Shown here: piece after piece, positions 1 through 45,039 of the stretch
How positions within the stretch are numbered: the first letter of the stretch is position 1
How the letters are laid out: each line of letters starts with the position of its first letter
From: Pseudomonadota bacterium
GTDB lineage: Bacteria > Desulfobacterota > Desulfobacteria > Desulfobacterales > RPRI01
Direction: 5' to 3'
DNA length: 45,039 nucleotides
Assembly: GCA_043825875.1 (NCBI GenBank)
Contig: JBDRRF010000074.1
Coordinates: forward strand, 1 to 45,039
Translations under genes and position numbers: made by a program
Notes under the pieces: generated by a model
What the model saw: the letters and a program-made list of their open reading frames with translations, nothing else
Databases searched by the model: none
What the model was told of the DNA's origin: nothing

Positions 1-1
1 T

Positions 2-1294
2 TTCGGTAACCGGTTGACCAAAACCGATGCAAGTGGTACTATCTCCTACACTTATGACGCCAACGATCGTCTGCTATCGGAAGCCGGGCCGACATCTATT
101 GCCACCTACACTTATGATGATAACGGCAACACCCTTAGCAAAACCGAAGGTGTAGATACTACGCTTTACTCTTATGATTTTGAAAACAGATTGGTCGGTG
201 TTAATAGCGCAGCCGGAGCAATTGCCTACGGGTATGACTCAGACGGTATCCGGGTAGCCAAATCTACCGGAACAGTCATCACCCGCTACCTGGTGGACAA
301 GAACCGGGATTACGCCCAGGTGCTGGAGGAGACCGACAACAGCTCTTTGACAGTTAGTTATGTATATGGTGATGACCTGATCGCCCAAAACAGAGGCAGC
401 AGTTATTACTATCTGTACGATGGGCAGATGTCCACACGGCAGCTTGTGGATAACAGTGAGGCAGTTCTCAATGAATACACGTACGATGCCTTTGGTATTA
501 TCCTTGGTCAGGCTGGAGTAGTAGCTAATAATTACATGTATACTGGTGAGCAGTACGATCCTAATGCCGGGTTCTACTACCTGAGGGCGAGGTATTATGA
601 TCAGGGGTCAGGGAGATTCGTGACTAGTGATCCGTGGGAGGGGCATGCCTTTGAGCCGGTGACGCTGCATAAGTACCTGTATGCGAATGCGAATCCGGTG
701 ATGTATATTGACCCTTCAGGTCAATATGGTATTTTAACATTATTTTTAAGTAGCCCAGGAGCTAGAATATTATTAGCTAAACTGGGAATCACGAGTGCAT
801 TAACAGCTACAACCTTAGGGATTATTGCTCACGAAGCAATTGTACGTGATATTGCTTATTATTTCGAACCGTTTGCAGATAAGTTGTCAATAAAAGGAGC
901 AGGTCCAAATGCAGGATATGGTTTTGTAGATGTATACGTTCCACCAAATCAATTTTATGAAATAAAAGTTAGTGGCACCAGTGCTGTTGAACAAATAAAC
1001 CGATATAGTACCAAAGCAGATTTACAGCCAGGGAAAAATTCTGGTATTAAGAGAACCATAACTGATGTTCCTATTTATATAAAAAAGTTCCCAATTGTAA
1101 GATTAATAGGTATAAAAGTTAGTTATTGGTATGAGGCGCCTGGGTTACTATGGTATGATGTAGGACTTACTCAAACAGGTAAAGCTTTAGTTACAACTTC
1201 GATGCTTTTTCCGATGATGCATACAATCAACAAAAATAAATTGGCCACTCAGGAAGCAATGGCGTATTCTTTAGCAATGTTTGGAGTATTTTAA
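2..1294 (+). CDS. RHS/YD-repeat protein, 5'-partial, with C-terminal putative PD-(D/E)XK nuclease toxin
   Basis: Frame open from the window edge (FGNRLTK...). YD repeats and RHS core (YTGEQYD..GFYYLRARYYD..GRF..DP, YLYANANPVMYIDPSG), then an AT-rich C-terminal domain with FVD...YEIK...EQINRY motifs. Confidence 0.9.
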   Translation, partial: FGNRLTKTDASGTISYTYDANDRLLSEAGPTSIATYTYDDNGNTLSKTEGVDTTLYSYDFENRLVGVNSAAGAIAYGYDSDGIRVAKSTGTVITRYLVDKNRDYAQVLEETDNSSLTVSYVYGDDLIAQNRGSSYYYLYDGQMSTRQLVDNSEAVLNEYTYDAFGIILGQAGVVANNYMYTGEQYDPNAGFYYLRARYYDQGSGRFVTSDPWEGHAFEPVTLHKYLYANANPVMYIDPSGQYGILTLFLSSPGARILLAKLGITSALTATTLGIIAHEAIVRDIAYYFEPFADKLSIKGAGPNAGYGFVDVYVPPNQFYEIKVSGTSAVEQINRYSTKADLQPGKNSGIKRTITDVPIYIKKFPIVRLIGIKVSYWYEAPGLLWYDVGLTQTGKALVTTSMLFPMMHTINKNKLATQEAMAYSLAMFGVF

Positions 1295-1317
1295 TAAAAT
1301 TAGAAAGGAGTTCTTTT

Positions 1318-1992
1318 GTGAGTGAAACTAATATTATTATTAATAATTTGATTTCACATACATTTAAACAGTTTTTTAAGAAAGAGGGATATAAGAAGTC
1401 AGGTATTGATTTTATTAAAAAGGAAGATTCTATTATAAAGATAGTTAACTTTTGGCCTAGCCATTCAAGTTTTACAGTAAGCCTTGGCATATTTTTCCCT
1501 GCACTTAATAACTATATGATAACGAAACATATGGAAAATACCCCTAAACGTGTAGCAGATTGCCATATCCAACAACAAAACCTTGGTTTCCTATCAGATG
1601 CCAAGAAAGCAATATGGTGGGATTTATATGATAGAGCTAATGTAATAGATTTAGAAAAATTATCAAAAGAAGTTTTTGATCTTTTTACAAAGCATGGTCT
1701 TCCTTGGCTCAATGGGTGCAATAATTACGATCAAGCATTAGACTATTTGCTTGATAGGAAAGCTTACTCATTATTTCCACCATTTGCAATTCCAGCTTTA
1801 TATTTGGTTTTAGGAAAAAGAAAAGACGCAATAAATAGCTTAAAAGCTATTTATAACGATTACGAAAAGGCTTACTCAGATGAAGAGCTAAAAGATTATA
1901 GAGGTGCTATGGAAAGTATAACTAAAGTTCATAATGAATTCGCAAATAAAAACAACTTGGAAATTCAATTCTTGAATAAGTTCAACAAATAG
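1318..1992 (+). CDS. Putative immunity protein (DUF4304-like)
   Basis: Directly after the toxin; AAGGAG RBS before GTG; AT-rich; N-terminus FFKKEGYKKSG..F..IVNF...SFTVSLGI resembles DUF4304. Confidence 0.6.
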   Translation: MSETNIIINNLISHTFKQFFKKEGYKKSGIDFIKKEDSIIKIVNFWPSHSSFTVSLGIFFPALNNYMITKHMENTPKRVADCHIQQQNLGFLSDAKKAIWWDLYDRANVIDLEKLSKEVFDLFTKHGLPWLNGCNNYDQALDYLLDRKAYSLFPPFAIPALYLVLGKRKDAINSLKAIYNDYEKAYSDEELKDYRGAMESITKVHNEFANKNNLEIQFLNKFNK

Positions 1993-2001
1993 AGCTAAGC
2001 T

Positions 2002-2310
2002 ATGGGATGGACAATATATTATACAACAACATTAGTAGAACAGCTTTCGCCTGATGAAGAAAAAACGATAAATACTATTATAAAAAAATGGAACAAGAAA
2101 TTAGAAGACGGTTGTGAATATCTTTTTTTAGAAAAAAAAGATAACGGTAAAACTCTCGAAGGATTCAGTAAGGTGCAGCATAGTATTGAACCTGAGGAAG
2201 ATTTTAAGAGGATTGTATCGGCACTCAAGGAGATAGAAAAAACAATACCGGTGGTCAAATTCAAAATAACAGACGATTATGGTTTTATTAACGAAATTGA
2301 ATTAGGGTAG
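2002..2310 (+). CDS. Hypothetical protein, possible orphan immunity protein
   Basis: 102-aa ATG ORF 9 bp after the preceding gene, same composition, inside the RHS island. Confidence 0.6.
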   Translation: MGWTIYYTTTLVEQLSPDEEKTINTIIKKWNKKLEDGCEYLFLEKKDNGKTLEGFSKVQHSIEPEEDFKRIVSALKEIEKTIPVVKFKITDDYGFINEIELG

Positions 2311-2387
2311 TATTAGGAGAATACAGGTCAAGTTTACGTTTGACTTTTGTAATATTTAGCCAAAGGTTAGCTGTAATGCCCTGAACC

Positions 2388-2419
2388 GGAGTGATAGGGG
2401 ACGGGAGTGATAGGGGACG
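2388..2419. repeat. 16-bp tandem repeat (GGAGTGATAGGGGACG x2)
   Basis: Two exact adjacent copies at 2388-2403 and 2404-2419. Confidence 0.9.
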
Positions 2420-2594
2420 GGTATTGATATATTTATTGTGGACTGATGGGGGCTATTAGGGCCGCCTTGATTAGTGGTTTAGCCTTGGGGACTTGATTGC
2501 TGAGTTGTATTAACGATCCTATGGCACAACAGCCGCGTATACCTATGACAGCCTAAACCGCCTTACACTTCTTGAGAACCGAAAGTCCGGCGGT

Positions 2595-4139
2595 GTGCTG
2601 ATATCGAGTTACTATTATACCCTGGGACCTGCCGGCAACCGTTTATCCGTTGTCGAACAAAGTGGAAGAACAGTCAATTACACCTATGACGCACTCTACC
2701 GCCTGACCCAGGAAGCCATTACAGATCCGGCATTAGGCAATGAGACAATCGGCTATACCTATGATGCATTCGGTAACCGGTTGACCAAAACCGATTCTGA
2801 TGGTACGATCTCCTATACTTATGATGCCAACGATCGTATGCTATCGGAAGCCGGGCCAACATCTATTGCCACCTATACTTATGATGATAACGGCAACACC
2901 CTTAGCAAGACCGAAGGCGTTGGTACTACGCTTTACTCTTATGATTTTGAAAACAGATTGGTCGGTGTTAACACCGCAGCCGGGGCAACCGCCTACGGGT
3001 ATGACTCAGATGGTATCCGGGTAGCAAAATCTACCGGCACCGTCATCACCCGCTATCTGGTAGACAAGAACCGGGATTACGCCCAGGTTCTGGAAGAAAC
3101 CGACAACAGCTCTTTGACAGTCAGTTATGTATATGGAGACGACTTAATCTCCCAAAACAGAGGCAGCAGCTATTACTATCTCTACGATGGGCAGATGTCT
3201 ACAAGACAGCTTGTGGATAACAGTGAGGCTGTTCTCAATGAATATACGTACGATGCCTTTGGTATTATCCTTGGTCAGGCTGGAGTAGTTGCTAACAACT
3301 ACATGTATACGGGGGAGCAGTTTGATCCGAATGCCGGGTTCTACTATCTCAGGGCGAGGTATTATAATCAGGGGGTTGGGAGGTTTGTTACTGTCGATCC
3401 ATGGAAAGGTAATATCCATGAGCCTGTGTCATTGCATAAGTACCTCTATGCGAATGCTGATCCTGTAAACAACGTTGATTATAGTGGGAAATTTACTTTA
3501 GCTACAGTGATGTCCTCAACGGTTATTCGTGGAATTCTAATCAATTTTGCAACTTCAGCGGTGATTGGAGGGATAGACGCAGCATTGCGCGATGAGCCTA
3601 TTCTATCTGCTGCTTTTGAATCTGGTCTTGTTGGTGCCATTCTTGGCCCTATAGGAGTAATAAAATATCTTCGTCCTGTTCTAGTTGTAGGTGGATTAGG
3701 TGTGGGGCTATTAGGTGTTGTTGATGCAGTTGATGAAGGGAATCCTGAACTGGCTGTATTTCGGAGTTTACTCGTGCTAAATGGCGCTCGCTCATTCATT
3801 AAATCACTTGGTCCAGGAGGCAGGCTTGGCAAAAGACCTGTTCGAGCACAGAATAGAGCGATTGCAGATGAGTTGAAAGCTCGTGGTTGGGAAATTAAGA
3901 ACGGCGGGGGTTATGGTCCAGAAGAGTATTTGGCAGGGCCCGGAGGCGCTCGTAAAGGTAGCAATTATGTTGATATCACCGCAACAAAGAATGGTAAAAC
4001 AATTAGGATTCAAACTGTTACGACTACGGATGGTGTTAATCCAACACTTCAAGAGGCAGCGGCCGCTGCAATGATAAGACAAAAAACACCACCGGGTGAC
4101 CATTTGATTTTAATACCTAAACAAAATTGGAGTTTTTGA
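2595..4139 (+). CDS. Orphan RHS cassette (N-terminally truncated) with a different C-terminal toxin
   Basis: RHS-like frame begins about 2520 (YGTTAAYTYDSLNRL) right after an in-frame TAA, no clear RBS. Core ends ...NADPVNNVDYSG, then a Gly-rich hydrophobic linker and a C-terminal domain (EEY...YVDITATK..IRIQTV). Confidence 0.85.
   Translation: MLISSYYYTLGPAGNRLSVVEQSGRTVNYTYDALYRLTQEAITDPALGNETIGYTYDAFGNRLTKTDSDGTISYTYDANDRMLSEAGPTSIATYTYDDNGNTLSKTEGVGTTLYSYDFENRLVGVNTAAGATAYGYDSDGIRVAKSTGTVITRYLVDKNRDYAQVLEETDNSSLTVSYVYGDDLISQNRGSSYYYLYDGQMSTRQLVDNSEAVLNEYTYDAFGIILGQAGVVANNYMYTGEQFDPNAGFYYLRARYYNQGVGRFVTVDPWKGNIHEPVSLHKYLYANADPVNNVDYSGKFTLATVMSSTVIRGILINFATSAVIGGIDAALRDEPILSAAFESGLVGAILGPIGVIKYLRPVLVVGGLGVGLLGVVDAVDEGNPELAVFRSLLVLNGARSFIKSLGPGGRLGKRPVRAQNRAIADELKARGWEIKNGGGYGPEEYLAGPGGARKGSNYVDITATKNGKTIRIQTVTTTDGVNPTLQEAAAAAMIRQKTPPGDHLILIPKQNWSF
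2769..3467 (+). repeat. Second copy of the RHS core, near-identical to about 2-700
   Basis: Colinear at offset 2767 with mostly synonymous differences; similarity collapses after the DPSG/DYSG motif. Confidence 0.95.
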
Positions 4140-4140
4140 A

Positions 4141-4680
4141 ATGTCAAAGCTTTGTAACTTTTTTGCAACAAAAAACGACCTGATTCCAAGAATTAAAGAT
4201 GTGGAAACATCAATTGATGTTCATTATTTTTTATGTGGTCAATTTGATACCAAAAAGGTCATTGAATATGCTTCTTTGCTTAACATTAGAGATATTGGGA
4301 TATCAACTTTAGGAAAGGCAATATTAAGTGATATGTATCTTGTCCTTCCAAAAAGAAAGAATGTTAAACTGCAAAAAGTGTATTTAAAAAAAGGAGGAGT
4401 ACAATATGCGATTGATCAAGGCGCTAATCCTAAATCAATCATTATTTGTATCGGCGGAATATTTAAAAATCAATGTCTTATTTCATCATCAATCGGTACA
4501 ATAGGAACATTAAAGATTTCGAATGATCTCTTCCAAAAATATTCGAAATTGTTAACAAAGGGATTTACTAAAGTAAAAAGTTATTATGTCGGACAAGAGG
4601 CTATGCAAATGCTTGAGGCAGGCTACCGCCTTATAACAATAGGCATAGATTCTCCCAAGGAATACGATTTAGCACTGTAA
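4141..4680 (+). CDS. Putative cognate immunity protein of the second RHS toxin
   Basis: ATG 1 bp after the toxin stop codon; 179 aa; AT-rich. Confidence 0.7.
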   Translation: MSKLCNFFATKNDLIPRIKDVETSIDVHYFLCGQFDTKKVIEYASLLNIRDIGISTLGKAILSDMYLVLPKRKNVKLQKVYLKKGGVQYAIDQGANPKSIIICIGGIFKNQCLISSSIGTIGTLKISNDLFQKYSKLLTKGFTKVKSYYVGQEAMQMLEAGYRLITIGIDSPKEYDLAL

Positions 4681-4926
4681 TTTTTTAGGGGGGCCAAGAA
4701 AGTAACAGTTTAGTCCCCGTTTTTTACACGATTATCGAGACATCAGCTTGAATTGTTAAACAGGGGGTATTGGGGGACATTCTATACTCCCTATGTCAAG
4801 CGAAAACGTGTAAAATATAATTCAAATATAATCAGTTATTTATATTCTTAGCTAAATTGAGAAAACAGTTCTATCGTTGCACTTCCGGTAATGTGCATTT
4901 TACTTCCGGCGGTTCTCTCATGCGGC

Positions 4927-5110
4927 GAATTCCTTATCTAATCGTTACGTTTATCCGGCATCCCAGCTATTAGCTGACCACCACATCATTCCTTATCCAG
5001 ATTAAAGAATTCAGAGAGAAGCCCTTTATTGTCACTCCCGGAGTTGTTTCACTCCAACGTACTAAAACGGGCTTTCTCGCCGAAAATGCTCAAAGTAGTA
5101 TTTGCTTTGA
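4927..5110 (-). ncRNA. Candidate bridge/seek RNA of the IS110 remnant
   Basis: 5' hairpin (5090-5110) then two stems each with a large internal loop and a closing hairpin: 5014-5024/5069-5078 with inner 5040-5044/5051-5055, and 4927-4939/4999-5012 with inner 4964-4968/4972-4976. Confidence 0.5.
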
Positions 5111-5137
5111 TGTAATTAAATTTTAAGCTGTTTGATG

Positions 5138-5368
5138 CTAATCAAAATCCGTAGTTAAACGGCTTGCATCAAACGGTTCATTCTTTTTAAGCATAGCCCA
5201 TGCAATCACTAATAACTTTGCAGCCAATTTTACCCGCATTTTTGTTCGGATACCCCGTTCCTTTTGACGGCCTTCCAACATGTTATAAAAAAGTTGCCGA
5301 AAATTATCATTGACATTGGAAGCAATCAATCCGGCTTGGTATAGTCCGTATCGCAGATCGGAATTCCC
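5138..5368 (-). pseudogene. IS110-family transposase, C-terminal fragment
   Basis: Minus frame reads GNSDLRYGLYQAGLIAS...VKLAAKLLVIAWAMLKKNEPFD, typical of IS110 C-termini; the N-terminal DEDD domain is absent. Confidence 0.8.
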
Positions 5369-5370
5369 CG

Positions 5371-5615
5371 GTCAATGCCTATGATGCCGAAGGCAACCGC
5401 ATCTCCACCACTGACCAGGCCGGAAAAACAACAACATTAGAGTATGATGCTGTCAATCGTCTGGTGCGCACGATCTATGCAGACAGCAGCGCAACTCAAA
5501 TGGAATACAATAGTGCCGGTCAGCTCAAGGTTTCAGTAGATGCCCTGGGCAACCGTACAACGTTCGCCTATGACGCAGCCGGTCGCAGACTTTCGGTTAC
5601 CGATGCTTTGGGCCG
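5371..5615 (+). pseudogene. Internal RHS/YD-repeat fragment (not in the ORF track)
   Basis: Manual translation: VNAYDAEGNRISTTDQAGKTTTLEYDAVNRLVRTIYADSSATQMEYNSAGQLKVSVDALGNRTTFAYDAAGRRLSVTDALG; no start and no core. Confidence 0.85.
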
Positions 5616-5846
5616 GGGCAACTTGCCTCTGCAATGGGTGTAAGCCGCAGATCAGTAAATGAGCTTTGTACCGGCAAAAGATCTATCACCGTTGACACTG
5701 CATTAATGCTGGCAAAAGTATTCGGCAATACACCAAATTTTGGGCTTAATTTACAGCAACGCAATGATATATGGACAGCATTACACTCACCAAAGCGTAT
5801 GGAAAAAATTGAGAGTGTTAAACCGATTCGTGAAGCGATGGCTTGA
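5616..5846 (+). pseudogene. higA: HigA-family XRE antitoxin, N-terminally truncated
   Basis: GQLASAMGVSRRSVNELCTGKRSITVDTALMLAKVFGNTPNFGLNLQ matches the HigA HTH; the first helix and any higB are missing. Confidence 0.75.
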
Positions 5847-6053
5847 GTTTGATAATTATATGACAGGCCAACCGTAGTATATAACGTCCTTGACAAACTG
5901 GACTTATTAATCTTTTATTTTTCTACGTATCAATGTTTTTGCAACAGCATATCAGAAGCATCCAGCCTTGCTCGCCTCGGCATATTTATTATCCTTTAAT
6001 AATTTATAGAACGCTCGCAATATGTCCAATTAGTCAAGGACCCAAACCTTCCC

Positions 6054-6097
6054 CCAACGCAGAGATCGGCCAAAATGGGGCGTTTTGAAACTGGCTC
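6054..6097 (-). mobile_element. Partial copy (one end) of the MITE at 30621-30762
   Basis: Reverse complement matches 30621-30664 at 42/44 nt. Confidence 0.8.
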
Positions 6098-8081
6098 AAG
6101 CCTTTATCAATTGTTCATTGCAACGGCCAGATGATGTCATGAGACAAAAAGCATTTCTATCCTTTTCGCTTCCGATAATTGCCATAAGATCATTAGGCTT
6201 TAAAATAAAGTCAACACCAGGATTTGGCTTTAGCTGCCCATCCCTGAGAACACCTACCAACGAAGCACCTGATTTTTTGCGAATTTCACTCTCACCTATC
6301 GATTTATAGGCAATCGGGCTTTCCGGAACTAAACTCACCCATTGCAAATCAAATTGTTGTTCAGCGCCTCGGAGTTGGGATAGTACCCGATAATCGTTAT
6401 CTTTGTTATACAAATGTGCATAAAGTTCCTGTCGAATGGTATCGGTATGTCGTTGGACTTCGGTAACCGGAACCCGGAGGCGAAGAAGGGATTGACGGGT
6501 CATTTCAAGGCTTGCTTCGAACTCTGGGAATACAACCTCGGAAACACCCAAGTCCTTCAATAAATCGAAAGAATCCTGGCTTGATGTTCTCGCTACTATT
6601 TCAAGTTTGTTATTCAAACGCTTTGCCCGCGCTACTACCAATCTTGTTGAAAAAATTGAGGGAACTGTCAAAATCAGAAGTGAAGCATCTTTTATTCTGG
6701 CAGCATCAAGAACGGTTTCCTGGCTGGCATCGCCATAAACGACCGCCATGTCGGCATTCTTGGCTTGTTCGAACCGCAGGTGATCAAGCTCAATGATTAC
6801 AAATTGTATGTCTAAACGCTTCATGACCTGCGCTATTTGAAAGCCTACACGCCCGCCGCCGGCTATAACTACATGGTTGCCAAAGCCAGTATTGGGTATG
6901 TTAGATGACTCAAGCGCTTCATGCCGAAACCAGCGCTTCTTTAATGCGTATATCCGTGTAGTCTGGCCCGAAATGAGTGGTGTTAGTACCATAGTCAGGA
7001 TTGCGGAGGTCAATACCAAAGAGTAAAGATCGCTTCCAATAGAGTTCGTTGACAATCCCACATTTGCCAGAACAAAGGAGAACTCACCAATTTGAAACAG
7101 GCCCAGTCCAACAGCCAGGGGTATTACATATTTATATTTGAATATTCGAGCTATGAAAGCAAAGATAAATCCTTTGCAAATTCCTACGGCCAGCACTAAT
7201 AAAAGAACCTGCCAGATATGATCAAAAAGAAATATTGGATCTAAAAGCATTCCAACCGATGTAAAAAACAACAATCCAAAAAGATCGCGAAGCGGAATAA
7301 TATCACTTAGGGCTTGGTGGCCGTAGTCCGACTCGCTTAAAACCATACCAGCAACAAAAGCACCAAAGGCAAAAGAAAGCCCCACCATATGCGTAAAATA
7401 ACCCACGCCCAACCCAATGGCGGTGGTTGCGAGTAAAAAAAGTTCTCTTGAACCTAACCTGGCGATATGTGTCATTAGGTATGGCAACAACTTTGTGCCA
7501 AGCAATATCATCCCTGCAATGAAAGCTGCTGCTTTAATTACTGCTAAACCTATGGCAGACAATCCAACCGCAGGATTGTTCAGCTGAGGAAGTATTATCA
7601 TCATCGGAATCACAGCCAAATCCTGTACTATTAGCATCCCAATCATCACTTTGCTGGAAAGGGTCCCCAGCCAGCCTTGGTTCATCAGTGTTTTGAGAAG
7701 CACCATGGTACTCGAAAGAGAGATAAGGGCACCAAGCCAGAGAGACGGCTTCCAATCCCAGCCCATCAAGTGCCCGATACCAAAACCGAGACCTACTGTA
7801 AGGATAATTTGGATCGGGGTTCCTATAAGAGCCACTTTTTTAACTGGCTTTAGATCCTTAAGAGAAAACTCCAGCCCGAGTGCGAAAAGAAGAAGTGCAA
7901 TGCCGATCTCGGCAAGCAATTTAATTTCGGGAATATTTGATATCAGCCCTCCTGTATGTGGTCCTAAAATAATGCCTGCAACGATATAGCCTAAAATTAA
8001 TGGTTGCTTAAGTCGTTGCATTACCAGGCCACATAAAAATGCAGCAACAATAATAAGGATGATATCAGTAGCAATGCCCAT
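6096..8081 (-). CDS. CPA2-family cation:proton antiporter (KefC-like) with TrkA_N and TrkA_C domains
   Basis: Multi-TM N-terminus ([29 protein letters not shown]); cytoplasmic GGGRVG and YGDA motifs; C-terminal TrkA_C. Confidence 0.9.
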
Positions 8082-8359
8082 TAATTTGATCCTATCAATA
8101 TTTGAAGTTGATTTACGAGAGTTTGCTTAGACTATCTTATCGGTATTTAGTAATTAATACCAGCAAATGGTGTTTTCATGCCTTATATAATCTCATGCTC
8201 GGCAAGAAAAATCAACCGGTTCTGATAGTTATTGGTTTTATAAAACTCGAAAGGAATTGAAAAGAATGCTGGGGGAAGTATTTTTACCTAAAAGGTGCAA
8301 GAGGCAAAAACAGAAACCACTTGTTTGGGCTAAAGTAAATCAAACATCCTGCCCCATAG

Positions 8360-8396
8360 ATATTTTGTCCGGGCGCAATACACCCGGACAAAATAT
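8360..8396 (-). terminator. Inverted repeat, probable terminator of the hcr-like operon
   Basis: Perfect 14-bp arms ATATTTTGTCCGGG/CCCGGACAAAATAT 15 bp past the stop codon. Confidence 0.7.
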
Positions 8397-8411
8397 TATT
8401 ACTATCTGATT

Positions 8412-9404
8412 CTATTTTGCGTTATTACATGCCTGTTTGATCGATCTTTTCACAAGCACTCTTACCAGTTTGCGCTTGTACCATGCTGATATATTAAAAT
8501 GAGGCATGGGACGGACTTTTTCATAGGCTGCATCGGCAGCTTTTTCTATAAGTTCGTCTGTAACAGTGTTGCCTGCAAGAACTTTTTCAGCTTCCATAAG
8601 CCTTAACGGCCCTGATCCTACAGCAGTTACAGCGATTCTTGCGTTTTTGCACTTACCACCTGAAACAGTGATACATGCAGCAACTCCTGCAACAGGATAA
8701 TCTATTGCTGCACGTTGTGCCATCTTCAGGTAGGCGCTTCCTGTACCTTTGGGAGGTGTAGGTACAAAGATATCTTTTACAAAATCCGTTGGCTTAAGAA
8801 TGTTTACTTTCTTACTTTTGCCGGTATAAAAATCTTCGATTTTTATAATCTTCTCTTTGCCGGTACTGCCTACTATTGTTACTTTTGCGTCCAAAACAAT
8901 TAAAGCAGGGGGGGTGTCTGCCTGAAAAAGGGCAAGACATTCTTTGGAGCCTTTTGCGACAAAGCATCTGTCGCCTTCAAGCTTGAAGCATAAATGAGGC
9001 CGGCCTTTACGCCATTCATGCGACTGATTATAATACATGCACATAGATTCAATGCTGATATTTCCGCCTATTGTGCCCATGTTTCTTAACTGGGGGCTTG
9101 CCACTCTTCCGGCTGCCTGGGCAAGAGCCGTAAACTTTTCTTTCACAGGCTTTGATTTTGAAATATCATCAAGAGTAACAAGAGAGCCTAATATAAGTCC
9201 TTTTTTCTCGCCAAAATCTATTCTTTTCAGATCCTCAATTTTTGCTACATTTATAACAAATTTAGGGGTTACGATTCTTTGTTTCATCTTCGGCAAAATA
9301 TCGGTTCCCCCGGCAACTATGATGGCCTCTTTATTTTTTTTAAGAAGAGAGGTTATATCTTTAACATTTTTTGCTTCAAGGTATTCAAATTTAGGTAGCC
9401 TCAT
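8412..9404 (-). CDS. hcrB: Xanthine dehydrogenase-family FAD subunit, 4-hydroxybenzoyl-CoA reductase beta-like
   Basis: AGGTD and RNMGTIGGN FAD motifs plus a four-Cys insertion (CMYYNQSHEWR..CFK..GDRC..EC) like the HcrB [4Fe-4S] loop. Confidence 0.75.
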   Translation of the reverse strand: MRLPKFEYLEAKNVKDITSLLKKNKEAIIVAGGTDILPKMKQRIVTPKFVINVAKIEDLKRIDFGEKKGLILGSLVTLDDISKSKPVKEKFTALAQAAGRVASPQLRNMGTIGGNISIESMCMYYNQSHEWRKGRPHLCFKLEGDRCFVAKGSKECLALFQADTPPALIVLDAKVTIVGSTGKEKIIKIEDFYTGKSKKVNILKPTDFVKDIFVPTPPKGTGSAYLKMAQRAAIDYPVAGVAACITVSGGKCKNARIAVTAVGSGPLRLMEAEKVLAGNTVTDELIEKAADAAYEKVRPMPHFNISAWYKRKLVRVLVKRSIKQACNNAK

Positions 9405-11725
9405 TATTCTTTACCTCCTTTCTTTTCAAGGGCCCTTAAAATTCGTTCCGGGGTAATGGGAAGTTCTTTTATTCTGGCACCGGTAGCATAATATATTGCA
9501 TTAGCTATAGCGGGAATTGTGGGGATATTTGCACCTTCACTTGCTTCCTTGGCTCCGAATGGTCCTTCCGTATCCATAGATTCCACAATGATGGATTGCA
9601 CATCAGGCATATCTTCTGCTGTCGGGATCTTGTAATCCAAAAATGAATTAGTCATAGACCATCCCTTTTCCGTCCTATAGTCTTCACACGTTGCCTGACC
9701 AAAGGTCATGGAAACACAGCCTTCAATTTGTCCTTCAACCGCCATTCGATTTATGGCAAAACCGCAGTCATGAGCAGCAGCAATTTTTGGTACTTTCACA
9801 ACACCTGTTTCTTCATCCACTTCCACTTCTGCAGCATGGCAACCAAAACTCCAGGTACAAGCCAAACTGACTTTGCCTTCCGCAAATCCGCTTACATCTC
9901 CTGTATCAACAGGCGGGTTATAATAGCCTACAGTAGATAGAGGTATTCTTTTTACTTTTAGACGAGTCTGAACAGCTTGTTTTATAGTTAAACCTTTTTC
10001 CGGGTTACCCTTGATATATATCCTTCCGTCTCTTGCCTCAAGATCCTCTTTGTTTGCTTCAAGCGCTTCTGCTGCGGTTTCTATAAGTTCTTCCTTGATT
10101 TTGTTTGCAGCCATTTTGGCGGCGTTTCCGGCACACACTATAAGCCTGCTGCCGTAAGTCCCAAGATCCATAGGTGTTGTTGCCGTATCTGCGGCAATGA
10201 CTTTAATCGGATCAATACTGGCCAGTCCGATTTCTTCTGCTGCAATCATAGCCAGAGCCGTTTCTGAACCCTGGCCTAAGTCGGTTGAACCGCTGTAAAG
10301 CAGAAAAGAGCCGTCTTCTTCAGCAGTCATGTTCACACCTGAATGTGAAGGAGGGTTGGTAAAGAAATAAGAGAATCCGGGTCCTGATGCAAAGAAGTTG
10401 GAAGCAAGCCCCACACCCCTTCCTCTGGGAAGCTTTTTCCAATTTTCTTTCCAGCCGATACCTTTGGAAGCCGTGTCCAAAGATTCAACATGGCCGCAGC
10501 TTCTTATTTTAAATTTATTAACGGTTGTATCTCCGGCTTTAAGGGCATTAATCTTTCGTATTTCTATGGGATCCACATTAAGTTTTTCCGCTATTATATC
10601 CATCATTGTTTCTATAACGAAACGGGGCTGAATTCCGCCATGGCCTCTTTGTGCTCCGCAGTAAGGCTTGTTTGTATATATCCTTCGTGCGTCACACTTG
10701 AAATTATTCAGTCTGTAAGGCCCGTGTTGAAAGACTGCCATAGCAAAAATGGATATCATGGAAACACCCTGATAAGCTCCTCCATCGCAAAGGATCTTGG
10801 AGTCAAAGCCCATTATGCGGCCATCTTTTTTAACTCCTATTTTTTGTTCTATCATAGCTGCATGGCGTCTTGTACAAGTAGAAATATCTTCTTCTCTGGT
10901 ATAAGAAATCGTTACAGGCTTGCCGGTAATTTTGGAAAGCAGGGCTGATACCGGAAAAAGACTATGAACATCGCCCTTTCCTCCGAATCCTCCACCAACA
11001 TGGGGTTTTATTATCCTGACCTTGTTTACCGGTATTCCTATAGTTTCCGCAATGCATACCTTGTCATAAAACGGTGTTTGAGTACTAGGCCATATTGTTA
11101 CATCTCCCGAGGCATAATATTCGGCGGTAACTGCATGCGGTTCTATATAGGAGTGATATGTTTGCTGGGTTTCATACTTGTCTTCCAGTATAAAATCAGA
11201 TTCTGCAAAAGCCTTATCTACATCTCCGTGATGAAATGCTGTCATTGTTGAGATATTTCCGGGAAAATATTCATGAATCTGTATAGCATCCGGTTTCATT
11301 GCTTCATAGATATCAAAAAGAGCCGGAAGCTCTTCGTAGTCAACTTTTATTAGCTCCAGTGCTTCCATTGCCGTATCTTCGTCTACCGCAGCAACAGCAG
11401 CTACCTCATCACCGATAAAACGCACCTTTTGCTTAGCAAGAGAAAACTTGTCTCTGATAATCTCGGGCAAAGGTTCAACTCTCATAATACCATGTGGAAC
11501 ATCGGTTATATCTTTTCCTGTAACAACTGCCCTGACTCCCTTAAGCTTGAGCGCCTTTGATGTATCTATATTAAGAATTTTGGCATGGGGTAAAGGACTC
11601 CTTAAGATTTTTCCGATAAGCATTCCGGGAAGAATAAAGTCACCGGCAAATTTAGCAGAGCCGGTAGCCTTAATTGCGCTATCTGTTCTGACTTGTCTTT
11701 TTCCTATTATCGAGTATTTTTCCAT
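9404..11725 (-). CDS. hcrA: Xanthine dehydrogenase-family molybdopterin subunit, 4-hydroxybenzoyl-CoA reductase alpha-like
   Basis: GGGFGGK, QRGHG, DLGQG, EGQIEG and GPFGAKEASEG motifs; C-A-B gene order. Confidence 0.75.
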   Translation of the reverse strand: MEKYSIIGKRQVRTDSAIKATGSAKFAGDFILPGMLIGKILRSPLPHAKILNIDTSKALKLKGVRAVVTGKDITDVPHGIMRVEPLPEIIRDKFSLAKQKVRFIGDEVAAVAAVDEDTAMEALELIKVDYEELPALFDIYEAMKPDAIQIHEYFPGNISTMTAFHHGDVDKAFAESDFILEDKYETQQTYHSYIEPHAVTAEYYASGDVTIWPSTQTPFYDKVCIAETIGIPVNKVRIIKPHVGGGFGGKGDVHSLFPVSALLSKITGKPVTISYTREEDISTCTRRHAAMIEQKIGVKKDGRIMGFDSKILCDGGAYQGVSMISIFAMAVFQHGPYRLNNFKCDARRIYTNKPYCGAQRGHGGIQPRFVIETMMDIIAEKLNVDPIEIRKINALKAGDTTVNKFKIRSCGHVESLDTASKGIGWKENWKKLPRGRGVGLASNFFASGPGFSYFFTNPPSHSGVNMTAEEDGSFLLYSGSTDLGQGSETALAMIAAEEIGLASIDPIKVIAADTATTPMDLGTYGSRLIVCAGNAAKMAANKIKEELIETAAEALEANKEDLEARDGRIYIKGNPEKGLTIKQAVQTRLKVKRIPLSTVGYYNPPVDTGDVSGFAEGKVSLACTWSFGCHAAEVEVDEETGVVKVPKIAAAHDCGFAINRMAVEGQIEGCVSMTFGQATCEDYRTEKGWSMTNSFLDYKIPTAEDMPDVQSIIVESMDTEGPFGAKEASEGANIPTIPAIANAIYYATGARIKELPITPERILRALEKKGGKE

Positions 11726-11740
11726 TTTGCTCTCCTTTAT

Positions 11741-12199
11741 TTACTTTGCTGTAACCTCAATGGCTTCTATAATCTTGGTGTATCCGGTGCAACGGCATAA
11801 ATTACCTGAAATACCCCTTTTTATTTCAGCTCTGGTGGGCTTCGGGTTTTCATCAAGCATTGCCTTGGCGGACAATATCATTCCAGGGGTACAGTAACCA
11901 CATTGGATAGCACCGTAATCCACAAAATTTTGCTGCAATGGATTAAGTTTGCCTTCCTTTGCTAATCCTTCGATAGTAGTGATTTCTTTTCCGTGAGCAG
12001 CAGCAGCAAGAGTAAGACAGGCAAGAACCGACTTTCCGTCCATAATAACCGTGCAGGCTCCGCAGGCTCCCAGATCGCAGCCTTCTTTTGATCCGGTCAG
12101 ACCGAGATTTTCCCTTAAAACCTCAAGTAAAGTTCTGTGAGGATCAACAGCTGTCTCATAAGATTCCCCATTTACCTTTAACTCAATAACTTGTTTCAT
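11741..12199 (-). CDS. hcrC: 2x[2Fe-2S] subunit, 4-hydroxybenzoyl-CoA reductase gamma-like
   Basis: GCDLGACGAC..C and QCGYC...NLCRCTGY. Confidence 0.75.
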   Translation of the reverse strand: MKQVIELKVNGESYETAVDPHRTLLEVLRENLGLTGSKEGCDLGACGACTVIMDGKSVLACLTLAAAAHGKEITTIEGLAKEGKLNPLQQNFVDYGAIQCGYCTPGMILSAKAMLDENPKPTRAEIKRGISGNLCRCTGYTKIIEAIEVTAK

Positions 12200-12298
12200 T
12201 ACAGGTCTCCTTTTTTATTTTAAAGAATATCTAATAGATATAATTCAATTTATTATTATTGCTTTATTAAGAACAATCGTTTTGCAATGTAATTCTGT

Positions 12299-12314
12299 TG
12301 CTTAAATCGTGCCA
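12299..12314 (-). promoter_or_regulatory. sigma54 (-24/-12) promoter of the hcr-like operon
   Basis: Minus strand TGGCACGATTTAAGCA (GG-N10-GC), 100 bp upstream of hcrC, next to a sigma54 activator gene. Confidence 0.75.
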
Positions 12315-12388
12315 ATATTTTTATATATATAATATCAATTAATTAAGTCCATAATAATAGAATAATTCGATAGAATAAAAAGTAATTA

Positions 12389-12430
12389 ATCTGTATTTAG
12401 AAATTTAGTTTCTATATTTAGAAATTTAGT
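12389..12430. promoter_or_regulatory. Tandem putative activator (UAS) sites
   Basis: TATTTAGAAATTTAGT repeated with a 21-bp period (12394-12409, 12415-12430), overlapping the palindrome TTCTA-N4-TAGAA. Confidence 0.55.
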
Positions 12431-12505
12431 GTACGTTATTCAAAATACAGTAGTTTTATATAGAAAACTTTTTAAAACATTAAACACAGAACAAGCGAGC
12501 ATGAA

Positions 12506-14053
12506 ATGAACATAAACGAAAAAGACTTTTTTCATCAGGTTACTATTCGCATATGCGGAAGTCTTGAAATAGATCGAGCTTTAATGCATTCTTTTCAGTA
12601 TCTAAAAGATTTTATCCCCCTGGATGAAATGTGGCTGGCTTTACTTGATAAAGACGTAGGAGGGTTGAGAGCCATAGCCATTGCTGATCATTCAGGTGTA
12701 AAAAAAATGGATGCCATCATTCCAATCCCCAAGGTTGTCAGAAACAGGCTTGACAAACAGGATTTCACACCCAAAAAAGTTATTAAAATTAATAAGATGG
12801 AACTAATTAATTTATCAAACTTTTTAGGTTATCCTGATTCATCACTTATGATTTTACCTTTATTAACAGATGGAGTCAAGACGGGATCTTTGGTTATGAG
12901 AGCGGCGGGAAAAGAAATATATTCAGATTCGCATGCTGAACTGCTTACTTTGCTTCATGACCCTTTTGCAGTTGCATTATCCAATGCGCTAAGACATGAA
13001 GATGTTCTCAAATTAAAGGATATGCTGGCTGATGAAAACCAATATCTTATCAGTGAACTGCGGCAATTATCCGGCGAAGAAATTGTTGGAGCGGAATCAG
13101 GTCTGAAAAATGTCATGGATATGGTTCATCAGGTCGCTCCAAGAGATAACCCTGTACTGCTTTTGGGGGAAACCGGTGTAGGAAAGGAAGTTATAGCCAA
13201 TGCCATCCATTATTCTTCACCCCGAAAAGGCGGCCCGTTTATAAAAGTTAATAGTGGTGCTATTCCTGAAGGACTTATCGACAGTGAACTTTTCGGGCAT
13301 GAAAAAGGTGCATTTACAGGCGCTATTAATCAAAAACGGGGACGGTTTGAACGTGCACACGGAGGGACAATCTTTTTAGATGAGATAGGCGATTTGCCTA
13401 TTCAGGCACAAAGCAGATTGTTACGGGTTATTCAGCAAAAAGAGCTGGAACGTGTAGGAGGAGCTAAAACTATCCAGGTTGATACCCGCATTATAGCTGC
13501 TACTCACCGTAACCTGGAACACATGGTTGCAAAGAATAGATTCAGGGAAGATTTATGGTATAGACTGAGCATATTTCCGATTATAATTCCCCCTTTAAGG
13601 CAGCGAAAATCCGATATTCCCGAGCTTGTTGAACATTTCCTGAAACGCAAATCAAGAGAATTAAATTTGCGCGGTATTCCCCCAATAGCACCCGGTGCTG
13701 TTGAGCGGCTTATGGATTATCCATGGAAGGGTAATGTGCGGGAACTGGAAAATATGGTGGAAAGGGCACTGATACAATATAGCGGCGGTTTACTGAATTT
13801 CGGCCATTCCATTTTTTCCCAGGTTGAGGAGACACAAGAGCTTTCCAGCTCAGATGGCAGAATGCTCACGCTAAGCGAAATCAATGCCCGTCATATTCAA
13901 AAAGTGCTGGAAGTAACAAAAGGGAAAATTAACGGGCCCGGAGGAACAGCAGATATTCTTGGCATACACCCCAGTACATTAAGATGTAAAATGGACAAGC
14001 TTGGAATTAAATACGGAAAAAACAGCAGGTTCGGGGCTTCAAAAGCCCTATAG
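12506..14053 (+). CDS. sigma54-dependent transcriptional activator, GAF-AAA-HTH (FhlA-like)
   Basis: GETGVGKE, ELFGHEKGAFTGA, FLDEIG, WKGNVREL and a C-terminal HTH; N-terminal GAF-like region. Confidence 0.92.
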   Translation: MNINEKDFFHQVTIRICGSLEIDRALMHSFQYLKDFIPLDEMWLALLDKDVGGLRAIAIADHSGVKKMDAIIPIPKVVRNRLDKQDFTPKKVIKINKMELINLSNFLGYPDSSLMILPLLTDGVKTGSLVMRAAGKEIYSDSHAELLTLLHDPFAVALSNALRHEDVLKLKDMLADENQYLISELRQLSGEEIVGAESGLKNVMDMVHQVAPRDNPVLLLGETGVGKEVIANAIHYSSPRKGGPFIKVNSGAIPEGLIDSELFGHEKGAFTGAINQKRGRFERAHGGTIFLDEIGDLPIQAQSRLLRVIQQKELERVGGAKTIQVDTRIIAATHRNLEHMVAKNRFREDLWYRLSIFPIIIPPLRQRKSDIPELVEHFLKRKSRELNLRGIPPIAPGAVERLMDYPWKGNVRELENMVERALIQYSGGLLNFGHSIFSQVEETQELSSSDGRMLTLSEINARHIQKVLEVTKGKINGPGGTADILGIHPSTLRCKMDKLGIKYGKNSRFGASKAL

Positions 14054-14085
14054 CATTTATATGCCAGGCTGCCTGGCGAAGTATT

Positions 14086-14117
14086 AACAGATTTATAGCA
14101 ATTGCCATAAATCTGTT
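14086..14117. terminator. Palindrome between convergent genes, probable bidirectional terminator
   Basis: AACAGATTTAT-AGCAATTGCC-ATAAATCTGTT. Confidence 0.55.
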
Positions 14118-14136
14118 CGGTTTGGGTATAGCTCGG

Positions 14137-14574
14137 TTACTTCAATTGGGTATCAACCGATTTATTCAGCAATTTCTGAGCTTCTACAAGTAATTTATAT
14201 TTTGACAAAATTTTATCCATATTTTTTGACAAAACCGCCTTCAATAAATCTCCCTCTATTTCAGCAACCTCAAGTCTTTCATAATAATCCATCATCTCTT
14301 TGAGGTGGGCTATTACTATCTTGCCTGTTAAAATCGGGTGATTGTTTGTTACATTTGCGTCCTCAAATCTTGTCCCATGTTCCAACTCAACTTCCAAACC
14401 TTTTATAAAAGCCTCAAGGGGTATGTTCATTTTCTGGGTATTCACCATATTGAGTATCGTGGCCGCCTCTTTTTCAGAAATATTTGAATCCTTGATATCA
14501 GTCCAGTCACGAATTCCCATTTCCTTACAAACCCGCTTTACTTCATCAACAGTTATATAATCCGGTAAATTCAT
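14137..14574 (-). CDS. Conserved hypothetical protein (DUF5661-like)
   Basis: GLEVELEHG..TN.HPILTGKIVIAHLKE..DYY.RL pattern; AAGGA RBS. Confidence 0.7.
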   Translation of the reverse strand: MNLPDYITVDEVKRVCKEMGIRDWTDIKDSNISEKEAATILNMVNTQKMNIPLEAFIKGLEVELEHGTRFEDANVTNNHPILTGKIVIAHLKEMMDYYERLEVAEIEGDLLKAVLSKNMDKILSKYKLLVEAQKLLNKSVDTQLK

Positions 14575-14641
14575 AATATTTTCCTTTCATGGTTGATAAT
14601 AAGTTCTCTTCATCAGCCAAAGATTGTAGAAGAAATTATTA

Positions 14642-14850
14642 TCACATTTTGAATTGTGAGTTAAACTTCTGAAATTCGGCCCTTATTTTCTTATCCGATT
14701 TCATTTGCTCCCTTATAGCAGAAACACTTTTGCTGATTGAGGAGTAGCTGACTCCAAAAACTCTTCCTATTTCTTCATTTTTATATAAACCCGTTTCCCA
14801 ACATAAATTTATTAGTAAATCACTTTTGTTTCTCCTCACCGGTTAGCAAT
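14642..14850 (-). pseudogene. C-terminal HTH remnant of a REP-associated (Y1/HUH) transposase-like gene
   Basis: DLLINLCWETGLYKNEEIGRVFGVSYSSIS...NSQFKM resembles the DnaA_C-like HTH tail of such transposases; apparent frameshift near 14825; catalytic domain absent. Confidence 0.55.
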
Positions 14851-14904
14851 TGGCGGGTCATAGCGCCTTCTTTGAAATATATAATGCCGTAAAGCTAAAA
14901 CCAA

Positions 14905-15810
14905 TTATGAAAATACCGCCTTGAACGCTGTGAACGTTTTGTCCATCCCGGCGGAAAAAGATGTGTATTCAAACCCAAAGCGCTGTGTCATTTTCTCTCC
15001 GCTGCACAAATCGTCTTCGTCCAGCGGAAACGGCAGAGGGATATTTTCAGCTATGACCTGTGATACCGTCACCGGCTGTTTTGGAAACGGTGCCCCGTAG
15101 CAGCGCTCCAGCTCGGAAAGCAGAGAAGTATATGTCACCTCCTCCACACCTGCCAGATTGAACTCCTCGTTATATGCCTTATTGTTTCCCACAAACAGCT
15201 CAAGAGCGCGAGCGAGGTCCAAAACATATACCATACTGAACTTTGCACTTGCGTCCGTAAGCTCAGGCACAAAGAGGCCCTTTAGTATCTGCTGTATGAA
15301 ATACGACTCCCGAGGAACGTAATTATACGGTCCGTATATGAAGGTCGGGCGCACTATCGTATATGGTATTCCCATGGAAGCACATGCGTCTTTCAACTCA
15401 TGTTCCAGTTTTATTTTGTAGGATATATATTCTGATATTGGGTCTGTTCCTTCCTCTTCTACCAAGGGGGAGCTCTCTTTTTTCACACCTGTTGTCACGT
15501 ACACACTGCTAGTACTTATGAATATATACTGCCCTGTCCTGCTGAGCAGCAAATTGATGATCGCGCTTATTTCTCCGGGAATATAGCCGCAGAAATCTAT
15601 AACCGCATCAAATTTTATATCGGGCAGTATTTTGGAGAGCTTTTCCACATCATGCCTGTCGCATTTATACTCACATACGCCGGGCAGATTAAGAGTATAT
15701 GTGCCTCGGTTCACCACATGCAGCGCGATCTTGTCACCTTTTGAAATGTTTATGCAAAAAACTCTGCCGGCAAAATAACTGCCGCCGATAACAAGTACAT
15801 TTTTCTTCAT
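14905..15810 (-). CDS. NAD-dependent epimerase/dehydratase family (atypical SDR)
   Basis: VLVIGGSYFAG, FISTSSVY, YISYK (YxxxK), RPTFIYGP; GAGG RBS. Confidence 0.88.
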   Translation of the reverse strand: MKKNVLVIGGSYFAGRVFCINISKGDKIALHVVNRGTYTLNLPGVCEYKCDRHDVEKLSKILPDIKFDAVIDFCGYIPGEISAIINLLLSRTGQYIFISTSSVYVTTGVKKESSPLVEEEGTDPISEYISYKIKLEHELKDACASMGIPYTIVRPTFIYGPYNYVPRESYFIQQILKGLFVPELTDASAKFSMVYVLDLARALELFVGNNKAYNEEFNLAGVEEVTYTSLLSELERCYGAPFPKQPVTVSQVIAENIPLPFPLDEDDLCSGEKMTQRFGFEYTSFSAGMDKTFTAFKAVFS

Positions 15811-16196
15811 AGTATACCTCTTGTTTATAATGGGGTGGAAGCTATCAAAGGAAGCTGTTCTTTATGGATAATATTTTTAATTCGATATTTTAACAATAAT
15901 TATAACCAAAGGCAAGGGTAACAATTTGATGAGTATAATTCTCCTGTCCCTTTTATTTTATATCAACACTAATAACTTGCCGTCTATTAAAATATCTGAA
16001 ATACACCAACGAATCTCCAATATTTTGTATTATTGCGACAAAAACTGTGCAAGGGATGCTGTGTTCGGAACCTGTGTTGAAATTGTATTGCAAGAAGCGA
16101 TTTTTAGTAAATTCAAACTATATTAATAAGATATACACCACATACTAATACAACGTATAAAGGGTAACAGTAATAAAATTTGGATTGATCAATAGA

Positions 16197-16212
16197 TGGC
16201 ACAAAATTCGCT
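16197..16212 (+). promoter_or_regulatory. Putative sigma54 promoter
   Basis: TGGCACAAAATTCGCT (GG-N10-GC) about 60 bp upstream of a small ORF. Confidence 0.6.
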
Positions 16213-16272
16213 TCAAAAGTAAGTAAGGGCAAATATGCAAGTGAGTTTTAATAATGCAAGGAGGTCATGTTT

Positions 16273-16482
16273 ATGCATGCAAATATCAGCATCGGAGACA
16301 AGGTCAGAATCTACAATAAGGAGGATTTTAAAGGCTTGATGCCCGGATTTTATGAGATGTACGTTATAGATGAAGATTCAAATAGTTTTGCTGTAGATTC
16401 ATTTGAAAAATTGTGGTTTTGTCGCCATAGCGGAAAATCGTATGCCGGCAATGCTACAGTTATTAAAAAGTTGTTAGTATAA
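16273..16482 (+). CDS. Small hypothetical protein (69-71 aa)
   Basis: Strong AAGGAGG RBS at 16258-16264, better spaced to ATG 16273 than to 16267; sigma54-like promoter upstream. Confidence 0.6.
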   Translation: MHANISIGDKVRIYNKEDFKGLMPGFYEMYVIDEDSNSFAVDSFEKLWFCRHSGKSYAGNATVIKKLLV

Positions 16483-16488
16483 TTCTTA

Positions 16489-17109
16489 TCAATTACCGGA
16501 CATTTTTTGCTCGATTGCCTCCAGTGTCTCGAAACCATAGCTTTTAGCTGTGTTTATTAATATTTCGAGAGGAAGATTTATATTCTTAGCCGCTGCTTCA
16601 AGGGTATCTTTCAGGCAAAGCGCAAGCGTTGCCTCGGAATAGGTAAGCAGCTCACTTTTAAGATAGTTGTCGATTGAAGCGAAACTTCCCATTTTGTTGT
16701 CTGTTGCAGTGAGCGGACGTCCAAGCGAAAACAATTTCGGATATTTTCCGGACGCATCTATGGCCCATTTTAAGTGATACTTCATGATCTTATCAACAAG
16801 TTCACGAGCCTTGGATGTTACAGGAGGAAGCTGGTTTTTAATAGCTTCATATTCTTCAGGAAAGGTTATTTCCATCATTCGCGCGTATTTTATCGTCACC
16901 AGGTTTATTTGACTTTCTTTCGCGACTTTCAGATCATTTAAGTAGCTGGCTAGTGTATCCATGCCCCATGTATCGGCCTGTGCCTTTCGCATTACAATAA
17001 AGGTCGGTTTGTTATCCTGACAAGAGGCCCGTTCATCGGCATTTTGGACTTTTGTAAACATTTCCCATTCAATCTCAAGTATAATTTTTATTAATTCCTC
17101 GCGTTCCAT
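16489..17109 (-). CDS. DUF4125-like protein
   Basis: EWEMF..V.N...RASCQD...F..MRK.Q...SYL.DL...NL...KYARMM; AAGGAG RBS. Confidence 0.8.
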   Translation of the reverse strand: MEREELIKIILEIEWEMFTKVQNADERASCQDNKPTFIVMRKAQADTWGMDTLASYLNDLKVAKESQINLVTIKYARMMEITFPEEYEAIKNQLPPVTSKARELVDKIMKYHLKWAIDASGKYPKLFSLGRPLTATDNKMGSFASIDNYLKSELLTYSEATLALCLKDTLEAAAKNINLPLEILINTAKSYGFETLEAIEQKMSGN

Positions 17110-17124
17110 ATAAAAGACTCCTTT

Positions 17125-18051
17125 CTAATCAGCCCAGGGTACCATCATCTGGAGATTCTCATCTTGTATTTTCTGCTGAATTTGGGGCCCGTGGTCTAAA
17201 AGGAAATCCGATGGTGAATCGGTAAGTCCCATATCCTTCAGTTGGTTTATTATCAAGCCGCAAAGAGTTTCAATACTGCGAATATTTTCTTCAAATGAGC
17301 CTGAAGTTGCAAGAGCGGCAAGTAAATTGTAGCTTTGTTCTCCTAATACCGGCAAAGCCTTAAGACCTTTGTGCATCCATTTGTAAAAGGGTTTATACCT
17401 GTTGTTCATTAAGTATATCATGGAGGTAGCTGTGTCGGTAAACTCGGCAACAGCCATTTGAGCTGCGACAAATTCGCTTCTTTTGATACTGCGGTCATAA
17501 TTATACTGGCCGGACTGCGCCATCTTCATGCAGCGCGCAGCCATCATTTTCAGCCTCTGATCCTCAGGATATCCGGCAAGCAATGCATTTCGAAACTTTG
17601 TGAACTCTTTCAACGGGTCGCAAAAAACCTCCCCGTTTGTGACAATTGAAAGGTTTACCTCCGGGAGAAGGCGCCATTCACGAATTGTTTCCGGCGGATG
17701 ATCCATTCCGATAAATCTTGTATAAAATCCCGGAATCGTAAATACGCCCTCGCGCCCTTCACCATATTGGCTGGTATTTACCCCCTCATACCCCAAAAAT
17801 TGCTTGGGTATTTTTGATACCGCCTCCTGAAGCTTTTCACCAAATTCCCCGAAATCGGCAGGTGTCAGCCAGATCATGACACGCGGCCCGAAATCATGAT
17901 CCTGCGATATTTCATCATCAAAACCATAGCATTCCGAGCCTTCACCCACAAGACCGAATGCCATCTTCAAAATACGATCCCCGAAAACTTTTTCAATTGC
18001 GGGTCTGTATATTTGATCATAATACCTGCGGCAAAGTTCAAGTCCTTTCAT
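17125..18051 (-). CDS. DUF4037-containing putative Pol-beta-like nucleotidyltransferase
   Basis: GLVGEGSECYGFDDEISQDHDFGP (GS-x11-DxD), TNGEVF.D, GQYNY.R and Y.PFYKW. Confidence 0.8.
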   Translation of the reverse strand: MKGLELCRRYYDQIYRPAIEKVFGDRILKMAFGLVGEGSECYGFDDEISQDHDFGPRVMIWLTPADFGEFGEKLQEAVSKIPKQFLGYEGVNTSQYGEGREGVFTIPGFYTRFIGMDHPPETIREWRLLPEVNLSIVTNGEVFCDPLKEFTKFRNALLAGYPEDQRLKMMAARCMKMAQSGQYNYDRSIKRSEFVAAQMAVAEFTDTATSMIYLMNNRYKPFYKWMHKGLKALPVLGEQSYNLLAALATSGSFEENIRSIETLCGLIINQLKDMGLTDSPSDFLLDHGPQIQQKIQDENLQMMVPWAD

Positions 18052-18078
18052 AATATCATGCGGTCCCTGTTATCTTGT

Positions 18079-18501
18079 TTATTCCAGTACTTTAATATTC
18101 TGCTTTGTAAATTCGCATTTTTGTTCGCTTCCCATTTCTTCATACAATGGCAAAGCTTTTTTGAAATACTCCAGCGCCTCTTTTATTTCTCCCTTCATGG
18201 CATGTATATAGGCAATATTTGTGAATTGATCCGCAATTCCTTCTTTATGTCCGATTTCCTCAAAAAGGGGCAATGCCTTATGATATTCTTCGAGAGACAG
18301 GTTATACTCCTCCATGTTTCTATAAACCGACCCGATATTTCCCAGTTGCAAGGCTGCATAAAGTTTTTCGCCAAGCTCTTTGAATAAAAGAAAGGCTTTA
18401 TGAAAATTATCAAGAGCCATATCATAGTCTTGTTTTCTCGCATGATTTAAGCCATCATTTGAATAAAGTTTTGCTTTTTCAAGCTTTTCAAGTTTATCCA
18501 T
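18079..18501 (-). CDS. Tetratricopeptide repeat protein
   Basis: About three TPR-like repeats (A...F.KA, LGNIGSVY, AL.YF.KAL); GGAG RBS. Confidence 0.85.
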   Translation of the reverse strand: MDKLEKLEKAKLYSNDGLNHARKQDYDMALDNFHKAFLLFKELGEKLYAALQLGNIGSVYRNMEEYNLSLEEYHKALPLFEEIGHKEGIADQFTNIAYIHAMKGEIKEALEYFKKALPLYEEMGSEQKCEFTKQNIKVLE

Positions 18502-18731
18502 TGCATATCTCCATTGGTTACATCGGATATAACAATACCGGAACGGGCAAAATACAGCCTTGCCCTATCCCCCAGGATATTTATACACTTTAACTACAAA
18601 CTGACATTTGGCAAGAATAAAACATAGTAATGTCAGAAACAAATGAAATAATTTTGAATTGATTATAAAGAAGTAATCATCTATGTTTGGAATTATGCAA
18701 TTTATGCAAGGAAATCATAAGGGAAACAACA

Positions 18732-19427
18732 ATGATTAAATCAAAAATAAAAATAAGAACCAAACATATGCCCGCAGGTATAAAGATTCTTTATGAGGAT
18801 CGGGACATAGTAGTGATTGATAAGAGTGCAGGGCTGTTAAGTGTTAAAGCGAATTACGAAGCGGAAAATACTGCTCATCATTTGCTTACAAATTATGTAA
18901 GAAAAGGTAACCCAAAGGCAAGAATCAATCTGTTTGTTGTTCACCGCCTGGATCGTGATACTTCCGGAGTGTTGATTTTTGCTAAAAGTTTGGAGATTCG
19001 TGAGAAATTTGCAGCACAATGGAAAAACGTAGAAAAAAAATACATAGCTTTAGTCTATGGTAATTTAACAGAAAAAAGCGGCATTATAGAGTCTTATCTT
19101 GCTGAAGGCGATGAATATAAAATGCGGTCTGTTAGTAATCCACAAGAGGGAAAGCTTGCCAGAACTAAATATAAGGTAATAAAAGAGTCTAAAAATTATA
19201 GCCTCTTGGAAATTGATCTTTTGACCGGTAAAAAAAATCAAATCCGTGCTCACTTGTCCGAAAAAGGACATCCAATTGTCGGTGATGTAAAATATAGAAA
19301 GAATCCTACAAAGGGTCGTTTAGCTTTACATGCATTTTCGATTAGCTTTAAACACCCGTTTAACGATGAAGAAATGATGTTTGAAACAAAAATTCCGGAA
19401 TATTTTTTGACTTATTTTAAGCTGTAA
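18732..19427 (+). CDS. RluA-family pseudouridine synthase
   Basis: ILYED.DIVVIDK..GL, HRLDRDTSG, TG.KNQIR.H, HPIVGD..Y, LHA; ATG 18732 preferred over upstream TTG. Confidence 0.92.
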   Translation: MIKSKIKIRTKHMPAGIKILYEDRDIVVIDKSAGLLSVKANYEAENTAHHLLTNYVRKGNPKARINLFVVHRLDRDTSGVLIFAKSLEIREKFAAQWKNVEKKYIALVYGNLTEKSGIIESYLAEGDEYKMRSVSNPQEGKLARTKYKVIKESKNYSLLEIDLLTGKKNQIRAHLSEKGHPIVGDVKYRKNPTKGRLALHAFSISFKHPFNDEEMMFETKIPEYFLTYFKL

Positions 19428-19442
19428 GGACAATGTCAGGGA

Positions 19443-20516
19443 TTATCTATGCCTGGAGTTTAAGAAATCAATAGTACCAATCTTATCAATGCTTTCCGGC
19501 TGCCAGCTTGGCCGGTCGTCCTTGTCGATAAGGCGGGCCCGTATGCCTTCTATATAATCGGGATGAGATAAAATGAAACTTGCCGCCTTGAGGTCCGTCT
19601 TGTATACATTTTCTAACGGCCGTCCTTTATTTAGATGAAGAAGTTGCAGGGTTATTGTAGGGGCTGTGGGGGAGCGTTCGGAAAGCCTTTGAAAAACCTC
19701 CTCGCAAAGATCATTAAATAGACTACATGCCCTCAAATCTTCAAGCATTTGTACTATTGATATTTTACCGTCAAAATAAGTTTTTACCCAGGCGTCCATT
19801 TCGGGGTTTTGAGGGATGTCTTTATTTAATAATGGGTCAAGAAGTGAAATGATCTGATCTAAAGCCCCGGGCTTATTCAGAGATAGTTCTGTAGACAGGT
19901 TTTTCAATAATTGGGGAACCAGGGATAAATTTTGGGTATTAAGCAGATGTGTGGCAAAACCTACTCGTACACATTCTGCGCCGGTCATTTCATGTCCTGT
20001 AAGACCAAGGAATTCGGGATATCCCGGCAGACATTTATCATGCATCCAGCCTGTGGCGCCCACATCCGGAAAGAATCCGATACGTGTTTCAGGCATGGCA
20101 GTCCTTGTGCGTTCGGTAGCAAGAACGATATCGGCACCTGCGGATAATCCCAGTCCGCCGCCCATTGTAATACCGTCAGCCAGCACAATTACCGGCTTTG
20201 GAAAACGGCTGATCTCAAGATCAAGGGCGTATTCTGCTTCAAGAAACTGAAGGCACTGATTTATATTGCCTTCTCTGACACTCTGGGCCATTGCTTTAAT
20301 ATCCGCACCTGCACAAAACCCCCTGGTTCCTGCTCCATAAAAAAGGACTGTTCGAATAGAGTTATCCTCTTTTGCTTTATCAATAGCCGTTTTAATCGAT
20401 TTAACCATCTCATGGTTAAGGCTGTTTAAAACTTTTGGCCGGTTTAACACAATTGAAAGCAAATTCTTGTGTTTTTCGATAAGAACCGGAGTATTGCCAT
20501 TGTTTTCTTTATACAT
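19443..20516 (-). CDS. Crotonase-family protein, 3-hydroxyisobutyryl-CoA hydrolase-like
   Basis: LNRPK.LNSL, FCAGAD, DGITMGGGLG, MPETRIGFFPDVG, EGIRA.LIDKD..P.W. Confidence 0.85.
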   Translation of the reverse strand: MYKENNGNTPVLIEKHKNLLSIVLNRPKVLNSLNHEMVKSIKTAIDKAKEDNSIRTVLFYGAGTRGFCAGADIKAMAQSVREGNINQCLQFLEAEYALDLEISRFPKPVIVLADGITMGGGLGLSAGADIVLATERTRTAMPETRIGFFPDVGATGWMHDKCLPGYPEFLGLTGHEMTGAECVRVGFATHLLNTQNLSLVPQLLKNLSTELSLNKPGALDQIISLLDPLLNKDIPQNPEMDAWVKTYFDGKISIVQMLEDLRACSLFNDLCEEVFQRLSERSPTAPTITLQLLHLNKGRPLENVYKTDLKAASFILSHPDYIEGIRARLIDKDDRPSWQPESIDKIGTIDFLNSRHR

Positions 20517-20548
20517 ATAATAAAGCCGAACTTAATTTATAATAATTG

Positions 20549-21754
20549 CTATACATCTCTTGTCCACAAAGAAGCCATAGCCGGGCCTCCGCCGACACAA
20601 AGCGATGCCCCGCCGGTGGTTAAACCCAGCCTTTCCATTTCATAATATAATGTTACGATAAGCCGAAGCCCTGTGCATCCCACCGGGTGGCCTAATGATA
20701 TGCCGGACCCGTTATGATTATGCTTTTCTATATCAAATGTAATACTGTAGTCTTTTTCAAGCATACGTTTCACGCCAAGTATTTGAACAGCAAAGGCTTC
20801 ATTGAGTTCCCAATAATCGATATCCCCAAATTGCATACCTGCCTGACCAAGGCATCTTGGAATTGCAACCGCCGGCCCAAGCCCCATTATTTCAGGAGCA
20901 ACGCCTTTAGTGCATACATTAACAAGCTTCATCAAAGGCTTAATTCCAAGCTCTTTTGCTTTTTTCTTTGACATAATTACAGTTGCTGCTGCCCCATCGC
21001 AAATGCCGGAAACATTTCCAATGGTAACCACACCGTTTTCTTTAAAGGCGGGACGCAATTTGGACATACTTTCTATGGTAGCGTTTCTGTCCACATGCTC
21101 GTCGGTCTCAAAAAAGGTTGGTCCTTTTTTGGATTTTATTTTTACGGGAACGATTTCTCTTTTAAACCTGCCTTCATCAATAGCTGTTGCAGCTCTTGCA
21201 TGGCTCATTACAGCCAATTCATCACATTCTTTACGTGAGATTTTGTATCTCTCGCCGATATTTTCGGCGGTTAATCCAACATGTCCCGGAACCAGTTCAT
21301 CTATTAAAGCATCGTAATACATATGATCTTCAATTTTGCCCGGACCAATTTTATAGCCCTGCCTTCCCTTGGTCATAATATATGGAGCATTTGTCATGCT
21401 TTCTACTGCTATAATTAAAGCGATTTCCGTTTTGCCCAGCATAATATTGTGTGCTGCAATCTCAAGGGCGCGCATGCCCGAAGCGCAATTCTGGTTTACC
21501 GAAACAGCGCCGCTTCGGCCGGGAAGCCCCAGCCTCATGGCAACCTGACGTGCAGGCAAAGATCCCTGAAGCGCTGTAAGTATCTGCCCCATGCATATTT
21601 CATCAATCTGATCCGCAGGGACACCGGATCGTTTTATGGCTTCTTCCCCGGCAGTAATTGCCAGTTCTCTTGCCTGAACATTTTTAAGGCTTCCCAGAAA
21701 TTCTCCAATTGCCGTTCTGCAGGCGCTTACCAATACAACATCTTCAAGCTCCAT
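20549..21754 (-). CDS. Thiolase (acetyl-CoA C-acyltransferase)
   Basis: Catalytic motifs NQNCASG, NEAF, GHPVG, CVGGG; AGGAGG RBS favours the MELEDV start. Confidence 0.92.
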   Translation of the reverse strand: MELEDVVLVSACRTAIGEFLGSLKNVQARELAITAGEEAIKRSGVPADQIDEICMGQILTALQGSLPARQVAMRLGLPGRSGAVSVNQNCASGMRALEIAAHNIMLGKTEIALIIAVESMTNAPYIMTKGRQGYKIGPGKIEDHMYYDALIDELVPGHVGLTAENIGERYKISRKECDELAVMSHARAATAIDEGRFKREIVPVKIKSKKGPTFFETDEHVDRNATIESMSKLRPAFKENGVVTIGNVSGICDGAAATVIMSKKKAKELGIKPLMKLVNVCTKGVAPEIMGLGPAVAIPRCLGQAGMQFGDIDYWELNEAFAVQILGVKRMLEKDYSITFDIEKHNHNGSGISLGHPVGCTGLRLIVTLYYEMERLGLTTGGASLCVGGGPAMASLWTRDV

Positions 21755-21940
21755 ATTCTTAAATTTCCTCCTGTACATTGCCCCTAATCAGAGCTTTCTT
21801 ATTTTATTTCTTTCAGGTAACTGACTACTCCTGATAAGTCAAGCCTGCTATTTGATCCTGTTTAATCCGGGGGGAGAAGCCTTGATGAGTAGATCGGATG
21901 GTTTGGAAAATACATAAATAATTGGGTTAATTATTAATAA

Positions 21941-22576
21941 TTACTCAGTTTTGTGCTGGTAATTACATAATTTTGTTAGGGGACAATCAGCACATAAAGG
22001 TTTTCTTGCCTTGCAGATCTCTCTGCCGAAATAGATAAGTCTTAGACAAAAATCGTTCCATTCTGTTTGAGGGATTATTTTCATAAGATCAAATTCAATT
22101 TTTACCGGATCTTTATTAACAGATAAGTTCAAACGCTGTGAAATTCTGGCCACATGTGTGTCAACCACTATTCCGGGAATACCAAAGGCTGCACCAAGAA
22201 CAACATTTGCGGTTTTGCGCCCCACCCCGGAAAGGCCGGTCAGTTCTTCTATCGAATCAGGAACTCTGCCATCATATTTTTTAATAATTTCTTTGGAACA
22301 ATTTTTTATATTTATGGTTTTATTCCTAAAAAAGCCTGTTGATTTTATTAGTTTTTCAATCAGTTCAGCAGGAGCTTTTGCAAAATCATAAGGTGTTTTA
22401 AGTTTGTCAAACAAACTTTTTGTAACAATATTTACCCGTTTGTCAGTGCATTGTGCAGAAAGTATTGTAGCAACAAGAAGCTCGAAGGGAGTATTATAAT
22501 TTAGCTGGGTTTTAACATCAGGATATCTTTTGGTTAAAATCTTTATTATTTTATCTGTACGGGCTAACAATCTCAT
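21941..22576 (-). CDS. nth: Endonuclease III
   Basis: LLVATILSAQCTD, L.GVGRKTANV, VDTHV and CKARKPLC..CPL..LC [4Fe-4S] motif. Confidence 0.95.
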   Translation of the reverse strand: MRLLARTDKIIKILTKRYPDVKTQLNYNTPFELLVATILSAQCTDKRVNIVTKSLFDKLKTPYDFAKAPAELIEKLIKSTGFFRNKTINIKNCSKEIIKKYDGRVPDSIEELTGLSGVGRKTANVVLGAAFGIPGIVVDTHVARISQRLNLSVNKDPVKIEFDLMKIIPQTEWNDFCLRLIYFGREICKARKPLCADCPLTKLCNYQHKTE

Positions 22577-22751
22577 TTTATATTATTTATCCTATCAATG
22601 ATAGTTACGGAATAAAATATGCAAATTAAGGTCTTAAATAATGGAAACATTATATAATATATTTTTATAAGCTTATAATTATTTGTTTTTCTATACGATT
22701 GCTTACTGTTATTTACTTCCACATTCCATAATTTCTTACAGCAGAAAAAGG

Positions 22752-22780
22752 TTGACATATGGCTGTAACTTTCCTATATA
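22752..22780 (+). promoter_or_regulatory. Putative sigma70 promoter of hppA
   Basis: TTGACA-N17-TATATA about 150 bp upstream of hppA. Confidence 0.55.
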
Positions 22781-22926
22781 TTCTGGCCATTGTAAAGCAC
22801 TATATTATCATAGATAATGATAATTTAAGAAGATGTATATAAAATATATACGGGGGAGGTGAAGTAACTGTAAGTGGTTTAGTCTTTTTTTGTATATGAT
22901 TAATAATAATTAATAAGGGGGTTTAA

Positions 22927-25008
22927 ATGAGTTTAACTATACAATTTGCATTAGGATGCGGTATATTAGGCGTTATATACGCAATTATAACTGCAATCTG
23001 GGTTTCAAAGCAGGATGCAGGAAACGCCAAAATGCAGGAAATATCGGATGCAATTAAAGAAGGCGCATATGCGTTTCTTGGCCGCGAGTATAAAGCTGTG
23101 GCTATGGTTGCTGTAATTCTGGTTATCCTGATTCTTGCTTTTGGTCTTGGCACGTGGACGGCCATTGGTTTTGTTGTTGGTACTGTTGGTTCGGCGCTTG
23201 CAGGTTTTGTGGGTATGTGGGTTACTGTAAGAGCTAATGTACGTACCACACAGGCGGCAAGCAAAGGTCTCCAGGCTGCTCTCGGCCTTGCCTTTAAAGG
23301 TGGCTCGGTAACAGGTGTTATGGTCGTAGGTCTCGGAATTATAGGGCTTGCAGGCTTTTATTACATCGCAAAAACAGCAGCTCCGGAAAATGCATTCCAT
23401 GCTCTTATCGGACTTGGATTCGGATGTTCGCTTATGAGCGTTTTTGCACGTATTGCAGGCGGTATCTATACAAAGGCTGCTGATGTTGGCGCTGACCTTG
23501 TTGGTAAAGTTGAGGCCGGAATTCCTGAAGATGATCCAAGAAACCCTGCGGTTATCGCAGACAATGTTGGTGATAACGTAGGCGACTGTGCAGGTATGGC
23601 GGCTGATCTTTATGAAACATATACCGTTACTCTTGTTGCGGCTATGTTGCTTGCAAAAACGGTTTTCGGCGACGGCAGCCCGTGGATTGAATTTCCGTTG
23701 ATGCTTGGTGGAATCTCGATCGTTGCTTCAATTATCGGAACGTTTGCAGTAAAGCTTGGCAAAAGCCAGTATATTATGGGTGCGTTATACAAAGGCCTTG
23801 CTGTTTCAGGCATACTTGCCGCAGTGGCATTTTATTTCGTGACAGGAAGCTTCTTAAAAACCGTATCGCCAGAGATGAGAGCGGCATATCCGGCATTCAC
23901 ACAAAACAGTGTTTTTCTGATGGCGCTTATCGGCCTTGTATTAACAGGCCTGATTGTTGTTATCACAGAGTATTTCACCGCAGCGGACCGTCCTCCGGTA
24001 CAACACATTGCAAAAGCCAGCCTTACCGGTCATGGAACAAACGTTATCGCAGGACTTGCGGTTAGTATGAAATCAACTGCTGCTCCGGTTATAGTAATCG
24101 TATTGGCAATTCTTGGATCCTATCAGTTAGGCGGAGGTTTTTCTGACACAGCCGATGCTGCTAAAGGCGGCCTTTTTGCTATCGCTCTTGCTGCTGTTTC
24201 CATGCTTTCGATGACAGGTATCGTAGTTGCTATCGACTCTTACGGTCCTATTACCGATAATGCAGGCGGTATTGCAGAAATGTCCGAACTGCCCGAAGAA
24301 ATCCGCAACATCACTGATCCTCTGGATGCTGTTGGAAATACAACAAAGGCTGTAACAAAGGGTTATGCAATAGGTTCAGCGGCTCTTGCGGCTCTTGTCC
24401 TTTTTGCAGAATACTCCCGGTCATTTTCTGACGTGATTCTTTTTGACCTTTCAAATCCGATGGTTCTGGCCGGTCTTTTTATCGGTGGTCTGCTTCCTTA
24501 TTATTTCGGGTCTCTTCTTATGGAGGCTGTTGGTAAAGCAGCAGGAAGCATTGTTGAAGAAGTTAGAAGACAGTTCCGTGAAATCCCGGGTATTATGGAA
24601 TATAAGGCAAAACCCGAATACGGTAAGTGCGTTGATATCGTAACAAAAGGCGCTATCAAGCAAATGATGGTTCCCGCTCTTATCCCGGTTATTGTTCCTA
24701 TTGTGGTTGGTCTTACCCTCGGCAGAGAAGCTCTTGGTGGAGTACTTATCGGAAGTATTTTAACCGGTCTTTTCCAGGCTATAGCCATGACAAGTGGTGG
24801 TGGTGCATGGGATAATGCCAAGAAATCCTTTGAAGACGGTGTTACCGATGACAATGGTGTTATGCACAAAAAAGGCAGCGAAGGTCACAAAGCATCTGTT
24901 ACAGGTGACACAGTAGGCGATCCTTACAAGGATACAGCCGGTCCTGCCATCAACCCGATGATCAAGGTTATCAATATCGTTGCTCTTTTGATTGTTCCTT
25001 TAATCTAA
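22927..25008 (+). CDS. hppA: Membrane-bound pyrophosphatase, probably K+-independent H+-translocating
   Basis: [26 protein letters not shown] (Lys form), [10 protein letters not shown]. Confidence 0.95.
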
Positions 25009-25044
25009 TGGTGACAGATAAGTAAAGATAGTTTTAGTACATAT

Positions 25045-25086
25045 TAAAAGGCCGTCCTAGTAGAAAAGGGCGGCCTTTTATTTTTA
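25045..25086 (+). terminator. Rho-independent terminator after hppA
   Basis: TAAAAGGCCGTCC/GGGCGGCCTTTTA stem followed by a T-rich tail. Confidence 0.75.
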
Positions 25087-25100
25087 TATATAATCATATT

Positions 25101-26120
25101 ATGACAGATCACAAAAAAATTATGACAGATTGCAAAAAAAATGTTTGGGCATTAGGCCTTTGTTCAGGAGGGCTTGACAGCATTCTTTCCGCTTTAGTTC
25201 TTCGCAAAATACAAGTTGAAGTTGAATGGATAACTTTTGAAACTCCGTTTTTTTCATCACAAAAAGCGGTAAAGGCATCTGAAATTACGGGTATTCCTTT
25301 AACTGTAAAAAACATTACCAAAGAATATATGCAGATGCTAAAAAATCCAAATTGCGGATACGGTAAAAACATGAATCCATGCATGGATTGCCATTCGCTT
25401 ATGTTCAGGATTGCAGGCAGTATTATGAAAGAGCGCGGGTTTGATTTTCTTTTTAGCGGAGAAGTACTTGGACAGCGGCCTATGTCTCAAACAAGACCAT
25501 CTCTTAGATATGTGGAAAAGCATTCCGGTTATGATGGTTATATACTAAGGCCGTTATCAGCTAAAAGGCTTGCTCCGACAATACCCGAAATAAAAGGGCT
25601 TGTTGACAGGGAGCTTTTGCTTGATATTACAGGAAAGTCAAGAAAACCCCAGATAGCTCTTGCCGCCGAATTTGGTGTTTCGGATTACCCTGCTCCTGCA
25701 GGTGGCTGCCTTTTGACAGACAAAGAATTTTCCAAACGACTAAAAGATCTTTTTGCAAATCAGGAAAACTATCCGGAAAATGAAATGCATTTATTAAAAT
25801 TCGGGCGCCATTTTCGGATTAATAAAAGTACAAAAGTAATTGTCGGGAGAAACCAGGCTGATAATGAAAATATAGAAAAGCTGTTTAACCCGATATCAGA
25901 CATTATATTAAAAGTAAAAGACTTTCCCGGGCCATTAGCAATAATGCCAAACGGAGGAAGCAATGATACAATAATACTTGCGGCTTCCATATGTGCTGGA
26001 TATAGCAAAGCTCCGGAATTATCAGAAATTAATGTTACCGCTACAACGCCAAAGGGCGACAGAACTATAAAAGTACTTGCAATTCCCCCGGAGAAAATAA
26101 GGCATCTGATGGTACAGTAA
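25101..26120 (+). CDS. ThiI/MnmA-like PP-loop tRNA sulfurtransferase with DUF814-like C-terminus
   Basis: SGGLDS, NPCMDC, GEVLGQRPMSQ, PAGGCLLTD, GRHFR. Confidence 0.8.
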   Translation: MTDHKKIMTDCKKNVWALGLCSGGLDSILSALVLRKIQVEVEWITFETPFFSSQKAVKASEITGIPLTVKNITKEYMQMLKNPNCGYGKNMNPCMDCHSLMFRIAGSIMKERGFDFLFSGEVLGQRPMSQTRPSLRYVEKHSGYDGYILRPLSAKRLAPTIPEIKGLVDRELLLDITGKSRKPQIALAAEFGVSDYPAPAGGCLLTDKEFSKRLKDLFANQENYPENEMHLLKFGRHFRINKSTKVIVGRNQADNENIEKLFNPISDIILKVKDFPGPLAIMPNGGSNDTIILAASICAGYSKAPELSEINVTATTPKGDRTIKVLAIPPEKIRHLMVQ

Positions 26121-26126
26121 TAAAAA

Positions 26127-27176
26127 TCAGTTCAACAGTTCCTTGCCCCTAAGTTGACCGCAAGCCGCCGAAATATCCTGCCCTTTGCTGTGCCGTATTA
26201 CAACAGTATAATCATTATTTACCAGTATTTCCCGAAAATTTTTAATGACAGCTGCTTCCGGTCTTTTAAATTCGCTTGCTTCATACTCATTAAAGGGAAT
26301 CAGGTTTATTTTTGACTTAACCGATCTTAATAGTTTTGCAAGATTCTTTGCATCAGCCGGAGAATCATTTAAATCTTTAATAAGAATATATTCAAAAGTT
26401 ATCCTGTTTCTGGGTTTCAAATCATACTCCCGGCATGCCTTAATTAGTTCTTCGATGGGATATTTTCTGTTTATCGGCATAAGCATATCCCTTGTTTCAT
26501 TATCTGCAGCATTAAGCGATACTGCCAGGTTAACTCCGGTATCTTTTCCAAGATCTTTTAAAAAAGGAATAAGGCCTGCTGTTGAAACAGTAATCTTTCG
26601 TTTTGCAAAACCAAGACCGGTATCTTTCGATGAAATTGAATCTATTGCTTTAACAATATTTTTATAGTTTGCAAGAGGCTCACCCATTCCCATAAAAACA
26701 ATATTTGAAAGAGGTAATTTTTCTCCTGCTACATCATTTTGAATATCCCGCACTTGAGATACAATTTCAGCTTTTGTTAGATTTCTGATAAAACCGCCTC
26801 TTGCGGTTAAACAAAACCTGCATCCCTGAGCGCATCCTACCTGGCTTGAAATACAAAGGGTATAATGATTCTTTTCAGGTATCAGAACACTTTCTATATA
26901 ATTACCATCTGCTAATCTGAACAGATATTTTTTTGAACCATCACATGATATTTCAATTTTTTGTTTGTTAAGCCGGCTTATTGTAAAGTGGTTCGAAAAA
27001 AGATTTCTTAAATCAAGCCTGATATCTGTCATATCTTCAAATGTATCAACCTGTTTTAAATAAATCCAAGCCAATATCTGGTTAGCTCTATAAGCTTCAA
27101 TTCCCATTTCCTTTAACCAGAAAATAAGTTCTTCTTTTGAAAGCTCAATGATATTTTTTTTAGATTGTAAATTCAT
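26127..27176 (-). CDS. rlmN: Dual-specificity RNA methyltransferase RlmN
   Basis: CISSQVGCAQGCRFC, MGMGEP, DISAACGQL; start codon uncertain (27176 ATG or 27218 TTG). Confidence 0.93.
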   Translation of the reverse strand: MNLQSKKNIIELSKEELIFWLKEMGIEAYRANQILAWIYLKQVDTFEDMTDIRLDLRNLFSNHFTISRLNKQKIEISCDGSKKYLFRLADGNYIESVLIPEKNHYTLCISSQVGCAQGCRFCLTARGGFIRNLTKAEIVSQVRDIQNDVAGEKLPLSNIVFMGMGEPLANYKNIVKAIDSISSKDTGLGFAKRKITVSTAGLIPFLKDLGKDTGVNLAVSLNAADNETRDMLMPINRKYPIEELIKACREYDLKPRNRITFEYILIKDLNDSPADAKNLAKLLRSVKSKINLIPFNEYEASEFKRPEAAVIKNFREILVNNDYTVVIRHSKGQDISAACGQLRGKELLN

Positions 27177-27471
27177 AAATAGTGTTTTGAATATATCTTC
27201 AGATTTTAAATCAATCAAAACGCCTTAAAGGCGAAGATTCCAAATTATCATGCCGTTAAAGCAAACTATTGTCAAGGATTGGTACATGTCATACATAAAG
27301 ACATGATTGCTTCCCGGATTTTAATTATTTAAACTTGTCTATTCTTTCAAATGGCCGGAGAATGTTAAATAATAAGTTGATATTTATTATAAATCCTGTC
27401 ATTATGGGTTTGAATTAACTTTAAGTTTTAGAGGCTTTCAATGAAGCCGCCATGTTTAAAGGAACTTATAA

Positions 27472-28890
27472 TTGAAAACACAGGAAGAAAAAATTAAACC
27501 ATTCAGGCTAGTAAAATATTTCTCTTTTTCAAGCCTTATTGTACTATTTGCAGGAATTATGGTGTTGACAGTTTTAAATACTCACTGGGTTAGAAAAACA
27601 CAGCTAAAAAAAAGTGAAGAATATGCGTTTCTTATTGCGGCAAATCTGAATCATCAGCTTTTTACACAATTTATTATTCCGGCTTCAATTAAATACGGAA
27701 AAATACAGCTTAGAAACAAAGAGCAATCTGAAATTGTAGATAATATTGTTAGCAGTACTCTACATGGGTACAAAGTGGATAATGTAACTATTTATAGTGT
27801 TGAAAAAAATATCGTATCGTACAGTTTAGATAAAAACATAGTGGGGAAAGAAAACCTAGGGGGGCAGGAATATTTTAGAGCACTTTTAGGCGAACCTACA
27901 ACAAAACTGGTTCAAAGGGGCAATTTTATTGAAATTCTGCTTGGTCTTTATTCTAAAAACAAAATGGTTACTTTTGCACCTCTTCGTATTGAGAAAGCAT
28001 ATCCAGGATCTACAGGTCCCATAATAGGCGTTATTGAAATTGAACAGGATTTATCAGAAGATTATAAAAGTATGTTTAAATTTCAGCATGTTGCAATTAT
28101 TGCAATTACAGTTGTAATGAGCAGCCTTTTTGGCATTCTTGTTTTTTTCGTCAGAAAGGGAGAAAAAATAATTAAAAAACGTGCTATGGAGCGATTGATT
28201 CTTGAAGAACAACTAAGGCGAGCCGAACACTTATCAACTTTGGGTGAAATGATAGCCGGTGTTTCCCATGAAATAAGGAATCCTTTAGGAATTATCAAAA
28301 GTTCAGCCGAACTTTTGAAGAAAAAAATCGTTGCGTTAGATCCTTCCAACAAGGTTCCGGATATTATAGTCGAGGAATCTGTTCGACTTAATAAAATAAT
28401 CACGGATTTTTTAAATTTTGCAAAACCAAGAGAACCTGATTTGGTGCCTTGCAATATTGAAGATATTATTGAAAAAAATCTTAATTACCTGTCACAGCAG
28501 TTTGAAGAAAAAAATATTAGTGCCGAATTAAAAAATATATCCAATATCCCGGAAACATCAGCTGATTCTAATATGCTCTATCAGGCATTTTTAAATATAC
28601 TTATAAACAGCATGCAGTCTATGCCGGATGGAGGTAAAATATATGTCAGCATTATCTCTGATCAAAGCAATATTAATATTATTCTTGAAGATGAAGGAGC
28701 AGGAATTCCCGAAGATATTTTGAAAAAGATATGGGATCCTTTTTTTACTACTAAGGAAAAGGGAACCGGTCTTGGTCTTATAATTGCTAAAAATATTATT
28801 GAAGCTCATAATGGTAAAATCGAAATTTCAAACAGGTCTTCTTGCGGTGTGAAAGTGGTAGTTATAATTCCTGTTCAAAATGGAAAATAA
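27472..28890 (+). CDS. Membrane sensor histidine kinase
   Basis: Two TM segments; HEIRNPL H-box; N, D.G.GI, PFFTTK and GTGLGL boxes. Confidence 0.93.
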
Positions 28891-28892
28891 TT

Positions 28893-30275
28893 ATGGAAAC
28901 AATTTTAATTGTTGATGATGAAAAAAACTATCCTCCGATAATAAGCGCAATTCTTGAAGAGGAAGGATATGAAACATTAGTTGCAAATAATGGCCTTAAT
29001 GCTCTGGAAATAATAAATAACTCCGACATTGATCTTGTCCTTACCGATATGAAAATGCCGCTTATTGATGGGATAGGACTTTTGGAAAGAATCAAAATAT
29101 CAGATCCCGATCTTCCAGTAATAATGATGACAGCTCATGGAACTGTCGAAAAAGCAGTAGAAGCCATGCAAAAAGGGGCTTACAATTACATACTAAAACC
29201 ATTTGATAATGAGAGGCTCATACTTTTTGTAAAAAAGGCTGTTAAGATATACAGCATTATCAAAGAAAATAAACAGCTTCGTAATGTTGTAGAATCACAA
29301 TATAAATTCGGTAACATTATCGGTAAAAGCAAAGCCATACGAGATGTTTTTGAAACTATACAAAAAGTATCGCCAACATCAGCAACTGTTTTAATAGAAG
29401 GAGAAAGCGGTACCGGAAAAGAGCTTGTCGCAAAATCTATTCATTTTAACAGCCCAAGAAGTGAAAAACCATTCATACCCGTAAATTGCTCCGCTTTTGC
29501 TGAAAATCTCCTTGAAAGCGAGCTGTTTGGCCATGAAAAAGGAGCCTTTACCGGAGCTGTTGCTATGAAAAAAGGAAGATTTGAACTTGCAGACAACGGC
29601 ACTCTTTTTCTTGATGAAATATCCGAATTATCTCAGGGCTTACAGGTGAAATTACTTCGTGTACTCCAGGAAAGAACCTTTGAAAGAGTTGGGGGGGTTA
29701 AACCGATTACAGTAAATATCCGGGTCATTGCAGCAACAAATAAGCATTTAAAAGAGGAAGTAAGACAGGGCCATTTCAGAGAAGATCTTTTTTATCGCCT
29801 CGATGTTTTAAATATTAATATTCCTCCTTTAAGACAAAGGCTGGAAGATATACATTTACTTGTTGAGCATTTTATAAACAAGTACGCCGGGCAAAGGAAA
29901 GTAGGGCAACCTGTTACTGGTGTTGATACGGAAGTTGAGCGTCTTTTATATGATTATACCTGGCCCGGAAATGTCCGCGAGCTTGAGAACTTTATTGAAA
30001 GGGCTATTATATTATGTGACAGCAACATTATAAGGGTTTCCGACCTTCCGAGAGAATTTAGGGATAATGTCTACAATACCCTGCATTTTGAAGGAATTCC
30101 GGCTAATGCAAAATTATATGAAACTTTGGATTTAGTTGAGCAGATAATGATTAAAAGAGCTATGAAAATGGCAAATAATGTTCAGTCACATGCGGCTGAA
30201 TTGCTTGGGATAGGAAAAAGCGGCCTTAATCAAAAATTAAAAAAACTCAATATTGATACAGCTAAGGAACAATAA
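28893..30275 (+). CDS. NtrC-family sigma54-dependent response regulator
   Basis: REC (IVDDE, TDMKMP, KPF), GESGTGKE, GAFTGA and Fis-type HTH; ATG 2 bp after the kinase stop. Confidence 0.94.
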   Translation: METILIVDDEKNYPPIISAILEEEGYETLVANNGLNALEIINNSDIDLVLTDMKMPLIDGIGLLERIKISDPDLPVIMMTAHGTVEKAVEAMQKGAYNYILKPFDNERLILFVKKAVKIYSIIKENKQLRNVVESQYKFGNIIGKSKAIRDVFETIQKVSPTSATVLIEGESGTGKELVAKSIHFNSPRSEKPFIPVNCSAFAENLLESELFGHEKGAFTGAVAMKKGRFELADNGTLFLDEISELSQGLQVKLLRVLQERTFERVGGVKPITVNIRVIAATNKHLKEEVRQGHFREDLFYRLDVLNINIPPLRQRLEDIHLLVEHFINKYAGQRKVGQPVTGVDTEVERLLYDYTWPGNVRELENFIERAIILCDSNIIRVSDLPREFRDNVYNTLHFEGIPANAKLYETLDLVEQIMIKRAMKMANNVQSHAAELLGIGKSGLNQKLKKLNIDTAKEQ

Positions 30276-30277
30276 AA

Positions 30278-30372
30278 ACGAATAAACCGGTTCAAGAAAT
30301 TGAACCTGTTTATTCGTATTATTTTCAGTATATTGTATAATTGATTAATTATATTGGTTCAAGAAATTGAAC
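30278..30372. promoter_or_regulatory. Two identical palindromes GGTTCAAGAAATTGAAC (30289-30305, 30356-30372), putative activator UAS; the first lies inside a long hairpin (30278-30317)
   Basis: Exact 17-bp duplicates with dyad GTTCAA-N4-TTGAAC, about 150-230 bp upstream of a sigma54 start site. Confidence 0.65.
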
Positions 30373-30492
30373 TTTTTGATTATTGGTATGAAATATTATA
30401 AAGATTTAATATTTGGGCAGAGAGTTCGCTAATAAGTATAACTATCTTAATTATAAGGACAATCGAAATATTTATTTATGGTAACAATGAAT

Positions 30493-30508
30493 TGGCAAGG
30501 TATTTGCT
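30493..30508 (+). promoter_or_regulatory. sigma54 promoter
   Basis: TGGCAAGGTATTTGCT, close to consensus TGGCACG-N4-TTGCW. Confidence 0.75.
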
Positions 30509-30519
30509 TATACTAATAT

Positions 30520-30592
30520 TAGCCCGATAAAATAATTCTTCTTTCCTCCTTAGCGGTCAACTGGACAAATTTCAGTTGGCCGCTATTTTTTT
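30520..30592 (+). ncRNA. Predicted sigma54-dependent small RNA with anti-Shine-Dalgarno tract
   Basis: Promoter about 12 nt upstream; no ORF; TTCTTCTTTCCTCCTT followed by a strong hairpin and T7. Confidence 0.6.
30551..30592 (+). terminator. Rho-independent terminator
   Basis: TAGCGGTCAACTGGA/TTCAGTTGGCCGCTA stem (G-U pairs valid on the + transcript) followed by TTTTTTT. Confidence 0.8.
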
Positions 30593-30620
30593 ATAACAAT
30601 TGCTATAACCAAACAATTAT

Positions 30621-30762
30621 GAGCCAGTTTCAAAACGATCCATTTTGGCCGATCTCTGCGTTGGACTCAAATTTCAATCCTCGAAATACTGAATGTATTC
30701 CTGTGGTTGAAATTTTCGCCCGCCTTGAGCTTGACCAAACTGAAACGTTTTGAAAGTGGCTC
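30621..30762. mobile_element. 142-bp MITE
   Basis: 17-bp terminal inverted repeats (16/17 match, GAGCCASTTTCAAAACG), flanking TTAT direct repeat, internal palindrome, partial second copy at 6054-6097. Confidence 0.8.
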
Positions 30763-30815
30763 TTATATCGAAAAATCGAAATGGGGATATTATTTGAACA
30801 ATTGCTATGGGAAAA

Positions 30816-31499
30816 TTATGATATATGTTCTTTAGCAATCACAAAATACGAAGAGTCTGCAAAATCGGAACAAATCTTTTTATAAGCTTCTTTGCTTTTA
30901 TTTTCTTCTCCCGATATTGCGAAAAGCCTTCCGAGGTTAAAATAGGCTTCATCTTTTAATAAATTATCAGGTCCTGCAATAACTTTTTCAAAATAATTTA
31001 TTGCTGATTTTAAATCCTTTTTTTCTTCATAGGAATAACCAAGACTGTTTAGTATCTGGCATTTAACAAACCTATTGTTACTAAAATCATTTAGAGCTTT
31101 ACCGTATAAGTCAATAGCTGTGTCTATGTCTCCGGCTTTAAAACAAATATTAGCAAATTCAAGCCTTGCTACTTTTCCGCCCATATTACCAGAATATTTG
31201 CCTATAATGTCAATAAATCCAGCTTTAACTTCATCCAATGCTATTTGAGGGCTGTTTTTATCAAGAGAAACAGTATATTTCTTTAAATTGTTTTCAAGCA
31301 TTGAAAAAGCTTTACTTTCAGACTTGCGATGAAAGTAACCATATCCGGACAAGGTGATAGCAATAAGCACCACTGCACCTACACCATATAATACTTGTGT
31401 CTGATATTTAGCTAAAAGATTTAATAATTTAGATGTAAAAGTTATAAATTCATCCGGTTTATTTAAAAGCTCTTTTCTTGTTATTTTTTTCTTTACCAT
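30816..31499 (-). CDS. Membrane-anchored TPR protein (YfgM-like)
   Basis: Basic N-terminus (RKELLNKPDEF), one TM segment, TPR repeats; start moved to ATG 31499 to avoid overlap with the kinase gene. Confidence 0.8.
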   Translation of the reverse strand: MVKKKITRKELLNKPDEFITFTSKLLNLLAKYQTQVLYGVGAVVLIAITLSGYGYFHRKSESKAFSMLENNLKKYTVSLDKNSPQIALDEVKAGFIDIIGKYSGNMGGKVARLEFANICFKAGDIDTAIDLYGKALNDFSNNRFVKCQILNSLGYSYEEKKDLKSAINYFEKVIAGPDNLLKDEAYFNLGRLFAISGEENKSKEAYKKICSDFADSSYFVIAKEHIS

Positions 31500-31515
31500 T
31501 TTATTTGAGCACCAT

Positions 31516-32514
31516 TTATTTGAGTATTTTTTTAATTCTTTCCCAGCCATCTTCAGGTATATTAGCTCCAACAACTTGACATACTTCATATCCACACGCG
31601 GACCCAAGTTCGCCGCATTTTTTGAGGTTGTAACCATTTACAAATCCGTATAAAAACCCAGCAGCCCATAGATCACCTGCTCCTGTGGTATCTAACGCAA
31701 ACCCGTTTCCCATTGGAGCAACTTTAATAACTTCTCCCTTATTTGATATGTAGCTTCCCCGTTCACCTATTTTCAGCACTGCAATATCCGCACTTTTTGA
31801 TAAAACATCAAGAGCTTGTAACTCATCTTTATAGCCTGTAAATGCAGATGCTTCATCTTCGTTTGCAAGTAATATATCTACATAATCATCAACTATTTTA
31901 TCAATAAAATCTTTATGTTCTTCAACAACCGTGAAACTGGCAAGATCCAGTGAAATAAGTGCGCCCGCTGCTTTTGCGTTGTTTAAAGCAGATAGTATTA
32001 ACTCTTTGTTAAACATCAGGTAGCCCTCGATATGGACAACTGCTGCTCCTTTGAAACAATTAATTGTAATTTCTTCCGGTTTTGTTTCTGAAGAGGCACC
32101 AAGGCAAGTAAACATCGAACGCTGGGCATCTGGTGTAACTATAGAAAGAACTCTTCCAGTAGGAAAAGAACAAGTAAAAAGATGTGATTCAACATTATTA
32201 TTTTTTAAATCATTTGCAAAAAATTTACCGAGCTCGTCTTCACCTAATTTACCTACAAACCGCGCTGCACCGCCCAGTTTCCCTATACCTACGATGGTAT
32301 TGCATGCAGAGCCCCCCGGAACTATGCTTGTTTTTTTTGTTGTCCTGGATAATGTATTATCAATAACATCATTGTTTACCAGAGTCATGCCACCCTTGAC
32401 TGCACCGGATTTTACTATAAACTCATCATCCTCCAGAGCAAGAATATCAACAAGAGCTGACCCTATACCTACTATAAGATTTTTGCCATTACTTTTATTT
32501 GAGTCGTCAATCAT
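31516..32514 (-). CDS. PfkB-family (adenosine kinase-like) kinase
   Basis: GSALVD, GGSACNT, ANEDEA, DTTGAGD. Confidence 0.9.
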   Translation of the reverse strand: MIDDSNKSNGKNLIVGIGSALVDILALEDDEFIVKSGAVKGGMTLVNNDVIDNTLSRTTKKTSIVPGGSACNTIVGIGKLGGAARFVGKLGEDELGKFFANDLKNNNVESHLFTCSFPTGRVLSIVTPDAQRSMFTCLGASSETKPEEITINCFKGAAVVHIEGYLMFNKELILSALNNAKAAGALISLDLASFTVVEEHKDFIDKIVDDYVDILLANEDEASAFTGYKDELQALDVLSKSADIAVLKIGERGSYISNKGEVIKVAPMGNGFALDTTGAGDLWAAGFLYGFVNGYNLKKCGELGSACGYEVCQVVGANIPEDGWERIKKILK

Positions 32515-32539
32515 TTATAAACCTTAATAAATCTAAATA

Positions 32540-32830
32540 TTACTGTATTATTATGTAGTTATTGTGTGTTCCGAAATTGTTTTGACATAGTTGGTCATTA
32601 TGGGGGTCTTTTTGCCATTGCCCGTCAACTAGAAACATGTATTCATATCTACCAGGATTAAGGAAAATCGTTTTTTTCCAGACGTCACTGTTCTCTTTTT
32701 TCATAGGATGTTTTTTATCGTTCCAATCATTAAAATCACCCATTAAAGAGACATTGTTAGCTTGTTGAGCTTCAATAAAAAAAGTTACCCTTTTTTTGCC
32801 GGTTGTTGCTTTTATTTTCTCTTTTGCCAT
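32540..32830 (-). CDS. Stand-alone glycogen-binding CBM48 (AMPK-beta-like) protein
   Basis: V.LMGDFNDW...HPM....W...L.PG.YEY.FLVDG.W..DP.N. Confidence 0.85.
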   Translation of the reverse strand: MAKEKIKATTGKKRVTFFIEAQQANNVSLMGDFNDWNDKKHPMKKENSDVWKKTIFLNPGRYEYMFLVDGQWQKDPHNDQLCQNNFGTHNNYIIIQ

Positions 32831-33222
32831 ATAAGCCCCCTTTTTTGGCTCAAATTATTATAATTAAACTTGAAAGATTATGAAATAAAGAATTTATGTT
32901 CAGCATATAATTTTATGAGCAGCAGAATGGAGTGCCGGAATGCAATTGTTCTTTGGCGTCAATGCATTATCTATATATCCTATATTTATAAAATTTATTG
33001 TCAAGATATTTGTTCTTGCCCTTACATAATTAAGCCATAAGCAAGATCTTGGCTGTATAGGGTCCGGCTTATTCAAATTCTTTATTTAAGCAAGCTGGGG
33101 AATAAGCGGTTAAAACGCAATTTTATAAAAATATATTGTTATTGATTATATATTGTTATAAAGAGCTATATTAAACAATTAAAATTCTATTGAGATTAAA
33201 AAAAATAGAGTGAAAAAAATAT

Positions 33223-33250
33223 TCAAACATCTTGTCCATTCTGCCGATAT
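33223..33250 (+). promoter_or_regulatory. Possible sigma28 (FliA) promoter
   Basis: GCCGATAT -10-like box with a weak TCAAA upstream, ahead of a cheY/cheX operon. Confidence 0.3.
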
Positions 33251-33370
33251 AGTATATATATTCGGAGCAAAATTTCTGCTTCTGTATATAAACTCTTATG
33301 TATCACATTGATTTATTTTGATTTTATAATGAACTGCTGATGAAACACCTTTTATCAAGGAGAAGTTACT

Positions 33371-33736
33371 ATGAATGTAATTATAGCCGATGACTCAAAG
33401 GTTGTTCGTTCTATAGTTGAAAAGGCTATTAAACCGCTTGGCTATAGCTCTTTTCAAGCAACCCATGGAGGTGAAGCCATTGAAATATTGGAAAAAATGG
33501 GAGGAGAGATTGGTTTGATCCTTATGGATTGGAATATGCCTGTCATGGATGGTTTTGATGCACTGGTTAAGATTAAACAAGACTCAAGGTTTTCTTCAAT
33601 TCCAATAATAATGCTAACTTCGGAATCAGATAATAACAAGGTCAAAATGGCCAGTGATGCGGGAGCGGCAGCTTATGTAAAAAAACCATTTACACAAGAT
33701 GAATTAGTTGAAAATATAAAACAAGTGATAAACTAA
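33371..33736 (+). CDS. CheY-like single-domain response regulator
   Basis: IADDS, LMDWNMP, MLTSE, KKPF; AAGGAG RBS. Confidence 0.9.
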   Translation: MNVIIADDSKVVRSIVEKAIKPLGYSSFQATHGGEAIEILEKMGGEIGLILMDWNMPVMDGFDALVKIKQDSRFSSIPIIMLTSESDNNKVKMASDAGAAAYVKKPFTQDELVENIKQVIN

Positions 33737-33780
33737 TTATAATCATGCCTAAAGCTGAACACAGAATAGGGGGTAAAAAC

Positions 33781-34617
33781 ATGGCAAAGGTATTGTTGAT
33801 TGATTGCAACCCCGATGCTTCTTTAATAATAACAGATATGCTGAAGGATAATGCCGAGATAATTGTTGAGCCTTTCAGCGAGCAAAAAGAAATAACAGAT
33901 TTTAATCTCGTAATTCTGTATTCAGACAGTACAGATGACCAACAGATTTTACGTAAAATAAAAAATCTGCACTTCAGGACAAAATTTAGAAATATCCCTA
34001 TTATTTTGCTCAAAGATAAATCCGAATTGTTTTCCGACCAGCCCTATTTCAATTTTGGAGTTTCTGAATTTATGGCTCTGGATGAACCCCAACCGATTTT
34101 CAATCAAATTTTACAGGGGTATTTAAATCCGGGGCGGCAACCGCTTGAACGTGAGCTAATATATCTGACCCCCTTTATTGAAAGCACGAAAACGGTTTTA
34201 AGCAAGATGGCATCCATGGAGGCTGAATTTAGGGGAGTATATTTTAAAAATAGCTTAAGAATTCTTGGCGATGTTTCCGGAGTCATTGGCCTTTCCGGCA
34301 CAACTGAGGGAACAGTTATTATCACCTTTCTCTGGAATCTTGCAAGACAGGTGATTGCGAATATCATGGAAGTAAAAGAAAATGAAATCAATGCAGAAAT
34401 GATACATGATGGCGTTGGCGAAATAATTAACATGATAAGCGGTTCCGCCAAGAAATCGTTATTAGAAGCATCATATGATTTCCAGCTTTCAATACCGACA
34501 ATAATTGTTGGCTGGGGCCACGAAGTGGGACATCCCGATAATGCAACTATTGCGGTACTGACCTTTGATGTTGGAGACCAAGCATTTGTATTACATATCT
34601 CTCTAACACAAAAATAG
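33781..34617 (+). CDS. cheX: Degenerate receiver domain fused to a CheX phosphatase domain
   Basis: C-terminal PFIEST..VL..MA...DVSGVIGLSG...GEIINMISG..SIPTII (ExxN intact); N-terminal REC-like region lacks the acceptor Asp. Confidence 0.75.
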   Translation: MAKVLLIDCNPDASLIITDMLKDNAEIIVEPFSEQKEITDFNLVILYSDSTDDQQILRKIKNLHFRTKFRNIPIILLKDKSELFSDQPYFNFGVSEFMALDEPQPIFNQILQGYLNPGRQPLERELIYLTPFIESTKTVLSKMASMEAEFRGVYFKNSLRILGDVSGVIGLSGTTEGTVIITFLWNLARQVIANIMEVKENEINAEMIHDGVGEIINMISGSAKKSLLEASYDFQLSIPTIIVGWGHEVGHPDNATIAVLTFDVGDQAFVLHISLTQK

Positions 34618-34689
34618 CAAACAAGCCGGATGATTGTACAGTTTCCCGGAAAACTAATTTTTTAAATGGTCTGAAAGCATCATTATTGT

Positions 34690-36819
34690 ATGGAAAACAC
34701 ACAAACTGACATTTTGCTTATCAGCACATCACAGGAACTTCTTGATTTTGTGGCAGATGTTCTGGACAAAGATGGATATTGTGTTCACACTGCCTCATCT
34801 ATGAGAGAAGCTTTATCTGCCGTAGATTTGAACCCGGTTGGTTTAATTCTCTGCGGTATTGAGCTGGAAGATATTTCCGGTGAGCAGTTTTTATCCTATC
34901 TGAAGAATGACCCGAAAAGAGAATCAATCCCTTTCATTTTTCTTCTTTCGGCAGAAAACCAAAATGCGCTTAGCCCTAAACGTGCAATTGGGTTAGGTGC
35001 TGAAAATTTTGTTTTTTTCCCTGCTGAAGGGTCGGTATTGCTTTCTTGTATAAAAGAGTATTTAAAACCATCCCGGCAAGTAGTACACCAGGTTGAACAT
35101 ATAGATGCATATACGCATAAAGGCGATAAAGACTCGCAAGCTAATATATGCAAACCCGGTTTAACCGAAGCAGAACAAAAACGGATTGATGAGAGGCGTG
35201 CGGAAAAGAGGGAACGCTTTGATATTCCGATTCCGATAGAAATATCTCGAGAAGGCAAAACCTGGATTCATGGCTTTATATTAAATCGTGGCAAGTCAAG
35301 CGCTATGATTGAAACATCTCTTCGCAGAAGATATGGCGATGATATTTTTATAAGAGAGCCTGAAGATGAAACCGGTAATATAGTTGCAGGTTCAGTAATC
35401 CATGTTCTTTTAGGAGATGAAAATAAACAGATTGGCTTCGGCGTTGTTTTCCGTAAAAAAAATAGTATCAATTGGCAAAGTTTTTCAGAACGTTTGATGA
35501 GCAAAAGCAAAAAGCAGTCAACAGTAACTATAAGGCGCGATTTTTTCCCCATAGCTGCTGAAGTGTCACGGGACGGCGCTTTTTGGATTGATGCTCAAAT
35601 TACCGGTTGCGACCTAATGAGTGCCAGCCTTAAAACATCGATATTGGCCAAACCGGAAGACAAAATGGTTATAAAGTTTGAGCGGCATGGTATTAAAAAT
35701 ATTGTTGATGGCAAGATAAAAACGGTTGAACTTGAACAAAGCGAATTACTAGCCAAAATAGAGCTTGATTTTTCTGAAGATGAGGAGTGGATAAAATTAT
35801 ACAATCATTTTGCTGTTATCGCCGGACCAGAATCATCTGACAAAGAAAAGGAATTAAGTGTTCATGATAAATTTCGAGCCAAAATGATTAAGGTAGGATT
35901 AGCCGGAGACTTAAATAGCAAAGAAAGTGATAATGCTGCTTCAATTCAAGAAGATACCCAAAAGAAAACAGAACCCAAGAACAAACGTTTCTATCAAAGC
36001 TTAATCGGCAGAAAAATGGATAATTACGAGGTAGTATCATTTATAAGCGCAGGAGGGATGGGAGGAGTATTCAAAGGATGGGATGTAGCATTGGAAAGAG
36101 ATGTGGCATTAAAAGTCATATCATGGGAGCTTTCATCTCAGGAAGAATTTGTAAAGATGTTTTTAAAAGAAGCCCGCTTTGTTTCCAAGCTGAATCACCC
36201 CAATATTGCGCAAATTTATTATATCGGCAATTCAAATGGAATCATGTATTATGCAATGGAATTTATTCATGGTCAGACTTTAGCTGATATGCTCAAAAGT
36301 AAGTTTCAGTTTAATGTAGCGCAAATAATAACCTATTTAAAAACCTTGTGCAGCGCTTTAGACTTTGTCTGGAAAAACGATATCGTCCACAGGGATATCA
36401 AACCTGCCAATATTATGGTGACAAGTTCTGATGAATTGAAGTTGGTAGATTTTGGTGTAGCAAAGCTTGATACCAAGAATGAAACACAGGAGGAAAAGAA
36501 AATTGTTGGTTCCCCTTTATATCTGAGTCCCGAATCTATTCGTAATCAGGGGGTAGATAATCGCAGTGACATTTATTCATTAGGAGCCACTTTTTATCAT
36601 CTGCTTGCAGGAATACCACCTTTTTATGATAATTCGTGCAGTAACATTCTTTTTAAGCAACTCAATGATCCGGTTCCTCCATTGAAGCAAAAATGCCCGG
36701 AAACCCCGGATTTTCTGTGTGAGACTATAGAAAAAATGATGGCAAAAAAATGCGAAGAACGTTTTCAGAATTACCAGGAAATTATTGACTGTCTTAATTG
36801 TTCCTCCAGTTCAAAATAG
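34690..36819 (+). CDS. Pseudo-receiver / PilZ-like x2 / Hanks-type Ser/Thr protein kinase
   Basis: Kinase motifs AGGMGGVF, VALK, HRDIKPAN, DFG, YLSPE, DIYSLG; N-terminal REC-like region; RAEKR (RxxxR) before beta-rich repeats. Confidence 0.85.
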   Translation: MENTQTDILLISTSQELLDFVADVLDKDGYCVHTASSMREALSAVDLNPVGLILCGIELEDISGEQFLSYLKNDPKRESIPFIFLLSAENQNALSPKRAIGLGAENFVFFPAEGSVLLSCIKEYLKPSRQVVHQVEHIDAYTHKGDKDSQANICKPGLTEAEQKRIDERRAEKRERFDIPIPIEISREGKTWIHGFILNRGKSSAMIETSLRRRYGDDIFIREPEDETGNIVAGSVIHVLLGDENKQIGFGVVFRKKNSINWQSFSERLMSKSKKQSTVTIRRDFFPIAAEVSRDGAFWIDAQITGCDLMSASLKTSILAKPEDKMVIKFERHGIKNIVDGKIKTVELEQSELLAKIELDFSEDEEWIKLYNHFAVIAGPESSDKEKELSVHDKFRAKMIKVGLAGDLNSKESDNAASIQEDTQKKTEPKNKRFYQSLIGRKMDNYEVVSFISAGGMGGVFKGWDVALERDVALKVISWELSSQEEFVKMFLKEARFVSKLNHPNIAQIYYIGNSNGIMYYAMEFIHGQTLADMLKSKFQFNVAQIITYLKTLCSALDFVWKNDIVHRDIKPANIMVTSSDELKLVDFGVAKLDTKNETQEEKKIVGSPLYLSPESIRNQGVDNRSDIYSLGATFYHLLAGIPPFYDNSCSNILFKQLNDPVPPLKQKCPETPDFLCETIEKMMAKKCEERFQNYQEIIDCLNCSSSSK

Positions 36820-36908
36820 ACTTCATAGAAAAGACCTAAGCTCTACCCTCATCCCCAAACTCCAAGAAATTTCCCAACCTCATCCCGGTATGGCGTTGAT
36901 GTTTACTG

Positions 36909-38159
36909 CTATTGCAGAAAATGGCCGTAATGCAGTTTATGATTTATTAACTGCGACTTTATATTATATATATTTTTCTTTTCTCTTATTAAAAAGCGAT
37001 AAAGACCTGCGCGTTTTATATCTCCGATAAACAGAGCCCCTACAAGATATTTACCATCGGATGAAAAAATAAGCTTTTTGTGTGTTGTTTTTGTTTCGGT
37101 TACATGTGTCTCATAGTCAGTTCCTTTAGTATGAACTATTCCCATTGAGACAAACGGGACATCCGCCACCTGGGTTGCATTTAGAATACCGGTTGAACCC
37201 AAATACCTGGTACGTCTTCCAGCCATGTTACGTCCGGCACAGCGCCCCATTTCAACAGCATTTGTCCAAAGACCGCTTATAATTTTCTTTCCGGAAAGTA
37301 AATCATAGCTTTCTGCCACATCTCCTGCTGCATAAACATCCGCAATGTTCGTAGCAGTATATTCATCGGTAACAACACCCCGATCAATCTTTATACTGCT
37401 TTTATCAAGGAAATCTACATTGGGCAAAACTCCTTTTCCAATCAAAACCATTTCAGCTTCAATTTGTTTCCCGTTTGACAGTATTACACCTTTTACCCCG
37501 TTGTTTCCCGAAATAATTTTTTTGACACTACATCCGGTTATGATTTTAAGTCCTGCCTTGTTTAGCGCTTTTCGGATGAGTTTGGCATCATCTGCTTCCA
37601 TCAACTGAGATAACACCTGGCCGGAATAAACAACAAGAGTAACATCAAGACCGCGTTCAAGCAATGCAAAGGCGGTTTTTAAATTCAGCATCCCTCCACC
37701 CGCCATAACAACCTGACGAGTTTTTGCAGTGCGGTCGGCTATTTTTTTTGCATCCGCAAGAGTTCTTAAAGCAAAAACGCCTTGTGCATTAATTCCTTCT
37801 ATTTCCGGAGGAATAAAGGAACTGCTTCCGCTTGCAATAAGTAACTTGTCATATGAAATGTTTTTTGAACCACTTGCTGAGACAATTTTGTTTTTTGTAT
37901 CAACAAAAGTTACTCTTGCCCCGGTGTAGATATTGATATTTTTGCCTTTGTAAGGACCATTGCCGACAAGAGCTATGTTAGATTCGGATTTTTTACCACT
38001 TATAAGAAAAGGAATCATAGGCCGAAAGTACGGCATTTCCTGTTCCATTGATAAAACCGTGATAATGCCCAGGCTATCCAGTTCACGTATAGCCGTTGCG
38101 GCAGCCATTCCGGCGGCACTTGCACCTATAATTACATAACTGGTTTTTTTTGCAGTCAC
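36909..38159 (-). CDS. FAD/NAD(P)-dependent oxidoreductase associated with cooSF
   Basis: IIGASAAG, YDKLLIASGS, VYAAGDVAE; GGAGG RBS before GTG 38159. Confidence 0.88.
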   Translation of the reverse strand: MTAKKTSYVIIGASAAGMAAATAIRELDSLGIITVLSMEQEMPYFRPMIPFLISGKKSESNIALVGNGPYKGKNINIYTGARVTFVDTKNKIVSASGSKNISYDKLLIASGSSSFIPPEIEGINAQGVFALRTLADAKKIADRTAKTRQVVMAGGGMLNLKTAFALLERGLDVTLVVYSGQVLSQLMEADDAKLIRKALNKAGLKIITGCSVKKIISGNNGVKGVILSNGKQIEAEMVLIGKGVLPNVDFLDKSSIKIDRGVVTDEYTATNIADVYAAGDVAESYDLLSGKKIISGLWTNAVEMGRCAGRNMAGRRTRYLGSTGILNATQVADVPFVSMGIVHTKGTDYETHVTETKTTHKKLIFSSDGKYLVGALFIGDIKRAGLYRFLIREKKNIYNIKSQLINHKLHYGHFLQ

Positions 38160-38160
38160 T

Positions 38161-38667
38161 TTATCCTCCAAGGCCTGCTGCAAGTTCTTTTGACACGGTT
38201 TTTCGGATATTGCCTGAATAGTTTCCTACGGTATCATAAACCAGGGCGTGAGTGGGACATGCCATAACACATGCGGGGACATCTCTGTCGGGACATCGGT
38301 CGCAACGGTATGCCTTGTGTTCTTCCATATGCCTTCCTATTACTCCGTAAGGGCAAACCATGACACATGTCCAGCAGCCGATACATTTGTCAGCATCGGT
38401 AAGAACTACTCCGTCTTTTGTAAGGCTTATTGCTCCGGATATACAGGCATGCATGCAAGGTGCATCTTCACAATGGCGGCATAATATGGGCATACGGCTA
38501 TCCGGTGCAGTAAACTCAACATAGATACGTTTTTTCGGTACAGGGTGTTCAGATATTGCGCTGTATAATGATTTGCTTTCTGAATGCTCTACCGCACAGG
38601 CAAGCTCGCAACTGTGGCATCCCATGCAACGATCAATTTTAACAAATATTTCTTTAGGTGTTGTCAT
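38161..38667 (-). CDS. cooF: CooF-like 4x[4Fe-4S] electron transfer protein
   Basis: CMGCHSCELAC, CRHC..APC..AC, CIGCWTCVMVCP, CDRC....PACV.ACP; AGGAGG RBS before ATG 38667. Confidence 0.88.
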   Translation of the reverse strand: MTTPKEIFVKIDRCMGCHSCELACAVEHSESKSLYSAISEHPVPKKRIYVEFTAPDSRMPILCRHCEDAPCMHACISGAISLTKDGVVLTDADKCIGCWTCVMVCPYGVIGRHMEEHKAYRCDRCPDRDVPACVMACPTHALVYDTVGNYSGNIRKTVSKELAAGLGG

Positions 38668-38690
38668 TCTAACCTCCTGTCGGTAAACCA

Positions 38691-40604
38691 TTATAATCCC
38701 AATCCTGCCCGGCGTTCATCTATGGCGGTCAAAAGTTTTTGTGCTGCGGATTCAGGATCAAGGTCCACAATAAAATAACCACCTGTAATATCTTTGATTT
38801 TTTCCGTAAGGATTTGAGTTACAAGCGCACTACCGGTTACGGGAATCATTACTCCCACATGAGTGGGAAGTCCTGCTGCAACTGAATATGTACCGATAGA
38901 TACGGCTTTTTCGGATACGGCTTCCGCCGCTGATGCTACAACCGGAAGCTTGTCAGTATCAACACCAAGATAGTTTGCGACAGCAACTGCCAGAGCCACG
39001 GCCCTGGAATTATCAACACAGGAGCCTACATGTAAAACCGGCGGAAGAGGTCCGCCAAGTCCGTTTGCTTCTCCGATAGCCGTTAGTACTGCTTTAAGTC
39101 CGTCTCCACAAAGATCGTCAACACTTGAAGGGTCCATGAATCCATGCCGCATCAAAGCTCCAGCCCCGCATCCTGTGGCAATTACAAGCACATTGTTTTT
39201 AAGAAGTATACGGGCCATAGTTATAAAGTTTTTGTCCTGGGCCACCTTGACATTATTGCATCCTGCAAAAAGGCATACACCTCTGATGTTGCCTGATTTA
39301 ATATTATCAACAAGCGGTTTAAGAGGATCTTTTGCATCCAGTTTAGAAAGCGCCGCCACAATTGCTTCCACAGAAAATCCGGCTACCACATTTGAGCGGA
39401 TATCCGGAATATCAACAGTCTTGTTTTTGCGGCGTTTAAAACTTTCGATTGCAATGTTAAAAATTTCATCGGCCTTTTCAGCAGCCTTTTCCTCGGTAAA
39501 TTCGATATGCTTTGAATTTGTTATCTTGCAAAGATCCATAGTGGTTATTACAGGCGTTGTGAAGCATTCCGCAACCGAAACCACAGAAGGCATTATGCAC
39601 TGGTAATCCACTACCATTGCATCAAGCGCACCGGTTACGATAGCCATTTCCTGGCTTACTGAATGTGTACAGGAGGCAATACCGTGGCGCATCATTATTT
39701 CATTTCCGGTACAACATATTCCAACGATATTTATTCCCGATGCTCCTGCATCAACAGCTTTTGCATTTGTTTTTGGAGCAAGAGTCACCAATACATCCGA
39801 AAGTACCGGGTTATGACCATGAACTGCTATATTAACTGCATCAGCTTTTAACACACCCATATTTGCAGTTGTTGCTTTAGGCTGGGGAATGCCGAAAAGT
39901 ATGTCTGCCAGATCTGTGCCCATATAGCAACCGGCCAGATCTGCAACACCGCAGCGCAGTCCTGCAAGAAGAAGGTTCACCGGATCGGCATCTACTCCAT
40001 ATAAAGTCCTGTGCATAATCTCTGAAATTTCATGATCGATGCCTTTCGGCACCAGGCCCAAATCGCTAAGAGTTTTTGCACGGGCAGGAGTTACTACGGT
40101 TGCGGCCCAAAGCACAGGCGTTTCCTTTTCATGAAAATCGGCAAGAGCTGCCTTAGCCACATCTTTTGCTATGTCATTATCCGAACGACCGGTTACCGGG
40201 ATATTCAGGCGTGTTGCCACACTTTTGAGTTTTCCGGTTTCCTTGATCGAATAGTCTTTTACTTCTCCTTTTGCAACCTTTAACAAGGTATGAGCCAGAT
40301 GCTTTGCATGGCCGGAATGTGCGGCGGTACCGGCAGCAATTGCCCTGTCAAGGCCTCTTGCAACCATTGTATCGGCAGTTGCTCCGCATATACCCTCTTT
40401 GGGGCCTTCACCAAACGGATCGATACGGCAAGGTCCCTGAAGGCAATGCCTGCAGCAAAGACCTGTGTCTCCAAAACCGCACTGAGGCTTCATGGCCTCG
40501 TATCTGTCCCATACGGTTGTGATGTTTTGTTTTTTGGCTTTTTCAAGCATCTGTAAAACTGCAGGATCAGTGCTTTTGTCGCTGAATTGTTCCTTCACGG
40601 ACAT
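38691..40604 (-). CDS. cooS: Ni,Fe carbon monoxide dehydrogenase catalytic subunit
   Basis: CGFG..G.CCRHC..GPC; C-cluster ligands HGHNP, CCTG, DYQC, GCNN, TGC, GSCVDN; SEKA. Confidence 0.95.
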   Translation of the reverse strand: MSVKEQFSDKSTDPAVLQMLEKAKKQNITTVWDRYEAMKPQCGFGDTGLCCRHCLQGPCRIDPFGEGPKEGICGATADTMVARGLDRAIAAGTAAHSGHAKHLAHTLLKVAKGEVKDYSIKETGKLKSVATRLNIPVTGRSDNDIAKDVAKAALADFHEKETPVLWAATVVTPARAKTLSDLGLVPKGIDHEISEIMHRTLYGVDADPVNLLLAGLRCGVADLAGCYMGTDLADILFGIPQPKATTANMGVLKADAVNIAVHGHNPVLSDVLVTLAPKTNAKAVDAGASGINIVGICCTGNEIMMRHGIASCTHSVSQEMAIVTGALDAMVVDYQCIMPSVVSVAECFTTPVITTMDLCKITNSKHIEFTEEKAAEKADEIFNIAIESFKRRKNKTVDIPDIRSNVVAGFSVEAIVAALSKLDAKDPLKPLVDNIKSGNIRGVCLFAGCNNVKVAQDKNFITMARILLKNNVLVIATGCGAGALMRHGFMDPSSVDDLCGDGLKAVLTAIGEANGLGGPLPPVLHVGSCVDNSRAVALAVAVANYLGVDTDKLPVVASAAEAVSEKAVSIGTYSVAAGLPTHVGVMIPVTGSALVTQILTEKIKDITGGYFIVDLDPESAAQKLLTAIDERRAGLGL

Positions 40605-40701
40605 ATTATTATTCCTCCTTGAAAAGATATGTCACGGCCTTCTTGGCCGGAGTTGATTTTTGGATTTATTATCTTAAAATAAACAGCATTATGATTTAAA
40701 A

Positions 40702-40721
40702 TGCAACAATATATAGTTGCA
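40702..40721. promoter_or_regulatory. Palindromic operator candidate between cooS and por
   Basis: TGCAAC-AATATATA-GTTGCA. Confidence 0.4.
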
Positions 40722-40909
40722 ACCGGCATACTAAATCTTTTCTTTACAAATAGGTCCTTATGGCATAATTATATAATTATTATAGTTTTGTTTTCCATAT
40801 GCTGATTTCAAAATCGTCATAAATACAAAGGACTATATTAAGGGCTCTTGGGCAGTCCGTAAGAGTATGAAAACACAAAAAATCTGGTTCACATTATGAA
40901 TATTTTTAA

Positions 40910-44449
<3,540 letters not shown>

Positions 44450-44484
44450 TTCAAAGACTGTTTGTTAGATCTGCTTAAACAACC

Positions 44485-44559
44485 AAACCGCCATGGTATG
44501 TGACCCATATGCCAGGTGGTGTAAGGCAAGGGGAGTTGCAAGACTCCCCCTGTCACGAT
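44485..44559 (+). mobile_element. Group II intron 3' remnant (domains V-VI)
   Basis: AAACCGCCATGGTATGTGACCCATATGCCAGGTGGTGT (DV with CGC triad), then a GGGGAGT/ACTCCCC hairpin ending ...TGTCACGAT; no RT ORF. Confidence 0.7.
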
Positions 44560-44997
44560 TCTTCTTTCGGATGAGCCAGCTAAAATGAATCCAACACCTC
44601 CGAAATCCAAAAAGTTAATAATATCTCGTTACACTTATGCGAACTGGTTCCATAGTTTAACACCCACGGATAAGGAGGTGTATTAATATTTTTAAATCTT
44701 TTATATGAACTTAACCCTTTATATCTCTTTCACGCGATGAAGTAAAAATTGAATATGTAGATTAGTATATACTTGCCCATTAATTATAATAAACTGCAAA
44801 AAAACATTTGCTTTTCATAAAATCTTCTGATAGACAGCTAAAACTTATTTATAATCTCTATTCGGTTGATTAAAAAGTTCCTGCATTAGTAATTTATGGT
44901 TGCCGGCTGCTGAGTGCTGATTGTGTTCTTTATTTCTTGTTTGTTGCTTCTGCTCCCCGGCTATTGATACCAGATATAAAGCTAAAGGAGCACTGCA

Positions 44998-45039
44998 ATG
45001 AAAAGAATTCTTCTTTATTTGTTCCTGTTGGTCGGCCTG
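44998..45039 (+). CDS. 3'-partial CDS with probable signal peptide
   Basis: AAGGAG RBS then MKRILLYLFLLVGL to the window edge. Confidence 0.6.
   Translation, partial: MKRILLYLFLLVGL

Follow-up and report, generated by a model that had tools for sequence, protein, structure and literature searches.

The window, a stretch of 45,039 nucleotides, carries on its minus strand what we consider, at a probability of about 0.85, to be the dead remnant of an apparently undescribed IS110 lineage of Desulfobacterota and Nitrospirota, with a bridge RNA in a long right end. The remnant lies at the site where an Rhs toxin-immunity island ends, in an assembly of 4.77 Mb and 118 contigs (G000). It represents a known kind of system in a variant architecture, which is probably dead here.

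The initial annotation had recognized an IS110 remnant on the minus strand, and the recombinase stub at 5138..5371 (minus strand, stop codon at 5138-5140) bears this out. It retains the last ~74 codons of a ~428-aa protein, matches model positions 279-343 of NF033542 (E 1.7e-5, under the curated cut-off), and corresponds to residues ~354-427 of the intact 427-aa protein of locus L238 (contig C31 of the same-genus genome G008), with 73% identity over 74 aa. A Pfam scan did not detect the stub. Full-length relatives lie above both IS110 Pfam cut-offs (DEDD_Tnp_IS110, Transposase_20) and that of NF033542 in 3 of 3 cases, and the relative L028 matches PDB entries 8wt6 (E 1.8e-8) and 9t56 (E 1.6e-7), which are IS621 and ISCro4. 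DEDD and the catalytic SG loop are missing from the stub; RSG sits at 338 and the stub begins past this loop, hence it holds no catalytic residue. The search for intact copies proposed in the initial annotation gave a divided result: L238 is intact in G008, whereas tblastn returned two stubs only, and no intact recombinase, in G000. The latter holds about ten right-end fragments besides the window copy, and an intact transposase may be hidden because repeats may be unassembled; contigs C86 and C23 start within the RNA. Named relatives of the stub come mostly from Desulfobacterota and Nitrospirota, and the best relatives in a plasmid search reached only about 30%. The set of relatives was composed of 57 loci, the best 80 of 291 and the best 80 of 572; some elements are present twice, and the relatives are not independent.

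Downstream of the stub, where the initial annotation had placed an RNA, lies the bridge RNA core (4906..5083, minus strand). A closing helix (5078-5083 with 4906-4912), absent from the initial annotation, holds a target-binding arm and a donor-binding arm, the loops of which are capped by hairpins at 5040..5055 and 4958..4984, respectively (both minus strand). The 5' hairpin at 5091..5109 (minus strand) is called lineage-specific, because the gap between transposase end and closing helix has a median of only about 20 nt in 174 relatives. Thus, the annotated 5' hairpin and two stems with large, capped internal loops are all found in the fold. The fold of the single sequence has an MFE of -73.5 kcal/mol (z -2.80), and 1 of 200 shuffles is as good. 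RNA regions of the 174 relatives were aligned with the window (matches outside 150-260 nt were dropped), and the fold alignment was made up of the window and 51 of 56 representatives at 85%; four loop pairs were removed from it. These 52 sequences yield a consensus fold of a closing helix with two arms. The stems, whose conservation the initial annotation had named as a check, covary: 93.8% of cells are paired versus 84.7% after shuffling (0 of 500 shuffles reach the real value), a score which is favoured because the structure was derived from the same alignment. Two-sided changes occur in 32 of 40 stem pairs, and slid controls are 34-46% paired. One might still read the fold as an ordinary 3' UTR or terminator with loop matches by chance, as no Rfam family matches it (there is no match in the window, and across four loci only intron models match, on L238). 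However, target, donor and handshake bases covary position by position, and no terminator-like site lies within 4680-6100, which renders this reading exceedingly improbable. The structured region downstream of the stub is a real bridge RNA.

All guides of this RNA lie on the minus strand. The left target guide TTTAGTAC with the core GT is found at 5057..5066, and the right target guide GTGAC (GGGAC in the family) with the handshake AA at 5029..5035. The left donor guide TAAGGAAT (4988..4995) fits the right end TATAGAAT at 6 of 8 positions, and the right donor guide GTAAC with the handshake G (4943..4948) is the complement of GT-TA plus a G.T wobble, the G pairing with target position -1. The concept of handshake bases is taken from the IS621 work (PMC11208158). 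Covariation of loops with target and donor, another check that had been proposed, is evident. With n=73 left by de-duplication at 90%, left target guides fit the left flank at 6.51 versus 4.63 of 10 positions, a z of 12.4 that 0 of 5000 permutations reach, and at 80% the z is 9.5 (n=34); the signal is carried by target positions -7 to -1. In 139 of 141 records the variable base of the left-donor guide is identical to the base at right-end position -3. The handshake base after TAAC complements target position -1 in 140 of 140, including 5 records with rare types. When 10,056 pairs were scanned blind, the highest hits included the left-guide diagonal, the donor base and the handshake base, with low-variance noise mixed in. 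The right target guide reads GGGAC in 170 of 175 records; permutation tests for right target and right donor (z 2.6 and 1.1; 1.2 and 0.5) are weak or null because both are nearly invariant. Right guide and flank have changed together in L100 (GATAC with GT-ATC) and L051 (GCGAC with GT-CGC), and among relatives' right-guide variants with known flank, 2 of 3 fit that flank, while L078 does not. Covariation thereby establishes guide positions, core, ends and handshake.

The motifs quoted in the initial annotation are present (TCACTCCC at 5032, ACTCCC at 4786, GGGAGTGA at 2403). A role of GGGAGT(GA) as guide, donor or target was rejected: the real right guide is GGGAC, here GTGAC, and the loop 8-mer at 5032 mixes non-guide bases with this mutated guide. 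The recurrence of GGGAGT at the element end exists but is coincidental (1 of 9 genome junctions, 0 of 141 relative records). Likewise, the copy of GGGAGTGA at 2403 exists but is not meaningful: it lies on the strand opposite to the RNA copy and has no GT core, and 0.38 such 8-mers per 45 kb are expected by genome frequency.

The right end (4777..4786, minus strand) consists of the left-donor sequence TATAGAAT (4779-4786) and the core GT (4777-4778), adjoined by the right target flank CCCCCAATACCCCC (4763..4776, minus strand), the outer half of a TIRtron-type repeat. The GGGGAC flank and the outward TTGACA of the initial annotation were recovered at 4773 and, as a -35 element, at 4794..4799 (minus strand); the element end, placed at 4782, had to be moved 3-5 bases further out to 4777-4779. 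Ends of relatives were called by motif (left X-GT-TATATA; right TTGACA-N7-9-TATAG[A/G/T]AT-GT-CCC), by which deviant elements are missed. The core GT occurs at both element ends and is the only duplicated target sequence, and the three bases CCC of the right flank are found in 124, 123 and 124 of 126. In joined ends, TTGACA and TATATA are spaced by 17 nt in 101 of 113 complete records, with TATATA in 110 of 113; end consensus and promoter spacing are partly circular here, because the end calls used those motifs. The TTGACA in the window would be completed by a left-end TATATA only if the ends were joined in a circle. The median length is 141 nt for the left end and 327 nt for the right end. 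A promoter scan gave 5 sites versus 3.5 expected, none of which feeds the bridge RNA.

By analogy with IS621, an intact member would excise at GT, and its joined ends would make TTGACA-17-TATATA, transcribing recombinase and RNA. The donor loop would then pair with TATAG[A/G/T]AT-GT-TAT and the target loop with N7C-GT-CCC, and handshake bases would favour strand exchange. We infer from the same analogy that the family works like IS621 with the RNA moved to the right end; expression, protein binding and circles would follow this model. A circle joint was not found among the contigs, which is not counted as evidence.

The family target is N7C-GT-CCC, and covariation shows that the family prefers the terminal repeats of Y1 (TIRYT) elements. 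Using a profile built from five Y1 proteins, Y1 genes were found at 27 of 104 left flanks (5 being the profile seeds), 22 of them within 60 nt and in both orientations, and at 4 of 99 right flanks; the remaining 77 left flanks show none. Among the flank ORFs scanned (26 of 56 listed), 6 of 26 contain Y1_Tnp. Two studies (10.1101/279083; PMC3733652) characterize subclass 2.1, or TIRYT, by a Y1 domain with HTH/Bac_DnaA_C tail and GGGGWSAS repeats on either side. The flank Y1 proteins carry such a tail, fitting this class, and many of the repeats read GGGGACG, fitting six of the eight GGGGWSAS positions (GGGGAC fits, the next base is mostly G). In G000, the target motif adjoins Y1 genes on C79, C83 and C17, and a weight matrix detects 10 empty sites of at least 16 bits in the genome versus 1 in one shuffled genome. 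C-terminal codons of Y1 genes were rejected as the target, as the ORFs stop 20-27 nt earlier. A comparison of 96 rebuilt empty sites with the gathered loci gave 3 weak matches. L238 is inserted in the 5' region of a group II intron, with guide and handshake changed to match. Its uninterrupted homologous site at G000:C109 44368-44450 reads GGGGTGAAA-GT-CCCC, fits the L238 guide and represents an empty site of the kind that the initial annotation had suggested looking for. A description of IS110 elements targeting RAYT/TIRYT was not found in the literature searched, the coverage of which is incomplete.

The Rhs island itself contains a TIRtron repeat, ATATCAATACCC-GT-CCCC (2389..2440, minus strand), with a 16-bp tandem duplication that includes the 2403-2410 motif mentioned above; the repeat motif also follows the Y1 gene on G000:C17. 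The GGGGAC motif at 2413 is a TIRtron-type terminal repeat. In the target scan the repeat at 2418 scores 13.4 bits, from the right side only, and it fits the left guide of this copy at 1 of 8 left positions. The proposal that the guide specifies the GGGGAC-type motifs of the island was thus right about the target class and wrong about this copy, whose guide does not match the island motif.

The initial annotation had likened the element to the IS1111 group. The long non-coding region downstream of the gene agrees with this, as in ISEc11, ISPa11 and ISKpn4 (PMC11187229), but other properties do not. Subterminal inverted repeats of 7-17 bp (usually 11-13) and a top-strand complement coming first are criteria of IS1111 in PMC11208160 and PMC11187229. 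Here, the longest perfect subterminal repeat measures 4-6 bp in 109 of 113 records and 7-8 bp in 3, without repeats of 11-13 bp; the Pro position of the GL-P----S(T)G motif is Leu in 169 of 171 full-length records; and the guide order in the RNA is of IS110 type (bottom-strand match first), the reverse of IS1111. IS1111 membership was rejected on these three points, and because these tests failed we regard the family as IS110-type elements with a right-end RNA. According to both papers, the bridge RNA is normally found in the left end of the IS110 group, with exceptions allowed (PMC11208160; PMC11187229), and some non-IS1111 elements have a 3' non-coding region (PMC11187229). The family motif is absent from the supplementary data searched of both publications, which covers them in part.

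With IS621 and ISCro4 (PMC11208160, PMC11208158), the family shares a DEDD + Tnp recombinase, two simple internal loops with the left guide first, a 2-nt core, handshake bases, a short ATA/TAT-type subterminal repeat, a junction promoter and a repeat as target. Unlike IS621, it has the RNA in the right end, the core GT (CT in IS621), both arms on one closing helix, a protein ~100 aa longer and a TIRtron repeat instead of REP as target. TIRtrons or TIRYT, of TnpA-Y1 subclass 2.1 (PMC3733652; 10.1101/279083), are the host of the target site. Truncated-transposase copies and RNA-bearing non-autonomous modules have been described for ISPpu9/MITEPpu9 (PMC12288879) and expanded IS110 loci (10.64898/2026.08.14.744561), as have cargo and half-site junctions; mobility of the present remnant is only hypothetical. 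The family targets the terminal inverted repeats of another mobile element, and the host of the site is a Y1 element. Terminal inverted repeats of Tn21 are reportedly targeted by IS4321/IS5075, members of the IS1111 group within the IS110 family, which resemble our family in this choice and differ from it in the kind of host.

As for the state of this copy, its guide reads TTTAGTAC-GT-CAC, with T at -6 where 97 of 104 family left flanks have A, and its GTGAC mismatches its own GT-CCC flank. Exact targets for this guide, searched as TAGTACGTCAC or GTACGTCAC, occur at 0 sites in the genome, and the copy has one target loop. The G-to-T change of the guide at 5034 is found at about 31 of 272 depth in run X1, corresponding to ~one copy, and is absent from X2-X4. 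The complete-looking relative L078 also has GTGAC beside a GT-CCC flank, hence the right-guide mismatch may be tolerated. The claim that the guide RNA survived gene decay holds for the fold, which is kept; two near-invariant guide positions have changed, which makes the function of this copy doubtful. Given the loss of the enzyme and two guide mutations, this copy is most likely dead.

The orthologue in G008 differs by one base over 6200-5372, then agrees at ~90% in the RNA and has another flank; the switch between G000 and G008 starts within the stub, at about 5270-5370. We infer that the RNA halves of this copy and of its counterpart in the nearest genome go back to different sister copies, through recombination between remnants, a mis-join being less likely. 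An assembly error across the ~400-bp repeat would explain the join of the stub to the RNA and Rhs flank in another way. In its favour, the same left part continues in G008 into the flank with which G000:C86 begins, the G008 RNA is nearer to C86 (0.949) than to this copy (0.90), and 4857-5167 is bridged by no unitig. On the other hand, run X1 yields exact unitigs for 4200-4857 and 5167-5682 at depths of 30.9 and 31.8, the second of which covers the switch zone with the alleles of the window, and the private guide allele has the same depth. We therefore hold such an error to be rather unlikely.

Some observations on sister copies may be added. Left guides (window 5059-5066; G000:C83, C60; L235-L237) differ between G000 and G008 and agree within each genome, which may reflect gene conversion or assembly consensus. 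A concerted G000/G008 guide difference was not accepted, and assembly consensus may explain the agreement, because run X1 holds the G000 allele at ~one copy. G000:C91 45780-45830 is an internally deleted member in which a left end of ~20 nt is fused to the right flank, and L236 (G008:C65), 1.27 kb long, has kept both ends, while most of its transposase is replaced by foreign DNA.

Two Rhs C-terminal modules lie at 14-1294 and 2595-4139. Orphan modules of this kind and putative immunity genes, one of them a DUF4304 gene (1318-1992), span 14-2310 and 2595-4680, and their tips are unrelated. A short repeat with GGACTAAACTGTTAC at 4695-4759 is also found on G000:C77, C97, C68, C86 and C91. In place of the missing transposase part there is an Rhs/YD-repeat gene fragment, read from the sequence (5372..5620, plus strand), to which the G008 orthologue is identical. 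It is followed by a 5'-truncated HTH antitoxin (5615..5846, plus strand), which we take to be HigA-like; an intact toxin-antitoxin pair with the same 3' flank is located on G000:C79. An internally deleted mini-TIRtron of ~150 bp (5886..6041; 9-bp inverted repeats at 5886-5894 and 6033-6041) contains the Y1-transposase-like start MPRRARLDA at 5983 (minus strand; start motif compared with Y1 proteins). The end of a MITE-like element of ~140 bp, with terminal inverted repeats and hundreds of copies, lies at 6049-6099. Genes at 6096-14053, presumably a KefC-type antiporter, a three-gene xanthine-dehydrogenase-like cluster and a sigma-54 activator, appear ordinary by eye.

The left-type junction TCAAGGAC-GT-TATATA (5878..5893, minus strand) is possibly the cognate left end of the element or a separate scar. 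If cognate, 4777-5885 would be a single non-autonomous cargo unit between cognate junctions, comprising the antitoxin and Rhs fragments, the stub and the RNA. It would be mobile with a recombinase in trans, and circularization would create the promoter from which the RNA is expressed. The junction sits exactly on the mini-TIRtron repeat, 1.1 kb upstream and on the correct strand; the guide of the G008 orthologue fits it at 8 of 8 positions, and on G000:C79 the same right-hand sequence meets a different flank of repeat type at GT. IS110 cargo and half-site recombination are described in 10.64898/2026.08.14.744561. However, only 6 nt resemble a left end, and the junction may be a separate scar, because the TACTAC that follows it is shared by ordinary right flanks and by the opposite end of the toxin-antitoxin pair on C79. 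Other G008 copies share the guide but sit at non-matching sites, family-type flanks with GTTAT occur at chance level genome-wide (16 versus 14.1), and no second site with the 1.1-kb unit was found. A search for further antitoxin-side junctions gave matches in 3 of 17 genus genomes, G013 having another flank, and a single collection-wide match (L249), inside an unrelated gene. On balance, a mobile cargo unit appears unlikely, and we retain the dead remnant as the preferred reading.

A further possibility, which we consider quite improbable, is that right-end scars serve as fixed half-sites. The recombinase would use them to join or swap Rhs toxin-immunity and toxin-antitoxin cassettes that have TIRtron repeats at their borders. 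An Rhs core lies within 3.5 kb on the target side at 5 of 9 right-end junctions in G000, all flanks being different; high-scoring empty targets delimit toxin-antitoxin arrays (C38) and sit at Rhs/YD-repeat loci (C17, C116), and G000 and G008 differ downstream of this junction. However, Rhs islands may just gather TIRtron ends and tolerate insertions, the G000/G008 switch lies within the stub and not at GT, as homologous recombination predicts, and no intact recombinase was found in G000. Right-end junctions face the 3' ends of Rhs modules at window 4680-4777 and on G000:C23, C72, C86 and C96. Toxin-antitoxin or other small cassettes between directly repeated TIRtron-type ends are seen at C38 36.4-38.7 kb and L240 (G011:C58), and the same arrangement at G000:C79 22.5-23.4 kb and C33 380-1150. 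In layout these loci resemble arrays such as this recombinase, or a Y1 transposase, might assemble; the literature searched, with incomplete coverage, gave no description of cassette arrays with Y1 transposases.

Two GGGAC-type motifs ahead of the donor loop are present in 23 of 167 records (duplicates included, two ambiguous), and an extra stand-alone target arm with its own left guide was found right after the transposase stop. Carriers of the extra arm are L222, L228, L129-L131, L124, L125, L111, L152, L022 and L033. The extra arm fits the element's own left flank at 8 of 8 positions in L222 and L228 (two different sequences) and at 6 of 8 in L130, where the main guide fits at 4, 3 and 4, respectively. 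L124, L125, L129, L111, L152, L033 and L026 fit the main guide at 6-7 of 8 positions, and L131 fits neither guide. In the Desulfosarcina variabilis genome, with 9 matches, the 6 left junctions read fit the main guide in 2 cases, the extra guide in 3 and neither in 1; three of the copies read have no RNA at the expected place. It is rather likely that certain members reach a wider range of sites by combining two target-binding loops with a single donor loop. Multiple donor loops are reportedly covered in the supplements of 10.64898/2026.08.14.744561 on expanded IS110 loci, and a description of dual target loops was not found in the literature searched, which is incompletely covered. Taking TIRtron repeats, docking half-site scars and two-loop members together, the lineage might be thought of as the recombinase of an RNA-guided, integron-like cassette system, an idea that we regard as quite improbable.

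The family is large and easily aligned, and all four guides as well as the handshake base are defined by natural variation. Its TIRtron repeats are a newly named target class, and in L238 retargeting to a group II intron has occurred naturally. An IS110-type RNA in an IS1111-type position is informative on the way in which the RNA changed ends. Should the second target loop of some relatives work, their bridge RNAs would be natural examples with two targets, which would be directly useful to recombinase engineering.

Follow-up and report, generated by a model that had tools for sequence, protein, structure and literature searches.

Small RNAs (sRNAs) transcribed from sigma54 promoters under the control of enhancer-binding proteins have been described in several bacteria. 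In Myxococcus, the kinase PxrK, the NtrC-type regulator PxrR, an enhancer region, a sigma54 promoter and the sRNA Pxr stand in a row and co-evolve; Pxr is described as a processed RNA with three stem-loops, of which SL1 and SL2 are conserved (PMC5684412). In the sulfate reducer Desulfovibrio vulgaris, the sigma54 response regulators DVU0679 and DVU0653 target an adjacent, downstream non-coding RNA, Dv_sRNA2 in the case of DVU0679 (PMC3333781, PMC4641369), and in Salmonella the short, sigmaE-controlled RNAs RybB and MicA shut down several outer-membrane protein mRNAs (PMC1804206). The Vibrio LuxO-Qrr, Pseudomonas CbrAB-CrcZ and enterobacterial QseEF-GlmY systems also comprise sigma54 sRNAs under an enhancer-binding protein, and Qrr, like the RNA described below, is present in several dispersed copies. 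RybB, MicA and Qrr depend on Hfq; CrcZ and GlmY act as decoys for proteins.

The window analysed here, a 45,039-nt stretch of DNA from a member of the Desulfobacterales, has a comparable succession of elements on its + strand. A sensor histidine kinase gene (27472..28890; 472 aa, HisKA and HATPase domains by Pfam) is followed by the gene for a sigma54 response regulator (28893..30275; 460 aa, REC-AAA+(GAFTGA)-HTH by Pfam). Right behind the regulator stop codon is a long hairpin (30278..30317; -21.7 kcal/mol), possibly the operon terminator, that encloses the first of two identical 16-nt dyads, GTTCA-N6-TGAAC (30290..30305 and 30357..30372). Such dyads are kept and phased upstream of homologues, and both are putative upstream activator sites. 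Further downstream, a sigma54 -24/-12 promoter with the correct GG-N10-GC spacing (30493..30508), recognised from the sequence and from an alignment of copies, is predicted to start an RNA at 30519-30521. This RNA would begin with an unpaired 5′ arm of ~32 nt (30520..30551), defined by folding and alignment, that is antisense to translation-start regions and closes with a CU tract (30536-30551), and its 3′ end would be an intrinsic terminator (30551..30592) composed of a perfect 15-bp hairpin (30551-30585) and U7 (T7 on the + strand), for a total length of ~73 nt. The two dyads, the promoter, an unpaired arm of ~30 nt and a terminator with its T-tail on the + strand had been proposed in an earlier note on this DNA and all lie where it placed them. 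That no + strand ORF follows the promoter also holds, with none starting before 30619; the frame that starts there, of 44 aa, is inside a palindromic repeat of 150 nt (30618..30770) that is found genome-wide (293 blastn matches, 248 of them >120 nt). This repeat, with ~250 near-full-length copies in the genome, is located between the RNA gene and a convergent TPR gene and is not part of the system. No IHF consensus is present between the activator sites and the promoter at the window locus. RNAalifold also suggested a small 'stem' within the promoter, which we discounted because it merely reflects the promoter sequence. No RNA run was found to contain this DNA; two RNA runs of the same study have nothing over the RNA gene and only scraps elsewhere, and so are evidence for neither side.

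The predicted RNA differs from Pxr in that its only hairpin is the terminator and its antisense arm is left unpaired. As far as the available portions of the D. vulgaris studies describe them, the DVU0679 and DVU0653 systems have other binding sites and a narrower distribution, and DVU0679 has a GAYTGS motif, the RNAs being compared by description only; none of the 8 site rows from these portions that contain GTTCA or TGAAC equals the window dyad. The locus had been put forward as an undescribed system. The RNA family and its target class do appear new, but the architecture is already known from PxrK/PxrR-Pxr and from DVU0679 and DVU0653. Among the papers searched, which came mainly from outside the subscription journals and, for the broad searches, from the top of the listings, no description of this RNA and no sRNA of Desulfobacterales came up, although a transcriptome table elsewhere, such as in a bioRxiv supplement, could list it.

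A clear kinase orthologue is present in most of 151 Desulfobacterales genomes, and most of the titled records whose kinases are 54-79% identical belong to this order. In distant, Desulfovibrio-like genomes, kinase orthologues precede GSFTGA regulators and are located behind genes for aspartate aminotransferase (aspB) and pgi; the GSFTGA regulators behind aspB-pgi have the window regulator as their best hit, and the system is not Lon-linked. In D. vulgaris, aspartate aminotransferase and pgi are DVU3223 and DVU3222 (available parts of PMC11784015 and PMC10920352). DVU3220 is a GSFTGA regulator of 459 aa whose partner is DVU3221 and which is also conserved in Desulfobacterium and Desulfatibacillum; the available portions of PMC4641369 and PMC3333781 give no motif and no DAP-chip data for it, and a guessed role as a 'speculated nitrogen regulator'. 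The window kinase and regulator are likely the DVU3221/DVU3220 orthologues because of the best match, the GSFTGA type and the aspB-pgi-kinase-regulator synteny, the orthology having been traced via proxy genomes with aspB and pgi recognised by eye in translations. The synteny in GSFTGA-type genomes is the same and the regulators are of similar length (459 versus 460 aa), but the published pair comes without a motif and the window pair has the dyad and a predicted RNA output. The system would supply a concrete output and a motif for a DVU3220-type regulator that two regulon studies left unmapped, and its nitrogen label is challenged. Among published DNA-binding-domain rows, the one matching the window regulator is labelled DVU3305, which, for these domains only, we read as a label shift of one row. 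Orthology to DVU3305 itself was rejected, that system being Lon-linked and having another site and a separate orthologue in genome G000 (contig C55). The regulator scores 368 bits against the LuxO model (cut-off 800) and far below the GlrR cut-off as well, which, together with the lack of detectable Hfq in the 61 order genomes searched, places the system outside the LuxO-Qrr group.

For comparison, the region behind the regulator was taken for 80 of the 107 listed kinase orthologues. The promoter, CU tract, hairpin and dyads, whose conservation the earlier note had named as a check, recur behind orthologous regulators. When 30 copies are aligned, the sequence itself is conserved in the arm and only the structure in the hairpin; all 12 hairpin pairs have double-sided changes, and 89% of cells are paired versus 23-45% with slid partners. 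The promoter TGG and TGC are invariant in these 30 copies, which were chosen by promoter pattern. Dyads occur upstream of 24 of 28 copies versus downstream of 2, and in 17 of 19 cases are spaced by 74-80 nt; the 67-nt spacing in the window is one helical turn below this. No Rfam 15 match in the window reaches its gathering threshold, the best weak one being Bacillus ncr982 (29 versus 50 bits), and no conserved peptide was found in the frames that could accompany the RNA. With a conserved unpaired seed, a covarying terminator and no conserved ORF, the element has the computational hallmarks of a base-pairing, trans-acting sRNA, and we are highly confident that it represents a real and conserved sRNA gene of a family absent from Rfam.

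The conserved sequence could, alternatively, encode no independent RNA: the hairpin might be the terminator of the TPR gene that converges on it, or the tract might serve as the RBS of a tiny minus-strand ORF, as in a type I toxin-antitoxin-like arrangement. A convergent TPR gene is indeed next in many loci, and the family arm, read from the minus strand, gives a Shine-Dalgarno sequence (SD) and ATG. Many loci, however, have a gap of <100 nt between regulator and TPR gene and lack the cassette, and copies are found at unrelated loci. The hairpin is also asymmetric: it folds at -23.3 kcal/mol as the + strand versus -16.3 kcal/mol as the minus strand, with the T tail facing + and purines, not Ts, coming next on the minus-strand side. 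Frames that open at the anti-AUG on the minus strand encode 4-36 aa and are unconserved past the first codons, and no ATG was found for them in 6 of 35 copies or in the window copy. The earlier note's own caveat, that the hairpin might only terminate the TPR gene, is thus countered by the cassette-less TPR loci, the dispersed copies and the + strand asymmetry, and we regard an explanation without an independent RNA as extremely improbable.

A search model comprising promoter and RNA, with the GTTCA-N6-TGAAC dyads outside it, matches 116 of 150 Desulfobacterales genomes, often away from the regulator, and 38 of the 80 kinase-orthologue loci, 10 of these 38 being outside the training set. Among the 150 genomes, 112 have both kinase and RNA, 14 only the kinase, 4 only the RNA and 20 neither. 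Three of the four RNA-only genomes are 69-87% complete. In a sample of the phylum, the RNA is present in 14 of 150 genomes; the kinase sensor domain occurs in 47, and these include all 14. An unfiltered search of 15 further kinase loci gave one clear RNA match and two weak ones. Five distant genomes, four of them Desulfovibrio-like, gave no RNA match and nothing convincing in a dyad-plus-RNA search, which suggests that this output may be confined to Desulfobacterales and a few neighbouring groups. The source genome itself has four copies by the promoter-plus-RNA model. It contains 66 sigma54 promoter boxes (GG-N10-GC) and 10 perfect dyads, and three promoters have a perfect dyad 40-400 nt upstream where 0.05 would be expected; all three are RNA copies, and the cassette is far beyond chance.

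With rpoN also encoded in the source genome, a sigma54 promoter, a GAFTGA activator and phased upstream sites are all in place for an sRNA under a two-component activator. The RNA could, nonetheless, be real and respond to a different enhancer-binding protein, its link to the adjacent pair being positional only. The source genome encodes >30 sigma54 activators, and at 42 of the 80 orthologue loci the model finds no RNA beside the regulator. Against this, the RNA occurs almost exclusively with the kinase, the dispersed copies retain the same dyad, and loci titled Desulfatiglandales with a changed recognition helix in the regulator retain the RNA without this dyad; control by another activator is very unlikely. 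The sequence of steps that had been proposed, from sensor to sigma54 activator to base-pairing sRNA, is supported by conservation, covariation, phased sites and co-occurrence. As we envisage it, the NtrC-type regulator is likely phosphorylated by the kinase and would then occupy the GTTCA-N6-TGAAC sites and activate transcription from the sigma54 promoter. The product, a predicted 73-nt RNA, would use its free 5′ arm to cover the SD, the start codon and the first codons in mRNAs for outer-membrane beta-barrels, and would thereby block their translation. It likely acts without Hfq, which was detected in none of 61 order genomes, with a control search positive in 5 of 14, and ProQ was not found in the source genome. 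On this combined evidence, activation of the RNA by the adjacent pair and repression by the RNA of outer-membrane barrel synthesis is the probable function. The order would have a widespread RNA family for which promoter, activator, binding motif and target class can all be predicted, apparently operating without Hfq.

Across the family, the arm is complementary to an entire translation start, with SD, spacer, AUG and lysine codons. An antisense-pattern search of the 151 genomes returned the RNA copies and 35 other places, of which 34 were examined. By eye, 33 of these 34 start proteins with a signal-peptide-like N-terminus, as expected by construction because the pattern contains ATG and lysine codons. 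Outer-membrane barrel support is available for 24 of the 34, 21 through barrel families, with none of the DESULF_POR1 matches reaching its cut-off and several spanning the N-terminus only, and three through a porin profile built from these. When row and column means are removed, an RNA paired with the porin of its own genome gains 4.5 kcal/mol in stability over swapped pairs (n=19 genomes, p=1e-4; energies disregard mRNA accessibility and kinship is not tree-corrected). The effect is unchanged for the 16 genomes not used as seeds, is -4.7 kcal/mol with one genome per family (n=14) and is -4.1 kcal/mol with the SD part removed. The same test gives null results for GroEL (+1.0, p=0.98, n=20) and for the regulator's own start (+0.3, p=0.85, n=40). 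Compensation can also be seen in single cases; in genome G034, for example, the ATG is doubled in both porin and RNA. As a natural example of co-evolution between a trans-acting sRNA and its target, this covariation of RNA and porin is unusually clean, and the main target in most of the family is predicted to be a DESULF_POR1-like major porin. Control of this porin would bear on substrate uptake and on the handling of toxic compounds in major sediment carbon oxidisers.

These data also bear on the possibility that the RNA is real but a broad anti-SD repressor, or one acting mainly on mRNAs for non-outer-membrane proteins (metabolic or periplasmic binding proteins), with the outer-membrane signal resulting from strong SDs and lysine-rich signal peptides. 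Seven of the 34 pattern matches are other exported proteins, and the SDs of porins are stronger in RNA-bearing genomes (-13.4 versus -10.2). Median porin-start energies of -27.6 in RNA-bearing genomes (n=37) versus -21.3 in RNA-lacking ones (n=19) carry little weight because SD strength differs, kin are not independent and one genome, G144, is mislabelled as RNA-lacking. The covariation with porin starts, on the other hand, survives removal of the SD and is absent for GroEL. It had been noted that any strong SD would pair with the arm. This understates the match, as across the family the predicted pairing is more than anti-SD and extends over the start codon into the first codons of genes for outer-membrane proteins; together with the shuffling results for the source genome given below, this makes a broad anti-SD function improbable. 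Pairing with the 5′ regions of several outer-membrane protein mRNAs is, computationally, of the RybB/MicA type, but it is long, extending across the SD, AUG and first codons, and control would be by sigma54 and a two-component system rather than by sigmaE; neither a sigmaE promoter nor, in the 61 order genomes searched, Hfq was found. A more far-reaching reading, on which we are evenly balanced, is that the DVU3221/DVU3220 type, the most conserved of the still unexplained two-component systems of sulfate reducers, acts in Desulfobacterales almost solely via a new family of sigma54 sRNAs, which would silence porins and other barrels with the help of neither Hfq nor ProQ, and that this RNA is the complement of a generic exported-protein start, retuned to the porin of each genome, as a chaperone-free sigma54 counterpart of sigmaE-dependent RybB and MicA.

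The signal is the least certain step. Hydropathy places two transmembrane helices on either side of a periplasmic domain in the kinase. This sensor part has no Pfam family and no sequence match to solved structures, and models as a single PDC/Cache fold (pLDDT 86) with the WalK extracellular domain as closest fold (E 3e-7). Because the output would be porin control, our best guess is a periplasmic or envelope cue. If the system were instead a nitrogen regulator, as speculated for DVU3220, the RNA would remodel uptake pores on nitrogen limitation rather than in response to envelope stress; such a role would alter nothing but the input and would fit the proposed action of the RNA equally. The published nitrogen target is, however, a guess with neither DAP-chip data nor a motif behind it. 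No amt, PII or glnA gene was returned by the dyad-plus-promoter scan of the source genome, and the RNA copy on the nif side is the one of the four without a dyad within ~310 nt. The kinase sensor is predicted to be periplasmic, whereas NtrB is cytoplasmic. Nitrogen status as the input is doubtful, and an envelope cue is preferred.

In the source genome, six of the top seven predicted targets encode barrel-like proteins: three DUF1302 proteins, two TonB-dependent receptors and one Porin_5 protein, the last predicted to pair with the RNA through a contiguous 16-bp helix. The three DUF1302 proteins, which we take to be outer-membrane barrels, have a signal peptide and a terminal Trp. Among 998 strong-SD genes, six of the top ten are barrel-like versus 0.8 with shuffled arms, and none of 90 shuffles reaches six, the barrel label having been set post hoc, three of the matches being paralogues and the gene starts coming from our own ORF calls. 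Shuffling only the non-SD part of the arm abolishes this enrichment, against the broad anti-SD alternative, although an anti-SD-only probe is as barrel-rich as the real arm over a longer list (nine in the top 100). Of the targets named in the earlier note, cooS, a thiolase gene and hcrB, none is favoured: with the four copies averaged they rank 752, 17 and 102 of 3583, and with the window copy 460, 64 and 49, the thiolase rank of 17 being in keeping with a broader anti-SD action. The third gene is better called hcrB-like only, because its score is below the NCBIfam cut-off (235.7 versus 404.55 bits). The major-porin orthologue ranks 358 of 3583 (1092 with the window copy) with a longest helix of 7 bp, so that the window copy is an exception to the seed-target covariation seen for this porin elsewhere. 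In three genomes of the same genus the porin profile has no match at 1e-30, and none of 17 non-RNA pattern matches in these and the source genome is porin-like by eye. The best predicted targets in the source genome are, then, the DUF1302, TonB-receptor and Porin_5 genes and not the major porin. Judged from the arm sequences, the RNA has drifted in this genome, which is atypical for the family: CUU replaces the family anti-AUG in three of its four copies, including the window copy, and the fourth also lacks an anti-AUG. A close relative likewise carries CUU at the anti-AUG position.

The source genome encodes four copies of the predicted ~73-nt sigma54-dependent RNA, and the fourth (L112, contig 5, 60993-61089) is divergent from an adjoining cluster, identified by eye, that resembles nifH-PII-PII-nifDK. 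The dyad GTTCA-N6-TGAAC, the predicted activator site, was sought at this copy and none was found within ~310 nt; a different activator may be in control there. Tandem duplicates of the RNA are present at five of the loci examined (L076, L130, L332, L343 and L408), with a separate promoter for each copy. In another genome of the order (G095), a porin gene (L194 / L220) has a SD and spacer that match the RNA perfectly, with AGG in place of the ATG and a stop inside, and is either a broken gene or an assembly error.

Downstream of the RNA gene in the window, a palindromic 150-nt repeat (30618-30770) is MITE- or REP-like, with 293 matches genome-wide by blastn, 248 of them >120 nt. Its depth is very high in the DNA run, and RNA contigs contain pieces of it at 90-95% identity. 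Upstream, the first dyad forms the top of a longer hairpin with perfect arms (30278-30317), positioned directly 3′ of the regulator stop codon, and in several relatives a dyad overlaps this stop codon.

Of 150 genomes sampled from the phylum, 47 show good conservation of the kinase's sensor region (27496-28221), a region with no Pfam family and no sequence relative among solved structures. At L344, L355, L361, L367, L369, L391, L393, L405 and L415, a kinase orthologue is partnered by a regulator with a different C-terminal DNA-binding domain. Most of the Syntrophobacteraceae-titled kinase-orthologue loci examined lack a match to the RNA.

A separate DVU3303-3305-like module in the source genome (contig 55, 1407-7435) contains transporter genes alongside those for a Lon-type protease, a kinase and a sigma54 regulator. 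In supplement file 2 of PMC4641369, the labels of the DNA-binding-domain rows around DVU3220-DVU3334 appear to be displaced by one row. There, the row labelled DVU3334 fits the Lon-linked regulator, and that labelled DVU3305 agrees, in a comparison by eye, at 38 of 40 residues with the GSFTGA regulators encoded after pgi.
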